From a virus: DNA of 61,334 nucleotides. Location: IMG/VR virus record IMGVR_UViG_3300045988_079341, one strand, 5' to 3'. A program made the position numbers and the translations under genes. Of this stretch, positions 1-61,334 are shown one piece after another (the stretch's first letter is position 1; each line of letters opens with the position of its first letter). Under the pieces are notes generated by a model, which did no database searches, was not told the origin of the DNA, and saw only the letters and a program-made list of their open reading frames with translations.

Positions 1-135
1 GGCGCATCCTCCGCAACAGGCGACTACGGCGCATCCTCCGCAACAGGCAACTGCGGCGCATCCTCCGCAACAGGCGACTAAGGCGCATCCTCCGCAACAG
101 GCAACTGCGGCGCATCCTCCGCAACAGGCTACAAA
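1..135 (+). repeat. Tandem 27-bp repeat array (5 units), same array as 61149..61334
   Basis: Units start at 1, 28, 55, 82 and 109. Each has an invariant 21-nt core ggcgcatcctccgcaacaggc plus 6 variable nt, translating to GASSATG-xx. Confidence 0.95.
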
Positions 136-381
136 GGCAGTGCGATTGCTGGAGACCCGGAAAGCATCGCAGTAGCTTGGGGATACAAAGGGAAGGCCAA
201 AGGCGTTATTGGTTCGTACCTTGTTCTTGCGGATTGGGAAGGAAACGAAAATAATTTCTGGACACAGGAAGAATGGTCTTTAAAAGGCGCAAAGATGGTG
301 CGCGTGGACGGAGAGAAGATTAAAGCAGACACATGGTACACGATGGAAAACGGGGAAATTGTGGAAGTGGAGGAAGTATAA
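1..381 (+). CDS. C-terminal part of a nonapeptide-repeat phage protein that begins at 60810 and runs off the 3' end; in-frame TAA at 79..81
   Basis: Frame 1 reads GASSATGxx repeats, then ...GDPESIAVAWGYKGKAKGVIGSYLVLADWEG...VDGEKIKADTWYTMENGEIVEVEEV, with stop TAA at 379..381. Repeat and codon phase match the open-ended ORF at the window end. Confidence 0.6.
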
Positions 382-570
382 ATGGAGAAAAAAGAAATCA
401 ATTTTTGCCCGTTCCGCGTCACAACAGTAACTTATCTACCGATGTTAAAAGGAGACGGATACGTTACAAAAGCATACTTTGAGCCGTGTTTAAAAGAAAA
501 ATGCCCGGCATTTTATATTTTACATGGAGAGCGTGGAAAAGAGCTTGAACGGTGTAAAGTGTTAAGATAA
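382..570 (+). CDS. Small Cys-containing hypothetical protein (62 aa)
   Basis: ATG directly abuts the upstream stop (taaATG). Contains CPF...CLKEKCP cysteines and is co-oriented with the module. Confidence 0.45.
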   Translation: MEKKEINFCPFRVTTVTYLPMLKGDGYVTKAYFEPCLKEKCPAFYILHGERGKELERCKVLR

Positions 571-621
571 ATCGAAAGGGATCAGCCGCATGGAAGATGC
601 GCGGCGGATCATTGGGAGAAA

Positions 622-2226
622 ATGATAAACGGAGAATTGATTGTTGATAATTTTGCCGGTGGAGGTGGAGCATCCACCGGAATCGAAATGGCAACAGGGT
701 ACAGCGTAGATATTGCAATCAACCATGATCCAGAAGCTATACGGATGCATAAGGCGAATCATCCAAACACAATACATTACTGCGAAGATGTATGGCAGGT
801 GGATCCAGTTGCAGCCTGTAAAGGGTATCCAGTAGGCCTTGCATGGTTTTCACCAGATTGTAAGCACTTCTCAAAGGCAAAAGGCGGCAAGCCAAAGGAT
901 AAGTTTATTAGAGGGTTGGCGTGGGTAGCGTGCAGATGGGCGGGACTGGTAAGACCAAGAGTAATCATGCTAGAAAATGTAGAAGAATTTAAAACATGGG
1001 GACCGCTGAATCGTGGGCATCATCCAATTAAGCCAAAACAGGGAAAAACATTTGAGAAGTTTGTGCAACAGCTTACTGACTTAGGGTATGATGTGCAGTT
1101 TCGGGAGCTGGTGGCTGCTGATTATGGAGCGCCAACCATGCGCAAGAGATTTTTCATGATTGCACGATGTGACGGAAGACCTATTGTATGGGCAAAGCCA
1201 ACACACGCACCGGCAGACAGCGAAGAGGTAAAAGCGGGACTACTCAAACCTTATGTAGGAGCATATACACAAATTGATTTTTCATTACCGTGCCCAAGCA
1301 TCTTTGATACATCCGCAGATATCAAAGAAAAGTATGGGATCCGGGCGGTAAGACCATTGGCACCGAAGACTATGGAGCGGATCGCAAGAGGATTGAAAAA
1401 ATTCGTGCTTGAAAATCCGGAACCATTTATTATCCAGTGCAATCACGGTGGAGAGCGTAGACCAAACGATATTAGGGAGCCAATGCCAACAATTACCGGA
1501 AAGCACGGATATGGAATTGTAGCACCTACGTTAATTCAGTATCATTCCGAAACAGCGCAGGAGAAGTTCGGGGGGCAGACGATTAAAGATCCGATTATGA
1601 CAGTAGATGGAGCAAATCGGTACGGACTGGTTACATCATTTTTGCATAAATACTATGATGGCGGCTACAAAGGCGCAGGAGACAGTGTAGAAAATCCATT
1701 GCCAACTGTTACATCATGGGATCATAACAGTGTAGTTACAGCAAATCTTATCCAGATGAACAACCATTGCGATGGAAAGGATATTAAGCAGCCTTTGCCA
1801 ACAATCACAGCTGGAGACGGACATTTTGGAGAGGTAAGAGCCTTTCTGGTGAAATACTATGGACAGGGAACCGGTCAGGACGTAAAGGAGCCTCTTGATA
1901 CAATACCGACACATGACAGATTCGGATTGGTGACGATTGCAGGCGTGGACTATCAAATCGTGGACATCGGGATGAGGATGCTGGAGCCAAAAGAATTGTA
2001 CGGCTGCCAGGGATTCCCTGATGATTACATAATCGACCATGACTATACCGGCAAAACATATCCAAGGAGCGAGCAGGTGCGCAGATGCGGCAATGCAGTA
2101 TGTCCGCCAATACCGGCGGCATTGGTAAAGGCGAACCTGCCTGAATTATGCGTGGCAGAAAGGCAGCCAATCTGCAGACTGGATAGGGTACAGCCAGAAG
2201 AGTCTGGACAGATGCGCTTTGCATAG
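622..2226 (+). CDS. DNA (cytosine-5)-methyltransferase
   Basis: Motif I DNFAGGGGAS, motif IV SPDCKHFS, motif VI MLENV, motif VIII YGAPTMRKRFF, motif X CGNAVCPP. Confidence 0.9.
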   Translation: MINGELIVDNFAGGGGASTGIEMATGYSVDIAINHDPEAIRMHKANHPNTIHYCEDVWQVDPVAACKGYPVGLAWFSPDCKHFSKAKGGKPKDKFIRGLAWVACRWAGLVRPRVIMLENVEEFKTWGPLNRGHHPIKPKQGKTFEKFVQQLTDLGYDVQFRELVAADYGAPTMRKRFFMIARCDGRPIVWAKPTHAPADSEEVKAGLLKPYVGAYTQIDFSLPCPSIFDTSADIKEKYGIRAVRPLAPKTMERIARGLKKFVLENPEPFIIQCNHGGERRPNDIREPMPTITGKHGYGIVAPTLIQYHSETAQEKFGGQTIKDPIMTVDGANRYGLVTSFLHKYYDGGYKGAGDSVENPLPTVTSWDHNSVVTANLIQMNNHCDGKDIKQPLPTITAGDGHFGEVRAFLVKYYGQGTGQDVKEPLDTIPTHDRFGLVTIAGVDYQIVDIGMRMLEPKELYGCQGFPDDYIIDHDYTGKTYPRSEQVRRCGNAVCPPIPAALVKANLPELCVAERQPICRLDRVQPEESGQMRFA

Positions 2227-2242
2227 TAATGGGAGAGCGTGA

Positions 2243-2824
2243 ATGTATAAAAACGCAGAGGGCTACCGCGATGAAACAGCCTGCCGGGCAATCATCGCGG
2301 TAGCAAGAGAAGAGAGAATAAAGCGCAGGAAGCTGCAGGAGGACAAGAATATGGAAAGAGAAAATAGAACCGGAGAAGTTTGGAGAACACGAACCGTCGC
2401 AGGGACAGAGAAGATCGTGCTGGTGGTAGCAGACCACGGGGCAATGGCGTATGTAATTCATTTGGCAGAAGAGGGTATGCATACAGATATCGAAATAAAC
2501 TGTGAAGGGCTGCGGTACGGATCTAGCGACAAAATGTATTATATGCCGTGCAGAAGCTTTGAAGAATGCCTCAGTACTGTATCAGACGAGCAACTGACGG
2601 ATGTGAAAAACAAGCTTGCGGCGGCGATCGGAATTGAGCCGCAGATCATAGAAAAAGAAGTTGTCCGGGAAGTACAGGTGGAAATTCCGAGCAATATCGC
2701 TCCTGCTGAGCTACAAAAATGTTGTGATGCAGAGGTGCAGGAACTTATGATCCGAGCGGAAAGAGCAGAAGCACTGCTGGAAGAGTACAGAGAGCTGTAT
2801 CGGAAGGTAATCGAAAAAATCTGA
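2243..2824 (+). CDS. Hypothetical phage protein (193 aa) with coiled-coil C-terminus
   Basis: Long ORF in the co-directional early operon. N-terminal GYRDETACRAI motif is common in small Firmicutes phage proteins (from memory). Confidence 0.5.
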   Translation: MYKNAEGYRDETACRAIIAVAREERIKRRKLQEDKNMERENRTGEVWRTRTVAGTEKIVLVVADHGAMAYVIHLAEEGMHTDIEINCEGLRYGSSDKMYYMPCRSFEECLSTVSDEQLTDVKNKLAAAIGIEPQIIEKEVVREVQVEIPSNIAPAELQKCCDAEVQELMIRAERAEALLEEYRELYRKVIEKI

Positions 2825-2855
2825 CCATAGATTAAACAGAAAAGGAGAATCGGGA

Positions 2856-3767
2856 ATGGGAATGACACAAAATCAACTGAATCTGGTTAGATATGTAGCC
2901 GAAAATGATTTTACAAAAGCAAAGACTGCAGCGTTATGTTGCTGCGCAGAGGACACTACTCAGAAAAACCATTACGCCGTGGAAAAATATAAAAACCTGT
3001 TGCGATCAGGATGCATGAACCTGATTAGTCTGCCACCGGACGTACAAAAGTTTGCAACAATGGAAGATCTCACGAATACCTACCTAGAAAACAGATATTA
3101 TTTAACGCAGGATGAAAGAAAGTTATTTGAGCTAATCAAGAACATGAACGATGTGAGTTTGCAGCTCATGGAAAAGCAGATTCCGTATCTGAATGCTACA
3201 CTTCTGTATGGAGAAAGTGGAGTAGGGAAGACTGCATTTTCGAGATATGTTGCTTATAAACTGGGTTTGCCATATCTGTATGTAAACTTTTCTAGAATGT
3301 TGAATAGCTATCTTGGGGGAACTGCTAAAAACCTGACAAGCTTATTTCAGTGCATCAACCAGCAGCAATGTGTTGTCATGTTGGATGAAATCGACAGCCT
3401 TGCTGTAAAAAGACAGTATGGGCATGATGGAGCAAGCTCAGAAATATCACGAAGTACAACCTGCCTATTGCAGTTACTAGACGCAGTCACAAATGACCAC
3501 ATAATTATTGCTGCAACTAATCTGATCGAAGACGTAGATACAGCCGTAAAGAGAAGATTTACAGAAAAACACGAGCTGCATAGACTGTCTTCCGAAGATA
3601 ATGAGCGGTTTATCTGTCAGTATCTTGATGATACAGGGTTTCCATACAATTTGCGGTCTGTTAAAAAGTATGCCGAAGAAAATCACTCACAGGCTGAAAT
3701 TATGACGCATGTGGCAAGAAGTATTGCAAATACGCTTATTAACAAGGATGAACTGGTAATGTTGTAA
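2856..3767 (+). CDS. AAA+ ATPase
   Basis: Walker A LYGESGVGKT, Walker B VVMLDEIDSL, sensor-like IIIAATN. SD aaggag lies 8 nt upstream. Confidence 0.8.
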   Translation: MGMTQNQLNLVRYVAENDFTKAKTAALCCCAEDTTQKNHYAVEKYKNLLRSGCMNLISLPPDVQKFATMEDLTNTYLENRYYLTQDERKLFELIKNMNDVSLQLMEKQIPYLNATLLYGESGVGKTAFSRYVAYKLGLPYLYVNFSRMLNSYLGGTAKNLTSLFQCINQQQCVVMLDEIDSLAVKRQYGHDGASSEISRSTTCLLQLLDAVTNDHIIIAATNLIEDVDTAVKRRFTEKHELHRLSSEDNERFICQYLDDTGFPYNLRSVKKYAEENHSQAEIMTHVARSIANTLINKDELVML

Positions 3768-3793
3768 ATTAAAGTTTAGTGGAGGTAAAAAGA

Positions 3794-4159
3794 ATGTATA
3801 AAGCGGAAAATATTGACACAGATAAGGCTCTGAAAGCGATTGATGAGTCAAGAGTAATGCAGGAAAGAGCCTCACAGCTTAGATCGGAAAAAGAAAGATC
3901 TTACATGGAGGGATTGAACAAAGGACTTGATATTGCTGAAGATCTTTTTAAATGCACAAATTATGAGAAGACGGAACAAGAAGCAACTTATACAGATGGT
4001 GTCTGTGATGCATTCTATGAACTTGGAAAAGAACTTGATATACCGACTCAGGATATAAGGGACAATATATCATCTGTGGATGAAGCATGTGCCCTGTTTG
4101 CAGACAGGATTCGGGAAGCAATAGCAGGAGATAAGGATCATGAGCCGTTGCCAAACTGA
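3794..4159 (+). CDS. Hypothetical acidic protein
   Basis: SD ggaggt lies 7 nt before ATG 3794. The ORF-track start at 3779 is less likely. Confidence 0.5.
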   Translation: MYKAENIDTDKALKAIDESRVMQERASQLRSEKERSYMEGLNKGLDIAEDLFKCTNYEKTEQEATYTDGVCDAFYELGKELDIPTQDIRDNISSVDEACALFADRIREAIAGDKDHEPLPN

Positions 4160-4173
4160 AAGAGGTCAAGCCA

Positions 4174-4374
4174 ATGTCAAAATGTGTAGTATATCAGCCT
4201 GGTGGTTTTACAAATGACGGGATCGGATATAGGAAATTCAGTTTGGAAGAATTGGAGGAAATGAAAAAAGAAAATGATAAGAAACTTTTATCCGACTACA
4301 TAGACGCCTGTGCGCTGATCCAGGAGACTGAACAGCAGATCAGGCGGCTGCAGGATAAACCGTACGCTGATTAA
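4174..4374 (+). CDS. Hypothetical protein (66 aa)
   Basis: ORF in operon context, no recognisable motif. Confidence 0.4.
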   Translation: MSKCVVYQPGGFTNDGIGYRKFSLEELEEMKKENDKKLLSDYIDACALIQETEQQIRRLQDKPYAD

Positions 4375-4379
4375 AATCT

Positions 4380-4800
4380 AAGTCATTGAAAGGAGGCTAT
4401 TTTGTCAACTACCCACGACCTAAAGGTCATGGGCTTGTAACTGCCCAGTCGTACTAACGGTTTACACCTCCGACCTTTAAGCCCAATAGATACTGCTATC
4501 TAAAGTGGCGCTACATCATAGGGTGGTTGACAGCACCCTTTACAGACAAGACATGCTCATCTGTAACTGTATCAGGTACTAAACTTCCCATGCTATACAG
4601 TAAAAAATCTTTTACGGTTAAGATTTTACGCAATACACGAATTTCGTATTGCAACCTCATATCTTGTCAATGTACAAAAGAGTGTCTTTGATGAGCAGTA
4701 CATCTAACGGTTTTCTCTTAAAAAACTGCTACGGCTATTGTAGCATATTGGGCAACAATTAACAAGGCTCCTACCACCACCTGAAGGTAGTGGGTTTCCG
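4380..4800. other. ORF-free, hairpin-dense intergenic region (candidate structured RNA or replication element)
   Basis: No ORF of 60 aa or more in any frame. Two similar stem-loops bracket it in direct orientation (4412..4433 and 4774..4793). Several internal hairpins and a long-range tgctcatc/gatgagca complementarity are present. Confidence 0.4.
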
Positions 4801-4827
4801 CCTATGGTAAACGAAAGGATTTTATTT

Positions 4828-5253
4828 ATGAACAAAGTAATTTTATGTGGACGATTAACCAGAGACCCTGATGTTAGATATTCTCAGGGTGATAAGCCTA
4901 TCGCAATTTCTTCCTTTACGCTTGCGGTAGACAGAAAATTCAAAAAAGATGGAGAGCAAAACGCGGATTTCATAAATTGCCGGTCTTTTGGCAAAAATGC
5001 GGAGTTTTCCGAAAAGTATTTAAGAAAAGGCACGAAAATCATTGTGGAAGGCCACTGGCAGACTGGGAGCTTTACAGGGAAAGATGGCAAAAAAGTATAT
5101 ACAAATGAATGCATTGTTGACAGTCAGGAATTTGCGGAAAGCAAAACTCCATCACGTGCGAACGACAATGGTTCTGAGATTCCTCCATATGCAGAAGGAA
5201 GCTATTTCATGCAGATCCTGGATGGAATAGAAGAAGAATTGCCATTTAAGTGA
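4828..5253 (+). CDS. ssb: Single-stranded DNA-binding protein
   Basis: MNKVILCGRLTRDPDVRY...FINCRSFGKNAE OB-fold signature with acidic C-terminal tip EEELPF. SD gaaagga lies before ATG 4828. Confidence 0.9.
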   Translation: MNKVILCGRLTRDPDVRYSQGDKPIAISSFTLAVDRKFKKDGEQNADFINCRSFGKNAEFSEKYLRKGTKIIVEGHWQTGSFTGKDGKKVYTNECIVDSQEFAESKTPSRANDNGSEIPPYAEGSYFMQILDGIEEELPFK

Positions 5254-5269
5254 TGGAGGAGTAAACGGC

Positions 5270-5452
5270 ATGAGAGCACTTGACATTTACGACAAAAAGT
5301 TCAAAGAGAACAAATGCGTTATATGTTCTCATCACGTTACACGTCCGGGAAAATCACAAGATTTACATTTTTGTGAGATCAGCGGGAAAATTCTTCTTTT
5401 CCCGCTCTACCTACCGGTCAATTGCATAAATTTCGAAGAAAGGACTGATTAA
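5270..5452 (+). CDS. Hypothetical protein (60 aa)
   Basis: ORF only. Confidence 0.35.
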   Translation: MRALDIYDKKFKENKCVICSHHVTRPGKSQDLHFCEISGKILLFPLYLPVNCINFEERTD

Positions 5453-5540
5453 AATCACAGTACAAGAAGCGATCAAGTGGCAAGAAGCATTTAGGGGTGT
5501 TTCAAAAGGACACTTAACAGGAGCAATTAACGCAACCGAA

Positions 5541-5747
5541 ATGGCTATTATTGCATTAAAAATGCAAATACCGAAAAAGATTTTTCGTGTTGAGTCTTCT
5601 GGATTATGCAGAAGCCAGTTTATCTGTCCGTTCTGTGGCGCGGATCAAATGACAATGGAATTCTTCACAGAAACAGGAGAAGACCCAAAAGAAAAATTCA
5701 CATGGTGTCCCGACTGCGGGCATAAATTGGATTGGAGTGATATATAA
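5541..5747 (+). CDS. Zinc-ribbon protein (68 aa)
   Basis: CPFCG...CPDCG paired CxxC motifs. Confidence 0.5.
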   Translation: MAIIALKMQIPKKIFRVESSGLCRSQFICPFCGADQMTMEFFTETGEDPKEKFTWCPDCGHKLDWSDI

Positions 5748-5993
5748 ATGTATGAATAGTTTATGTATGTTGCCAAATTAAAAAAAACGAAGACCGTGAG
5801 GTCACAAATCGCACAGTGGTATGGTTTGATCATGACGGATTGATGCATTGCTATATGCCGGTATGAGCAAAATGCTTCGTAACGTAGCGAGCGGGGAGTG
5901 GAATCATTTACATTGACGGTCTTGCACTTATCGAAATTTCGATAGAATCACTCAGACCATTGAGAAATGGAGAACCGAAAGGAGGTGTTTCTA

Positions 5994-6572
5994 ATGGTAA
6001 AAAATAACATTGCGCAGATCATGACTATTGAGCAAAAAAACAAGAAAAAACTTCTCGAAGTAGAACCTAGATTAGATGATAAAAGCGGCATATATTTTCT
6101 AACAAGAACTGATGAAAACGGTTTTAAATATGCATACATCGGTCAGGCAAAGCATATTTTGACGAGACTTTCGCAACATATGGTTGGGTATCAACACATT
6201 GATTTATCCATAAAAAAACACGGATTTTATTCAAAGGATAATCCGTATGGATGGATGATCGGCTTACTTCATTTCCGCATGTCTGAGCTGGACAAATGGG
6301 AACAGCATTACATAAAAATGTACGCAGACAATGGCTACCAGCTTAGAAACAAGACGAGCGGATCCCAGGGCGCAGGAAAGGCAAAAATTGACGAATACAG
6401 GCCTTCAAAGGGATATCGCGATGGAATAGAGCAGGGAAGAAAAAATCTTGCAAGAGAGCTTTCTTCCATCGCGGATAAGCATCTCGTTATTTCGCTTAAG
6501 CCAGAGAAGCTAGGGAACAAGGTATCGGAAAAGCAACTGCAAAAATTCAACGAACTGATTTACGGAAAATGA
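5994..6572 (+). CDS. GIY-YIG family nuclease (free-standing homing-endonuclease-like)
   Basis: GIYFLTRTDENGFKYAYIGQAKHILTRLSQH matches the GIY...YIG...R signature. SD aaggagg lies before ATG 5994. Confidence 0.75.
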   Translation: MVKNNIAQIMTIEQKNKKKLLEVEPRLDDKSGIYFLTRTDENGFKYAYIGQAKHILTRLSQHMVGYQHIDLSIKKHGFYSKDNPYGWMIGLLHFRMSELDKWEQHYIKMYADNGYQLRNKTSGSQGAGKAKIDEYRPSKGYRDGIEQGRKNLARELSSIADKHLVISLKPEKLGNKVSEKQLQKFNELIYGK

Positions 6573-6619
6573 TGTAAATTCCCATTTTGTTTTTAATTAC
6601 AATAACGGAGGAAACGCAA

Positions 6620-7183
6620 ATGGCAAAGAGGTACGATAATCCGAAGGAGCTGTCAAAGCTCCTTCTGGAAACACGAAGATTAAAGCAAAGTGCGAACAGA
6701 AGCCCATATACAGTTATTCTCACAATTTTGTGTTATGGACTCTGGAAAGACTGCAGGTACAGCCAGAGAAAATTGGCAGATTTTTGCCGGAAATTTGCCG
6801 AGTACGATGAACGATATTTCGATGAGCCATATCAAAAACTAGTAGACGAACTTTACAACTACGCAGACTGGAAAGTCGAGCATGTTAAATATACAAAAGA
6901 TGATTATCCCCATTACAAATCGAAAGTTATGCAGGCATCAGTTGAAGAGCAGATGCGATGCGCAAACGAAATAAACGCGCTTTCCGCGCGCTATTTTACT
7001 TACGGTTTTCACATTCTTATCGAAGATGGATTCGACGAAAAAAAGCTGACAAACTTTAAAGATAAGGCTCAAAAGAGAATACAGAGCATCACGGGAGACA
7101 TGAGAACTGGAACAATAAACGATCTGTGGAAAGAACTTGCAACCGGAGCTGGAATTTATATCGAGAAACCGAAAATTGATTGA
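6620..7183 (+). CDS. Hypothetical protein
   Basis: SD ggagga lies before ATG 6620. No motif recognised. Confidence 0.5.
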   Translation: MAKRYDNPKELSKLLLETRRLKQSANRSPYTVILTILCYGLWKDCRYSQRKLADFCRKFAEYDERYFDEPYQKLVDELYNYADWKVEHVKYTKDDYPHYKSKVMQASVEEQMRCANEINALSARYFTYGFHILIEDGFDEKKLTNFKDKAQKRIQSITGDMRTGTINDLWKELATGAGIYIEKPKID

Positions 7184-7197
7184 TGGGAGGGTTGAAA

Positions 7198-7686
7198 ATG
7201 GCGGAGCGCAGGATGTTTACGCAGAAAATTACAGAAAGCGACGCGTTTTTGGACATGCCACTTTCCACACAGGCGCTTTATTTCCACCTGTGCATGAATG
7301 CTGAAAATAAAGGCATTTTAAACAATGCATATTCTATTTGCAGGTCTTTAGGATGCGAACGAGATGCAGTCACGGAATTGATTGAAAGAAACTTTTTGGT
7401 TAGCATCGAAGACGGATATTTTCGAATTGTACATTGGTACGAAAATAACGGAATAGGTGAAACCCACAAAAAGAGAAACAATTATAGTTACAGAAAGTGG
7501 AGAATAGCTGTCATAAAAAGAGACGAAAAATGCATTAAATGCGGGTCTATAACTAATCTGGAAGCACATCATATTAAGCATTTTTCGGAATATCCAGAAT
7601 TTGCACTTGATCTGGATAACGGAATGACTTTGTGTAAAAAATGTCATATGGCACTACACAAGGAGGAACGAAATGGCAGATCGTAG
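7198..7686 (+). CDS. Replisome-organizer N-terminal domain fused to an HNH endonuclease
   Basis: N-terminus MAERRMFTQKITESDAFLDMPLSTQALYFHLCM is paralogous to the next gene. C-terminus NLEAHHIKH...DNGMTLCKKCHMALH is an HNH motif. Confidence 0.75.
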   Translation: MAERRMFTQKITESDAFLDMPLSTQALYFHLCMNAENKGILNNAYSICRSLGCERDAVTELIERNFLVSIEDGYFRIVHWYENNGIGETHKKRNNYSYRKWRIAVIKRDEKCIKCGSITNLEAHHIKHFSEYPEFALDLDNGMTLCKKCHMALHKEERNGRS

Positions 7687-8392
7687 AATGTTTACCAGAA
7701 AAGTCACCGATGATGACAATTTTATGTCTTTATCATCCAGTGCGCAGGCGCTTTATTTACACTTATCTATGTCCGCTGATGACGACGGTTTTTGTAATCA
7801 AGTATCCATATCGATGTTTAAGGCGCATGCGAGCGTAGCAGATTTGCAGCAGTTGCTAGAAAAAAGATATCTTTATCAATTTGACAATGGCGTAATTGTA
7901 ATAAAGCACTGGAGAATGGCAAACGCGCTTAGGAAAGACAGATATACGCCGACGGTCTTCAAAGAAGAGTTGGCGAGATTGGAGTTGAAGCCAAACGGAT
8001 CATATACTTTTTCGGATAATGGTTGCCAGTTGGTTGCCAGTTGTCTGCCACAGAATAGAATAGATAAGAATAGAATAGATAAGGATAGGTTAGGTAAGTA
8101 TAATAAAGGGAAGAGTGTGAGAGGGGAAAAAGCTGAACGCTTTGTTCCCCCAGATGCAAACCAGGTACAAGAATACTGCGACAGCCGAAATAACGGAATA
8201 GACGCTCAAACGTTTGTTGACTTTTACACGTCTAAGGGATGGATGGTTGGGAAAAACAAGATGAAAGACTGGAAGGCAGCGGTAAGGACTTGGGAAAGAA
8301 ACGACAAAAGAAGTTGCAATACAGCTGTCTCAAACAGTCAGAAAGATCAGCTGTCAGAACTGCTTAACGGAATCGAGGTGGACGAACCTTGA
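7673..8392 (+). CDS. Phage replisome organizer
   Basis: MADRRMFTRKVTDDDNFMSLSSSAQALYLHLSMSADDDGF N-domain, C-terminal FVDFYTSKGWMVGKNKMKDWKAAVRTWE motif, and internal iterons. Confidence 0.75.
   Translation: MADRRMFTRKVTDDDNFMSLSSSAQALYLHLSMSADDDGFCNQVSISMFKAHASVADLQQLLEKRYLYQFDNGVIVIKHWRMANALRKDRYTPTVFKEELARLELKPNGSYTFSDNGCQLVASCLPQNRIDKNRIDKDRLGKYNKGKSVRGEKAERFVPPDANQVQEYCDSRNNGIDAQTFVDFYTSKGWMVGKNKMKDWKAAVRTWERNDKRSCNTAVSNSQKDQLSELLNGIEVDEP
8021..8098 (+). repeat. Iteron cluster inside the organizer gene (candidate replication origin)
   Basis: ggttgccagtt occurs twice in tandem (8021..8042). aatagaatagataag occurs twice in perfect tandem (8054..8083), followed by a degenerate third unit (8084..8098). 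Confidence 0.7.
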
Positions 8393-9057
8393 CAGAGAAC
8401 GAGGCAAAGAAGTTGCTTGCGGTTATGACGGTTACTTACCCGAACTACAAATTGGCGAATGTAGACTTTGCTGCGAAAGTGTGGAGTGACATGCTCGGTG
8501 AGTTTACATACGGTCAAGCCGGTTCAGCGTTGAAAGCTTATATCAGGTCAGATGTAAGCGGGTTTGCTCCAACGCCGGGACAGATAATTAACCAGATAGC
8601 AAAGATGACGATCCCGGAAGAATTGAACGAAATGGAAGCATGGGCACTTGTGAGCAAGGCTATCAGGAATAGCGGCTACAACTCGGTGGATGAGTTTTCA
8701 AGACTGCCATCCCTTGTTCAATCTGCTGTCGGAACACCAGAACAGCTCAGAGTGTGGGCACTGGATCAAAACTACAACGAGACGGTAGTAAGCTCAAACT
8801 TTATAAAGGCTTACAGAATGTTGCTTTCCAGGCAATCAGATCTGTCTAAATTGCCGGAAGAAATCAAGAGGGCAATCCAAAAAGCAAACGAAAGCTCGTA
8901 TTCGTCCCAAATTCGCAAAAAAAATGCTGAGACGATAAAATTATCGAGCAAAGCAGAAAAATCGAAAATAGGGGCATCAGAAGAGCTTACAGGGCATACA
9001 GGAATGAACGCGGAGCAAAGAGAAAAATGGAAAAGATTTTGTGAAGGAGCGGATTGA
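8389..9057 (+). CDS. Putative helicase loader (SPP1 G39P-like)
   Basis: N-terminal LLAVMTVTYPNYKL...VWSDMLGEFTYGQAGSALKAYI...FAPTPGQII resembles G39P-type loaders (from memory). It sits directly after the organizer. Confidence 0.5.
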   Translation: MTENEAKKLLAVMTVTYPNYKLANVDFAAKVWSDMLGEFTYGQAGSALKAYIRSDVSGFAPTPGQIINQIAKMTIPEELNEMEAWALVSKAIRNSGYNSVDEFSRLPSLVQSAVGTPEQLRVWALDQNYNETVVSSNFIKAYRMLLSRQSDLSKLPEEIKRAIQKANESSYSSQIRKKNAETIKLSSKAEKSKIGASEELTGHTGMNAEQREKWKRFCEGAD

Positions 9058-9060
9058 ACA

Positions 9061-9348
9061 ATGGGATATCGTGGTAGAAAGGCAAAAAAATACGATGTTT
9101 ACGACGGAGAGAAGCTGATAATGAGCGGAGAGGCAAAGGACGTAGCAATTTTTTTGGGCGTCACATCCAACACCGTAACGCGAAAGGAGACTTGTGGAGA
9201 GCGAACAAAACAGGGATATGAGATTTGCAAGAGCTTTCCAGATGACTGGCCAGAGTGTTGGGAAGAGGCATGCAAGCCCTTGCGCAGGACGAAACAGGAG
9301 TGGAAATGCAGCATGAAAAGCAATTTCTTAAGGACGAGCCGCCGGTAA
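9061..9348 (+). CDS. Hypothetical protein with possible HTH
   Basis: DVAIFLGVTSNTVTRKE helix-turn-helix-like segment. Confidence 0.4.
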   Translation: MGYRGRKAKKYDVYDGEKLIMSGEAKDVAIFLGVTSNTVTRKETCGERTKQGYEICKSFPDDWPECWEEACKPLRRTKQEWKCSMKSNFLRTSRR

Positions 9349-9433
9349 AATTAAACTTTTATTCGCACAAATCGATGTTAAAAGCAAGAAAATTGACACA
9401 TACGATTCTGCTAAAAAGGAGGAAATCAAACGG

Positions 9434-9640
9434 TTGAAGCTGGCACTGTCTAGAATGACGAAGCCAGAACTTGAAAAAATTTTACAAAATGCCAATTTTA
9501 CACAAGATGAAGAAAGCGTTTTCTGGCTGCTGGCTAGAGGAAAGACAATAACAGAGATATCGCAACTGGAAAATGTGTCGGAAAGAACTGTGAACAGAAA
9601 AATAAAGGACATAAGGCTTAAAGTTAGCAGATTGGAGTAA
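9434..9640 (+). CDS. Small sigma-70 region-4 / LuxR-type HTH regulator (candidate late-gene activator)
   Basis: FWLLARGKTITEISQLENVSERTVNRKIKDIRLK. TTG start lies 11 nt after aggagg. Confidence 0.6.
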   Translation: MKLALSRMTKPELEKILQNANFTQDEESVFWLLARGKTITEISQLENVSERTVNRKIKDIRLKVSRLE

Positions 9641-9759
9641 AAATGGCAAAAATGACGTTAAACGGGAAAGAAATTTCCCCAGAAGATGTGATCCTGCCAG
9701 AAAAAGTATTGGAGCTTATAGCGAATTGCTTAGATTGACACCGTTTGTAGCAGGATGTA

Positions 9760-9799
9760 GAATGTGCCGTGAACATGATAAACACGGCACATTCTTTTT
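9760..9799 (+). terminator. Rho-independent terminator
   Basis: Perfect 12-bp stem gaatgtgccgtg/cacggcacattc followed by ttttt. Confidence 0.8.
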
Positions 9800-9819
9800 A
9801 GAGAAAAGGAGGAACGGCA

Positions 9820-11184
9820 ATGGAATGTGTCGCTTACTTAAGGGTTTCAACCGAAAAACAGGCGGAAGAAGGTTATGGATTGGATTTGCAAAGGATAAGC
9901 ATAACCGATTACTGCCGGAAAAATGAGCTTATAATATCTGACTGGTACATTGACGATGGTTACACCGGATCAAACATGGACAGACCGCAACTACAAAGAC
10001 TAATCCGTGATTGCTCCAAGAAAAGGATTAAATGCCTCGTTGCTTTTAAACTGGATAGGATATCCAGAAGCATGGTGGATGGGATATACATGATCGAAAG
10101 AGTATTCCAGCCAAACGGAGTCGATTTTCGCTGTGTGCATGATAGCGTGAGCTACGACAGTCCGATGGAGCAGGCATACACGCAGATGATGGCGGTTTTT
10201 GCGCAGCTGGACAAAAATACAATGATGATGCGTATGCGTGGTGGTAGGCTTGAAAGGGTCAAAAAAGGATACTGGTACGGAGGAGGAAATAGGCCTTATT
10301 GCTATGATTACAGCAAAGAAAAAGGAATATTGATCCCAATACCGGAAAGAGCAGAGCAAGCAAATAGAGCACTGGACTTGTTTTTGCAGGGATACTCTGA
10401 CGAAAGAATCATGAAGATATGCGGATATTCGAGCGAACTTCTTGTAAGGCACATACTTACAGGAACCGTAAATATCGGGATGATACCTTACAAGGGAGAA
10501 ATATATAAAGGGCTCCATGAACCTATATTCGATAAGCGAAAGTTTGAACTCGCACAGGAATACAGAAAATCCAGAAGAAAAGCAAAAACGGCGTGCTTCT
10601 CCATAGAAACGAATTTGCTTACAGGATTGTGTTATTGCGGTGTATGCGGTTGCAAAATGAGATATCAGAAATGGACAAACGGGAATCACAAAATATACTG
10701 CTATTCGCGCGATAAAGGTCTTGATAAGCTACCCAATTACAACCCAGAGTGTGACAATACTTTAGAATGGGCAAAAGACATCGAAAAACAGGTAGAGGAA
10801 GAAATTTTGAAGATATCGCTTAACATTTCTTCCTACCAAAAAACACAAAAGGAAAGCGAACTGGAAATTACAAAAAAAGCCCTGGAAAAGAATAAGGCCA
10901 AACTGAAAAGACTGTATAATTTTTACGCGGAAGGCAATGACACAATTGTTGATTCTATCCGAGAAACAGAAAATGAGATAAATAAGCAAAAAGAGGTCAT
11001 TTTCGAACTACAGAAAAGCGAAGCGAATAAGAAGTCAAAAGAAATTGTTTATGACAAAATAAAAAGTCTTGCCGATGTGTGGCCACACATAGACAAGACA
11101 AGCAAAAATGTTATATTAAAGACAATAATATCGAAAATTGTTATTGTCAAGGGTAACGTGGAGATACAGTTAAAAGAATTTTAG
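9820..11184 (+). CDS. Large serine recombinase (integrase)
   Basis: N-terminal AYLRVSTEKQ catalytic-serine motif, recombinase domain, zinc ribbon CYCGVCGCKM...KIYCYS, and C-terminal coiled coil. Confidence 0.9.
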   Translation: MECVAYLRVSTEKQAEEGYGLDLQRISITDYCRKNELIISDWYIDDGYTGSNMDRPQLQRLIRDCSKKRIKCLVAFKLDRISRSMVDGIYMIERVFQPNGVDFRCVHDSVSYDSPMEQAYTQMMAVFAQLDKNTMMMRMRGGRLERVKKGYWYGGGNRPYCYDYSKEKGILIPIPERAEQANRALDLFLQGYSDERIMKICGYSSELLVRHILTGTVNIGMIPYKGEIYKGLHEPIFDKRKFELAQEYRKSRRKAKTACFSIETNLLTGLCYCGVCGCKMRYQKWTNGNHKIYCYSRDKGLDKLPNYNPECDNTLEWAKDIEKQVEEEILKISLNISSYQKTQKESELEITKKALEKNKAKLKRLYNFYAEGNDTIVDSIRETENEINKQKEVIFELQKSEANKKSKEIVYDKIKSLADVWPHIDKTSKNVILKTIISKIVIVKGNVEIQLKEF

Positions 11185-11289
11185 CAGTAGCTAATAATCA
11201 TTGGACTTGCATATAGCGAATGCTAATGCCGTGTTTATCGTGTTTTTTTAAAATGGGAAATTGGAATTTGTCGCTAAATTGACGTTTTG

Positions 11290-11313
11290 AAGTCGCTTTT
11301 AGCGGCTTTTTTT
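11290..11313 (+). terminator. Rho-independent terminator after the recombinase gene
   Basis: Stem aagtcgct/agcggctt (one G-T pair) followed by a T-run. Confidence 0.7.
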
Positions 11314-11346
11314 ATGCCAGAATAAAATCAGAAGGAGGGATAACAT

Positions 11347-11505
11347 ATGTTTTCTGACGAAATTTTGGAAAAAATATTTATCAGGCAAGATGTTAGAAAA
11401 GTGCCCCTTACCTATCAGTCAATAATGGTGCATGCAGTAGAGGAAGTTTTGGAAAAGGAGGAGCTTGATGCAGATAAATCCTTACCAGCCGATGAGCGGA
11501 TATAA
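11347..11505 (+). CDS. Possible small ORF (52 aa)
   Basis: SD gaaggaggg lies 6 nt before the ATG. It overlaps the next gene and is below the ORF-track cutoff. Confidence 0.3.
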   Translation: MFSDEILEKIFIRQDVRKVPLTYQSIMVHAVEEVLEKEELDADKSLPADERI

Positions 11506-11956
11506 CACACCGATGTCGTATCAGCAATATGGCAATTACAATCCATATATCCAACAGCAAAGAGGGTATCAACAGCAGGAAATTCCTGTTCAACAGTACC
11601 AGCCAGTTCAACAGCAAATCGGCATAAACGGAAAGGTTATACAAACCGTAGAAAACATAACCGCAAACGACGTGCCAATGGATGGTTCTGTTGCTTTTTT
11701 CCCAAAAAACGATCTGTCAGAAATATACACTAAAAAGTGGAATTCTGACGGAACAATTTGCACAGTTTTATTTAAGCCTATTTTAAATAATAAGTCAACA
11801 GAAACTGTCGAAAATTCTGAAATAAATTCGACAGAAAAATTGACTAAAACAGTAATGGAAAGGTTTGACGAGCTGGAAAAAAGAATCGATGATTTTATGA
11901 ATAAATCAACACAGAAGCAGCAAGCAAATCGCTCCAAAAAGGAGGAGACAGAATGA
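11468..11956 (+). CDS. Q/Y/N-rich hypothetical protein
   Basis: SD aggagg lies before ATG 11468. Low-complexity N-terminus (QQYGNYNPYIQQQRGYQQQ), then a globular segment and an acidic coiled-coil tail. Confidence 0.6.
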   Translation: MQINPYQPMSGYNTPMSYQQYGNYNPYIQQQRGYQQQEIPVQQYQPVQQQIGINGKVIQTVENITANDVPMDGSVAFFPKNDLSEIYTKKWNSDGTICTVLFKPILNNKSTETVENSEINSTEKLTKTVMERFDELEKRIDDFMNKSTQKQQANRSKKEETE

Positions 11957-12180
11957 ACCTGATGCAGATGACACAGGCGATGAAAAACCCTCAACAGTTT
12001 TTGCAAAACATGATGGGAAACAACCAAATTATGAAAAATCCTATGGCGAAAAATACGCTTGAAATGGCTCAAAAAGGAGACTTCCGTGGTATAGAAAATA
12101 TCGCTAAAAATTTATGTAAAGAAAAAGGAATAAACCCGGATGAAATGATGAATCAGATCAAAAAACAGATGGGAATGTAA
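11953..12180 (+). CDS. Met/Asn/Gln-rich small hypothetical protein (75 aa)
   Basis: Start overlaps the upstream stop (ATGA). Same operon. Confidence 0.55.
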   Translation: MNLMQMTQAMKNPQQFLQNMMGNNQIMKNPMAKNTLEMAQKGDFRGIENIAKNLCKEKGINPDEMMNQIKKQMGM

Positions 12181-12238
12181 AAGCATATTAGAGGATACGC
12201 GCGGCCTCTTTATGAATAAAATATCAGGAGGAAACAGT

Positions 12239-13012
12239 ATGTTTAACTCAAATAACACGCCATTTACCATGCCGGTAATGCCGGCCACAGGAAACTATGC
12301 AGATGGCACAGGCGCATGGGGCGGCGAATGGCTCTGGATTATTGTAGTTTTTGCCTTACTTTTTGGCTGGGGCAATAATGGCTGGGGCGGCTTTGGTGGC
12401 AATGGAGGCGGCTATGCTGCAACAGCAGCTACACAGGCAGATATCCAGCGCGGTTTTGATAACCAGGCGGTAATATCCAAACTCGACGGTATCACAAATG
12501 GTCTCTGTGATGGATTTTACGCCGCAAATAACGCAATGCTTACAGGATTTAATGGGATCAATACAAACATTTTGCAGACAGGATACGGGATCCAGCAGGC
12601 CATAAACGCTGATACAGTGGCGAACATGCAGAACACGAATACATTGCAGGCACAGCTTGCAAACTGTTGCTGCGAAACTCGCGAAGCTATCCAGGGCGTA
12701 AATTACAACATGGCGCAGAATACATGCGCACTGCAGAACACTATGAACAGCAATACAAGAGACATTATTGACAGCCAGAACGCGGGGACTAGGGCTATTC
12801 TTGATTATTTGTGCCAGGAAAAGATTTCTTCCCTGCAGGCGGAAAACAATGAACTTCGTCGGGCTGCTTCTCAGGATCGTCAGAGCGCTCTGCTCACAAC
12901 CCAGATGGTTGCTCAGACACAGCAGATTATTAACGCTGTGAACCCGGCCCCTATTCCGGCATATCAGGTTCCTAATCCAAATTTATATTACGGATGCAAT
13001 GCCGGCTGCTGA
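12239..13012 (+). CDS. Membrane-anchored Gly/Asn/Gln-rich protein with Cys motifs
   Basis: SD aggagg lies before ATG 12239. TM segment WLWIIVVFALLFGW, GWGGFGGNGGG run, CCC and C-terminal CNAGC, coiled-coil SSLQAENNELR. Confidence 0.65.
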   Translation: MFNSNNTPFTMPVMPATGNYADGTGAWGGEWLWIIVVFALLFGWGNNGWGGFGGNGGGYAATAATQADIQRGFDNQAVISKLDGITNGLCDGFYAANNAMLTGFNGINTNILQTGYGIQQAINADTVANMQNTNTLQAQLANCCCETREAIQGVNYNMAQNTCALQNTMNSNTRDIIDSQNAGTRAILDYLCQEKISSLQAENNELRRAASQDRQSALLTTQMVAQTQQIINAVNPAPIPAYQVPNPNLYYGCNAGC

Positions 13013-13132
13013 TGTTGAAAACTGAATATTGCGTAACTTAACCAAATGGGTTATGTCTGCTAAAAACAGTATTACAACAAAAAGGGCAGGCTTAACGGTC
13101 TGCCCTTACTTTTATTTATGGAGGTATAATTT

Positions 13133-13555
13133 ATGGCTGAATTTGTAGCTGTGGCTACGCAAGAAGTAGCGCAGAACGGGAATGTTATTTTTACGAACAC
13201 GGCAGTTAAGCCCGGCAACTGCATCAAACACCGGGAAGGTTCCGGGATTATTACGCTTCGCGGACTGACAAATCAGTGTCGTGCACGATACTTTGTAAAC
13301 TTCTCTGCAAATATTGCAGTGCCGGCAGGTGGAACAGCGGGAGAAGTCTCTCTTGCTATTGCTATTAGCGGAGAACCGGTTCTTTCTTCCCGGATGCGAT
13401 CTACTCCAGCAGCAGTGTCGCAGTATAATAACGTATCTGCGGGAGTATATGTAGATGTGCCGGCAGGATGCTGTGTGAATATCACGGTCAAAAATACCAG
13501 TACGCAGGCAATTGATGTAGCGAATGCAAACATTGTAGTTACAAGGGAGGCATGA
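13133..13555 (+). CDS. BclA C-terminal-domain-like (TNF/C1q-like jelly-roll) protein
   Basis: The 140-aa beta-rich pattern ...RYFVNFSANIAV...VSLAIAISGEPV...VNITVKNTSTQAIDVANANIVVTR resembles exosporium BclA C-domains (from memory, not searched). Confidence 0.5.
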   Translation: MAEFVAVATQEVAQNGNVIFTNTAVKPGNCIKHREGSGIITLRGLTNQCRARYFVNFSANIAVPAGGTAGEVSLAIAISGEPVLSSRMRSTPAAVSQYNNVSAGVYVDVPAGCCVNITVKNTSTQAIDVANANIVVTREA

Positions 13556-13558
13556 TCT

Positions 13559-14221
13559 ATGGACGTAAGTAGAATGCACTGCATGATCGAAAAGCTTTCC
13601 GAATGTGCGAAAGCAGAATTTGACAAAGGAATTGAAAACATTGACACATGCGAAATGGGGCAGGTTACAGACATGCTTAAAGATCTCGCAGAAGCAATGT
13701 ACTACAGGACCCTGACAAATGGCATGGAAGAGTTTGAACCGAGTGACTTGCTGGATGCGGTAGAAAGGTACGGAGATCGGAGATTTTACGATGACTACAG
13801 ATACAAAAACGGTAGATTTGCGCCGAAAGGTCGCGGGACAAGAAGAGGATACGAAGAGCCGCCATATTACCACCAGATGCCATCTGATTACAGGGAATGG
13901 GAAAACCTCCCAGAAAAAGAAAGGATGCGGGATCTTGACCTGATGAGGGGGCGGATGTACTTTTCGGAGCCGATTTCTGACGCAAAAGGAGAGATGAGAG
14001 ACCGTAACGAAGGAAGATCAGGGTTATATCGGAAAGCATACATGGAAAGCAAGGAGTTGCACAAGGGAAATACCCAGCAGGATAAGGAGGCAAAAATCAA
14101 AGAACTTGAGAAATATATGAAAGAGCTGTCCGAGGATATGGCAGAGCTCGTTGTGGATATGTCCCCGGAAGAGCGTACAATGGCAAAAACAAAGCTTACA
14201 ACGCTTGTGTCTAAGATGTGA
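13559..14221 (+). CDS. Tyr/Arg-rich hypothetical protein (220 aa)
   Basis: ORF with a conserved-looking MGQVTDMLKDLAEAMYY and C-terminal ...MSPEERTMAKTKLTTLVSKM. Last gene before a strong terminator. Confidence 0.55.
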   Translation: MDVSRMHCMIEKLSECAKAEFDKGIENIDTCEMGQVTDMLKDLAEAMYYRTLTNGMEEFEPSDLLDAVERYGDRRFYDDYRYKNGRFAPKGRGTRRGYEEPPYYHQMPSDYREWENLPEKERMRDLDLMRGRMYFSEPISDAKGEMRDRNEGRSGLYRKAYMESKELHKGNTQQDKEAKIKELEKYMKELSEDMAELVVDMSPEERTMAKTKLTTLVSKM

Positions 14222-14223
14222 TG

Positions 14224-14249
14224 AAAAGGGGCTGCTTAGCCCCTTTTCT
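14224..14249 (+). terminator. Rho-independent terminator
   Basis: Stem aaaaggggct/agcccctttt with loop gctt and a T-rich tail. Confidence 0.8.
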
Positions 14250-14637
14250 GCTCAGAATTAGAATAAAAAGCAAACAGCCCAGCTTTGGGTGTGAGCTGGA
14301 CTGTAAACAATAGGGGGATGCTGTTTGAAACAAATTAAGTATAACACGGGCAAAAAATAATGCAAATGAAAATAAAAGAGCACTGGAAATCCGGGGAGAA
14401 ATCAGCGCTCTTACGCTATCTGAAATGACAGCATAATTATATTATCATAATATAGAGAAAAAGTAAATAATAAATAAAATATAATTTAACATATTTTTAT
14501 ACAAAACAAATATGCATGCATGAATGAAATACAGGATCGCTAGCTATGACCCAGTTTTAAGGTATAACAAGAATTGAAGTAGCAGAAGAACAAATGATAA
14601 GGAGAGCAAAAAAGTTCTACTTTTTTTAAAATAGGGG

Positions 14638-14679
14638 TTGACTTTTGCCACTGCATATATTAAATTTATGCCATGGCAT
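14638..14679 (+). promoter_or_regulatory. Sigma-70-type promoter plus palindromic operator for RHH gene A
   Basis: TTGACT (14638), 17-nt spacer, TAAATT (14661). Perfect palindrome atgccatggcat at 14668..14679. Confidence 0.55.
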
Positions 14680-14695
14680 AAGTGAGGTGATGAAC

Positions 14696-14878
14696 GTGGC
14701 GCCAAGGACGGGAAGACCGCCTAAAAATGAAAAGTCCAAAAACGTAAGTTTGCAGTTGAGGATTACAGAAAAGACAGCAGAAGAGCTGAAAGAATGCTCA
14801 GAAATACTGGGTATTTCGCGAACAGAAGTGATCGAAAAAAGCGTAGAGGAATTTCATCGAAAGGTAGAGAAAAAATAA
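14696..14878 (+). CDS. Ribbon-helix-helix (CopG/Arc-like) regulator A
   Basis: VAPRTGRPPKNEKSKNVSLQLRITEKTAEELKECSEILGISRTEVIEKSV. GTG start lies 6 nt after gaggtg. Paralog of 15070..15246. Confidence 0.7.
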   Translation: MAPRTGRPPKNEKSKNVSLQLRITEKTAEELKECSEILGISRTEVIEKSVEEFHRKVEKK

Positions 14879-15009
14879 AACAGTCCGCGCCCTACGAAAG
14901 CAAAGACTGTTTTATCCCACCGCTCCAGTTAGAGCTGGTAAATCTAATTATACCAGTTTTCCGGGTGCATGGCAATATAAAAACCGGAAGTAAAAAAATA
15001 AATAAGGGG

Positions 15010-15053
15010 TTGACTTATTGTGGCTCAAGTAATATTATTTAATTGTGCCACAA
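15010..15053 (+). promoter_or_regulatory. Sigma-70-type promoter plus inverted repeat for RHH gene B
   Basis: TTGACT (15010), 17-nt spacer, TATTAT (15033). Inverted repeat ttgtggc (15018) / gccacaa (15047) flanks the -10. Confidence 0.55.
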
Positions 15054-15069
15054 AAAGTGAGGTGAAAAA

Positions 15070-15246
15070 ATGAGTCCACGCACGGGAAGACCTAAGTCTG
15101 AATCTCCTAAAACAGTAGAGGTAAAAGCCAGAATCGATGAAAAGACGAATGAAAAGCTTAACTATTACTGTGAAAGACACAATGTCACCAGAACTGATGT
15201 TGTAAGAAAAGGAATTGATGAGGTATTAGGTAAAGAAAAAGAGTAG
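15070..15246 (+). CDS. Ribbon-helix-helix (CopG/Arc-like) regulator B (58 aa)
   Basis: MSPRTGRPKSESPKTVEVKARIDEKTNEKLNYYCERHNVTRTDVVRKGI. SD gaggtg. Below the ORF-track cutoff. Confidence 0.7.
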   Translation: MSPRTGRPKSESPKTVEVKARIDEKTNEKLNYYCERHNVTRTDVVRKGIDEVLGKEKE

Positions 15247-15555
15247 CCACTACAAGTTTTGACGGACTTGTGACTACTCAATCAAGAGATACATCTCTCG
15301 TGAAATATTTTATCATGTGGGGATGTATCTTTCAAGAGAATTTGAAGGTGGAAAAATATTTTATACCATTTTCAAAATCTTGCCAGCGCCGAAACCGGAA
15401 GTCAACCAAAAAAGAAATCAAAAACAATAATAAAAACCGCAAACTTAGTAGCGATAAGCAAGCGACAAAATGCTCGTAATAGCGATAACCGAGCAAAAAC
15501 GACTTCCGGTTTTTGGTTGCCAAACAACGTACATTAAGAAAAGGAGAATCTTATT

Positions 15556-15711
15556 ATGATGAACACAAGAATGGTTTGCATCCCGAAATGGCAGTATGAG
15601 AAAATGGTCGAGTCATACGACAAGGTAATGAAGGAAAATTGGAAACTGAAAGCGCAGATCAACCAGATGGAAAATGGCGCAGAGCGCGGATGTGACCAGG
15701 AGACGCACTAA
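15556..15711 (+). CDS. Possible small ORF (51 aa)
   Basis: SD aaggag lies 9 nt before the ATG. Coiled-coil-like. Confidence 0.35.
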   Translation: MMNTRMVCIPKWQYEKMVESYDKVMKENWKLKAQINQMENGAERGCDQETH

Positions 15712-15713
15712 AG

Positions 15714-15875
15714 ATGATTAAGTCAGGATATAGGCATATGATTATGACCATGCTGAACAGTATGGAGAATGAGACATATGTTTATGATATTTACGAATAT
15801 GCGTTTGCTAAATTTTGTACGGAAATGGCTGAAAGAGAAGTTCGGAAAGCAGAAGAAAAGTTAAAGAGCATTTGA
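15714..15875 (+). CDS. Possible small ORF (53 aa)
   Basis: ATG lies 2 nt after the preceding stop, suggesting translational coupling. Confidence 0.35.
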   Translation: MIKSGYRHMIMTMLNSMENETYVYDIYEYAFAKFCTEMAEREVRKAEEKLKSI

Positions 15876-15966
15876 AAATATTTGCGGGAGTCATGCCTGG
15901 CATAAACTCCGGGCACGCAAATAAGTGCCGCCTATATATCAAAAAACTTTAGGAGGTTGAAAGATT

Positions 15967-16710
15967 ATGGATGCTTACGAAAGCAAACAACTTACTAAAG
16001 ATAAAACTGCTTATGCAGATGGTATACAGAAGATTTGTGGCGTAGAATGCTACGAAAAAGACGGGACGGCATATTTGAAGCTTGAAACCGTGGCAAGAGG
16101 GCTTGGCTTTACGGAAAATAAAGACGGAGTGGAGTATGTTAGGTGGGCGAGAATTGACAAATACCTGACTGAACTTAATTTCGCCACAAGTGGCGAAAGA
16201 CCTATTTTCGTTCCAGAAAACATATTTTACCGACTTGCAATGAAAGCAAAGAACGAGACAGCAGAGCAGTTCCAGACATTGGTTGCTGACGAGATTATAC
16301 CGGCAATCCGAAAACACGGAATTTACGCAACGGATAATGTGATAGACCAGATTTTGAACAATCCAGACTTCGGAATCAGTCTTCTCACAAAGTTAAAAGA
16401 AGAGCGCAGAGCGAGAATTGAAGCAGAACGCAGAAATGCTATTTTGACGCATGTGAACAAGACGTACACGATGACTGAGATTGCAAAAGAATTAAACATG
16501 AGATCAGCGATTCAGCTGAACCAATTGCTGGCAGATCGAAAAATCCAGTACAAGGTAAATGGGACGTGGGTATTCTATTCAGATTACAGTGGTCTTGGAT
16601 ACGAAGAAATAAAACAGGAAATCCTAGATAACGGGAGATCTGTTTACCACAGGAAAATTACGCAGCTTGGCAGGGAATTTATTCTGAACCTGTTTGGCGA
16701 AGTGGCATAA
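15967..16710 (+). CDS. Phage antirepressor (Bro-N-like N-terminus, KilAC/ANT-like C-terminus)
   Basis: ...FVPENIFYRLAMKAKNETAEQFQTLVADEIIPAIRKHGIY... and C-terminal TMTEIAKELNMRSAIQLNQLLADRKIQYK. Confidence 0.7.
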   Translation: MDAYESKQLTKDKTAYADGIQKICGVECYEKDGTAYLKLETVARGLGFTENKDGVEYVRWARIDKYLTELNFATSGERPIFVPENIFYRLAMKAKNETAEQFQTLVADEIIPAIRKHGIYATDNVIDQILNNPDFGISLLTKLKEERRARIEAERRNAILTHVNKTYTMTEIAKELNMRSAIQLNQLLADRKIQYKVNGTWVFYSDYSGLGYEEIKQEILDNGRSVYHRKITQLGREFILNLFGEVA

Positions 16711-16767
16711 GAGAAAAAAATAGGCGGCAGCTGGAACTAACGTTTTGGCGAAACGCCAGAACGAAAG

Positions 16768-16810
16768 AGGAACCGTTAAGCTTTATGCAACTGACGGTTC
16801 CTTGTCTTTT
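16768..16810 (+). terminator. Rho-independent terminator
   Basis: Stem gaggaaccgt/acggttcctt with a 15-nt loop and a T-rich tail. Confidence 0.6.
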
Positions 16811-16824
16811 GGGGAGGAATATGT

Positions 16825-17151
16825 ATGAATTTTGAAATCAACGGAATTAACTGGACTGTAGTGTATGTCGATGCGGGGAATAGACTTCTGACGCGCTCAG
16901 ACGGCTCTAGGAGCGTCGCTGTAACGGATGCCAATACAAAATGCGTATATGTATCGAATTTGCTTTATGGGGCATTTTTACGCAAAGTGCTATTGCACGA
17001 AGTATGCCATGCAACTATGTTTTCTTATGGTATTCATATACCGATTGAACAGGAAGAATTTCTTTGCGATTTTGTGGCAACGTATGGGGATAGCATATTT
17101 GATATTGTTGACGGAATGTTGATAGGCGCAAGGAAATCAAAGAGCGCATAA
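16825..17151 (+). CDS. Small Zn-metallopeptidase-like protein (HExxH; ImmA/IrrE-like)
   Basis: LRKVLLHEVCHATMFSYG contains HExxH, followed downstream by EQEEFLCD. Confidence 0.6.
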   Translation: MNFEINGINWTVVYVDAGNRLLTRSDGSRSVAVTDANTKCVYVSNLLYGAFLRKVLLHEVCHATMFSYGIHIPIEQEEFLCDFVATYGDSIFDIVDGMLIGARKSKSA

Positions 17152-17168
17152 AAAGAAAGAACAGGGAT

Positions 17169-17844
17169 TCACACCTGTTCCTTCTTGGTTGGTAACTTAT
17201 AATCAAGCAGTATTTCGAAAATTTTAATCACACAAGCACTTGCCATAAAATTCTGATCGACTTCATAAGTTCCCATGCATTCTTTGGAAGAATTTAATTT
17301 TATAAAAGCGTTGCAATCACCGGCATGTAGTGGATTAACCACGCGTTTTCCATGAACAGGATTATTGGTTGCTACTCCGGGGGAATAAGTATGCGGATTC
17401 ATGAAAAAATCTATGTTGGCAAGTAAAGCTGTAAATGAATCCTTATCTTCCATAAGAACATTTAATATCTGCAAAAGATATTTCGTTGAAGGATCATTTT
17501 TTAGTTGAGATAAAGTATTTATTGCATCGTCGGAAAGACCAGTGGTTTTCGAGGTAATAGCTATATCCCCGCTCAAAAATTGTGTTTTTACATTGGGATC
17601 AATGAGCCGGTCAATAGAGACATGGAAAAAATTTTTATAGGCAAGCAGCAGAGCAGCGTCTATCTTTACGCCTTCGGTGTTGGTTTCCAGTTTTTTTTAT
17701 TTTACTAGAGCTGATATAGTAATGACACTTATCGAAAAGTTCTTTGCTTAATTTGTCTTGAGTAAATAATTCACATTTAGGGTCTTTATCACGTCTTCGT
17801 CCCGCCTCCTCTTCGCGTAGTTGTTTAAATCTGTTTTCTGGCAT
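17169..17844 (-). pseudogene. XRE-family HTH regulator split by a frameshift in an A8 tract (T8 at 17691..17698 on +)
   Basis: ORFs 17635..17844 and 17169..17576 join into one 225-aa reading frame if one A is removed. The second frame is open only from within the A-run. The joined N-terminus reads FKQLREEE...LFTQDKLSKEL...ISSSKIKKLETN...LLLAYKNFFHVSIDRLI, which is HTH-like. Confidence 0.6.
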
Positions 17845-18591
17845 AAAAAACACCTCCAATTTTATTTTTTTTAATTTGGAATTAAAAGTCGCGTACTAAT
17901 CAAATTTGAGCTTTTCGAAAAATCCGGTTTTAAAATTTTGTCGGAAAAATGCTCAAAAAAGATGTGTACCTGAAAATTCCCGCGAAAAAAATATGCAAAT
18001 CCCCCCATCCAGCCGCCCCCCATGCCGCCACGCCTGCGGCGGGTGGTCATGGAATCGGGGCAGAGTGGAGCGGCGGCGCCTGCGGCTAGCTGGCAAACAA
18101 GCGGAGACGCTCAGAAGCAACGCGAAAACGCGAAAAACAGAGCGCCGCGCATGCGTCCGGTCTTTTTAACGCGATAAACTCAATTTTAACTCAACTTAAC
18201 TCAATTTTAACGCGTTAAAATCGGGCACAATATCTATGCAAAAAAATGGTACGCAAACAAAACAGCTGCGCAAGGCTGTATTTAGCAAAATTATAAAACG
18301 GGATCACAAAAAATGCAACGGAAAAAGACGAGCTGCAAGCACGATTTTTATTTTTGGGCGCACTATGTAAAAGGCAGCCGGCCGGACTAGATCCAGCAAC
18401 ATATGCCCTTCCATATCCCGGACACAATAAAAGCCTTTTTGCAGATCTGCGCACAGTACGCCGCAACAGTGGTTTTTAATGTGGTTTACATAGTCCACGC
18501 GCATTGATCCAATTTACCTATATATCTAGTTTTGGAATTTTATGCAATCTGTTATAAAAAATGGGTGGACTAGCCACCCAAAAAGAATAAA

Positions 18592-18963
18592 TCAGTTGTA
18601 AATTGCATTGTATGCGCTTATATATTCCGGACGGCCTGCGCAAAATGAAAATTGATCTCTTTTTGCATCGTCCGGACTTTTGCCAGAACGCAGCGACGTA
18701 TAAAATACGTCGATAAGCTCAGTTTTGCAAGCATTAAAACACTTTAACGCTTGCCAATCATCCAGGCCATAAACCCGGATGCAAAGTGTATAAAAATGGC
18801 TGTCGACGTACACGCCACGCATACGGCGGAAAGCGGAAACAACCATTTCAAATTCCGCGATATTTTCCACGATAATTTCCACAAATTCTGTACCGCAGGA
18901 AACCGCGCGCACGCGGTAACTTAAATTATACTTTTTAGCAGTCCTTAAAATACTATTTTTCAT
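18592..18963 (-). CDS. Hypothetical protein (123 aa)
   Basis: Last gene of the minus-strand operon. No motif recognised. Confidence 0.5.
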   Translation of the reverse strand: MKNSILRTAKKYNLSYRVRAVSCGTEFVEIIVENIAEFEMVVSAFRRMRGVYVDSHFYTLCIRVYGLDDWQALKCFNACKTELIDVFYTSLRSGKSPDDAKRDQFSFCAGRPEYISAYNAIYN

Positions 18964-19052
18964 CTTTTATTCCCTTTCTTTTCCCCGGTATCCGGGATTA
19001 TAAAACCGCCGCCCGGTAACGATCCGGGCGCGCATCCTCTGCGGCGGCTGCT

Positions 19053-19301
19053 TTAATTTATCATCATAATATCTGCTATGATGTTATCTGCATTTGTGTC
19101 AATGTAAAAAACGACCCCGCCACGGAAACCGTTATCTATATAAGCGGCGGTGTCATAACCTGGAAAATCGTGGTTTTCGGTTACGATAACATAACTATTT
19201 CCGCGTTCCTGGTAATCCACAAAAGCGCAGATAACGTTGTCGGCGTCAAATTCGGATCCGATCAGCTCCAATGAATTTTCCAAAACCTTTCTTTTTGTCA
19301 T
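19053..19301 (-). CDS. Hypothetical protein (82 aa)
   Basis: SD aaagga lies before the ATG at 19301, and the upstream gene's stop is 1 nt away. The longer ORF-track start is unlikely. Confidence 0.5.
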   Translation of the reverse strand: MTKRKVLENSLELIGSEFDADNVICAFVDYQERGNSYVIVTENHDFPGYDTAAYIDNGFRGGVVFYIDTNADNIIADIMMIN

Positions 19302-19302
19302 T

Positions 19303-19551
19303 TCACAAATTCCTTTCCTGTTTTTCGTACCGGATAATAACAACTTTTTCGCCTGTTTCTTTGATACGGCTAAATCCGTTAAACATCGGACCTGCAAGCC
19401 CTAACAGAAGCGGTTGCCCCTGCAGTTCATCGCGGGTTTTGCAGCTAAAATGATACCCGTATATAAGGGACTCAAACTCTGCAGCTGTTTTGATCTTGTT
19501 TGGGAGATCGTACACATATTTTTGCCCAGACTCATCTTTTCCCGTAATCAT
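19303..19551 (-). CDS. Hypothetical protein (82 aa)
   Basis: Operon context on the minus strand. Confidence 0.5.
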   Translation of the reverse strand: MITGKDESGQKYVYDLPNKIKTAAEFESLIYGYHFSCKTRDELQGQPLLLGLAGPMFNGFSRIKETGEKVVIIRYEKQERNL

Positions 19552-19628
19552 ATTTTCCCTTTCTGGTCTGCCATCATCAGCACCGGGAGACCGTCCCGCG
19601 GTGGACGCCCTGGCGGGCGTTTCGGCTG

Positions 19629-19886
19629 TTATGCTGTCAGCTTTTCGATTGCTTTCCTCTTTCTTTCGTTTTCTCTCCGGCTTATGCTGGAATCATCAAA
19701 AAGTACTTCGAATCCGTCAGAAACGATCGCCGCGGCCATTTTGTACGGGTCGATTTTGGGAAAGCTGCAAACGTATTCGATGACGTTCATTCTGACGGAT
19801 CCAACCTTTTCCCCAAGCCTTTCAAGATCGCTTTTGTAAAAATTGAACATTCTTTTTTCTTTCTGCGCTGCTGTTTCATTTCTCAT
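19629..19886 (-). CDS. Hypothetical protein (85 aa)
   Basis: SD aaagga lies upstream. Operon context. Confidence 0.5.
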   Translation of the reverse strand: MRNETAAQKEKRMFNFYKSDLERLGEKVGSVRMNVIEYVCSFPKIDPYKMAAAIVSDGFEVLFDDSSISRRENERKRKAIEKLTA

Positions 19887-19970
19887 AGTATTTATCTTCC
19901 TTTCACTGTTTGCCCTGTCTCATCGGTGCAGGTGGGGCAGTTCCTACAGACCGCCGGGCGGCGGTTTCGA

Positions 19971-20351
19971 CTATGATATTTTTTCGAAAATATCAATTAC
20001 AAGCTCCGCGGCGGCTCTTTTTCTGTCGCTCCAGTAGTCGCGCCTTTTGCTTTTTAATGCCTTGGCTGCCGTCTGAAGGCTATTGACTCCAACGCTTGCG
20101 GCATCGTTTAATTTTCCCCATTCCTCCGGGGTGACTTTTACAGCTTTTAACGTTGTGCGCTTTATGCTGTAATCGTCTTTATTTTCCGGGTGCAGATCCT
20201 CGCATAATGGAATATATTCATGCGTCCCCATGTGTTCGCCAATATTCCAGACGAAGAAGTTTTGCGGGATTCTTCCAACAATCTCGAATACATCCGTGCG
20301 TCCGAAATGCTCGCGATAGATTTTTCCGTTTTCGATTTTAATATTTGCCAT
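19971..20351 (-). CDS. Hypothetical protein (126 aa)
   Basis: SD ggagga lies before the ATG at 20351 (MANIKIENGK...). The upstream part of the ORF-track ORF overlaps the promoter region. Confidence 0.55.
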   Translation of the reverse strand: MANIKIENGKIYREHFGRTDVFEIVGRIPQNFFVWNIGEHMGTHEYIPLCEDLHPENKDDYSIKRTTLKAVKVTPEEWGKLNDAASVGVNSLQTAAKALKSKRRDYWSDRKRAAAELVIDIFEKIS

Positions 20352-20388
20352 TTTGTTTTCCTCCGGTTCTTTATTTGATGGTTTTATT

Positions 20389-20517
20389 ATAACGCACATA
20401 TAAACATAAAACAATATGGGATAGTTTACAAAATAACGCACATATAATAAAGGGAAAATGTGCAAAATATATAACGCACATACGCCCATTGACATTATAA
20501 CGCACTTATGATATATT
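20389..20517. promoter_or_regulatory. Divergent control region with four ATAACGCAC boxes and a TTGACA-17-TATATT promoter
   Basis: Boxes at 20389, 20433, 20471 and 20497. -35 at 20489..20494 and -10 at 20512..20517. Confidence 0.6.
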
Positions 20518-20546
20518 ACATATAAAAAAGAAACGGAGGCGTAAAA

Positions 20547-20744
20547 ATGGAAAAGCTGAAAACGACAGAAGCACAAAGAAAAGCTGTTAGGGAGTACGAA
20601 AAAAACAACTATAGATTAAATATAGTATTCCCAAAAGGGACAAAAGAACGCATAGAGGCGCTAAACCTAAACAAAACAAATTCCGCTTTTATCCGGGATA
20701 CTATAATATCAAAATTGGACGAGCTGGAAAAAATCTTAAAATAA
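20547..20744 (+). CDS. Small Arc/RHH-like regulator (65 aa)
   Basis: YRLNIVFPKGTKERIEAL...SAFIRDTIISKL follows a beta-strand plus two-helix pattern. It is flanked on both sides by the same operator/promoter cassette. Confidence 0.55.
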   Translation: MEKLKTTEAQRKAVREYEKNNYRLNIVFPKGTKERIEALNLNKTNSAFIRDTIISKLDELEKILK

Positions 20745-20787
20745 CGCACATACGCCCATTGACATTATAACGCACTTGTGATATATT
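20741..20787 (+). promoter_or_regulatory. Second copy of the operator/promoter cassette
   Basis: 20741..20790 matches 20471..20520 at 47 of 50 positions. Boxes at 20741 and 20767, -35 at 20759..20764, -10 at 20782..20787. Confidence 0.6.
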
Positions 20788-20849
20788 AGCAGTGTAATAA
20801 AAAAACGGCCTGCAAAATCCGGACCGGGCAAAATTCAGGAGGACGCAAA

Positions 20850-21170
20850 ATGGAAAAAGAGAAATTATACAGCAGATCGAAAACATTTTCGATCTATCGG
20901 AATTATGGAGTTCTGGGGGCAGAAAAAAGAAACGTGTACACATATGGTTGCGAACATCCCGCCGGCGTTTGCGCCGATGAAATGAACGTAGCGCTTCCTG
21001 AGAACAACTGCTTCCAGGTGTACGAAACCGCCGCGGGCGGTTTAGCCGTAGATTCCGCCTGGGGTTGGAACTATAGCATTAACGACGTTTTAGAGGGGGA
21101 TAAGCGGCCTTGTTTTTACGCTCTTGACAAGGACGGAAACGGACATAGGGTCTATTTGGACGTGATGTAG
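20850..21170 (+). CDS. Hypothetical protein (106 aa)
   Basis: SD aggagg lies upstream. It is downstream of the second cassette. Confidence 0.5.
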   Translation: MEKEKLYSRSKTFSIYRNYGVLGAEKRNVYTYGCEHPAGVCADEMNVALPENNCFQVYETAAGGLAVDSAWGWNYSINDVLEGDKRPCFYALDKDGNGHRVYLDVM

Positions 21171-21203
21171 TCCAGAATTGGAACCGTCGACCGCGAATAT
21201 GGA

Positions 21204-21236
21204 ATAGCTGGGGAGTAAAACCCCGGCTATTTTTTA
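21204..21236 (+). terminator. Rho-independent terminator
   Basis: Stem atagctgggg/ccccggctat followed by tttttt. Confidence 0.7.
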
Positions 21237-21413
21237 TTTATCATTAGACAAAATATTTTAACCGTGTTATAGATATACATAACCGGTCTATAAGGATCCG
21301 GTATATAATACAAAAGATATTAAATACATCCAGATAAAACAGTTGAATTTTAATCCTGTAAAGTCTGGATGTATTTTTTATATGGTTTATATAGATTGGA
21401 GGTGTACAGATCC

Positions 21414-22046
21414 ATGACGGATAAAATTATATATGCAGATATACAAACTATAAACTCTGTAGAGGATATAGAGCCAATAGTAAAAGATATTATTGTACAA
21501 TACTGCAGTAAATACGGCTTTGATGAGTACAGTATACCTCACACAGTATGGATGGATGTATTAACAGAGATATATCTAGATCTATTTAAACCATGTAAAA
21601 AATTACTTAAAAAAGATAGCTTAATCCATAATGAGTACGATTTAAACAAAGTAGAGTATGTATATAATTATATATATAAGAGGATATGTAATAACCACAG
21701 TAAAATAGTATCTATAAGCGGTTTTTGCGAGATGACCGGGATAGATCCATATACCGTGAGACTGTGGGAGAGTAATAGGCTAAGTACACAGCGCTCTCTT
21801 TTGGGACAAAAAATAGACAGAGACGAAGAAAATAGCCTGCTGGGCGCAATGATGGACAACAAAGGTAGCCCGGTTCCGTATCTCGCGCGGCTTAACAAAA
21901 AATTTGAATACAACATGCCCGGTGTAAGGGCAATAGCGCAGGAAAAACAGCTGCTATCCGCGGATGATTTGCCCGTTTTAAACGCACCAAAACAAGCAGA
22001 GTTGTCTGATAACTTACTTGCGAACGGTTTACATAATGCGGATTAA
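21414..22046 (+). CDS. AT-rich hypothetical protein; weak candidate for a DNA-binding/small-terminase-like function
   Basis: SD ggaggtg lies 9 nt before ATG 21414. ISGFCEMTGIDPYTVRLWES is an HTH-like segment. The function is a guess. Confidence 0.45.
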   Translation: MTDKIIYADIQTINSVEDIEPIVKDIIVQYCSKYGFDEYSIPHTVWMDVLTEIYLDLFKPCKKLLKKDSLIHNEYDLNKVEYVYNYIYKRICNNHSKIVSISGFCEMTGIDPYTVRLWESNRLSTQRSLLGQKIDRDEENSLLGAMMDNKGSPVPYLARLNKKFEYNMPGVRAIAQEKQLLSADDLPVLNAPKQAELSDNLLANGLHNAD

Positions 22047-22380
22047 ATTGTGTGTGATTTGACACAATTTAAAAGCCTGTATTTATGCGGGTTTCAGGAC
22101 ATCAACTATTCACTAAACATTAATTTAACGCATAGTTGAAATGAATTGTAGAAAATGAGCGGGAAATTGAAACAATTTAGAATTAAATCAAGATGGGATC
22201 CGGTACGCTGAGAGCTGCGAGACCGGGACCTAATGACCAGACGGGGGAGGGGGTCGCACGGGGCACCAGGCGCTGGCCGACTAAGCCCCCAAAATATCCC
22301 CAAAAACAAAAAAGCCCTAATGGCAACACAAATACATACTACACAAACGATGAAACAATAGCAACAAAAAAAATTAAAGA

Positions 22381-22471
22381 CGGAGAAAGGCAGCTACCAG
22401 TTGTGCTGCGGCGGTCTGTAAAACCGTTCCCCTCGGGGTAAACACTGTAGGTTCAACTCCTACTTCTCCGA
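22381..22471 (+). tRNA. tRNA-Tyr(GTA)-like, class II, atypical D-arm
   Basis: Acceptor cggagaa/ttctccg, anticodon stem gcggt/accgt with loop ctGTAaa (identical to the E. coli tRNA-Tyr loop), long variable arm, T-arm gtagg-ttcaact-cctac. The D-loop lacks GG and position 8 is A. Confidence 0.45.
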
Positions 22472-22683
22472 CTCTGCTGAGAATATCGCTGACTGTCTGA
22501 CAGTTGGTTTAGTGTTCCGGTAGGCAAAGCAGGTGGCCGTATTATAAACACAGCGAATGGAAGTTATCGACCTCAAATCAGGAACTTTTCGCACTGAGCC
22601 TGCAAAATATTGCCCAGATTTCCGGTTATGGAAAACCGGGTGAAACATGTCAAAGGTGTTTCTAACAGCAAATAAGATTATGA

Positions 22684-22917
22684 GTTCAATTCTCATATGG
22701 GTATGTAATTCCGAATATTATTTTCTGGAATGTTGATAGCAGACACGATACATTTCATGCAGATCATAGCCGCAAAGGAGTGCAGCTTGCCAGTGGGCAG
22801 TCTGTCACGGTATTCAAGCAGATTCTGCAGAATCTTGGATATAACCCAGTTGAAGCTATGGAAAACACGATAAACTCTGAAAGATATGACTGCATAAGAG
22901 TGGAGGAAACGAAATAA
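22684..22917 (+). pseudogene. 3' remnant of a vWA-type (DUF2828/TROVE-associated-like) gene
   Basis: An open 78-codon frame without a usable start reads YGYVIPNIIFWNVDSRHDTFHADHSRKGVQLASGQSVTVFKQILQNLGYNPVEAMENTINSERYDCIRV. This resembles the conserved C-terminal end of such proteins (from memory). Upstream frames are broken by stops. Confidence 0.4.
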
Positions 22918-23091
22918 ATGTTTACAGATATCGCGGTTATGTATATTTTGTGGAGAATAGGGGCTTCGCCTTATTTAAGCCTTATGGTTATCATTTCCAT
23001 GTTCCTGAAAGTGATGATATTCTTCGCTGGAGCGATTGCAAAAAAGACGGAGGAATATGACGAAATGGAGGATGGAAGCAATGACATTTAA
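22918..23091 (+). CDS. Possible small membrane protein (57 aa)
   Basis: ATG abuts the remnant's stop. Hydrophobic core LSLMVIISMFLKVMIFFAGAI. Overlaps the mazG start. Confidence 0.35.
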   Translation: MFTDIAVMYILWRIGASPYLSLMVIISMFLKVMIFFAGAIAKKTEEYDEMEDGSNDI

Positions 23092-23422
23092 CGAGTACCA
23101 AAAAGAAGCAATGAGAACGGCGAGCGGTGTGTGCGCGGCTACTTCGGAAAACCTCATTCTCAACGGAGTAATGGGACTGAACGGAGAGGCCGGCGAAGCA
23201 ATAGACATGGTGAAAAAGGCTACGTTCCAGGGACATGACCTCGATTACCTCCATCTTGCAAAGGAACTTGGCGATATTTTATGGTATATTGCGGTTACTG
23301 CGCAGGGAATTGGATACGATCTTGAAACAATAATGCAGATGAACGTCGAAAAACTACGCTCCAGGTATCCGGATGGGTTTGAAGCCGAAAAATCCATGCA
23401 TCGAAAAGATGGTGATATCTAA
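23081..23422 (+). CDS. mazG: MazG-like nucleotide pyrophosphohydrolase
   Basis: FNEYQKEAMRTA...GLNGEAGEAIDMVKK...LAKELGDILWYIAV...NVEKLRSRYP. Confidence 0.8.
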   Translation: MTFNEYQKEAMRTASGVCAATSENLILNGVMGLNGEAGEAIDMVKKATFQGHDLDYLHLAKELGDILWYIAVTAQGIGYDLETIMQMNVEKLRSRYPDGFEAEKSMHRKDGDI

Positions 23423-23595
23423 TGGAGATTTGCGGAAAGAAAATCAACGATGAATGCCAGTACTGCGGCAAGGTGCTTGAGTGCGAATTATTTAAAGACG
23501 GTCACGGTATCCGAAGAGAACGAATGAGAGTGTCCGAAATGGTGTGCTGCCAGCTGATACATCAGGAGGAAAGAGAACGTGGAAAAACCAATTGA
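23422..23595 (+). CDS. Possible Cys-rich small ORF (57 aa)
   Basis: ATG overlaps the mazG stop (TAATG). CxxxxxxxCxxC pattern. Confidence 0.35.
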   Translation: MEICGKKINDECQYCGKVLECELFKDGHGIRRERMRVSEMVCCQLIHQEERERGKTN

Positions 23596-23809
23596 CAATG
23601 TAAACCACCCAAAACATTATACAAACCGAAAACATGAATGTATTGACGAAATGATTGCGATGTTCGGAAGAGAAGCTGTAATTGCCTTCTGCAAATGTAA
23701 CGCATGGAAATACCGATACCGTGCTGGAAGTAAGGGGAACTACGAAGAAGATATGGAAAAATCCGATTGGTACATCAACAAAGCGATGCAGCTATTAGGT
23801 GAAGAATGA
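23579..23809 (+). CDS. DUF3310-family phage protein
   Basis: VNHPKHYT...ECIDEM...NAWKYRYRAG...EDMEKSDWYI signature (from memory). GTG start after ggagga. Confidence 0.7.
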   Translation: MEKPIDNVNHPKHYTNRKHECIDEMIAMFGREAVIAFCKCNAWKYRYRAGSKGNYEEDMEKSDWYINKAMQLLGEE

Positions 23810-23980
23810 AAGAGAAAGTCTTTACACCGGCTCAATACCGGCATTCTTCTTCGGGATTTAATCCCGATACGTTTTCATTCCCATTGTATGTCTACTCCAC
23901 CTGCTAGCAAGAGCTGACAAAAGGGCGAGTCAAATCGCCCGGCAGGTATTGTTCGAGCATCTTCCCACTATGCTTGAGCG

Positions 23981-24039
23981 GCGGTATGTTTTGGACTAAG
24001 AATCGCATTTCTTACACGGTTCGATTCCGTGATACCGCA
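23981..24039 (+). ncRNA. tRNA-like element lacking a D-arm (acceptor plus T-arm plus one hairpin)
   Basis: Perfect 7-bp acceptor gcggtat/ataccgc, T-arm cacgg-ttcgatt-ccgtg, central 6-bp hairpin taagaa/ttctta with a 6-nt loop. Only 59 nt long. Confidence 0.3.
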
Positions 24040-24172
24040 GAGGTTCGGTAGCTCCGAACTAGTGTGTTGATGGCGGATATCCACACGAAATAAAAAAATG
24101 CGGTCAAGAATTACTCCCCGATTGCCTTCTCCTCCGTTTGCTTAGGCGCGTAACCTTGACCGAAACGCACAA

Positions 24173-24245
24173 AGGCACTTAGCTCAGCTGGAAGAGCATC
24201 CGTCTTATACGCGGCTTGTCCTGGGTTCGAGCCCCAGAGTGCCCA
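24173..24245 (+). tRNA. tRNA-Ile(TAT)
   Basis: Canonical TA-GCTC-AGCTGGAA-GAGC D-arm, anticodon loop ctTATac, T-arm ctggg-ttcgagc-cccag. The acceptor has an A1-C72 mismatch. No encoded CCA. Confidence 0.85.
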
Positions 24246-24351
24246 TTAAAAATGAATTCGAAACCGACAGTGTGTAGACGCTGCCGCTAACCTAGAAAAA
24301 TTATAGGCAGGAGTTTAAAACACTTCTGCTTTTGAAAGTAGAGGTGTTTTT

Positions 24352-26082
24352 TTGTCTGAAAAATTGCAAAAAGCGCTAGAAAGCTACGAAAACTATATCA
24401 GGAATTATGGAATAACACTTGAAGTAATAAACGCTTATTCCGAGGCGGCGAGTATCGCAATCAATTCCGAAAAGAATGTTCCGCTTGGGTTAAAAATTAC
24501 AAGGCGAGCAAAAGAAATTGCAGAAAAATACATACTTGAAAAGACGAACGGAACTGTGTGGGAGCTGGAAAAATATTCCTTTGAGAACGGGAAACCGTTC
24601 GACGTTCTGGAACTGTATTACGGGATATTGCTTCTGGAAGCGCAAAATAAGGTCGTAGACAGTTTTTTTCGATATATTGAGAAAAATAGAACGCCTAAAG
24701 ACAGGTTTTATATGCCACGCAGGAAACAGCTTAAAAAAATAGGTCTTGTGGATGCGCTGCAGGGAATGATTGATGATGAGTACGATATTTTATGCATAAG
24801 TTTGCCACCCGGAACCGGAAAAACGAGTTGCGAAAAATTTTTTGCAGCTGGCTTAATCGGGTGGTATCCGAAAGACTTTAATCTTTTTTATTCCCACAGC
24901 GGAGACATCACAAGAATGTTCTATGACGGCGTGCTTGATATTGTAACCAATGCGGACGAGTATACATGGGGGGAAATATTCCCGTCTCTTAGGGTTACAA
25001 GAACAGACGCAAAAATGGAACAGTTCAACATCGGGAAATACAAACCATTTCCGTCCATTCAATGCACGTCTGTTGGAAGCAAAAATGCAGGTAAAGTAAG
25101 AGCATCGAAGTTTTTACTTGTTGATGACATGATCGGCGGAATTGAAGAAGCGATGAACCCTGTAATACTAGACAAGCTTTGGAGCAAATACTCAGTAGAT
25201 GCAAGACAAAGAAAAATACAGGATACGGACGGACGTAATTGCAAGGAAATACATATTGCTACAAGGTGGAGCGTGCATGACGTTATAGGACGGTTGCAAA
25301 ACATGTACGAAGGCAATGACCGCGTAAAGGTAATTGCCGTGCCCGATGTCGATTCGGTAACAGGAGAAAGCAATTTTGATTATGAATTTTCCGGTTTTAC
25401 AAAAGAGTTTTTTGAAGATCAGCAGCTCTTAATGGATGATGTATCTTACAGATGCTTATACAAACAGGAGCCGATTGAGCGAGAAGGTCTTGTATTTCCT
25501 GACGATAAAGTCAGAAGGTATTTGAATCTACCGCATGGAGAACCGGAAATTATAACGGCACAGTGCGACACGAAAGGAAAGGGCACAGACTTTTTTGTAA
25601 TGCCGGTATTGCAAAAATACGGAGAAGATTATTACTGTGTTGACTGCGTTTGTGATAATACAGCGGATTACGAGATACAGTACGAGAATGCTGCAAATAT
25701 GCTTTTTAACAACAAAGTCCAGGAATGCGAGTTTGAACGTAATGCAGGCGGAGACAGAGTCGCTATGGAGGTGAATAAGCGTGTTGAAGGAATGGGGTGG
25801 GTTTGCAATATAACCGATACTCCAACCGAAACCAATAAAGAGGCTAGAATATTCCAATGTTCAAACTGGATCCTGCAGCACATCGTGTTCAAAGACAAAA
25901 GCATGTACTCACCGAAAGAACCATACGGAATAATGATGTCGTTACTGGAGAGGTATTCTGTGTCTGGTAAAAAGCAATTGGATGACGTGCCAGATGTATT
26001 TTCAAACTTTGCATTAAGAGTAACAAAAGGAGAAAGAGTCGCAAGAGTAGAAGCTGTAAGAAATCCGTTTAGGAGGTATTGA
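24352..26082 (+). CDS. terL: Terminase large subunit
   Basis: Walker A-like SLPPGTGKTS, Walker B LLVDDMIGG, and a C-terminal nuclease-like region. It sits at the head of the structural module. Confidence 0.85.
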   Translation: MSEKLQKALESYENYIRNYGITLEVINAYSEAASIAINSEKNVPLGLKITRRAKEIAEKYILEKTNGTVWELEKYSFENGKPFDVLELYYGILLLEAQNKVVDSFFRYIEKNRTPKDRFYMPRRKQLKKIGLVDALQGMIDDEYDILCISLPPGTGKTSCEKFFAAGLIGWYPKDFNLFYSHSGDITRMFYDGVLDIVTNADEYTWGEIFPSLRVTRTDAKMEQFNIGKYKPFPSIQCTSVGSKNAGKVRASKFLLVDDMIGGIEEAMNPVILDKLWSKYSVDARQRKIQDTDGRNCKEIHIATRWSVHDVIGRLQNMYEGNDRVKVIAVPDVDSVTGESNFDYEFSGFTKEFFEDQQLLMDDVSYRCLYKQEPIEREGLVFPDDKVRRYLNLPHGEPEIITAQCDTKGKGTDFFVMPVLQKYGEDYYCVDCVCDNTADYEIQYENAANMLFNNKVQECEFERNAGGDRVAMEVNKRVEGMGWVCNITDTPTETNKEARIFQCSNWILQHIVFKDKSMYSPKEPYGIMMSLLERYSVSGKKQLDDVPDVFSNFALRVTKGERVARVEAVRNPFRRY

Positions 26083-26085
26083 TAT

Positions 26086-26517
26086 ATGCAAGCAAAAGAA
26101 TATCTCGGTCAGGTAAGCAGAATTAACAGAATGATAAAAAATAAGGTTTCTGAGATTGCACAGCTGAAAGAGATTGCGATAAATATTTCTGCGATAGATA
26201 CAGAAGAGAGGGTGCAAACTTCTCCGGACTTTGACAAAATAGGGAAAATGTTTGTCAGAATTGACGAAGAAGAAGATAAACTTAACAGCTTGATATTTGA
26301 ATATATTGAGTTAAAGAATAAAATTATATCGCAGATTGAAGGAATTAAAGAAGAGACCTTCTATTGCGTATTGTTTTCTAGGTATGTCGAAAACAAAACA
26401 TTTGAAAAAATAGCAATTGATATGCAATATTCATTCCGCCAGATAACGAGACTACACGGGAAAGCGTTATTGGCATTTGATAAAATGTATGGGGAAGAAT
26501 ATAAAAACATGTCCTAG
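26086..26517 (+). CDS. DUF1492-like / sigma-70 region-4-like protein
   Basis: ...VLFSRYVENKTFEKIAIDMQYSFRQITRLHGKALLAF at the C-terminus, with an N-terminal coiled coil. Confidence 0.55.
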   Translation: MQAKEYLGQVSRINRMIKNKVSEIAQLKEIAINISAIDTEERVQTSPDFDKIGKMFVRIDEEEDKLNSLIFEYIELKNKIISQIEGIKEETFYCVLFSRYVENKTFEKIAIDMQYSFRQITRLHGKALLAFDKMYGEEYKNMS

Positions 26518-26571
26518 AATGTCCTAATGTGAAAGTGCTATTATGTAAAATGAAAAGAAACAGTTAAGAGA

Positions 26572-26597
26572 AGCGTTGCGGATGCAGCGCTTTTTTT
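26572..26597 (+). terminator. Rho-independent terminator between the terL unit and the portal
   Basis: Stem agcgttgc/gcagcgct (one G-T pair) followed by ttttttt. Confidence 0.6.
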
Positions 26598-26615
26598 ATT
26601 TCGGAGATTAAGGTT

Positions 26616-26807
26616 ATGCATTCACAGTTTGTTTATTGCCCGAAATGCAAAAGAAGAGTTGCACGATACGACGGAAAATCAAAGATAAATATAATTGTGG
26701 AATGCAGGAAATGCAGGCAGCTTGTACTATTTCACGTAGACACCGGAATTACTGAGAATAAGCGTGTCCCAAAAAGAAATACAAGTTCTGGTACAACGAT
26801 TTGGTAG
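26616..26807 (+). CDS. Mu Com-like zinc-finger protein
   Basis: CPKCKRRV...INIIVECRKCRQLV follows the Com-type CxxC...CxxC layout. Confidence 0.5.
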   Translation: MHSQFVYCPKCKRRVARYDGKSKINIIVECRKCRQLVLFHVDTGITENKRVPKRNTSSGTTIW

Positions 26808-26817
26808 GTGTTTAAAT

Positions 26818-28242
26818 ATGAACAGAATCGGATTTAACGATTTAGTGAACGGGGATTTTGGAAGAAAAATAGCGTACACGGACGCTACAGAAATAAATTC
26901 ACAAAATGTTGTTGACATAATCGGAAATTGCATCGGATGTTTTTACAAAAACAAGCCTGCCATAAAATATCTCTGGAAGTATTACAAAGGAGATCAGCCG
27001 GTTCTTTACAGAACTAAAATATCAAATGAGGATATTATAAACAAAGTTGTTGAAAATCACGCATATGAAATTGTTCAGTTCAAGGTTGGCCAGACATACG
27101 GAGAATCGATACAGTTTATAAGCAGAAAAGACGATGAAAAAATAAATAAAGCGGTTGACGATCTGAACGACTTTATGGCAGATGCAAACAAGCAGGAAAA
27201 AGACGTAAAAGCGGGCGAGTGGCAGTCTGCAACCGGAACTTCATTCAAAGCGATTCAGCCGAAAAGCGGAGACGTACCATTCCGTATCGTAGCACCTAAT
27301 CCTTTAAATACTTTTGTGATATACAGCAAAAGCACAGAGGAACCTATGCTCGCTGTCCAGGAATTAAAAGACGAAAATGGGAAATATTACAAGATGGCGT
27401 TTTCCGATACGATGTCTTTTAAAGTAGTTGACAGCACAGTTGTGGAATCAAAGCTTCACACATACGGAGAAATACCGATTGTCGAATATCCAAACAATCA
27501 CGAGAGGATATCGGACATAGAACTTGTTGTGTCTATTCTTGATGCGGTAAATACGATGCAGTCAAACCGTATGGACGGCGTTGAGCAGTTTATACAGTCG
27601 TTTGTAAAATTCGTAAACTGCGAAATAGACGCGGAACAGTTCGAAAAAATGAAAATGGAACATGCATTTGTAGTGAAGTCCATAAATAAGGATTTTAAGT
27701 CGGATGTAGACCTGATTACTCAAGAGCTTAATCAGACGCAATGCCAGGTTGCGAAAGACGACCTGTGGGATAATGCACTTTCCATCTTGGCAATACCAAC
27801 AAAGCAGAGCAACACTGGCGGCGACACGCAGGGGGCGGTTCAGCTTCGCAACGGCTGGGACTTCTCGAAAACAAGAGCAAAATTAAAAGATCCAATTGTA
27901 AAAACAGCAGAAAAGAGATTAGCGGTTGTTGCGTTAAATGTACTCAGGATGGCAGGAATTGACCTGAAACTTTCCGTTAGGGATTTTGATGTGCAAATTA
28001 ACCACAGCCCACAGGACAACATGTATACGAAGTCGCAGACACTCTACCAGCTGTTACAGTCTGGTATTCATCCACTTGTCGCGATTAAAACAGTCGGACT
28101 TTGGGGGGATTCCGAAAAAACATTCCTTTTATCGAAACCATATATTGATAATTTGTGGAAGACGATTTACGACGTAGCGGAAAAAGTCGATACAAAAAGC
28201 GTAAATAACGATCCTAGAAAGGAGCCAGAGAATGAAGTATGA
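26818..28242 (+). CDS. Portal protein (SPP1 gp6-like)
   Basis: Size and position after terL. SD ggtaggtg lies before ATG 26818. Confidence 0.75.
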   Translation: MNRIGFNDLVNGDFGRKIAYTDATEINSQNVVDIIGNCIGCFYKNKPAIKYLWKYYKGDQPVLYRTKISNEDIINKVVENHAYEIVQFKVGQTYGESIQFISRKDDEKINKAVDDLNDFMADANKQEKDVKAGEWQSATGTSFKAIQPKSGDVPFRIVAPNPLNTFVIYSKSTEEPMLAVQELKDENGKYYKMAFSDTMSFKVVDSTVVESKLHTYGEIPIVEYPNNHERISDIELVVSILDAVNTMQSNRMDGVEQFIQSFVKFVNCEIDAEQFEKMKMEHAFVVKSINKDFKSDVDLITQELNQTQCQVAKDDLWDNALSILAIPTKQSNTGGDTQGAVQLRNGWDFSKTRAKLKDPIVKTAEKRLAVVALNVLRMAGIDLKLSVRDFDVQINHSPQDNMYTKSQTLYQLLQSGIHPLVAIKTVGLWGDSEKTFLLSKPYIDNLWKTIYDVAEKVDTKSVNNDPRKEPENEV

Positions 28243-28471
28243 AAACAATGTCGTTCAGGACGGCGTTACGTATATGGCTGGTGAAGACGTCCCCGACATG
28301 GGAAGCATCATATGCATAAAATTTTCCGGCAATATCAGAAGTTATGAAGGACTGCAAAAGGACGTCGCAAAGCTTCCTACATATGTTGCAACAGGTAGCT
28401 CCTGCTTAATGGTTGACACGGGAAGGTTTTATAAGTTCGAAAAAACAACAAAAACTTGGTATGAACTATAG
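28232..28471 (+). CDS. Hypothetical protein (79 aa)
   Basis: Overlaps the portal stop. No motif recognised. Confidence 0.45.
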   Translation: MKYENNVVQDGVTYMAGEDVPDMGSIICIKFSGNIRSYEGLQKDVAKLPTYVATGSSCLMVDTGRFYKFEKTTKTWYEL

Positions 28472-28486
28472 GAGCGATGCCGGAGA

Positions 28487-30205
28487 ATGGAAGCAAACGA
28501 AGTATATGCAATACTAAAAAATCTAATAAAGAAGAATTCTGGGGCAACCGACGAACAGATTAAGCAGGCCGTGGAAGAATATCTTATTAAAAATCCCGTA
28601 TCTGTAGAAACTGATAAGACCTTGTCAAAAAATGGAGTTCCGGCGGATTCAAAAGCCACAGGGGATGCGATAAAGAAAGCAGGAGAAAAGGTAAGCAGCA
28701 CCATTGACGAAAGAATCATGGACGCATTTTTCGGATCGATGAGAAACGGAAAAGTTTACCAGACGGAGCTGTATTTAACAGAGACAAACCCAACATCGGA
28801 CGGTGTAAAAACGCTTGCCAACAAAGACAAGGTGTGTGAACCTTCAACTGATACTTTAGAAGGTCGAGACGACTATGAGGGTATCGGTATTTTTAACTGG
28901 TACAACTGCAATTACGTCACGGATGACTACGGGCGCAAGATCCCTACAGCAATTGAGGGATGGGGAAACGGATATAAAAACGACAGCACTGTTGACGTAG
29001 GAGTTATCGCAATGACTCCGTACTGGTCGGTTATTGAGAAAGATGGGAAGCATATCTGGACGTTATCGGACACACCAAACGATGACTATGGGCTGATCCC
29101 ATGGGAAACGGCGAGAAAAGAAGATGGAACTTACGCATCCTATGTAATCCACAGCAAATACGTAAGCGGTATTGGAGCGGATGGTCTACTGAGATCATTC
29201 AAAAACTCAAAACCAGCAAGAAACCAGTGCTACAACAACATGATAGACAACTACCAAAAAAAAGGAAAAGGTTGCTGGGGAGCTGGAAAAGAAAGAGACA
29301 TGTACGTTATTTTGTACGACGTAATCAAGTACGCTACAAAAAACGAACAGAAAACCTTCAAGGGAACAACGAACTACAATTTCCAGATTACGGCGTCGAT
29401 AGAAAGAAGCACAAAAGAAACTTACTTCCCGGTGGCAAACAATCAGGCGGCGCAAATCATTGTTGGAGGTTACGTCTCCGTTGGATACGGAGCTAAAAAC
29501 ACAGATAACACGGTAACTAACGACAGGGGATACGCGACGATCCACCAGTATGCTGACGATGTTAAAGTGCTGAGGATCGAAGATCTGGGCGAAAACAACA
29601 AAGCTGTGTATCTGGACGTTGAGGACGGATTTACCACAAGCCCTGTTGCGTTGAGCGACGACGTAAATGCGCAGATAATTTTAACGTCGATGCACTGGTG
29701 GAGCGGCACGACGGACAAAGTAATCGGGAAGCACGATGGCTCAATGACATCCAACACGGATGGCAAGCATCCGTTTAGGGTAATGGGTCTGGAATGCTCT
29801 GTTGGCGGTTATGTAGTATACGCAGACTCGGTTATGATATTTAAAGAGGACTACAGCAAAGATGTATATATTGCGCCGAGAGGGACGAAACATGTAAAAG
29901 ACGAAGCGACGATCAAGAACACCTGCAAACTAATCGGTAATATACCTGGAAACGAGGGAAATGATTTTTGGATTGGCGACATCGGCGTTGATGTGGAAAC
30001 GTGCTCATGGTTTGCAAAGACCGTCGGAGCAAGCGATTCGCAAGGCTGGGGCGACAGATGCTACTCTGGTGGAAAAAGCACATCTGGAACCAGAGAGGAT
30101 CTTGGGCGCGGTTATCTCAGGCTTGGGTCGAATGCCGGCTCTGTTTGCGTGTATTGCTGGAACTGGCTCGCCAGGGCGCTCTGGAGCTCCCTCGGCTGCG
30201 AGTAA
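28487..30205 (+). CDS. DGR target protein (fibre/receptor-binding-like, C-terminal variable region)
   Basis: N-terminal TLSKNGVPADSKATGDAI fibre-type motif. The last 32 codons are the VR. The TR-encoded version RGNLRNGSNAGSVYVNCRNRLDRANWNYLG matches the AAY-rich ligand-binding pattern of DGR C-type-lectin-fold targets. Confidence 0.85.
   Translation: MEANEVYAILKNLIKKNSGATDEQIKQAVEEYLIKNPVSVETDKTLSKNGVPADSKATGDAIKKAGEKVSSTIDERIMDAFFGSMRNGKVYQTELYLTETNPTSDGVKTLANKDKVCEPSTDTLEGRDDYEGIGIFNWYNCNYVTDDYGRKIPTAIEGWGNGYKNDSTVDVGVIAMTPYWSVIEKDGKHIWTLSDTPNDDYGLIPWETARKEDGTYASYVIHSKYVSGIGADGLLRSFKNSKPARNQCYNNMIDNYQKKGKGCWGAGKERDMYVILYDVIKYATKNEQKTFKGTTNYNFQITASIERSTKETYFPVANNQAAQIIVGGYVSVGYGAKNTDNTVTNDRGYATIHQYADDVKVLRIEDLGENNKAVYLDVEDGFTTSPVALSDDVNAQIILTSMHWWSGTTDKVIGKHDGSMTSNTDGKHPFRVMGLECSVGGYVVYADSVMIFKEDYSKDVYIAPRGTKHVKDEATIKNTCKLIGNIPGNEGNDFWIGDIGVDVETCSWFAKTVGASDSQGWGDRCYSGGKSTSGTREDLGRGYLRLGSNAGSVCVYCWNWLARALWSSLGCE
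30106..30201 (+). repeat. DGR variable repeat (VR)
   Basis: 96-bp match to 30289..30384 at an offset of 183. There are 14 mismatches, every one opposite an adenine in the TR. Confidence 0.9.
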
Positions 30206-30288
30206 AATTAGGTCGTCGGGGGTGAATTTCCGAAGGAAAGAGGGGATCGCCCCAATACGACCGGAACAATTAAAAGGACTTACGGCGC

Positions 30289-30384
30289 GCGCGGTAATCT
30301 CAGGAATGGGTCGAATGCCGGCTCTGTTTACGTGAATTGCAGGAACAGGCTCGACAGGGCGAACTGGAACTACCTCGGCTGAAA
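30289..30384 (+). repeat. DGR template repeat (TR)
   Basis: Noncoding copy containing 24 adenines. 14 are substituted in the VR and 10 are conserved. 0 of 72 non-adenine positions differ. Confidence 0.9.
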
Positions 30385-30587
30385 TTGTTAATTTACAAAC
30401 AAAAAATATTTGCGTCGTATTTCGCACTCGTAAAGAGTGTAGCCGAAAGGCTCTTGGGCAGATGCCCGAAATACTTTTTATAGACCTACTAAAACTTTCA
30501 CAAAGGAAGGAGTAAGGATAGGCAGGGAACGCCTGCTTGTCGGGGTTAGTAGTAAAAACCGAAAGCCCTTATAAAGACAATCGAAAA

Positions 30588-31772
30588 ATGAAAACGTATT
30601 GTAAAAAGGTCGATATCACCGATAGAAAGCTGATACAAAGAGCGGTGTATAAGTGTCTCAAGAAGAAATACAAAAGAAACGATGTGCACAGGATGTTTGC
30701 AGAGTACACTGGACTTCCGGCAGATTTTATACGGAGAGTGCTGAACGAATTTGGTATAAAGGGACTGGAACCACTAGTAGAAATGGTAATCGACGGTGTA
30801 CGTGAAGAAATTATCCAAAATAACATAAAATTTAAACCGATATGGTACAAGAATAAAATTGACGCGTCCAGTCAAAAGGTGCGGAGAATCGGAATTCAAA
30901 ACATCAAACAGCAGATATATGACTATATCGCCGTAGAAGCTATGGGAGACATCCTGAAAAGAATTGGAGAATACCAATGCGCGGCGTTGAAAGGAAGAGG
31001 TCAATCATACGGGATTAAAGCGATAAAACGCTGGATGCGAAACAAAAATATCAGATACGCAGGACAATGCGACATAAAAAAGTGCTATCCGTCAATAGAC
31101 AGAAATAAGCTGTTGGAGTTTTTAGAGAAACGAATTAAAAACAAGCCACTACTTGGCTTGATAAGGCGCCTGGTAATGACGTTTGACACAGGATTGAGCA
31201 TTGGATCGTATTTGAGCCAGTATCTTTGCAACCTATTTTTATCTCAGGTATATCACACAGTAGCCGAAAAAATGTACCGTGTAAGAAAGAAAAGAAATGG
31301 AACAAAGAAGCGGATTAACCTTGTAAAGCACCAGCTGTTCTTCATGGACGATATGCTGATTCTTGGCACGAACGCAAGTGATATCCATAAAGCGATGGAT
31401 ATGATAATACAAAAGGCTAAAGAAATGGGGCTGGAAATCAAAGACAGCTGGTCGGTTTTTACAACAGTTAGCAAGAGCAAAGATGACGGACACTTTATCG
31501 ACATCATGGGAGTGCGCATATACAGGCAACACACTACGATCAGGCGGCGCGTATTCCTACGCGTTCGTAGGGCGTACAAAAATGCGCTTGCACTTATAAA
31601 GCAAAGTAAGAATGTGCCGCTGTGGCTTGCAAGAAAGTGCATGTCATACAAAGGAATCCTAGACAACACAGAAAGCCATAATATAAAAAAGAAATACAAT
31701 ACAAGCAAAATAATACACATTTGCAAAGGAGTGATATCGCGTGAAAGCAAGGTTCGATTCAGAGCAGCCTAG
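30588..31772 (+). CDS. DGR-type reverse transcriptase
   Basis: KVRRIGIQN (motif 2), LSIGSYLSQYLCN (DGR-typical [ILV]GxxxSQ), LFFMDDMLILG (YxDD-type catalytic motif). Lies downstream of the TR. The ATG at 30588 is preferred over the TTG at 30537. Confidence 0.85.
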   Translation: MKTYCKKVDITDRKLIQRAVYKCLKKKYKRNDVHRMFAEYTGLPADFIRRVLNEFGIKGLEPLVEMVIDGVREEIIQNNIKFKPIWYKNKIDASSQKVRRIGIQNIKQQIYDYIAVEAMGDILKRIGEYQCAALKGRGQSYGIKAIKRWMRNKNIRYAGQCDIKKCYPSIDRNKLLEFLEKRIKNKPLLGLIRRLVMTFDTGLSIGSYLSQYLCNLFLSQVYHTVAEKMYRVRKKRNGTKKRINLVKHQLFFMDDMLILGTNASDIHKAMDMIIQKAKEMGLEIKDSWSVFTTVSKSKDDGHFIDIMGVRIYRQHTTIRRRVFLRVRRAYKNALALIKQSKNVPLWLARKCMSYKGILDNTESHNIKKKYNTSKIIHICKGVISRESKVRFRAA

Positions 31773-32073
31773 CGTTAGGTGTGTTTCTGATTCCGGCAAT
31801 ATATATATATTTATTGCCGTAAACGGGAAGTGGACAGAAACCGTGTATGATGAAACGCAAGATCCACAGACAGTGTGGGAATGCGACTACAGAGAAATTG
31901 CGACAAGAGAAGGCAGAATAGACCTAGAGAAAGTAAAAGAGAATCCGAGTAAATATCTGGATTGGGTGGATCAGGAAGAAAGGAGCGCAGAAGAGAAAAT
32001 TGCAGAGTTACAAGACCAAAACAAGATGCTAACACAGTGTTTAATGGAAATGTCGGAGATTGTATATGCTTAA
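31741..32073 (+). CDS. XkdW-like hypothetical protein (beta N-terminus plus coiled coil)
   Basis: The layout resembles proteins that follow tail fibres in PBSX-like elements (from memory). GTG start overlaps the RT 3' end. Confidence 0.45.
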   Translation: MKARFDSEQPSVRCVSDSGNIYIFIAVNGKWTETVYDETQDPQTVWECDYREIATREGRIDLEKVKENPSKYLDWVDQEERSAEEKIAELQDQNKMLTQCLMEMSEIVYA

Positions 32074-32095
32074 ATGCTTAGAAAGGATGGTAATT

Positions 32096-32242
32096 ATGAT
32101 GGCTATGTTATGGGCGCAGGAAATTATGTCTCAGGAGACAATTGAAGAAGCAAAGAAAATGTATCAGAGATGTCCCAGACTGTTAAAGGAAAAGGTTAAG
32201 GCTATTCTGATAAACAGCGGGTTTGAAGAGATTACAGAATAA
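32096..32242 (+). CDS. XkdX-like small protein (48 aa)
   Basis: LWAQEIMSQETIEEAKKMYQRCPRLLKEKVKAILINSG pattern. SD aaagga lies 8 nt before ATG 32096. Confidence 0.4.
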   Translation: MMAMLWAQEIMSQETIEEAKKMYQRCPRLLKEKVKAILINSGFEEITE

Positions 32243-32247
32243 AGAAA

Positions 32248-32862
32248 ATGGCGGGAATACGATTAAAAAATGACGAATTAAACGTCATTTCATATGATAA
32301 GTATTTCGGAGAAATGGACATTTCGGAAGAAGAAAAGGAAAAGCGCAAACAGATTGCAAAAGAGCTGGAAGATGCTTTTTTTATTATGTTTTATCTTCTT
32401 ACAGATTCAGATATCGAAAGCGTATACAAATATATTCAGGAAAAGTATTGCGAAATCTGCAGAAAATACATTTCTTCGAAAGAAACGCCAACGTACATTG
32501 TTACGTATTCCGCTTATATTACAAAGCAGATCATTGATTCTGTAAAAGAAAATTTTGTTTATAACGCGGATACATGCAGATTGAAATCCATGAATATTGC
32601 AGCGAATGAAGCAAACGTAATTGGAAATTACATAAATCAAAAGGACGCAGTACGTCATGGGTTTAAGTACAAAGTTTGGAAGACCAAAGAGGACAAAAAA
32701 GTCCGACATACACATGTAAAAGTGGACGGAAAAAAGCTTGGAATATTCGATTCTTTTCAAGTCGGAAATTCTGAAATGATGTTTCCGAAAGATTATTCAC
32801 TTGGGGCGCACCCAGAGGAAATAGTAAACTGCCGGTGCGTAGTTAAATATGAAAGAAGTTAA
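32248..32862 (+). CDS. Minor head / head-morphogenesis protein (Mu F / SPP1 gp7-like)
   Basis: C-terminal VRHTHVKVDGKKLGIFDSFQVG...MFPKDYSLGAHPEEIVNCRCVV signature. Confidence 0.75.
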   Translation: MAGIRLKNDELNVISYDKYFGEMDISEEEKEKRKQIAKELEDAFFIMFYLLTDSDIESVYKYIQEKYCEICRKYISSKETPTYIVTYSAYITKQIIDSVKENFVYNADTCRLKSMNIAANEANVIGNYINQKDAVRHGFKYKVWKTKEDKKVRHTHVKVDGKKLGIFDSFQVGNSEMMFPKDYSLGAHPEEIVNCRCVVKYERS

Positions 32863-32890
32863 AGCTGCCAATATGGCAGCTTTTCTTTTT
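32861..32890 (+). terminator. Rho-independent terminator
   Basis: Stem aaagctgcca/tggcagcttt followed by a T-run. Confidence 0.8.
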
Positions 32891-32979
32891 TATAAGCAGC
32901 TATGCGGTAAATAGCAAATAAAAACTTTGCAGGAACGACCTGCGGAAACAAAAATGTGAGTTATTGGAGGTTATTTTTT

Positions 32980-33534
32980 ATGACAAGAGAACAGGTAATT
33001 AAGCTTTTCCCGGATGCGACAGACGATCAGATTACAGCACTTTTAAACCAGAACAATTCCGAGGTAGCAAGAGAAAAGGAGAAAGCTTCTGGCTATAAAG
33101 AAAAAGCGAGCAAGGCAGATGAGCTGCAAAAAAAAATCGACGAGCTTGAATCTGGAAATCTTTCCGAGATTGAAAAAGCAAACAAAGCCTTGGAAGAAGC
33201 AAATAAGCAGATTGCTGTTTTACAGAAAAACAATGCAATCAGAGATCAGAGAGAATCTGCTATGACGAATTTTAAAATTACGGCAGAGCAGGCAAAGACG
33301 GTAGTGAAAGACGACGGAAGTCTTGATTATTCTGAACTCGGGAAAATTATCTCCGAAAAAGAAACTGCGTCTGCGCAAGCAAAGGAACAGGAAATCGCAA
33401 AAAGCGCAGCTGTTCCGAATGGTGGGTCAGCAGGCGGAAATAAAGAAAAAACAGCCGATGTTGAGAATGCAGAACTGATCTCATTCGGAAATCAGGCGGC
33501 ATCAGCAGAAGCACAGAATCATTATGTGATTTAA
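32980..33534 (+). CDS. Scaffolding protein
   Basis: Charged coiled-coil protein directly upstream of the capsid genes. SD ggagg lies before ATG 32980. Confidence 0.65.
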   Translation: MTREQVIKLFPDATDDQITALLNQNNSEVAREKEKASGYKEKASKADELQKKIDELESGNLSEIEKANKALEEANKQIAVLQKNNAIRDQRESAMTNFKITAEQAKTVVKDDGSLDYSELGKIISEKETASAQAKEQEIAKSAAVPNGGSAGGNKEKTADVENAELISFGNQAASAEAQNHYVI

Positions 33535-33544
33535 GGAGGTTAAA

Positions 33545-33874
33545 ATGGGCAAACCAATCGAAAGGGATTTCACCCAGAAAAAAGGTATTTTAAAATTTTT
33601 CCCATATGAAGGGGCGGCGTGCATCGTTCCGCAGACGATGGCATCAAGTCCGGATGGAAATGGTAATAAGATCGTAAAGGCGGGTACACCATTCCCTAGC
33701 AACGACAACAAATGCGTTGGATATCTGCTGGAGGACGTGGATGTAACGATGGGATATGCTCCCGGCACTTATGTTTATCAGGGATCTATCGACAACAAAA
33801 AACTGACTGAAAATGGAGTAACTGTTGAGGAAACAGCAAAGGCTGCAACCCCGAGAGTTACTTTTTTTGACTAA
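33545..33874 (+). CDS. Putative head decoration / small capsid-associated protein
   Basis: Sits between the scaffold and major capsid genes. Function assigned by position only. Confidence 0.4.
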   Translation: MGKPIERDFTQKKGILKFFPYEGAACIVPQTMASSPDGNGNKIVKAGTPFPSNDNKCVGYLLEDVDVTMGYAPGTYVYQGSIDNKKLTENGVTVEETAKAATPRVTFFD

Positions 33875-33894
33875 AAAACAGGAGGAAATTAAGG

Positions 33895-34989
33895 ATGGCA
33901 TTACCTTTATCCGAAGCATTTACAGCCAGAAGCCTTGGCGTAATGTGGAATAACTACGAAAAAACACTTGGCTCCGCGCCGTATCTCGGGAGGCAGAAAT
34001 TCGGCACAAGAAAACAGGATTCTCTGGAGCTGAGATTCATTAAGGGGAAAAGTGGGCTTCCTGTTTCCCTGAAAGCATCTAATTTTGATGCACAGGCAGA
34101 GTTGAGAGATGTTGGCGGGTTCTCCGACATCCAGAACGAAATGCCTTTTTACCGTGAGTCATATATGGTAACAGAAAAAGAAGAACAGGAATACGACAAT
34201 TACAGAAGCGCAGAAAACACCAGCCTTGCGAATCAGGTCCTTCGCGAGATCAGCAAGAAACCAATGATGCTGATCGAAGGTGCTATGGTTGTACCAGAAC
34301 GTCAGATTTGGAGCTTGTTGGCACCGTTGGACGGCGTACCGAAAATCCCTGTAACAATCGGGAACAAGAGCTATACAGTCGAGTACACAAGAGACGGAGG
34401 AACAGCGCATAAAGCAGATCACTTCGTGGATATTTCCGGTAGCGATACAGATAAATGGTCTGAGGCGGCAACTGCGACACCGCTGGACGACTTGATCGAA
34501 GAAAGAAGAACATTTGCAAAGAAAACCGGCTATTCTCTGACACGATTCACAATGAACACGGAAACCTGGGAAATGGTTCTGAAGGCGGAGGATACAAAGA
34601 AACAGGTTCTTGGCATTACTGCTTATAACGGTGGAATCAGGCTGCAGCAGGCACAGGTAACGGAATATCTGCGTGGATACGGAATTGAAATCGAGGTTTA
34701 CGACAAGCTTTATGTAGACCCTGCAGATGGGAAGACAAAGTATTTTGTACCAACCGGTATTATTTCCGCACAGTCTGGCGGCGTTTACCTGGGAGATTAT
34801 GTATTCGGAAAGACTCCGGAAGAAAGAAGCGGAAGTATTACAGACGGCAATCTGTCTATCGTAGAAACTGGTATTTCTGTATACACATATGCAACCAATC
34901 ATCCGATCAATACGCATTGCATAGTGTCAATGATCGGTCTCCCTACCTTTGAAGGAATGGACAGCGTTGTGGTTATGAAAGTCGCTTAG
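33895..34989 (+). CDS. Major capsid protein
   Basis: 364 aa, positioned after the scaffold. N-terminus resembles lambda-E-like capsid proteins (from memory). Confidence 0.75.
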   Translation: MALPLSEAFTARSLGVMWNNYEKTLGSAPYLGRQKFGTRKQDSLELRFIKGKSGLPVSLKASNFDAQAELRDVGGFSDIQNEMPFYRESYMVTEKEEQEYDNYRSAENTSLANQVLREISKKPMMLIEGAMVVPERQIWSLLAPLDGVPKIPVTIGNKSYTVEYTRDGGTAHKADHFVDISGSDTDKWSEAATATPLDDLIEERRTFAKKTGYSLTRFTMNTETWEMVLKAEDTKKQVLGITAYNGGIRLQQAQVTEYLRGYGIEIEVYDKLYVDPADGKTKYFVPTGIISAQSGGVYLGDYVFGKTPEERSGSITDGNLSIVETGISVYTYATNHPINTHCIVSMIGLPTFEGMDSVVVMKVA

Positions 34990-34998
34990 GAGGCTTAA

Positions 34999-35241
34999 AT
35001 GATTGCTGAATACACAGTAAAGCGAAACGGAAAATGGTACAAAGCAGGTGAGTTTATTCCAGAAGCGGAAGTGTCTGCCTCTGGAATAAATCCAGAAAAA
35101 TTCCGGAAAACAAAAACAGAAATAAACATGATGAAAGTCGACGATCTTAGAGCGCTCGCGAAGCAGTATGGAATTGAAAACGCAGATTCCATGACGGGAA
35201 GCGCGATAAAGGAACATTTTGTGAAGATTTTCGATTTGTAG
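34999..35241 (+). CDS. Small protein with Rho-N/SAP-like helix-extension-helix motif
   Basis: MKVDDLRALAKQYGIENADSMTGSAIKEHF. Confidence 0.45.
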   Translation: MIAEYTVKRNGKWYKAGEFIPEAEVSASGINPEKFRKTKTEINMMKVDDLRALAKQYGIENADSMTGSAIKEHFVKIFDL

Positions 35242-35250
35242 GAGGGTTTT

Positions 35251-35613
35251 ATGGCTTACTCAATATTGGAACAGGTAAAAATACGATTAAAGCAATTCCA
35301 TATTGAAAGAGTAGAAAATTCTGACACAGTCGTGTTCGACAGCAAGGAGGACAACCCACTTCTTGAGCAGCTTATCGATCAGGTAAAACAGGAAATTGTT
35401 TCAAGGAAAATGTATCCAGATAGCTATACAGAAGAAAAAATAGAAATGGATATGAAAAAGTACGAAGGAAATATTGTGAATCTGGTTGTTTACGACCGTT
35501 CTCAGGCAGGAGAGTCATACATGGCATCTTATTCGGAAAATGGCGTAAGTAGGAGCTGGAAAGACAGAGAGGAGTTGTTTGCTGGTATTTATCCGTTTGT
35601 AAAAATCTTGTAA
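35251..35613 (+). CDS. Putative head-tail connector (gp6-like)
   Basis: Size and position after the capsid gene. Confidence 0.45.
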   Translation: MAYSILEQVKIRLKQFHIERVENSDTVVFDSKEDNPLLEQLIDQVKQEIVSRKMYPDSYTEEKIEMDMKKYEGNIVNLVVYDRSQAGESYMASYSENGVSRSWKDREELFAGIYPFVKIL

Positions 35614-35665
35614 TACATAGAAGATTGTGCGTTGCCTTATGGCAGCAGGCCGCACACATTGAGAG

Positions 35666-36034
35666 GTGGAGGGTAGTGTGCGAAATAAACATTATAAGGC
35701 GGTAAAAATGACGATAGCAAACATCATAAGCCTTGTTGCGCTTTCTTTCTCGATTGTATTTAGCGTTTGTTCTATGATTTTTTCTATTCGCGGGAACAAA
35801 CGAACAGACACAAAAGATATCGAAAGCAGAGCAAGGGAGAATGCAGAGTTAAATTGCAAACTCGATATCATAAGCAAGAACACGGCAGATATTAAATATG
35901 ATATATCAGCCGTAAAAAAAGACGTGCAGGCACACGGCGAAAAAATCGTAGAGCTTGACGCATCTGTAAAATCGGCGCATCACCGCATAGATGGTATCGA
36001 AACACGATTAAATAACAAGGAGGCAACACCATGA
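35666..36034 (+). CDS. Membrane-anchored coiled-coil protein (XhlA-like?)
   Basis: [22 protein letters not shown] followed by a coiled coil. The start is uncertain (35666 or ATG 35708). Confidence 0.45.
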
Positions 36035-36237
36035 GCGAATACGGTATGAAGTGGATGAAGGCGGCTGCAGTGCGAGCTGTTAAAACATGCGCACAGACAG
36101 CAGTTGCTACAATCGGAACGGCGGCGGTCATTGGAGACGTAAACTGGGTTATGGTAGCGTCTGCGTCAGTTCTCGCAGGATGCTTATCTATTTTGACAAG
36201 TATCGCCGGACTTCCGGAGGTTAAAGAAGATGCTTGA
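36031..36237 (+). CDS. Holin-like small membrane protein (LL-H-type pattern)
   Basis: [24 protein letters not shown]...[17 protein letters not shown]. Confidence 0.5.
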
Positions 36238-36652
36238 CATAAATAAACAAGAAATGTTGTATTCGCTTCCGAATGGAAGAGGACCCGTGTACGAATTGGA
36301 CGAAAACGGGGACGTTAAATACATTGTCATTGATGGCGAATCCGTACCGGTTATTACAGGTGAAACAGAAACCGCATATGAAGAGCCGGTCAAATTTTTT
36401 GCGAATATAAGCAACAAGCTAAGCGAAGCGTTGATGAAAGAATTCGGGATAGACCAATCCACAAATTACGTGCAGATTGCGTCTGATAAAGGGAGGCTGC
36501 CTCTAACGATTGGCAGCCTTGTTTGGAAAAAATCTTCTGTGGCGCATAAAAATCTTAGACCAGACCCAAAGTCCGCTGACTATAAAGTTATTGGAGTTGC
36601 AGACGAAGGATTGACGGTCGACTTGTTTTTGCTCCAAAAAAACGTTAAGTAG
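36230..36652 (+). CDS. Putative head-tail joining protein
   Basis: Assigned by position only. Confidence 0.4.
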
Positions 36653-36659
36653 GTTTGAC

Positions 36660-37208
36660 ATGGCAAGACATAACATCACAATAGGGCTGTCCCCTAAATC
36701 GATTGATATTGCAATAAAAGAGCTCCGAAAATACAAGGAATATTTGCGAAAAAAAACAGATGAACTTGTAAAAGCATTGGCAGAGTCTGGAATACCAGTC
36801 ATTGACGAAAACATGGGCGCGGCCAACTATACATATGACGAAAATGGGGTCAGAAGCGGTTCTGATACATCCCATTACAGTTATGTGAAAATGGAATCGT
36901 TCGGGGACGTCTCCCGTGCAAAACTTGTCGTAGAAGGAAAAGAACTTCTGTTTATCGAATTTGGGGCTGGCGTTTATTACAATGGGTCTGCAGGAGCAAG
37001 CCCACACCCTAAAGGTCAGGAGTTCGGCTTTCTGATAGGCTCTTATGGCGCAGGACATGGACAGCGAAAAGTCTGGGGGTATTACGATGATGATGGTAAA
37101 TTGGTGTTAACGCATGGCGTGGAAGCAACTATGCCCGTTTTAAAAGCGAGTCAGGAAATTATCGAAAACTATGTTTCGGTCGCAAGGAAGGTGTTTGGAA
37201 ATGGATAA
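36660..37208 (+). CDS. Putative tail-completion protein (HK97 gp10-like)
   Basis: Position, plus an N-terminal IDIAIKELRKYKEYLRKKTDELVKALAE pattern. Confidence 0.4.
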   Translation: MARHNITIGLSPKSIDIAIKELRKYKEYLRKKTDELVKALAESGIPVIDENMGAANYTYDENGVRSGSDTSHYSYVKMESFGDVSRAKLVVEGKELLFIEFGAGVYYNGSAGASPHPKGQEFGFLIGSYGAGHGQRKVWGYYDDDGKLVLTHGVEATMPVLKASQEIIENYVSVARKVFGNG

Positions 37209-37614
37209 TAACAACATGTGGGCAATGGATTTTGAAACCACAATATTTACCATGTTTTCATTTTTTCTGAGAAAGCACTTTTCTGAGAAATACCCAGACA
37301 TGAACATTACACAGGACGAGGAACAAGACGGAAATCCGATTTTCCCGACAATTTTGCTTCGCCAGATGCTAATGTCGGAAACCGGAAAAGACATCGAAGG
37401 GACTTCGATCAATGCAATTCGCACAACAATGCAGGTAAATATTACGTACAAAGGGAAAAAGCAGAATTTGAAAGAACTTACTTCTTATTCTGTTTTATTT
37501 TTTAAAAAATATGGATTTGAAATATCGAACGTTTTTTACAGTGTTTCAAACGATATAAGAGCTTCCACTTTTCGAGCAAAAAGAATTGTTGGAGCAAGTG
37601 ACATTTTGAATTAA
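37201..37614 (+). CDS. Putative tail terminator / structural protein
   Basis: Assigned by position. ATG 37201 overlaps the upstream stop. Confidence 0.4.
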   Translation: MDNNNMWAMDFETTIFTMFSFFLRKHFSEKYPDMNITQDEEQDGNPIFPTILLRQMLMSETGKDIEGTSINAIRTTMQVNITYKGKKQNLKELTSYSVLFFKKYGFEISNVFYSVSNDIRASTFRAKRIVGASDILN

Positions 37615-37657
37615 GAGCTGAAAAGCTCTTATTTTTTTGACAAAAAGGAGGTAACTT

Positions 37658-38122
37658 ATGGAAGCTGGAATTTCCACGCTTGGGATTACATTCGGTTACG
37701 GGACAGAGACGACAGCTGGTGAAAAGCCAACAACATTTACTCAGTTGCATCGAATAAATGCAATAGGCGGCATTACAATCGAAAACGAGCAGATTGATGC
37801 ATCGGCTGTAGAAGACCTTGTATCGAGATACGTCAGAGGACGTGGCGATACAGGCGGTTCCTTCCCTGTGACTGTCAACTTTACATCAGAAACAAAAGAA
37901 GAATGGAGCAGCGTTATCACTGCTTACAATGCACTTAACGGCGGAAAACGCATGTGGTTCGAGACCATTATCCCAGGATTTGACGATGCGTTTTTTGTAG
38001 TTGCAGAACCGCCGACAGCTATTCCTGCTCCGGAGATTTCTCAGAACGAGCTGCTTACCGTGGAAATGGGATTGACAATTGAAGAGTACAAAGGAATGGA
38101 AACAAAGGTTGCATTCGCATAA
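37658..38122 (+). CDS. Major tail protein
   Basis: 154 aa, strong SD aaaggagg, directly upstream of the chaperone pair and the tape measure gene. Confidence 0.65.
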   Translation: MEAGISTLGITFGYGTETTAGEKPTTFTQLHRINAIGGITIENEQIDASAVEDLVSRYVRGRGDTGGSFPVTVNFTSETKEEWSSVITAYNALNGGKRMWFETIIPGFDDAFFVVAEPPTAIPAPEISQNELLTVEMGLTIEEYKGMETKVAFA

Positions 38123-38128
38123 GAACTT

Positions 38129-38155
38129 GACGGGGCGCTTGCCCCGTCTTTTTTT
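38129..38155 (+). terminator. Rho-independent terminator/attenuator after the major tail gene
   Basis: Stem gacggggc/gccccgtc with loop gctt, followed by ttttttt. Confidence 0.8.
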
Positions 38156-38170
38156 GAAAGGTAATAAAAA

Positions 38171-38479
38171 ATGAAAACATTTAAAATTAACAACAAAATT
38201 TATTCACCAGTTCCGTTTGATTTCAATTTTATTTGCGATCTGGAAGACATGGGAGTCTCTCTTGAGAGAGCAGGTGAAAAACCTATGTCTATGTTAAGAG
38301 CATATTTCGCAAAGTGCACCGGAAGGGGTACGGAGTTCGCCGGAAAAGAAATGGAAGCCCATATGATTAACGGTGGAAGCCTTAAGGATATCATGGACGT
38401 TATGGCAGAGGAAATGAAAAAATCTGATTTTTTTCGCAGCCTCAGCCAGAGCCAGGAAACGAACGATCAGGCGGGCTAA
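38171..38479 (+). CDS. Tail assembly chaperone (G-like)
   Basis: Lies between the major tail and tape measure genes. Contains a T7 slippery run near its 3' end. Confidence 0.7.
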   Translation: MKTFKINNKIYSPVPFDFNFICDLEDMGVSLERAGEKPMSMLRAYFAKCTGRGTEFAGKEMEAHMINGGSLKDIMDVMAEEMKKSDFFRSLSQSQETNDQAG

Positions 38480-38892
38480 ATCAAAAATTTCAAAACGGGA
38501 AAAAGTACAATTCACAAAGAGAACGTTTTGAAAAAGAGTGGTTCCCAATAGCATACTCTATGGGCGTTTCCTGGAATGATTTTTGGAAAATGAACCCTAG
38601 AATTATCAAGGCTATCTCAAACGGGTACAACGAAAAACTAAAAAGGCAGGACTACATGTTGTGGCTGAATAATCAGTACACATTGTCTGCTGTTTACACT
38701 GCCTTAGACCACTTGCTGAATGGGAAAAAGGCAAAATCGGAATATTTTAAAAGACCAATAATAGAAGAGACTTTAAAAAGAAAACAACTAAACGAAGATG
38801 ACTTGCAGAAGCAGCGAGAATTGTTTGTTGCAAAACTCGAAACAATGAAAGCGAACTTCGAAATTGCACACCCTGAAAAGAAACAGAAGTGA
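38428..38892 (+). CDS. -1 frame extension of the tail assembly chaperone (GT-like fusion)
   Basis: The -1 frame is open from 38428 through 38892. T-TTT-TTT heptamer at 38428..38434. The ATG at 38560 lies well inside the open frame. Confidence 0.65.
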   Translation, partial: FFSQPQPEPGNERSGGLNQKFQNGKKYNSQRERFEKEWFPIAYSMGVSWNDFWKMNPRIIKAISNGYNEKLKRQDYMLWLNNQYTLSAVYTALDHLLNGKKAKSEYFKRPIIEETLKRKQLNEDDLQKQRELFVAKLETMKANFEIAHPEKKQK

Positions 38893-38906
38893 AGGTGGTG
38901 GTTTAA

Positions 38907-41900
38907 ATGCCGAATGAAATAGATTCCTTGGAAGTATCAATTGAGTCCGACGCGAGCAAAGCAAATTCGGAAGTTGACAGTTTAATATCTAAGCTGCGGG
39001 ATCTTTCTTCTGTTATTTCTAAAATTCGCGGTGATAAAGCTTTCGAAAGCATGAGAGACGGAGCAGAGGAAATTGCTGGAGAATTTAAAAAAGCCGCAAA
39101 ACCAGTTGCAGAAGTGAAAACAGATATCAAAAAATTGGTATCTGAAATAAGCAAAAAAAGTATCGACATAAAACCAGAAGTTGACACGTCGAATGCAGAA
39201 GCAGAAACAAAAAAATGGCAGAATCAGCTTCGGAGTGCTCAAAATGCGCTGAACAGGATTCTTGCATCCTCAGACCCGGAAAAACAGTCTAAAGGAATTG
39301 AAAGATATATAATTCGAATCAACGAAGCGAAAAACGCACTGGAGCAGTTAAAAAACGTTTCCGCGAAACCGGCAGAATCAGATATGGATCATATTGATGC
39401 TTCAATCAAGCGCATGTACGAAAGGCAAAAAGCGGAATCGAAACCAAACAAGGAATGGGAAAACGGACGCGTTGAGCCACTCGGATCCATGAAACATGAA
39501 GGAGCTCCTATACCCGATTTCCTTAAAAGCAACGACATAAAAGAAGCGTCAGAGGAACTTTCCGATTTCGAAAAAACGTTGGAAAGTGTGCAGGCACTAG
39601 AGTTCAAAGGCAGCGGATTTTTCGAAATGGAAAAATGGGTAAGCGATCTGCAAAGTAGGCTTGAACAGCTCCTGAACAAGCAGGAAAAGCTTCAAGATTT
39701 GGGGACAAATGTAGATACGCAAAGGCTGCAAAGCATCGCATACGATATCGAGCAAATATCAAAGACGTTGGATGTATACGAAGGAAAGGTAGAATCCGCA
39801 AGGAAAGCAGGGCAGCTTGATATTAAGGTTCCCAAAATTGATGCAGACGTAAAAGATTCAGACATTAAGTCGGTAAGAGAAAAAATAACAAGCGCTCTTT
39901 CCGGTGCAAAAATTGTTATTCCCACAGATGGAATGAATGAAATCCAAAAAGAACTTGATAAGGTAAAACGAAAATACGACGACATTGCAAAATCAATGTC
40001 CGTAAAATCTTCTATTACTCCATTTTACGGAGCAACTGTTGATTTCAAGAAAAAGCAGGCAGAATTAGCTGCATTACGACAGGAATACCAAGATCTTATC
40101 AATAAGCAGAAAGAACTATCACTGTCTGGCGGATTTCAGCTTAATTTTAAAGGGCTTTCTGATGGTGCAAAAACACTTGGCAAAAATATTACTCCTGTTG
40201 CTTCTGCGTTGTCCAAGGCTAACAAGCATTTAAGTTCTTTCACTAGGAAAGTTGCATCCACTCTGGCACCGACGAAAAAACTGAAATCTGCGATGGGCGG
40301 TCTTGATCTGTCTAGCGCAGGACTTGCAAAAAGCCTATTGCGGACGAGCAAGATGCTGAAATTGATGGTCGTCCGAATGGCGTTGCGTGGAGTTATCGAC
40401 GGCGTAAAACAGGGAATGGTTGGTCTGTCCCAGTACAGCAACGAGACAAATAAGAGTCTGTCTCTTTTGATGAGCTCATTGAAACAACTAAGCGCATCTT
40501 TTGCAGCGGCCGTGTCTCCAATTATAAACGCATTTGCGCCGGCATTGGACTTTATTATCCAGAAAATCATCGCTGTTGTAAATATGATAAATCAGCTTTT
40601 TTCTGCGCTGACTGGCAAAAATACGTTTATATACGCAAAGAAGCAGGCGGATGATTTTGCAACAGCTGTCGGCGGGGCGAACAAGAATGCCAAAAAGCTG
40701 AATCAGACGCTTCTTGGAATTGATGAATTAAATATAAACAATCCGGACAAAAACAGCGGCGGTAGTTCCGGGAGCGGAATAACTGGAAGCGACTTTGAAG
40801 AAAAACCAATTGAAAACAAGTACAAAGACCTGGCGGACAAGATCAAAGATTTCTTTTCGAAATTATTTGCACCTCTGAAAGAAGCATGGAACCGGGAAGG
40901 CCAGTTCGTAATGGATTCCTGGAAATACGCGCTGGACGAGGTCAAAAAGCTTGTGCAAGACATTGGGCGGGACTTCCTGATTATGTGGAATCAGGAAGAG
41001 ACGATCGCGATGCTTGCGGACATCCTGCATATCATCGGGGATATCGGGCTGGTGGTAGGAAACCTGGCAAAAAACTTCCGCGAAGCGTGGAACGCAAATG
41101 ATGCAGGACTGCGGACATTGGAAAACATCCGCGATATTTTTGCGGTAATTATTTACAATATCCGGCAGGCTGCAGATGCTACCGTGGAATGGTCGGCAGG
41201 TTTGAACTTTAAGCCATTGATGGAGATGATCGCGCAGTATACGCAGTCTCTGATTCCGGTGTTTGATGCGCTGTCCGGCGTGATGACAGATTTTTATACA
41301 CAGGTGCTTTTACCGCTTGGGAAATGGACGATCGAAAATGGGCTGCCTGAACTGTTGAATATTTTGAAACAGTTCAATGAAAGCATAGACTGGTCAGCAA
41401 TGCGCCAGGAGCTTTCTGATTTGTGGCTGCATCTAGAACCGTTCGCAGAAACAGTAGGTCAAGGATTGCTTGACTTTATCCGTGATCTATCCGAAAAAAT
41501 ATCGTCTTTTGCAAACAGTGAAGTTTTTTTGAGCGTACTCGATGAAATAAAGAAGTGGCTGAACAGCGTAAAACCAGAGGGAGTAACAAATGCACTAAAA
41601 GATCTGGCAAAGGCTCTTGTGGCATTTAAGGTCGCAGTTGTCGCAGTTGACATCGCATTAAAAGGGACGATGATTGTACAGACCCTTACGAAAATAGGAG
41701 CGGCATTCGAATCATTGCGTCTTTTTGTTCAGAATTTTATTGCGTTCTTTACTGGAATACCATGGCTGGAAATCTTTCAAAGCATGAATCCGGCAATGCA
41801 AGCGGAGTTGTTTTTTAGACTGGAAGACAAAATTGCAGGAACATTTCTTGATCCGTTTTCGTGGGACAATGTAATCGGAGACTTGCTACGCGGGATTGGA

Positions 41901-43178
41901 AATGCACTTGGATTGCTTGCGGACGGAATCATCGAGCTGCTGAGCGAACCGCTCGAAGTGGGTAAGAGAGCGATTGAATCCATTTTTGACATAAGCTGGG
42001 TGCAGGAACTATTTGAAAAGTGCCTTGAAAATTTCAGGAGTGCATTCAAAGGAGAAGAGATAGGTAAAAATATAGCCGAAGGATTTTTCAATGGTATTTC
42101 TGCTGCTTTTGGGCTTTTACTTGCACCGATTGTCAATATTTTCAGCGATATTGTCGAGGCGGTTTGCGAGCTTTTAGGCATCCATTCTCCGAGTACGGTT
42201 TTTGCAGAGATCGGCGAAAATGTTATTTCTGGCTTACTGCTGGGAATCAGCGAGTTTTGGAATACGATAATTGAATTTTTCACAAATTCTTTTGCCGAGC
42301 TAATAGCTTTCTTTTCAAACAGCTGGCTATCTATTCAGGAAGGTGTAACAAATGTTTGGAATAACATTACGTCATTCTTGACAAAAACGTGGACGAACAT
42401 TTCTACTACTGCAAGCGCGATTTGGAATGCGATAAAGCTTTTTTTGATTACCACATGGACAAATATAAAAACAATTGCTATCGAAACATGGACAACCATA
42501 AAAGATAAGATTGTTGAAATCTGGAATAAGGTAAAAGAAAAAGCGGAAGAAATATGGGATAAAGTAAAAGAAGTAGTAAAGGAAAAATTTGACAAAATCA
42601 AAGAAAAATCCGATGAACTGATCGAAAAGTTTCGGAATTTAAAGGAAGAAGTAAAGGAAAAATTCGAGAGTGTAAAAGAAATCATCAACAACACGATCGG
42701 ATCCGCAATTGACAAGCTTGCAGGATTTATCGATAAGCTGAGGGAAGCCGGTCAAGCTGTCAAGGATTTCCTCGAGAGTGGGTATGAAAAAGTAAGCGGA
42801 ATAATTGGTAGTATTGGCGGAGCACTCGGAATATCTGCGCACTCTGACGATGCAGCATCCAACCCAGTTGCTTTCAGCATTCCCGCATACGCGGTCGGAG
42901 GATTCCCTGAAGATGGATTGTTTTATGCGAATCATAATGAACTTGTTGGCTCGTTTGGAAACGGGAAAACTGCCGTAGCAAATAACGATCAGATAATCGA
43001 AGGCATCCGAAGCGGCGTTGAATCTGCCGTAGAAAACGTCCTTGCGCCGTATCTGGAACAGATTGTGCAGAATACGAGAGAAACAGCAGAAAAAGAAAGC
43101 AGTATAAGCATTGATGGCAGAGAACTTATAACCGCCATAGATGCGAGAAGCAAAAGGAACGGATATTCGTTCACGTAA
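38907..43178 (+). CDS. Tape measure protein
   Basis: 1423 aa, helical and coiled-coil rich, in the canonical position. Confidence 0.85.
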   Translation: MPNEIDSLEVSIESDASKANSEVDSLISKLRDLSSVISKIRGDKAFESMRDGAEEIAGEFKKAAKPVAEVKTDIKKLVSEISKKSIDIKPEVDTSNAEAETKKWQNQLRSAQNALNRILASSDPEKQSKGIERYIIRINEAKNALEQLKNVSAKPAESDMDHIDASIKRMYERQKAESKPNKEWENGRVEPLGSMKHEGAPIPDFLKSNDIKEASEELSDFEKTLESVQALEFKGSGFFEMEKWVSDLQSRLEQLLNKQEKLQDLGTNVDTQRLQSIAYDIEQISKTLDVYEGKVESARKAGQLDIKVPKIDADVKDSDIKSVREKITSALSGAKIVIPTDGMNEIQKELDKVKRKYDDIAKSMSVKSSITPFYGATVDFKKKQAELAALRQEYQDLINKQKELSLSGGFQLNFKGLSDGAKTLGKNITPVASALSKANKHLSSFTRKVASTLAPTKKLKSAMGGLDLSSAGLAKSLLRTSKMLKLMVVRMALRGVIDGVKQGMVGLSQYSNETNKSLSLLMSSLKQLSASFAAAVSPIINAFAPALDFIIQKIIAVVNMINQLFSALTGKNTFIYAKKQADDFATAVGGANKNAKKLNQTLLGIDELNINNPDKNSGGSSGSGITGSDFEEKPIENKYKDLADKIKDFFSKLFAPLKEAWNREGQFVMDSWKYALDEVKKLVQDIGRDFLIMWNQEETIAMLADILHIIGDIGLVVGNLAKNFREAWNANDAGLRTLENIRDIFAVIIYNIRQAADATVEWSAGLNFKPLMEMIAQYTQSLIPVFDALSGVMTDFYTQVLLPLGKWTIENGLPELLNILKQFNESIDWSAMRQELSDLWLHLEPFAETVGQGLLDFIRDLSEKISSFANSEVFLSVLDEIKKWLNSVKPEGVTNALKDLAKALVAFKVAVVAVDIALKGTMIVQTLTKIGAAFESLRLFVQNFIAFFTGIPWLEIFQSMNPAMQAELFFRLEDKIAGTFLDPFSWDNVIGDLLRGIGNALGLLADGIIELLSEPLEVGKRAIESIFDISWVQELFEKCLENFRSAFKGEEIGKNIAEGFFNGISAAFGLLLAPIVNIFSDIVEAVCELLGIHSPSTVFAEIGENVISGLLLGISEFWNTIIEFFTNSFAELIAFFSNSWLSIQEGVTNVWNNITSFLTKTWTNISTTASAIWNAIKLFLITTWTNIKTIAIETWTTIKDKIVEIWNKVKEKAEEIWDKVKEVVKEKFDKIKEKSDELIEKFRNLKEEVKEKFESVKEIINNTIGSAIDKLAGFIDKLREAGQAVKDFLESGYEKVSGIIGSIGGALGISAHSDDAASNPVAFSIPAYAVGGFPEDGLFYANHNELVGSFGNGKTAVANNDQIIEGIRSGVESAVENVLAPYLEQIVQNTRETAEKESSISIDGRELITAIDARSKRNGYSFT

Positions 43179-43182
43179 GATT

Positions 43183-43209
43183 AAGGCGGCAATCTTGCCG
43201 CCTTTTTTT
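43183..43209 (+). terminator. Terminator-like hairpin after the tape measure gene
   Basis: Stem aaggcggca/tgccgcctt followed by ttttttt. Confidence 0.65.
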
Positions 43210-43222
43210 GCGAGGTGATTTT

Positions 43223-43609
43223 ATGGCAATGTCCTCATTTTTAAATGTAAACGGATACGACCTTCCGTGCCCAGCAGCCGGATTTTCGTGGACGATATCG
43301 ACTACGGTAAATGCGGGGCGCAACGTGAACAACGCAGTTGTTGGACAAAGAGTAGGACGCGATCTGTACAAGCTGGAAAATCTTAAGTGGGTTGGGTTGT
43401 ATCCGGAACAAAGAGCGCTCATATTGAAAGCCGTGAAAGATTATTTTGTTCCCGTAACCTTTGAAGATATGGAGAATCCAGGGAAAACAATAACCGTTAC
43501 CATGTACCCGGGAGACAGGAAGGGAGTTCCGCTATTCGCGGACAAATTAACGCACATGATTACAAGAGACGAAACCCTTTCTTTCAATTTAATTGATTGC
43601 GGATGGTAG
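43223..43609 (+). CDS. Putative distal tail protein
   Basis: Lies immediately after the tape measure gene. Confidence 0.45.
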   Translation: MAMSSFLNVNGYDLPCPAAGFSWTISTTVNAGRNVNNAVVGQRVGRDLYKLENLKWVGLYPEQRALILKAVKDYFVPVTFEDMENPGKTITVTMYPGDRKGVPLFADKLTHMITRDETLSFNLIDCGW

Positions 43610-43617
43610 GTGATTAA

Positions 43618-45843
43618 ATGCAGAACGCAAGCAAAGCTTATAAGCAGTCAATAAAGAGCATAGGACGCAACAGGGAGTACGTTAAGGCGACGATAGGCGT
43701 CATAAATTCAGAAGCACAGAAAAACGTTGCGTTGGACGACGTTACAGAAGTCACATATTTTTCGAATAAAAGGAAACCATTCGATCATTATACTGTAGAC
43801 AACGTGTATGCTACCCAGGAGGAAGATTTTACAAAAATCGACGGTAGCATGTACTTCTTACCAAGAGAAAACTCTGGCTATGAATTTTATAATAACGGAA
43901 TTGTTTCTTTAAACATTATGGGCGCGATAAAAATTTCTTTCAAAGGCGCTACCGGACTCGATATAAAAGGTTTAACGATAAACTTCGGAGAGTACTTCCC
44001 GGTAGAGTTTACCGTAGAAAATGACAACATATCTCACCATTACACGAATAACGATAAAGCTTACTGGTCAACAGAAGATTCGTTTGATGGAACATCTTAC
44101 TTTATCATTACTCCAATAAAAATGATAAATGGAAATGGACGATTAAGAATAGAACAGTTTTTCTGCGGAATCGTAAATGCTTTTGGGAACAATGAAGTTA
44201 TAAGTTATGCCGGTAAGGAATATGTATCTTCTATCACGGACACAATCCCCAGTAATGATGTGACGCTTACGGTAAACAATCGAAGCCAATACTATAACCC
44301 AGATAATCCGGAAAGCGCCCTTGCCTACATGGAAGTAGGGCAGGAGATAAAAGTACAATTCGGATATGATGTTGACGGTCTTGGAAACATCGAATGGATC
44401 CCAGAGCAGACGACATACCTAAAATCTTGGTCTACGACAGATACAGAGGCAAAGTTCGTTTCTACAGATAGGTTTGACTATATGACTGGAACATATCGAA
44501 GAGGACTGTACAAGGAAGAAGGGATTAACCTTTACGATCTTGCTGTTGACGTTCTTAATGACGCTGGCATAACGGACGAACGAGAGTTTTTTATCGACCC
44601 GTACCTAAAAAACGTTATTGTAAAAAATCCAGTTCCGGTGTTGAAGCACAGCGAAGCATTGCAGGTTATAGCAAACGCCGGAAGATGCACTCTCTATGAG
44701 GACAGAAACAGTAGGATACATATGCAATCTTCGTTTATCCCTGACATGGTAGCAAGTTCAAAAAACCAGACTGATTACAGCCATGTGGAGAATATATTGA
44801 GTCCTTCTCAAAAGGACGCTTACGCAATATACAGCAATGATTTTTCTGTTGTTGATGGAAGTGTTCTTTTCCTTGATTCAAATGATATAAGCAAAAACAC
44901 TGGTTATATAAGCAATTCTGTTTCAAACGAGTATGGATTGTTTGAGGAAAACCCATCAATCACGATTGAACTGGAAGCTGGGTATGTTGCTTATGGTCTT
45001 ACAATCCGTTTTCGCAATGTAGCTCCAGAAGAATTTGACATCGAAACATATTATAACGGAGAAGTTGTAGAAAGCAGACATGTGTCAGACGTGTCAAAAA
45101 ATGATTGGTCAACAAATGAGCAATTCGCACTTTTTGACAGGATGCAGATCACCTTTACCAGATCCTATCCGAACAGCAGAATAACGATTGATAACGTCAC
45201 GTTTGGAGATATAACAGATTACCACATCGAGAGAAATGACATAACATCATCTGTAACAGCAACGAGGCAAAATAAAATAAAGTCAATTTCAGTTCTAATG
45301 ACAGAATATCGGAAAACATCAGAGAAAAAGGCATTATTTTCCCAAGAAACAGTGCTGAATGTTACAGATACAACAAGGACGGTATATTTTAATAACGCAA
45401 GCTACGGAGTTACCGTAGAGGTTGAAAGCGCAGATATCACAGCAGAAGTGACTGAAAGTGGAAGCTATTATGCGGTCTTGTCATTTGCTGGCGTTAGCAA
45501 AGAAGCAACCATTAAATACACTGTATCCGGTTACGAATTTGCAACAGAAGAGATCCCGTACCATGTAAAGCACAATGACACTGGAGAAGAAAAAACATGG
45601 AAAAATCCTCTTGTAAGTGACGCGACGCACGCAAAAGCGTTGGAACGATGGCTCGCCTCGCATTTCCTTGGAGATGTCGACTATAAAATACCGTGGCGCG
45701 GAGACCCAAGAACGGACGCAAATGACGTATTTTACCTAGAACTCGCGAATGGAAGCGAAACAGAAATAAGGACATACCAAAACGAGCTTAAATTCAGCGG
45801 ATCGCTGAGCGGAACTATGAGAGCTAGAAAGGCGGTGATTTAA
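43618..45843 (+). CDS. Tail tip / baseplate structural protein
   Basis: 741 aa, positioned in the tail tip region. Confidence 0.55.
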   Translation: MQNASKAYKQSIKSIGRNREYVKATIGVINSEAQKNVALDDVTEVTYFSNKRKPFDHYTVDNVYATQEEDFTKIDGSMYFLPRENSGYEFYNNGIVSLNIMGAIKISFKGATGLDIKGLTINFGEYFPVEFTVENDNISHHYTNNDKAYWSTEDSFDGTSYFIITPIKMINGNGRLRIEQFFCGIVNAFGNNEVISYAGKEYVSSITDTIPSNDVTLTVNNRSQYYNPDNPESALAYMEVGQEIKVQFGYDVDGLGNIEWIPEQTTYLKSWSTTDTEAKFVSTDRFDYMTGTYRRGLYKEEGINLYDLAVDVLNDAGITDEREFFIDPYLKNVIVKNPVPVLKHSEALQVIANAGRCTLYEDRNSRIHMQSSFIPDMVASSKNQTDYSHVENILSPSQKDAYAIYSNDFSVVDGSVLFLDSNDISKNTGYISNSVSNEYGLFEENPSITIELEAGYVAYGLTIRFRNVAPEEFDIETYYNGEVVESRHVSDVSKNDWSTNEQFALFDRMQITFTRSYPNSRITIDNVTFGDITDYHIERNDITSSVTATRQNKIKSISVLMTEYRKTSEKKALFSQETVLNVTDTTRTVYFNNASYGVTVEVESADITAEVTESGSYYAVLSFAGVSKEATIKYTVSGYEFATEEIPYHVKHNDTGEEKTWKNPLVSDATHAKALERWLASHFLGDVDYKIPWRGDPRTDANDVFYLELANGSETEIRTYQNELKFSGSLSGTMRARKAVI

Positions 45844-46269
45844 TTGCCTGACGAAATTACAGAGTTGATACCTCCGAAAACGGATTGGTTATCTTCGGAC
45901 AGGTTTAATATCGAGGACTACAACCGAATCAGGAACAATATTTTGTATATACACGGTATCGCTAATCAGGTCTATCCGTCGTTTGAGCTCGAAAGTATGG
46001 GAGAGATCAAAAACTCTTACGAGGGATACTGGACGGCGAATGAATTCAATGCAATCGAGAGCAACGTGTCCGCAATCAACGATCATATCTTGTCGAAAGA
46101 TTACGGAGTTCCACAACGTTTTTTCCCGAATGGGGCTTTTATAAAATGGGATGAACTAAACAGAATTGAATCTGCAATATCGTCTATGAACGCTATTTTA
46201 GCAAGGCAAAAAGGAAGCATACCACGGCTGCAGTTCAGACTTGGAAACTACAAATCCATTAAAATTTAA
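45844..46269 (+). CDS. Tail-associated hypothetical protein
   Basis: TTG start abuts the upstream stop. Assigned by position. Confidence 0.4.
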   Translation: MPDEITELIPPKTDWLSSDRFNIEDYNRIRNNILYIHGIANQVYPSFELESMGEIKNSYEGYWTANEFNAIESNVSAINDHILSKDYGVPQRFFPNGAFIKWDELNRIESAISSMNAILARQKGSIPRLQFRLGNYKSIKI

Positions 46270-46285
46270 TCATGTGGAGGCACTT

Positions 46286-47575
46286 ATGTATTTAAAGTTT
46301 TTAAACAGTAAAAAGGCGATAGAATGCTCTGTTATTACGTGCGGAGACAACGTCGTTACGATTCTGCCAAAAACCAAAATATCGGTAAACACAACTGGAT
46401 TTGACCTGTATTTAGACAAAGACTGCGAAAACAACATAGGTGGAGATTATTACCATGGTTTCACTACAGTCTACAGGAACGATTCGGAAACAAAAAAATA
46501 CAATGGATATCAGCTTTCAAATGACGGAAGTGTTTACGAAAAAGAAAAGCACACAGTTCTGTTTCGTGCCGGCGCAAATGGTCATCTTTCCGGGAACTTG
46601 GAAATAAAGGCGGATGACTATAGCGGTCTGATTGTTCCGGAAGCTTCTGGCGAAGAAGGATACAAATTTTCTGGATGGCTTCCGGAAATACCAAAAGACG
46701 GAGATATAAAGGAAGATATTACGTTTACTGCTATTTTTTGTGAAAAACCAACAGTAACTTTCAAATCCTCAGAAAATGGTGGAATTATCGGAAACAGTGT
46801 GCAAAAAGTTGACCGTTACGAAGATTTAAAGATTCCAGATGTTTCTCCGATTTCTGGTTACGAGTTTGCCGGGTGGCTTCCTGAAATTCCGGCGTCTGGC
46901 GACATAGACACAAACAAAAAGTTCACAGCAAAAATACGAAAAATATTTGTTCCTACAATCAGGTTTACTGTGTCAGATAAAGGTACAATTTCCGGAGATG
47001 CGGAGCAGCACGAAACTTCTTATGAAAACATAATTGTTCCCAGTGTGGAAACAGAAGAAAATTACAGGTTTACCGGCTGGGTTCCGGAGGTTCCAAAAAG
47101 CGGAAGCATCGAATCTGACGTAACATTTGCAGCAGACATAGAATATGTCCCTACGCTGGATGATGTAAAGGAAGAAAAAATCCTGTCATTAAATTCCGAG
47201 CAGCAGTCCACCATTGCAGAAGGGTTTGACATCACTCTTACGAGCGGAACTGTAGAACATTTTACGTTGACAGAGCGAGACCAGACAAGCCTTGTCGGAT
47301 TGCAGACGCTTGTTATGTCAGGAGCCGAGTCTATACCGTGGCACACATCGGATCATTCTGAGCACTGCCGCTATTACTCGAACGCAGACATGTCGCTGAT
47401 TGTGAGCAAGGCATTACAGTTCGTCACATATCACGTTACATATTTTAGAGACCTGAGAATATATGTAAACAGCATGGTAGACAAAGAGAGTGTAAACGCT
47501 GCTTATTACGGAATGTACGTACCGGAGGAATATCAGTCCGAGGTATTAAAGGACATTTACAAGCAGCCGAACTAA
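46286..47575 (+). CDS. Tail fibre-like protein with three Listeria-Bacteroides (InlB B-type) repeats
   Basis: Three repeat copies: YKFSGWLPEIPKDGDIKEDITFTAIF, YEFAGWLPEIPASGDIDTNKKFTAK and YRFTGWVPEVPKSGSIESDVTFAADI. Confidence 0.6.
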   Translation: MYLKFLNSKKAIECSVITCGDNVVTILPKTKISVNTTGFDLYLDKDCENNIGGDYYHGFTTVYRNDSETKKYNGYQLSNDGSVYEKEKHTVLFRAGANGHLSGNLEIKADDYSGLIVPEASGEEGYKFSGWLPEIPKDGDIKEDITFTAIFCEKPTVTFKSSENGGIIGNSVQKVDRYEDLKIPDVSPISGYEFAGWLPEIPASGDIDTNKKFTAKIRKIFVPTIRFTVSDKGTISGDAEQHETSYENIIVPSVETEENYRFTGWVPEVPKSGSIESDVTFAADIEYVPTLDDVKEEKILSLNSEQQSTIAEGFDITLTSGTVEHFTLTERDQTSLVGLQTLVMSGAESIPWHTSDHSEHCRYYSNADMSLIVSKALQFVTYHVTYFRDLRIYVNSMVDKESVNAAYYGMYVPEEYQSEVLKDIYKQPN

Positions 47576-47593
47576 AACGTTGGAGGAATCGAA

Positions 47594-48394
47594 ATGGCAA
47601 AAAGAACGCTGGCGACAGATTTTAAGGACGATATACTTGCCGAAAGCATGGATGGTAAGAGAAGATATAGACTTGTTGCAAATGGAGACGGAACGTATTG
47701 CCTCGAGGACGCAAGCGTTTACGAACAAACTGGCAGTATCTACGGTGCGAAACAGGTAAACGAAGCGAACGAAGCAATAAACAATTCCGCGGACTCTGCG
47801 AAAATAATTGACGACATCGATGCTGTTTTAGCAAACACGGTCGGCGGGTACATGGCAGGAGCCATGGCAGTCAAAGGTCTTGATGGAAAATTAAAAACTG
47901 TCGCAAAAACAGGAAGTTACAATGATCTTACGGACAAGCCCAAAATTCCATCAGGCGCAGCAGCAGATTATGCTGTTGCTGATAATGACACAACAAACAG
48001 TGCCGCAAGCCTTGTTACGGCAAGAGTTGCATACGAACACGGAACAGAAATTGACGGTCTTTCGGAAACGATCGAAAAAAGATTCCCGGCTGGAACCGGA
48101 ATAGAATGGGACGGAACAAACTTTTACGGTACAACCACGGACGGTGTAAAAAAAAAATTGGGTAGATCAGGGACGATTGCAGGCGCTGGAGCATACTTTA
48201 TCGATCCTCCGCATTCAATATATCTTAAAACATGGCAAACTGGTTGCGTAAAATGGGATGGTAATAATTTGATTGTGACTGTCGAAGATGACTACGCGCA
48301 AGGTCATCTTAAGGCTGGTACGGTTATCGGGAAAACACAACAACCTCAGCAATGGGGAGACACGACAGACGGAATGTTCACACTTTGGTATTAA
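47594..48394 (+). CDS. Tail fibre protein
   Basis: ...VAKTGSYNDLTDKPKIP... motif typical of fibre proteins. Contains an A10 tract. Confidence 0.55.
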   Translation: MAKRTLATDFKDDILAESMDGKRRYRLVANGDGTYCLEDASVYEQTGSIYGAKQVNEANEAINNSADSAKIIDDIDAVLANTVGGYMAGAMAVKGLDGKLKTVAKTGSYNDLTDKPKIPSGAAADYAVADNDTTNSAASLVTARVAYEHGTEIDGLSETIEKRFPAGTGIEWDGTNFYGTTTDGVKKKLGRSGTIAGAGAYFIDPPHSIYLKTWQTGCVKWDGNNLIVTVEDDYAQGHLKAGTVIGKTQQPQQWGDTTDGMFTLWY

Positions 48395-48413
48395 GATTCG
48401 GAGGCAATACTTT

Positions 48414-48839
48414 ATGCATTATCTAAAAATCTTATTTAAATATTGCGTTTTGCTTTCCTTCGGCGGAATAACGTACAATACTCTCGAGCGTATGGCAAGA
48501 GGGCACACACACTGGACGATGTTTATCGTCGGCGGGTTGTGTTTTTGCATGATCGGACTGATAAACGAAGTTATTCCATGGGAAATGGCATTCTGGAAAC
48601 AGTGTGTCATAGGTGGCTGCATTGTAACTGTGGTGGAGTTTATATCTGGGTGCATAATAAACATTTGGCTCGGCTGGCATGTTTGGGATTACTCAAACAT
48701 GCCTTTTAATATTTTGGGGCAAATATGCCTACCGTTTTCGCTCCTATGGTGCGTCGTATCGGCGGTTGCAATTGTGTGTGATGACTATTTAAGGTACTGG
48801 TTTTTTAATGAGGAAAAGCCAGTGTACAAGCTATTTTGA
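48414..48839 (+). CDS. Polytopic membrane protein (DUF1113 / putative ABC-transporter type IV family pattern)
   Basis: ...ERMARGHTHWTMFIVGG...EFISGCIINIWLGWHVWDYSNMPFNILGQICL... (family recalled from memory). Confidence 0.55.
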   Translation: MHYLKILFKYCVLLSFGGITYNTLERMARGHTHWTMFIVGGLCFCMIGLINEVIPWEMAFWKQCVIGGCIVTVVEFISGCIINIWLGWHVWDYSNMPFNILGQICLPFSLLWCVVSAVAIVCDDYLRYWFFNEEKPVYKLF

Positions 48840-48855
48840 AAGGAATATAAAAGCT

Positions 48856-49218
48856 ATGGTAGAAATTTTAAAGCTGATCGGAATCCTTGGTATAGCGGTG
48901 CTTTGCAATATCCTTGGCGGATTATATGTAAACATCGGACTTAATGACGGTCAATTCGATACAAAAAAGCTTCTGTACGGGCTTGCAAAGGCATCCTGTG
49001 TAGCGGCAATGTTTATCGGTCTTGCCTACACGATCGAGCAGATTCCGAGTCTGTCAGACACTCTTGGTATGGAACCAAAAGCCACCCTGATTGCTGCTAT
49101 CGGCGTTTACTCCGGTAAGGTTGTAAAGCACTTGTCCAGCATTTTCGGAAGCGATGCGATTAAAAAAGCAGAGAAAACAACCGGAACAGAAGAGTTGGAA
49201 GAATACCAGGATATGTGA
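48856..49218 (+). CDS. Holin
   Basis: Small protein with 2-3 TM segments directly upstream of the endolysin. Confidence 0.55.
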   Translation: MVEILKLIGILGIAVLCNILGGLYVNIGLNDGQFDTKKLLYGLAKASCVAAMFIGLAYTIEQIPSLSDTLGMEPKATLIAAIGVYSGKVVKHLSSIFGSDAIKKAEKTTGTEELEEYQDM

Positions 49219-49229
49219 GGTGCAAGAAA

Positions 49230-50459
49230 ATGAAAGTAGAAGAATTTTTATCTACGGTCGCGCATGAAATTGTAAGCTCCTGCAATGCCGTTAACCTGCT
49301 TCCATCCCCGTCAATCGCTCAGGCGATAATTGAAAGTAAATATGGTACGAGCCAGCTTGCAACAGAAGGAAATGCGCTTTTTGGAATTAAAGCGGACAGC
49401 AGGTGGAGTGGTAAAGCTTGCCAGAAGCTTACAAAAGAGTACGTAAATGGCAAATATATCGACGTTATGGCCTCGTTTCGCGCCTATGACAGCTGGAACG
49501 ATTCCATAAAAGACCACGCGGACTTCCTCGTGCAGAATAAGCGCTACGCAAACCTGATCGGTCAGAGAGATTACAAGACGTATTGCGAGCTCATAAAAGC
49601 GGACGGATACGCGACATCTGCCACCTACGCAGAAACGCTTATAAACTGTATCGAGGCATACAACCTGACAAAGTATGATTCTACAACCGGATCGGATGTA
49701 GTGGAAACACCCACGGTACAAATAAGGAGTTTCAACATCCACGCGGGGCACAATCCATCCGGAATGCCGGCAGCTGGATCCGTTGGATATTTAAACGAAT
49801 CAGACGAAAACCGGAATGTTTGCAATGCTCTGATCGGTAAAATCCGTTCCGCGGGGCATACGGTTTACGATTGCACATGCAATAACGGGTTGAGTCAAAA
49901 AGATATTTTGCAAAAGATTGTATCGAAGTGCAACGAGCACGCGGTTGATCTTGATATTTCGATACATTTTAACGCTTTGTCCAAAGAGACTGCATCCGAC
50001 GGCAGGACAAGAGGTGTGGAGGTATGGATCCACCCAAAAAACAAGGGAACAGGAATCGAAAGCTATGCGCAGAAAATATGTAACAGCGTCGCGTCTCTTG
50101 GGTTTACGAACCGGGGTGTTAAATATAGCAACGGTTTATATGTCTTAAAAAATACCAAAGCGCCAGCTATGCTGATTGAATGCTGCTTTGTGGATGATCT
50201 GGACGACTACGCACTGTATGACTGTGAAAAGATGGTGCAGGCAATCTACGACGGTTTGGAAATCAAACCCGTGAATGCGACCGGAGAAGCAGGAAAAGAT
50301 GAGCCGGAAACGAAAACCCTGTATTATGTCATTGCCGGGGTATATTCTTCCGAACAAAACGCAACTGCTTTTGCAAGTATGCTTGCAGAAAAGGGATACC
50401 TGATGAATACAGAAGGGCATCTCATGAAAGGAATAAAGACACAGATCAAGGAAATTTAG
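49230..50459 (+). CDS. Endolysin: glucosaminidase plus N-acetylmuramoyl-L-alanine amidase plus SPOR-like domain
   Basis: AQAIIESKYGTSQLATEGNALFGIKA (glucosaminidase). HAGHNPSG...ISIHFNA...GVEVW...LYVLKNTKAPAMLIECCFVDD (Amidase_3). C-terminal YYVIAGVYSSEQNATAFASML (SPOR-like). Confidence 0.85.
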   Translation: MKVEEFLSTVAHEIVSSCNAVNLLPSPSIAQAIIESKYGTSQLATEGNALFGIKADSRWSGKACQKLTKEYVNGKYIDVMASFRAYDSWNDSIKDHADFLVQNKRYANLIGQRDYKTYCELIKADGYATSATYAETLINCIEAYNLTKYDSTTGSDVVETPTVQIRSFNIHAGHNPSGMPAAGSVGYLNESDENRNVCNALIGKIRSAGHTVYDCTCNNGLSQKDILQKIVSKCNEHAVDLDISIHFNALSKETASDGRTRGVEVWIHPKNKGTGIESYAQKICNSVASLGFTNRGVKYSNGLYVLKNTKAPAMLIECCFVDDLDDYALYDCEKMVQAIYDGLEIKPVNATGEAGKDEPETKTLYYVIAGVYSSEQNATAFASMLAEKGYLMNTEGHLMKGIKTQIKEI

Positions 50460-50488
50460 GGGCTTATTGCAAGCCCCTTTATTTTTTT
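50458..50488 (+). terminator. Rho-independent terminator after the lysis cassette
   Basis: Stem aggggctt/aagcccct followed by a T-run. Confidence 0.8.
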
Positions 50489-50616
50489 GCCCGAAAACGC
50501 TGTATTCGACATTTTTTACGCTTCCGGTGCAGTATGATACAGACAGCCTTAACAAATGGCATACGAGTTCTGGCGGCAGGGCGGTGTTTTTGGCATTGCA
50601 TCGCCCTACAAAATAC

Positions 50617-50645
50617 TTTACAAAATAGAACGCACGTTCTATAAT
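50617..50645 (+). promoter_or_regulatory. Promoter with TAGAAC-N4-GTTCTA operator in the spacer
   Basis: TTTACA (50617), 17-nt spacer, TATAAT (50640). Inverted repeat tagaac/gttcta at 50626..50641. Confidence 0.5.
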
Positions 50646-50689
50646 GATTTTATCGCTACTGAGTGCGGAAGTGATTGGAGGGGGTCTTG

Positions 50690-50821
50690 GTGAATGAAAA
50701 AGAAGTTTACAGGGAACGCATTATTGAGATGGTAAAGAAAGCGGAAAATAACGACATACTGCAATTCCTGTATATTGTAATTTCTGATTTGGAAGGAATA
50801 GCAGATAGTAAAAGGGAGTGA
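50690..50821 (+). CDS. Possible small helical protein (43 aa)
   Basis: GTG start 5 nt after ggaggggg. VNEKEVYRERIIEMVKKAENNDILQFLYIVISDL. Confidence 0.4.
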   Translation: MNEKEVYRERIIEMVKKAENNDILQFLYIVISDLEGIADSKRE

Positions 50822-51162
50822 TGATAAACATGGATTGCGAAAATAAGCCGAAGTTTCGGTTTCCCACAATTTTCAGAAAGAAGCATAAGAGCTCCGAAAT
50901 CGACACAAGCATTGAAGGATTCAGATATGTCGGAATCAATCTGACAAAAGAACAATACCAGGATCTTGTTGCGCTTAATATATCGTTAATAAGCGGCGAG
51001 AGAGATTATATCCCTGTTTTTAACATGATGATTCTGCTGAAAATTTTAGGATTACTTCCACCCGAAATGATATGTGATGTAGGCGAGAGCAATACCAGCA
51101 ATGATAGTGGCGATGATTTCCGCAATGAATTTCAGAGAAAGTTTGGAAAATGCAGAGAGTGA
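50818..51162 (+). CDS. Hypothetical ORF (114 aa), doubtful 3' end
   Basis: It overlaps the convergent 51052..51396 gene by about 110 nt, so one of the two may be mis-called. Confidence 0.3.
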   Translation: MMINMDCENKPKFRFPTIFRKKHKSSEIDTSIEGFRYVGINLTKEQYQDLVALNISLISGERDYIPVFNMMILLKILGLLPPEMICDVGESNTSNDSGDDFRNEFQRKFGKCRE

Positions 51163-51396
51163 TTTCTTGGCTTTTGACCTTCTGGTCAAATCGTCATAGG
51201 CACTTAAACCTAAAGAAGTTACTTCAATGTCTCCAAGAGTTGAGGATATATAACCATTTGTATTCAATTTTTTAATAAAATTTGACAAGGTAATACCGTC
51301 AATTTCTAGCTTGTTCATCACATCTGTATGATAGGCAAGACCGTTTGGCTTTCTGCATTCTACAATAGCTTTTAAAACATCATCTGATGTAATCAT
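51052..51396 (-). CDS. Membrane-anchored winged-helix-like protein co-transcribed with the repressor (superinfection-related?)
   Basis: C-terminal TM IAEIIATIIAGIALAYITY. Lies immediately downstream of the CI-like gene. Confidence 0.5.
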   Translation of the reverse strand: MITSDDVLKAIVECRKPNGLAYHTDVMNKLEIDGITLSNFIKKLNTNGYISSTLGDIEVTSLGLSAYDDLTRRSKAKKSLSAFSKLSLKFIAEIIATIIAGIALAYITYHFGWK

Positions 51397-51398
51397 AT

Positions 51399-51740
51399 TT
51401 ACACCTCACTAAGCATGTTTATTGTTTCAATAACATGCTTTTTCTTTTCGTCTGAAAGTTCAAAATATTTTCTCAATGCTTTAGCCATCTCTGGGTCTTG
51501 AACCAATTTTCCTACTAACTTTGCCGTTTCTGCTGACAGGTCTACCTTTGGTTCTTCTCCGGTCAGAAGATAATCTGTGCTCACATTGAGAAAAGCTGCT
51601 ATTTCTTTAATTCTACTACTTGGAATATCTTTTGCTTTTGCTAGAGAACCATTACTGTATTTTAACGTTTGTTCAAGTGTAGTGATGCTGATGCCCTTCT
51701 TTTCTCTGCATAGTGTTTTTATGCGTTCCAGTACTGTCAT
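51399..51740 (-). CDS. CI-like repressor (XRE-family HTH)
   Basis: MTVLERIKTLCREKKGISITTLEQTLKYSNGSLAKAK...IAAFLNVSTDYLLTGE. Divergent from a Cro-like gene. Confidence 0.75.
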   Translation of the reverse strand: MTVLERIKTLCREKKGISITTLEQTLKYSNGSLAKAKDIPSSRIKEIAAFLNVSTDYLLTGEEPKVDLSAETAKLVGKLVQDPEMAKALRKYFELSDEKKKHVIETINMLSEV

Positions 51741-51781
51741 ATAATCGCCTCTTAAAACTAGAAGAAAATCTACAAAAATGC

Positions 51782-51927
51782 TTGACAAACTAGAACATAA
51801 TCTATATACTATCCTTATCGACTAGAAAATGTTCTATAAAAGAAATAGTAAATAGAAGATGTTCTTGTTATGTGTGGTAGCTTAATTTTAGAATATATTC
51901 TAATAAATGTCAATAGAACATTATCTA
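51782..51927. promoter_or_regulatory. Genetic-switch region: two face-to-face promoters and four TAGAA-N4-TTCTA-type sites
   Basis: Rightward promoter TTGACA (51782), 17-nt spacer, TATACT (51805). Leftward promoter TTGACA (51913..51908), 17-nt spacer, TAAAAT (51890..51885). Sites at 51791, 51823, 51853 and 51914. Confidence 0.5.
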
Positions 51928-51954
51928 AATAAAGAAAAGAAAGGAGGATTGGAT

Positions 51955-52143
51955 GTGATTTATGACAAAGTGATTGAGTATTGCGAGAAAAACAAGTTGT
52001 CCATAGCGGCATTTGAGAAAAATTGCCGAATTGGAAATGGCACAATCGGAAGATGGAAAAATAATTCTTCGCTTCCTGCCATGTCAACATTACAGAAGAT
52101 GGAAATTGCCACAGGAGTTCCAATTAGAAAATGGATTGAGTAG
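51955..52143 (+). CDS. Cro-like HTH regulator
   Basis: KLSIAAFEKNCRIGNGTIGRWKNNSSLPAMSTLQKMEIATGVPIRKWI. GTG start 7 nt after aaggagg. Confidence 0.65.
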   Translation: MIYDKVIEYCEKNKLSIAAFEKNCRIGNGTIGRWKNNSSLPAMSTLQKMEIATGVPIRKWIE

Positions 52144-52155
52144 GAGGTGAGAGAA

Positions 52156-52965
52156 ATGCGTTCGATAGTACATATTGGAAATTCGGATATTTCCGTAAAA
52201 GAGTACAACGGTCAGCGAGTAGTTACATTTAAAGACATCGACATTGTACATGGCAGACCAGAAGGAACGGCGAGCAGGAATTTTAGAACTAACAAAGAAA
52301 GATTCATCAATGGCGAAGATTTCTTTAAAGTAAGCTCCGACGAAATTCGTCGCACCAACATTTTTGAAATTCCGGACAAGGCAACTGCTGATTATGCACT
52401 TATCACGGAGCAAGGATATCTGATGCTGGTAAAGTCTTTCACGGACGATTTGGCATGGGATGTCCAGAGGCAGTTGGTGAATGGATATTTCAAGAAAAGA
52501 GAAAAAGTGAACAAAGCATTATCACCGGAGCTTCAGATGTTACAGGGGCTTCTGTCACAGATGGTTGAAAAAGAGCTTGCTGATAAGGAACGTGACCGGC
52601 AGATTGCCATTGCCCGGGAAACCGCTGACAAGGCAGTTGCAACAACTGAGAGCATTAAAGAAGCTGTGAAGCCAGTATTCGATAACTGGAGGTCGGAAAT
52701 CAATCTGAAATTTAACCGTATTCAGAGAAATGCAGGGGCAGAGTTCCGTGCACTTCGGTCAGAAATGTATCTGGAACTGGAACGGAGAGCCGGATGTGAT
52801 CTGAATACCAGATTGAGAAACAAGCGTAATCGCATGGTGGAAAATGGATGCACAAAGGCAAAAGTCAGCGCACTGAACAAAATGGATGTCATTGAAGATG
52901 ATAAAAAGTTGCGTGAAATTTTCTCAAAAATCGTGACTGAATATGAAATCAGATATTGTGCGTAG
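52156..52965 (+). CDS. ORF6N-domain antirepressor-like protein
   Basis: VKEYNGQRVVTFKDIDIVHGRPEGTASRNFRTNKERFINGEDFFKV, with a C-terminal coiled-coil/ORF6C-like part. Confidence 0.6.
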   Translation: MRSIVHIGNSDISVKEYNGQRVVTFKDIDIVHGRPEGTASRNFRTNKERFINGEDFFKVSSDEIRRTNIFEIPDKATADYALITEQGYLMLVKSFTDDLAWDVQRQLVNGYFKKREKVNKALSPELQMLQGLLSQMVEKELADKERDRQIAIARETADKAVATTESIKEAVKPVFDNWRSEINLKFNRIQRNAGAEFRALRSEMYLELERRAGCDLNTRLRNKRNRMVENGCTKAKVSALNKMDVIEDDKKLREIFSKIVTEYEIRYCA

Positions 52966-52980
52966 AAAGGAGATGAAGAT

Positions 52981-53160
52981 GTGAACATAGAAAACGAAAT
53001 TCACAAAACTTGTGAAGAAGTAGCGGAAAATTGCAAAAAGGCAAACACCATGTCGAACATAGCGATTGCCTGTGGGATTCTTTCGATATTGGTCAATTTA
53101 GTAGCTGGATTAGATAAGATAGAATCTTTTGCCCGTTATGTACAATCGTGTCTACATTGA
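52981..53160 (+). CDS. Possible small membrane protein (59 aa)
   Basis: GTG start 8 nt after aaggag. TM IAIACGILSILVNLVAGL. Confidence 0.3.
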   Translation: MNIENEIHKTCEEVAENCKKANTMSNIAIACGILSILVNLVAGLDKIESFARYVQSCLH

Positions 53161-53304
53161 TAACGAGAGAGAATCAATGATGAAACTGATACTTCAAAAG
53201 CAACCGGAATTACTGTTTCTGAATTGGTTAGTAACTGAGGCAGGAAAAGCTGAAAAATCCATTAAAAAGATAGTCGCTAAATTGAATTGGAAAGGAGAAT
53301 TTAA

Positions 53305-53541
53305 TTGCAAAAAATCGAGATTCGTCAAGTAGATGGCGAACATGGGATTTTTACAGAAGTCCTGATTGACGGCCATAAAATTGACGGTGTGAGAAGGTTT
53401 ACGCTGAATCAGGGAGTTGGTGATGGTATTCCTACCCTGACACTTGACTTGAATGCCCTTAATCTTGCAACTGACATGAGGATGGTACGGATTATGCAGG
53501 AAGGGCTAGGCGAGATTGAAAGTATCAAATTCAAAAACTGA
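53305..53541 (+). CDS. Hypothetical protein (78 aa)
   Basis: TTG start 7 nt after aaaggag. Confidence 0.45.
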   Translation: MQKIEIRQVDGEHGIFTEVLIDGHKIDGVRRFTLNQGVGDGIPTLTLDLNALNLATDMRMVRIMQEGLGEIESIKFKN

Positions 53542-53586
53542 ATAGGCTCTCATATTTCAGAGAGACTATGGAAAGCAGGTGAGGAA

Positions 53587-53754
53587 ATGCAAGAACATAT
53601 CAAAAAACTTTCAGATTATATTATGGAAGATATTGCAGCAGTAAGAAACTATGAACAAAAGCCAGATGAAAGACTTGGCATTGAAGTAATGGCATTGAAT
53701 GCGCTGTGTAATGCCGATAGGACATTGAAAGTAAGTGACAATCTTAACGAATGA
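53587..53754 (+). CDS. Possible small ORF (55 aa)
   Basis: Preceded by aggtgagga. Below the ORF-track cutoff. Confidence 0.3.
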   Translation: MQEHIKKLSDYIMEDIAAVRNYEQKPDERLGIEVMALNALCNADRTLKVSDNLNE

Positions 53755-53789
53755 CACTTACATAGGATGAATAGAAAGGAGAATAGATA

Positions 53790-54044
53790 GTGCAGAATCA
53801 GAGATACAGCGTTGTAGATTCAAACGGCAAGGCTACTTTGGTAAAAAAGGCTGACTCTCGCTATGTTGGAATCGACGAAATGGCGCAGCATGTAGCAATG
53901 GATGTTCTGGAAGCTTATCAGAGCATTGTGAATGGCGATAAAAAAATTGATGAAACAAACATCGGTCTGTCTATCAAAGTCCTTACCGCCATTGCTCCGG
54001 TAGTCGGAACATTTAGAAGTTCTTCCGGTTACGGAAAGGATTAG
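53790..54044 (+). CDS. Hypothetical protein (84 aa)
   Basis: GTG start after aaaggag. Confidence 0.4.
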   Translation: MQNQRYSVVDSNGKATLVKKADSRYVGIDEMAQHVAMDVLEAYQSIVNGDKKIDETNIGLSIKVLTAIAPVVGTFRSSSGYGKD

Positions 54045-54201
54045 ACACAGCCTCAACCTTTGCTAATTGCGGTTTTTCTGGAATTGCTTCGATGGCTTCT
54101 GAGTAGTATTGGTCGTACAGCTTTCTGAAATCATCAAAGCCTTGGTTAAATCCGCAAGTTCTCGCAATAGCATAAGCAGATGCGTATTCTTTAGCATCCA
54201 A
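54013..54201 (-). CDS. Isolated minus-strand small gene (62 aa)
   Basis: Strong SD aaggaggtg lies 9 nt before the TTG. Its 3' end overlaps the convergent 53790..54044. Confidence 0.4.
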   Translation of the reverse strand: MDAKEYASAYAIARTCGFNQGFDDFRKLYDQYYSEAIEAIPEKPQLAKVEAVSNPFRNRKNF

Positions 54202-54261
54202 TTCAATTCACCTCCTTATAAAAAGATAAGGAGAGTATACCACGAAAGAAGGTGAGAGAAA

Positions 54262-55026
54262 ATGAACGAATTGCAGATTTTTGATAACAATGAGTTTGGC
54301 GAGGTCAGAATGGCAGAAATAGACGGAAAACCACATTTCGTGGCGACCGACGTTGCGATAGCTCTTGGATATTCAACTCCTAGAGACGCAATTTCCAGAC
54401 ATTGCAAGGGAGTCGTGAAACACGACACCCCTACGCTCGGCGGAATCCAACAACTTTCCTATATAAGTGAGGGTGACGTGTACCGTCTTATTATAAGATC
54501 AAAACTTCCGTCTGCAGAAAAATTTGAACGTTGGATTTTTGACGAAGTTATACCATCCATCCGAAAGAATGGCGGATATATTTCCGGTCAAGAGAACCTA
54601 ACAGATGAAGAGTTGCTTTCAAAAGCGCTTCTTGTTGCGCAGAACAAAATCGCAGACCGGGACAGGATTATTGCATCGAAACAGGAACGAATCGAACAGA
54701 TGCGTCCGAAAGAAATCTTTGCGGATTCGGTTGCAACAAGCAAAAATTCAATCCTGATTGGAGATCTTGCAAAGATGATCTGTCAGAACGGAGTCGAGAT
54801 CGGGCAGAAAAGACTGTTTGACTGGATGAGGGAGAAAGGATACCTGATTAAAACGGGATCATCGAAAAACCTTCCGACTCAGAAATCCATTGATCTTGGA
54901 ATCATGGAAGTCAAGGAAAGGGCTTTAAACAACCCAGATGGTTCTGTTCGGATTACACTTACGCCAAAGGTAACTGGGAAGGGACAGGTATATTTCGTAA
55001 ATAAATTTCTTGGAGAGAAAAAATGA
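54262..55026 (+). CDS. Phage antirepressor (Bro-N plus KilAC/ANT)
   Basis: MNELQIFDNNEFGEVRMAEIDGKPHFVATDVAIALGY...SEGDVYRLIIRSKLPSAEKFERWIFDEVIPSIRKNGGY, then ...ILIGDLAKMICQNGVEIGQKRLFDWMREKGYL. Confidence 0.75.
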   Translation: MNELQIFDNNEFGEVRMAEIDGKPHFVATDVAIALGYSTPRDAISRHCKGVVKHDTPTLGGIQQLSYISEGDVYRLIIRSKLPSAEKFERWIFDEVIPSIRKNGGYISGQENLTDEELLSKALLVAQNKIADRDRIIASKQERIEQMRPKEIFADSVATSKNSILIGDLAKMICQNGVEIGQKRLFDWMREKGYLIKTGSSKNLPTQKSIDLGIMEVKERALNNPDGSVRITLTPKVTGKGQVYFVNKFLGEKK

Positions 55027-55499
55027 AAAAATTTTTGATAGCAGCGCTTTTCGCCGCTGCAATTGTAACACCGATCACCGCAAATGCGCAGGAAGATACC
55101 TATATTTCGGAAGAGATCCAGGATGCGTGCGTCTGGTATGGCGAACGGTACAATATTTGTCCGGAGCTGCTTATGGCAATTATCGAAAGAGAGAGTTCCG
55201 GGCAGTGGGACGCGACAAACGGTGGATGCAAAGGGCTGATGCAGGTATATGAAAAATTTCATAAAGACAGAATGGAACGCCTTTCCGTAAACGACATTTA
55301 CGACATGAATGGCAACATTCTTGTTGGAACAGATTACCTGTCTGAACTCTTTGAAAAATACGGCGAAACAAGCACTGTTTTGCAGGTATACCACGGTGAA
55401 AAAGATGCGGTTAAAAAATCAGAGTCAGGATACATCAGCAGTTATGCAGATGGAATCATGAAGAGAAGCGAAGAGTTAGAAAGGGTTCATGGGAAATGA
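55023..55499 (+). CDS. Secreted lytic transglycosylase (SLT domain)
   Basis: Signal peptide MKKFLIAALFAAAIVTPITANA. Catalytic AIIERESSG and GLMQV motifs. Confidence 0.75.
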   Translation: MKKFLIAALFAAAIVTPITANAQEDTYISEEIQDACVWYGERYNICPELLMAIIERESSGQWDATNGGCKGLMQVYEKFHKDRMERLSVNDIYDMNGNILVGTDYLSELFEKYGETSTVLQVYHGEKDAVKKSESGYISSYADGIMKRSEELERVHGK

Positions 55500-55906
55500 A
55501 AAATAAGTTCAAATTTCAAAACCGGATTTTTCAGATTGCGTGTGAGGGAAAGTCCTGTTGCGTTATAAATGGCGTTCCTTGTGCGTGCGAGGATTCAGAC
55601 TGCGAAATGTGCGACTTCAATAATACGTTCGAGTGCAATTCCCAGTTTAAGGCATGGTGCAATACGGAAGAAGATGAAGTGAAAAAGACCGACTGGTCAA
55701 AAGTAAAAAAGGACGAAAAGGTTTATGCGCGTGACACGTTTGACTACTGGAGACCGTCGCATTTCGCATGTTTTGACGGAGGCTATGTATATGTATATGT
55801 AAACGGGAAAAGCAGCTTTACAGAATATATTACAAGAAAATATCTGCCGAACGATGTCGTGCTTGCATCAAGAAAGGATAACAAAAATGAAAAATCCGAT
55901 AATTAG
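55496..55906 (+). CDS. Cys-rich hypothetical protein
   Basis: ORF with multiple CxxC-like pairs. Confidence 0.45.
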   Translation: MKNKFKFQNRIFQIACEGKSCCVINGVPCACEDSDCEMCDFNNTFECNSQFKAWCNTEEDEVKKTDWSKVKKDEKVYARDTFDYWRPSHFACFDGGYVYVYVNGKSSFTEYITRKYLPNDVVLASRKDNKNEKSDN

Positions 55907-56002
55907 CATCCCTAGAGCCAGCGAAGAGCTGATTAAGTCGCTTATAAGAGCCGGTATCTTATTTGTAGATGAAAACGGCGTACATGTAAAGGAGAATCAC
56001 GA

Positions 56003-56632
56003 ATGAACAGTATTGTTATCACAGGAGACGTTGGAGAAGTAAAAGAAGTAAATACGAGAGAATACGGGAGATGCTATGAGTTTTTTGTTTCCGCCGTTCG
56101 TCTCAGCGGCACAGTTGACACATTAAAGTGCTTGGCTCCTGCGCGAATTTTCCATGATAATCCAGAAGGAAAGCATTTAACTTTATACGGAGAAATTCGC
56201 ACAAGAAACGAGTACGAAGGGGAGCGCAGAAAGCTACTTTTATACGTGAATGTATCCTCTGCCGCGGAATGTGAAGAAAAGAGAAAATATGAAAATACGG
56301 TCACGTTAAGAGGGTTTATTTGCAGCAAGGTAAATACGCATCTTACAAGCTCCGTTGGTGCTGTTTCCAATTCGCTTGTCGCATGCAACTCAAATAAGAA
56401 TTCGTATTATATCCCTGTTGTGTTTTTTAAAGGAGCATCACGCGTTGTACGCAATGCACAAAAAGGCACAGAAATTTCCGTTACTGGTATGCTGACAAGC
56501 CGGCATTACAAAAAACACGACGAAAACGGCGATGTTATTGCGGAAGCTGACACATACGAAATCGTAACATCAATCGTATTTTTAGAAAAATGGATGGAGA
56601 AAAATGCAGATCAAGCATCTGAAATTAAATAA
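56003..56632 (+). CDS. Putative OB-fold ssDNA-binding-like protein
   Basis: Two SSB-like segments (VVITGDVGEV...LTLYGEIRTRNEY and VTLRGFIC...ISVTGMLTSRHYK). Weak similarity judged by eye. Confidence 0.4.
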   Translation: MNSIVITGDVGEVKEVNTREYGRCYEFFVSAVRLSGTVDTLKCLAPARIFHDNPEGKHLTLYGEIRTRNEYEGERRKLLLYVNVSSAAECEEKRKYENTVTLRGFICSKVNTHLTSSVGAVSNSLVACNSNKNSYYIPVVFFKGASRVVRNAQKGTEISVTGMLTSRHYKKHDENGDVIAEADTYEIVTSIVFLEKWMEKNADQASEIK

Positions 56633-58550
56633 TTTCTGCGGTTTTTTTGGATCAAAGACATTTGACCATGATTTCTTCGAAAAAACAGAAATCACAGGTG
56701 CAAACGAAGTTGGAAAGTCCACTGTAAAGAAAGCTATCTTCTGGATTTTTAATTGCAGAGACGAGAATGGAAAAGAAATTTCCGGCATTCGCCCGCATGA
56801 TGAAAACGGAAATGACATCAATGACCTTGAAGTGTCTGTAGAGCTTACTGTCGATGTTGATGGAGCAGAAAAAAACCTCAAAAAAGTAAGCCGGCAGAAC
56901 TTAAATAAAAAGGGCGAGTTTACCGGAAACGTTATTGATTATTATATCAACGACATTCCGAAAAAAGCAAGCGATTATTCGGAATATATCTCGTCATTTG
57001 CGGAAGAATATGTTCCGTATTGTATGAATGCAATGACGCTTTTACTTAAAAGTTCCGTAGACCAGAGAGCTGTCCTTGCGAATGCTTTTGGGAAGCATAG
57101 CGACACTGACATCTGTGACATGTATCCAGAATTTGAAGAATTAAAACCTCTTTTTGAGGACGGGAATATCGAAGAGTTAAAGAAGCGTTGCAACACGCAG
57201 CTTAACGGAACAAGAGGTAAATCTGGTACAAAAGGACTTAAATCTCTCCTTGACGAAATTCCCAGCAGAATTGACGAAGCAAACCGCGGTAGATTGCCGA
57301 TTGATACTGAAAAACTCGAGTCGGAAAAGAAATCTCTCGAAGTCTTGCTCAACGAAAATTTAGAGAAGCAGACCGATCTTGGGAAGATACTTTCGGAAGC
57401 AGATAAAATTTCTGATGGAATCCTTGAATTGCAATTCTCTCAGAACGAATTGAAGCGATCTGCAAATGAAGAGAATATCAAAAAGAGAATCGCGATTGAA
57501 TCTGAAATTTCGGCATTGAAAGATGATAAGCGTGGAATTGAAAAGAGCGTATCTGCGTTAGAGAAAGAAATTTCCGATTTAGAACTAGAAGCAACTACAT
57601 ATAAGAATAAAATTTCTCTTTTGAGAGACAAATACAAAGAAGCATACAGTAGAAAGTTTGACGAAAACTCTACTGTTTGCCCGTACTGCGGACAGGAATA
57701 TCCGGAAGACCGGAAGCAGCAGTTAAGAGATGAGTTCGACATCCACAAAAAAGACGAACTCGAAAAGATTACGGCAGACGGGAATACGGCAAAATCCTCT
57801 TTTGAAAACGCTGTAAAGCAGTCAGAAGAACTTAAAAACTCTATTCCTGTCTTGCGGGATAAATCAAACGTATTTACGCTTGGCATCCAGGAAAAGGAAA
57901 CGGAACTGAGTACGATACCAGAATTCGTCGACGTGTCAAATACAGATGAATACGTAAATCTGCAAAAATCTATCGAAAATAAGAAAGAAGCACTGGATCG
58001 GTACTCCGATATCTCAGAAGTAAAGCGCAATTTAAAAGTAGAGGAATCTTCTATCCGCCAAAGAATTGCAGAATGCAATAGTCAGCTGGCAAGAACCACC
58101 GAGAACAAAAGAATTGATTCCAGGGTCGCTGAATTGGAGATGGAACGCAGAAACATTGCGCAGAAAATTGCAGACGTAGAAAGACAACTTTACCTTTTAA
58201 AACAGTTTAGTTTAAGAAAGAATGAGCTTCTACAGAACGAAGTAAATGAATATCTTGATTTCTGCTCCGTTAAAATGTTTCGCCCACTTATAAACGGAGA
58301 CATTGAAGAGTGCTGCGAATTTACATATCGCGGAGAAATGTACTATAGAAACTTGAATCACGGATGCAGAATTCTGACAGAAATCGATATTTGCAGAGCA
58401 TTCCAGAAACGATGCAATTACAGTTTCCCGATCATTATTGATGACGCGGAGTCCGTAGACGGATGGAGAATTCCTAACATCGAGAATCAGGTATTGATCC
58501 TCAGAAGAAGTGATTCTGATTTGAAAGTTTTAAATGCTGAAAGGAGATAA
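56604..58550 (+). CDS. SMC/Rad50/SbcC-like AAA ATPase with zinc hook
   Basis: N-terminal Walker A TGANEVGKST, long coiled coil with a central CPYCGQ, C-terminal PIIIDDAESV. Confidence 0.75.
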   Translation: MQIKHLKLNNFCGFFGSKTFDHDFFEKTEITGANEVGKSTVKKAIFWIFNCRDENGKEISGIRPHDENGNDINDLEVSVELTVDVDGAEKNLKKVSRQNLNKKGEFTGNVIDYYINDIPKKASDYSEYISSFAEEYVPYCMNAMTLLLKSSVDQRAVLANAFGKHSDTDICDMYPEFEELKPLFEDGNIEELKKRCNTQLNGTRGKSGTKGLKSLLDEIPSRIDEANRGRLPIDTEKLESEKKSLEVLLNENLEKQTDLGKILSEADKISDGILELQFSQNELKRSANEENIKKRIAIESEISALKDDKRGIEKSVSALEKEISDLELEATTYKNKISLLRDKYKEAYSRKFDENSTVCPYCGQEYPEDRKQQLRDEFDIHKKDELEKITADGNTAKSSFENAVKQSEELKNSIPVLRDKSNVFTLGIQEKETELSTIPEFVDVSNTDEYVNLQKSIENKKEALDRYSDISEVKRNLKVEESSIRQRIAECNSQLARTTENKRIDSRVAELEMERRNIAQKIADVERQLYLLKQFSLRKNELLQNEVNEYLDFCSVKMFRPLINGDIEECCEFTYRGEMYYRNLNHGCRILTEIDICRAFQKRCNYSFPIIIDDAESVDGWRIPNIENQVLILRRSDSDLKVLNAERR

Positions 58551-58554
58551 TGAT

Positions 58555-59301
58555 ATGGCAGAGGTAACAGACGTTGCAGTAAAAGAAGAAAAAAAGGAAG
58601 TGTCGAGCCACAATAAAGTGACAGATTATAGTCTTGGCATTTTTGGTACGTCTGACAATTTTATTATGGCTATGCAGATGGCGAAAGCGCTTTCGAGCTC
58701 CACAATCGTTCCAGCTACGTTTCAGAAAAACGACGCAAACTGCTTAATTGCGATTGAACAGGCACAGAGATTACGTGTCAGCCCGCTAATGGTTATGCAG
58801 AACTTATACGTGATTCAAGGCAGACCGTCTTGGAGCTCAAAATTTCTGATCGCAGCAATCAATAATTCCAGAAAATTTGACATCGAATTGCAATTCGATG
58901 AAAAGAAAGACAAGAACGGAAAACCATTTTCGTGCACGGCGTGGACGATGAAAAACGGCAGACGCATTGAGGGCATGACAGTTGACATGGACATGGCGAA
59001 GGACGAAGGATGGCTCAGCAAAAACGGCAGTAAATGGAAGTCCATGCCGCAGTTAATGTTAAGGTACAGGGCTGCTTCTTTCTTTTCAAGTCTTAATTGT
59101 CCTGAATTAACGATGGGGCTGTATACAAGAGAAGAGCTTCAGGACAACGATTTCAAAGAATACCCGCTGGAAGAAATGAAGGAGCAGGTCAAAAGAGATA
59201 TTGAATCCAACGCAAACATGGTCGATTTCGAACCGGACGAGCCAGAAGTAGTAGAAGACGTGGACGGGCAGCAGTCGATTCCAGAGTTCATGAAAGAATA
59301 A
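58555..59301 (+). CDS. recT: RecT-like single-strand annealing protein
   Basis: ...CLIAIEQAQRLRVSPLMVMQNLYVIQGRPSWSSKFLIAAINNS...SMPQLMLRYRAASFF, in a recombination-module context. Confidence 0.6.
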   Translation: MAEVTDVAVKEEKKEVSSHNKVTDYSLGIFGTSDNFIMAMQMAKALSSSTIVPATFQKNDANCLIAIEQAQRLRVSPLMVMQNLYVIQGRPSWSSKFLIAAINNSRKFDIELQFDEKKDKNGKPFSCTAWTMKNGRRIEGMTVDMDMAKDEGWLSKNGSKWKSMPQLMLRYRAASFFSSLNCPELTMGLYTREELQDNDFKEYPLEEMKEQVKRDIESNANMVDFEPDEPEVVEDVDGQQSIPEFMKE

Positions 59302-59325
59302 TCTGTTTTGGAGGATGTAATTGAT

Positions 59326-59634
59326 ATGAGGCAAAACCCGTGCAGGTATTGTTCTAGTTCATACGAGTACAAAGGAAAACATTACCCATCGTTTTCTGAA
59401 GCATGTGCATGTTGCGAATACAGAAAAGAACATAATTTGTATTTGAAGAGCAAAAGAAAATATACAACCGGAAGCAAAATATCAACGATGGATGAACTTA
59501 TGGATCAGAGATTCGTTATGTTTCACGGAAGGACTACGCATATCGAAGTTGTAAAGTCTATGCAGTATCGGCTGATACTTAAATGCCTTGCAGACGGAAT
59601 ATTTTACAAAGCTATAAAAAGAGAAAATGAGTAA
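59326..59634 (+). CDS. Cys-rich hypothetical protein
   Basis: CRYC...CACCEYRKEH. SD ggagga lies before ATG 59326. Confidence 0.45.
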   Translation: MRQNPCRYCSSSYEYKGKHYPSFSEACACCEYRKEHNLYLKSKRKYTTGSKISTMDELMDQRFVMFHGRTTHIEVVKSMQYRLILKCLADGIFYKAIKRENE

Positions 59635-59657
59635 TTGAAAAAGAACTGGAGTGGCGT

Positions 59658-60062
59658 ATGGAAGTATTATCGTTTTTAGAAGTAGCTCAGCGTGACATGG
59701 CTGATAATATTTACAATTTTTGCAAGGACGGAAAGTGTACTCAGTGCGGGAGTTGTTGCAGCAACTTCCTTCCTATGAGTGAAAAGGAAATTTCTGCTAT
59801 TCACCGTTATATAAAGAAGAAGCACATTAAAGAGTGCCGACATATAGCTCTTGCAACAGCAATTTACGATATGACCTGCCCGTTTCTCGATACAGGAAAG
59901 GACTGTGAGAAATGCAGGATTTATCCTGTACGCCCAGAAATTTGCAGACAGTTTATTTGCGATAATGAGAAGAGGGCAAAGCATAATCGAAAGCTGTATG
60001 CTCAAACAAGGAACGTTGTCGATGTAAGAAATGAGTTTTTTGGTTTGCGAGGTGAAGAATAA
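59658..60062 (+). CDS. YkgJ-family (CxxCxxCC) cysteine-cluster protein
   Basis: CTQCGSCCSNFLPMSEKE...CPFLD...CRIYPVRPEICRQFIC. Confidence 0.65.
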   Translation: MEVLSFLEVAQRDMADNIYNFCKDGKCTQCGSCCSNFLPMSEKEISAIHRYIKKKHIKECRHIALATAIYDMTCPFLDTGKDCEKCRIYPVRPEICRQFICDNEKRAKHNRKLYAQTRNVVDVRNEFFGLRGEE

Positions 60063-60785
60063 TTGAAGCTTAAGACATTAGCAACCGGTTCTTCCGGGAA
60101 TTGCCATCTGCTTATTGCAGATAACGGGGAAGCATTGATCCTAGACTGCGGAATACCGATCAACGAAATCAAAAGAGGTCTGGGATGGAATGTTGAAAAA
60201 GTTTCTGGATGCGTTGTTACGCATGCTCATGCAGATCATAACAAATCGCTAAACGATCTTGAGCGCATTGGAATTCCTGTGTTTGCTCCGTATTGTAACG
60301 ATATCGGTGTAAAATTCGGCGGCAAATGGAGTGTCAGGACATTTGAGCTAACCGACCTGAACTTGAAATTCGCTCACACGAACAGAGATGGAAGCCCTTG
60401 CCCGTGTTATGGTTTTCTGATTGAACATCCAAAAATGGGACGGCTTCTGTATCTTACGGATGCGGAATTTTGCAAGTGGAGATTTCACAATGTTAATCAT
60501 ATCCTTATTGGGGTGAATTACGATCCGGAAATCATATCAAATGATAACGCAAAGGCGAACCATGTTATACGTGGGCATATGAGCATTGGCACTGCATGCG
60601 AATTTGCAAAGGCATGCTACGCAAGGCAGCTCCAGAACGTTGTGATGTGCCACTTATCAACAGAAAACGCGGATAAGGATATTTTTATTGAGAAGATGCA
60701 GAAAACAGTTCCACTGGCAAATGTATGCGTTTCAGAGTCGGGGATGGAACTGGAATTAAACAATCCGGGAAAATGCCCGTTTTGA
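60063..60785 (+). CDS. Metallo-beta-lactamase-fold hydrolase/nuclease
   Basis: GSSGNCHLL...ALILDCG...VVTHAHADHNKS. Confidence 0.75.
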   Translation: MKLKTLATGSSGNCHLLIADNGEALILDCGIPINEIKRGLGWNVEKVSGCVVTHAHADHNKSLNDLERIGIPVFAPYCNDIGVKFGGKWSVRTFELTDLNLKFAHTNRDGSPCPCYGFLIEHPKMGRLLYLTDAEFCKWRFHNVNHILIGVNYDPEIISNDNAKANHVIRGHMSIGTACEFAKACYARQLQNVVMCHLSTENADKDIFIEKMQKTVPLANVCVSESGMELELNNPGKCPF

Positions 60786-60809
60786 AACTAAAAAATGAAA
60801 GGAAATTTT

Positions 60810-61334
60810 ATGAAAACATACAAGGGATTTAATAAAAACATGACCGCAAAAAATGGATACAAGTATGAAGAAGGAAAGGAATACGAAGAGGAAAAGGCAG
60901 TTTCCTGTGAATGTGGCTTTCATGCATACGAATATCCTTTGGATTGTTTTAGTTATTACAATCCAGCAAGCAGCGTTTACCACGTTGTAGAACAAAGCGG
61001 CGAATTTAGTAAAAACAGCGACGATTCAAAAGTTGCATCCACAAAAATCAAGATTGGAGCAGAAATTTCGATTGCTGGTCTTGTTAAAGCGGCAATTGAA
61101 TATACAAAAGAGAGAACAAAACCAGAATGTGACGCAACAGGCTACAAAGGCGCATCCTCCGCAACAGGCGACTACGGCGCATCCTCCGCAACAGGCAACT
61201 GCGGCGCATCCTCCGCAACAGGCGACTACGGCGCATCCTCCGCAACAGGCTACAAAGGCGCATCCTCCGCAACAGGCTACAAAGGCGCATCCTCCGCAAC
61301 AGGCTACAAAGGCGCATCCTCCGCAACAGGCGAC
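60810..61334 (+). CDS. 5' part of the nonapeptide-repeat phage protein (open at the window end, continues at 1..381)
   Basis: MKTYKGFNKNMTAKNGYKYEEGKEYEEEKAVSCECGFHAYEYPLDCFSYYNPASSVYHVVE..., then GASSATGxx repeats. No stop before the window end, and exactly 175 codons. It resembles a prophage protein family I recall as DUF7666-like. Confidence 0.7.
   Translation, partial: MKTYKGFNKNMTAKNGYKYEEGKEYEEEKAVSCECGFHAYEYPLDCFSYYNPASSVYHVVEQSGEFSKNSDDSKVASTKIKIGAEISIAGLVKAAIEYTKERTKPECDATGYKGASSATGDYGASSATGNCGASSATGDYGASSATGYKGASSATGYKGASSATGYKGASSATGD
61149..61334 (+). repeat. Tandem 27-bp repeat array (6.9 units) at the 3' end of the window
   Basis: Units start at 61149, 61176, 61203, 61230, 61257, 61284 and 61311 (last truncated). 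Same core as 1..135. Confidence 0.95.

Follow-up and report, generated by a model that had tools for sequence, protein, structure and literature searches.

Does the repeat that closes a fibre-type gene of a phage, with a reverse transcriptase (RT) gene shortly behind it, make up a working diversity-generating retroelement (DGR), and how would such an element work with no accessory gene beside it? We took up this question in a window of 61,334 nt (the whole stretch of DNA that was analysed), for which an earlier note had claimed a complete DGR cassette in a phage. The carrier is a siphovirus-like gut phage: genes for the terminase, an SPP1-type portal, MuF, the major head protein, the tape measure and the endolysin were all found in the window, confirming that part of the claim. 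We consider it highly likely that the locus is an accessory-gene-free DGR, made of a target gene with its variable repeat (VR), a template repeat (TR) and an RT, and that its relatives lie in phages and prophages of Clostridia, mainly Lachnospiraceae. Its core features are the following.

28487..30205, + strand: DGR target gene, 572 aa, with a short helical N-terminus; the conserved module behind it spans roughly 500 aa and closes with the VR
30106..30198, + strand: VR, residues 541-570 of the 572-aa target (ungapped comparison, repeat finder, population variability)
30289..30381, + strand: TR, non-coding, with 21 adenines and adenine-only differences from the VR
30588..31772, + strand: DGR reverse transcriptase, 394 aa (RVT_1 2e-15; motifs SIGSYLSQ and FFMDD)

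An adenine-restricted template and variable repeat

The TR (30289-30384) aligns without gaps to the VR (30106-30201) at an offset of 183, and all 14 mismatches fall on TR adenines (30296, 30305, 30306, 30330, 30335, 30341, 30347, 30354, 30362, 30363, 30369, 30372, 30382 and 30383). Ten further TR adenines are unchanged and 0/72 non-adenine positions differ in this 96-position alignment (hypergeometric P = 8e-11 for 14/14 mismatches on 24 adenines among 96 positions). The count made earlier was thereby reproduced, and a realignment that looked for non-adenine mismatches saw none. Its reading as a signature of 14 sites was upheld only in part: every mismatch is indeed at an adenine, but the last two (30382/30383, TR AA against VR CG) are identical in every related locus, the VR always reading CTGCGA and the TR always CTGAAA. 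Since this difference is fixed in all relatives, it is best seen as a boundary difference, probably outside the mutagenised tract, and not as diversification; without it, 12/21 adenines are changed across 93 nt (P = 7e-10 for 12 mismatches on 21 adenines among 93 core positions). A repeat finder independently returned the same 93-nt pair, 30106-30198 and 30289-30381, and no third copy of the TR/VR repeat was found on either strand of the whole window. The VR is also not, as had been stated, the last 96 bp of the ORF; it stops a single base short of the last sense codon, and the stop codon TAA occupies 30203-30205.

In the VR frame, 11 TR adenines stand at first and 10 at second codon positions, with none at third positions, and the TR terminates in TGA. 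The TR translation given previously, RGNLRNGSNAGSVYVNCRNRLDRANWNYLG, is correct, its frame starting at 30290. Fourteen codons of the target are diversified (543, 545, 546, 549, 554, 556, 558, 559, 560, 562, 563, 565, 567 and 568), and their TR counterparts are AAY at seven sites, AGG at four, TAC at two and GAC at one; the assertion that AAY codons occupy most of the variable sites had to be dropped, as they account for only 7/14.

A reverse transcriptase of the DGR kind

Besides YxDD, DGR-clade RTs carry [I/L/V]GxxxSQ where group II and retroviral RTs have QGxxxSP. The motifs SIGSYLSQ and FFMDD, reported earlier for the 394-aa ORF, are present in it and invariant across its RT clade; the protein additionally bears an N-terminal extension of about 90 aa. 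Its best PDB sequence match is 8ub7_A, the Bordetella phage DGR RT (bRT), which is also the best fold match of its AF2 model (pLDDT 88.9; E 2e-15, TM 0.82), against TM 0.5-0.6 for group II intron, G2L4, DRT9 and retron RTs. Among the matches listed from a GenBank phage collection, tblastn relatives included the DGR RTs of the BPP-1 group and of Hankyphage (p00). Comparison of sequence and predicted fold thus supports kinship with DGR RTs rather than with those of group II introns, retrons or DRT systems.

One could also suppose an RT from a retron, a group II intron or an Abi/DRT defence system that happens to adjoin an unrelated duplication, and generic group II intron and DRT profiles do match weakly. 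Nevertheless, the scores are far under the cut-offs (for the group II maturase model TIGR04416, 58 bits where 300 are required; for the Drt3a model, 25 where 200 are required), PADLOC yielded weak matches only, and bRT ranks first by sequence as well as by fold. Moreover, the adenine-only repeat is found here and in most clade loci examined, no intron RNA domains or msr/msd were found, and the region 30050-30700, including the spacer between TR and RT, had no match to any Rfam family. We regard an RT of another class as wholly improbable, and proceed with a DGR RT.

Conserved elements behind the VR and a structured RNA behind the TR

Four further elements accompany the repeats.

30199..30205, + strand: CGAG, the fixed 3' boundary specific to the VR, and the stop TAA (TR counterpart of CGAG is AAAT; same difference in all relatives)
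30219..30229, + strand: GGGGTGAATTT motif, candidate target-site recognition element, 3' of the VR and absent 3' of the TR
30227..30253, + strand: two hairpins 3' of the VR, TTTCC-GAA-GGAAA at 30227-30239 and the G/C-rich GGGG-ATCG-CCCC at 30242-30253
30382..30587, + strand: structured spacer RNA (alignment of relatives and RNAalifold)

The GGGGTGAATTT motif occurs a single time in the window and is kept 15-24 nt past the VR in all lineages, including four (L032-L035) with only 35-50% RT identity. The complementary sequences GGTCGT (30211-30216) and ACGACC (30257-30262) stand on either side of the two hairpins. Hairpin 1 shows one compensatory pair; an AGAGGGG...CCCC hairpin is found in every lineage with varying loops and lengths, and as its stem is invariant it furnishes no evidence by covariation. 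No (G/C)14-type IMH is present at the VR 3' end. The position of the G/C hairpin is analogous to that of the BPP-1 hairpin/cruciform (PMC3240598).

A distance of 207 nt separates the TR from the RT start behind it, and the alignment of relatives indicates that the spacer between them is a conserved structured RNA. RNAalifold predicts 50 pairs in 9 helices (98.1% paired) with 14 compensatory pairs, a number reached by 0/500 shuffles, while slid controls gave 0-4. In the predicted fold, AUUGUU (30384-30389) at the end of the TR pairs with GACAAU (30576-30581) directly upstream of the RT start codon, and this duplex is swapped for other complementary pairs in two relatives (UUUCUAA/UUAGAAA in L033 and UUUCUG/CAGAAA in L034). 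Between its strands lies a four-way junction at 30417-30474, formed by the stem 30417-23/30468-74 and three hairpins. It is followed by a hairpin of 10 bp (30517-30541) and by the stem 30542-47/30564-69, which bears GGGGUUAGUAG. The conservation as RNA of the stretch from TTG 30537 to ATG 30588, with indels that are not multiples of three, upholds ATG 30588 over the upstream TTG as the start of the 394-aa RT.

Companion genes and the accessory gene

Two sets of small genes border the cassette.

28232..28471, + strand: 79-aa ORF, a fibre-gene companion and not part of the retroelement proper (adjoins target homologues in other lineages)
31741..32242, + strand: 110-aa and 60-aa ORFs, fibre-module companions and not DGR accessory genes (homologues trail target-family genes without an RT)

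The 79-aa ORF stands beside target homologues in L091, L099, L103, L108 and L113, and after the RT in L033. Homologues of the 110-aa and 60-aa ORFs directly follow target-family genes in 23/80 loci, and in none of these was an RT detected in the interval. The 60-aa ORF matches PHROG 1382 and gives a weak CD1375-like match. The 110-aa product is acidic (pI 4.4) and has no Pfam match; this ORF was considered as a DGR accessory gene and rejected, its product being acidic and its place being behind the fibre gene even where there is no RT. The module, in the order orf79, fibre, TR, RT, orf110, orf60, sits between the portal and MuF genes, an interval that is not the usual site for tail-fibre genes. 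A separate tail-fibre-like gene is found far from it at 46241-47575, in the block of tape measure, distal tail and endolysin genes.

Neither beside the cassette (Pfam, flanking ORFs) nor among ten of the window's small ORFs (nine encode basic products) did we find an Avd/HRDC accessory gene, and the gap between the VR stop codon and the TR is only 83 nt. The claim of a complete cassette accordingly holds for target and VR, TR and RT but not for Avd, its absence being a known variant. Avd proteins are poorly conserved, and a very divergent Avd could escape detection. In the only DGR that, to our knowledge, has been studied biochemically, Avd is essential. We infer that retrohoming at the present locus would be Avd-independent.

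Natural variation and activity

The natural variation of relatives follows the adenines of the TR. Across 120 proteins that are 93-98% identical, drawn from different assemblies, variation is almost only at the 14 adenine-templated codons. Likewise, the 572-aa proteins (60 listed of 67) are 93-98% identical overall and differ in their VRs, their entropy across assemblies, rather than within one sample, being concentrated at codons 543-568. Among 21 distinct related TR/VR pairs, 313/320 mismatches lie at TR adenines and 7 elsewhere, such that 67% of adenine sites are changed against 0.5% of other sites. TRs are near-identical within lineages while the VRs all differ, and across loci the TR is far more conserved than the VR; the non-adenine changes specific to a lineage are common to each TR and its own VR, that is, they co-vary. 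Of the prophage and MAG loci with an RT of the same clade, 24/31 pass an adenine filter (TR adenines account for 80% or more of the mismatches), the other seven being blurred by crude boundary extension; in 29/31 the VR-to-TR offset is compact, at 168-277 nt. Four distant phage scaffolds again have TR/VR mismatches almost only at TR adenines. The hosts of the RT clade, in prophages and gut phages, are Clostridia, mainly Lachnospiraceae. No close relative was found among GenBank phages, the closest records being the unannotated scaffolds MT835469, MT835477, MT835485 and MT839517.

Proteins that are 97-98% identical to the 572-aa target and have different VRs require very recent activity in the lineage, and on this comparative evidence the DGR is apparently active. 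The same signature could be left by a fossil element, active in the past and now silent here, perhaps through loss of a trans-acting accessory factor. Consistent with this, no Avd was detected, and the TRs of some relatives have lost adenines (17 and 13 in L005 and L007, against 21-24). Further, in a sister lineage (575 aa, with a 9-nt VR duplication) the VR is nearly invariant across 49 protein clusters despite an intact RT, indicating that elements of this type can stall. Against such a history, the RT, TR, spacer RNA and VR-flanking elements of the present locus are all intact and visibly constrained, the near-identical proteins with different VRs speak of very recent activity, and 29% of a reference set from 2018 lack Avd (PMC5758913). 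We therefore judge a fossil very unlikely and retain an element that is apparently active. In a sister sub-lineage, VR and TR are separated by a free-standing RNase H gene.

The diversified protein and its place on the virion

The target has no Pfam, NCBIfam or PDB sequence match, its only family match being PHROG 17147, a family of unknown function. The family comprises 657 clusters at 50% identity, and its conserved module is always C-terminal, behind variable N-termini. Checked for the C-type-lectin fold that the earlier note had anticipated, the AF2 model (pLDDT 92.7) has as its best PDB fold match TaqVP (5vf4), a DGR variable protein with that fold (E 5e-5, probability 1.0); the match is moderate, with TM 0.34/0.48, the higher value being on target length. 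Its best viral fold matches are gut-phage proteins named as tail collar fibre, tail fibre and collagen-like. From these relatives, a receptor-binding role appears probable for the 572-aa fibre protein.

The diversified protein might instead be a head or neck fibre or another virion adhesin, directed at mucus, other cells or a secondary receptor, and not a tail receptor-binding protein. The module lies between portal and MuF, far from the tail block with its own tail-fibre-like gene (46241-47575), and this portal-adjacent position recurs in L091, L099, L103 and L108, whose portal is only 45-49% identical. Conversely, in the sister lineage L011 the cassette is at the classical place, after the gene for a GDSL-esterase fibre protein and before that for a GH25 endolysin; the structural neighbours are annotated as tail fibre proteins; and gene position by itself does not reveal where a protein sits in the virion. 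On balance, we think a non-tail adhesin rather unlikely and favour a receptor-binding protein of the tail.

Proposed mechanism

We propose that the TR and the roughly 200 nt of downstream spacer would be transcribed as a single RNA, folding into the conserved scaffold, with its 3' part base-paired to the nucleotides that directly follow the TR. By analogy with BPP-1, the RT would bind this TR-spacer RNA, prime in cis near G30381 and copy the TR into cDNA, placing random nucleotides opposite the 21 template adenines. This cDNA would then take the place of the VR that closes the fibre gene. The direction of transfer may be set by elements that only the VR has: GGGGTGAATTT, the G/C hairpin and the fixed CG at the boundary. 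Rewriting of 14 codons in this way could yield up to about 9e11 protein variants, and a stop codon can never arise. The diversified codons would lie on the predicted C-type-lectin-like tip of a putative fibre or receptor-binding protein, and the phage population might thereby keep or shift its adsorption specificity.

The locus neatly illustrates a mechanism that is by now familiar and widespread among gut phages, and it is no new kind of system; phage DGRs built in this way are common, and the Avd-less architecture, too, was catalogued already in 2018. A bolder proposal would see here a mechanistically distinct Avd-free DGR branch of Clostridia phages and prophages. It would be marked by the roughly 90-aa RT extension, an RNA scaffold of its own (four-way junction and duplex of TR 3' end and pre-RT sequence), target recognition by GGGGTGAATTT and a G4/C4 hairpin instead of the classical IMH, a portal-adjacent fibre that is possibly a head/neck adhesin, and the RNase H of the sister sub-lineage. 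We offer it tentatively, as a possible reading that we would not yet prefer.

The hypervariable VR of this genome will break assemblies and confuse strain typing, and the 572-aa fibre is the most likely determinant of what the phage binds. The locus amounts to a natural data set, with hundreds of near-identical genomes differing in their VRs within an Avd-less DGR lineage of Clostridia phages. How DGRs function free of Avd is a question raised by Wu et al. 2018 (PMC5758913), and the conservation survey of the BPP-1 cryo-EM preprint covers Avd-containing DGRs only. Spacer RNA, VR-only motif and hairpin are directly apparent in many genomes, which makes the lineage convenient for studying this question.

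Comparison with known systems

The prototype is the BPP-1 DGR (mtd VR, avd, TR, brt). With it the present locus shares a fibre-type protein whose C-terminus holds the VR and whose tip is C-type-lectin-like (predicted here), adenine-only TR-to-VR differences, a TR directly upstream of the RT, and the RT fold (TM 0.82) with its I-G-S-x-x-S-Q motif. Both also have fixed VR/TR differences at the 3' boundary, a G/C hairpin after the VR and a TR 3' end that pairs with spacer RNA, comparable to the BPP-1 template:primer duplex. In contrast to BPP-1, avd is absent and the VR-to-TR gap is 83 nt; the RT has 394 aa against 328, with identity of only about 19-25%; and the target has no sequence similarity to Mtd. 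Whereas BPP-1 has (G/C)14 and a 21-bp element inside the repeat, here a few shared bases are followed by the VR-only GGGGTGAATTT, and the four-way-junction fold of the spacer is without a demonstrated BPP-1 equivalent.

The gene order is that of architecture A of Wu et al. 2018 (TR-RT, no accessory gene, target upstream; PMC5758913), who found 29% of 372 reference DGRs to be free of accessory genes and proposed Avd-independent retrohoming (PMC5758913). Their lineage 3 is an avd-less group (PMC5758913), to which we liken this locus by its architecture only. Lineage 3A was described as restricted to Bacteroides and relatives (PMC5758913), while the clade studied here is in Clostridia.

DGRs are over-represented in the human gut and among Firmicutes (PMC8144416). 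As in the human-gut phage DGRs of Hankyphage p00, Faecalibacterium phage FP_Epona, crAss-like phages and the catalogue of Roux et al. 2021, the element diversifies a tail-type protein at its C-terminus, and among the GenBank phage matches listed the RTs of such elements are detectable relatives at 25-28% identity; the phage lineage is nevertheless a separate one and the target family another. TaqVP, the Thermus aquaticus DGR variable protein (5vf4), is the best solved match to the target model and likewise has its VR at the C-terminus, but identity is only about 10%, and the present target is larger, with its module of about 500 aa, and belongs to a phage fibre family.

Adenine-restricted variation at the 3' end of a fibre gene

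The 572-aa fibre-type ORF (28487-30205), the target of the diversity-generating retroelement (DGR), ends in a variable region (VR, 30106-30201) that we could align without gaps, at an offset of 183, to a template region (TR, 30289-30384), just as an earlier note made from the sequence alone had proposed. The 14 mismatch positions that it listed are exact: all 14 fall on TR adenines, of which a further 10 match the VR, as do all 72 positions with another base. Were 14 mismatches placed at random, they would all land on the 24 adenines with a probability of 8e-11. An independent repeat finder called the same pair over 93 nt, and a search of both strands of the window recovered no third copy. In the frame of the ORF the TR encodes RGNLRNGSNAGSVYVNCRNRLDRANWNYLG and then runs into a TGA. 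Of the 21 adenines in its core, 11 lie at first and 10 at second codon positions, with none at a third; the 14 variable codons comprise seven AAY, four AGG, two TAC and one GAC. With this design a stop codon is unreachable, and about 9e11 proteins are possible. While the count of 14 stands, the last two differences (30382 and 30383) do not represent diversification as was originally supposed: they are a fixed boundary, because in every relative the VR has CTGCGA and the TR CTGAAA.

Diversification across relatives

Among the 120 closest homologues of the target (93-98% identical), variation is almost confined to residues 543-568, which correspond to the adenine-templated codons, and the VRs of the 572-aa proteins listed (60 shown of 67) differ. 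We retrieved 31 IMG/VR loci, located the TR and VR in each and compared them; the 21 distinct TR/VR pairs show 313 mismatches at TR adenines and 7 elsewhere, such that 67% of the adenine sites are changed as against 0.5% of the others. Lineage-specific substitutions at non-adenine positions are common to a TR and its own VR, as predicted if TR-to-VR copying is continuing. In four GenBank scaffolds with reverse transcriptases (RTs) 35-50% identical, mismatches are again found almost only at TR adenines. A contig profile search of GTDB genomes with the single RT as query confirmed no locus; the same search with an 8-sequence RT alignment was successful, and we compared 31 loci from genomes of Lachnospiraceae, Eubacteriales, Blautia, Mediterraneibacter and Hespellia stercorisuis DSM 15480. 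At least 80% of the mismatches lie at TR adenines in 24 of these 31 loci, and the remaining seven are blurred because the repeat boundaries were extended crudely.

A widespread sister lineage with 575-aa targets (loci L001-L004, L015 and L027, VR 5620-5727; proteins P0041, P0059 and others) carries a 9-nt duplication in its VR that is not in its TR. The duplicate copies, GCGTACTGG and GCGGACTGG, both come from the TR segment GCGAACTGG and differ at its first adenine, a pattern that suggests RT slippage. The VR of this lineage is almost frozen over 49 protein clusters despite an intact RT. Four 570-aa homologues (P0020, P0045, P0057 and P0065) terminate in the unmutated, TR-encoded ...YVNCRNRLDRANWNYLG and use the TGA of the TR as their stop. 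At locus L150 (2501-4213) the gap from the target stop to the RT is about 180 nt shorter, with the VR and TR fused and the intervening spacer gone. This reflects either collapse of the repeats in assembly (the contig has 1.8x coverage) or a true VR-TR recombination, which, if real, would destroy the element. The TRs of two loci (L005, 5804-5896; L007, 5809-5901) are down to 17 and 13 adenines, respectively, versus 21-24, and at the lost sites the base equals that of their own VR, as though the TR had received a copy of VR sequence or of mutagenised cDNA.

The reverse transcriptase and its target

The RT ORF begins at the ATG at 30588, codes for 394 aa and matches RVT_1; its RT motifs, SIGSYLSQ and F/YMDD, are invariant across the clade. 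Its top sequence match among all solved structures is the Bordetella phage DGR RT (8ub7_A). An AlphaFold model generated from 46 homologues (pLDDT 88.9) again has 8ub7_A as its top fold match (E 2e-15, TM 0.82, rmsd 3.9 Å), with the G2L4, DRT9, group II intron and retron RTs behind it (TM 0.45-0.6). This RT falls far short of the cut-offs of the group II maturase and Drt3a models, and PADLOC returned nothing more than weak generic matches. The matches listed in a tblastn search of the GenBank phage collection include the DGR RTs of Hankyphage p00 and the group of BPP-1, the Bordetella phage with the prototype DGR, as well as RTs from FP_Epona, Butyrivibrio and LBR48 phages.

By sequence, the target has no match in Pfam, NCBIfam or PDB, and its sole family match is a PHROG of unknown function. 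Its family comprises 657 clusters at 50% identity, in which a module of about 500 aa is always C-terminal, preceded by very variable N-termini, some of them collagen-like. The best solved fold match of the structure model (pLDDT 92.7, pTM 0.88) is TaqVP, the DGR variable protein of Thermus aquaticus (PDB 5vf4), and among viral proteins the best fold matches come from gut phages and carry the names tail collar fibre, tail fibre or collagen-like.

RNA and putative target-site elements

The spacer of about 200 nt between the TR and the RT is conserved as RNA and not as protein, because its indels are not multiples of three. RNAalifold on 11 sequences predicts 50 pairs in 9 helices, 98% paired, with 14 compensatory pairs, a number reached by none of 500 shuffles and compared with 0-4 in slid controls. 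Neither the spacer nor the VR-TR intergenic RNA matched an Rfam family, at the gathering threshold over the whole window or at E up to 10 over 30050-30700.

Features of the predicted spacer RNA fold
30417-30474, four-way junction
30517-30541, 10-bp hairpin
stem with GGGGUUAGUAG
30384-30389 and 30576-30581, duplex of AUUGUU (immediately 3' of the TR) with GACAAU (just before the RT start codon)

The AUUGUU/GACAAU duplex does not vary within the close set. At the same two places, two other loci (L033 and L034) have different complementary sequences, UUUCUAA/UUAGAAA and UUUCUG/CAGAAA; these were read by eye, RNAduplex runs of TR ends against pre-RT segments being noisy, and L035, an AT-rich sequence, gave no clear pairing. 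The template:primer duplex of BPP-1 consists of the TR 3' end paired with the spacer, and the base just 5' of this duplex is where cDNA synthesis begins (preprint 10.1101/2023.10.23.563531). By analogy, the cDNA would here start at about G30381, and priming near this base would explain why the differences at 30382 and 30383 never vary.

In every lineage the VR is followed 3' by GGGGTGAATTT, a small hairpin and a G/C hairpin (AGAGGGG-loop-CCCC), all of which are absent 3' of the TR; target recognition in BPP-1 needs a hairpin/cruciform at the corresponding position (PMC3240598). RNAalifold on the VR-TR intergenic region recovers one compensatory pair, covariation support here being weak because the sequence is nearly invariant. 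We also considered a GGTCGT/ACGACC outer stem; the outer pairing given by RNAalifold differs, and our claim is limited to the two hairpins.

Accessory genes and the fibre module

There is no space for an avd gene, which codes for the accessory protein of the BPP-1 DGR, between the VR and TR, because the gap is 83 nt. No Avd-type family was detected in the neighbouring ORFs, nor among ten of the window's small ORFs (nine basic). The 110-aa ORF overlapping the RT stop (orf110) was rejected as an Avd substitute: it is acidic, and at 23 of 80 loci it also follows target-family genes with no RT detected between. As orf110 and the 60-aa ORF after it (orf60) follow target genes even where no RT is detected, we place both, and the 79-aa ORF upstream of the fibre gene (orf79), in a fibre module into which the TR-RT unit was inserted.

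The target-family genes of these 23 loci (L046-L050, L052, L054, L055, L058-L063, L065-L068, L070 and others) are 48-50% identical, have no detected RT match and are directly followed by the orf110 homologue and mostly by that of orf60 (CD1375-like). Either these fibre genes are undiversified or they serve as remote targets for a DGR located elsewhere.

A further sub-lineage of the same DGR clade, with an RT about 50% identical, has a free-standing RNase H gene between the VR and TR (L032, MT835469.1, 4150-4659; also L089, L090, L096, L098, L102, L104-L107, L109 and L121). Its product matches Pfam RNase_H (46 bits; cut-off 25.8), and the VR and TR are offset by 740-754 nt. A 2018 survey did not find an RNase H domain in DGR RTs (PMC5758913).

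Genomic context

The window represents the genome of a siphovirus-like phage and includes genes for terminase, SPP1 portal, MuF, major head protein, tape measure, endolysin and anti-repressor. Its DNA similarity to GenBank phages amounts to one short match over the TR and spacer (MT835469.1) and one terminase match; the phage is without a described close relative.

Within 26764-32862, the portal gene and the MuF-like head gene flank the whole fibre module (orf79, fibre, TR, RT, orf110 and orf60). This portal-adjacent arrangement is kept in L091, L099, L103 and L108, whose portals are only 45-49% identical. In the sister lineage the cassette is in the usual place, after a GDSL-esterase fibre protein and before a GH25 endolysin. 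Given these two settings, this fibre may sit at the tail or, less probably, at the head or neck of the virion.

Several other elements were noted in the window:
19562-19627 (-), type II hammerhead ribozyme RF02276
24173-24245 (+), tRNA gene just upstream of the terminase gene
46241-47575 (+), second fibre-like gene in the tail module
20471-20518 and 20741-20788, 48-nt direct repeats (D4)
1-192 and 61095-61334, 27-nt (9-codon) tandem repeat arrays (families D1/D2)

The ribozyme, in the early or regulatory part of the genome, matches at full model length (59.8 bits versus a gathering score of 37). The second fibre-like gene codes for Listeria-Bacteroides repeat domains and a DUF4376, and has a weak PHROG match to tail fibres; as the window contains no further TR-like copy, the DGR does not diversify this gene. 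The D4 repeats, 98% identical and 270 nt apart, contain TTGACA ... TATATTA and look like duplicated promoter or operator sites. Both ends of the window carry the same array, CGCAACAGGC.AC....GGCGCATCCTC; the window is probably an assembly, circular or terminally redundant, whose opening point falls inside a gene with these repeats.

Comparison with known systems

The interpretation of this cassette as a DGR was right; by its repeat anatomy, RT kinship and natural variation it belongs to this class, and it would work like one. Enrichment of DGRs is reported for human-gut phages and Firmicutes, with tens of thousands catalogued (PMC8144416; PMC8008677), and accessory-free forms have already been described, as 29% of 372 reference elements and an avd-less lineage (PMC5758913). 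Still of mild interest are the conserved organisation of the RNA and target site in an Avd-less lineage of Clostridia phages, and the location of the diversified fibre next to the portal. The element differs from the BPP-1-type DGRs in having no detected avd gene, and it fits the known accessory-free DGR architecture.
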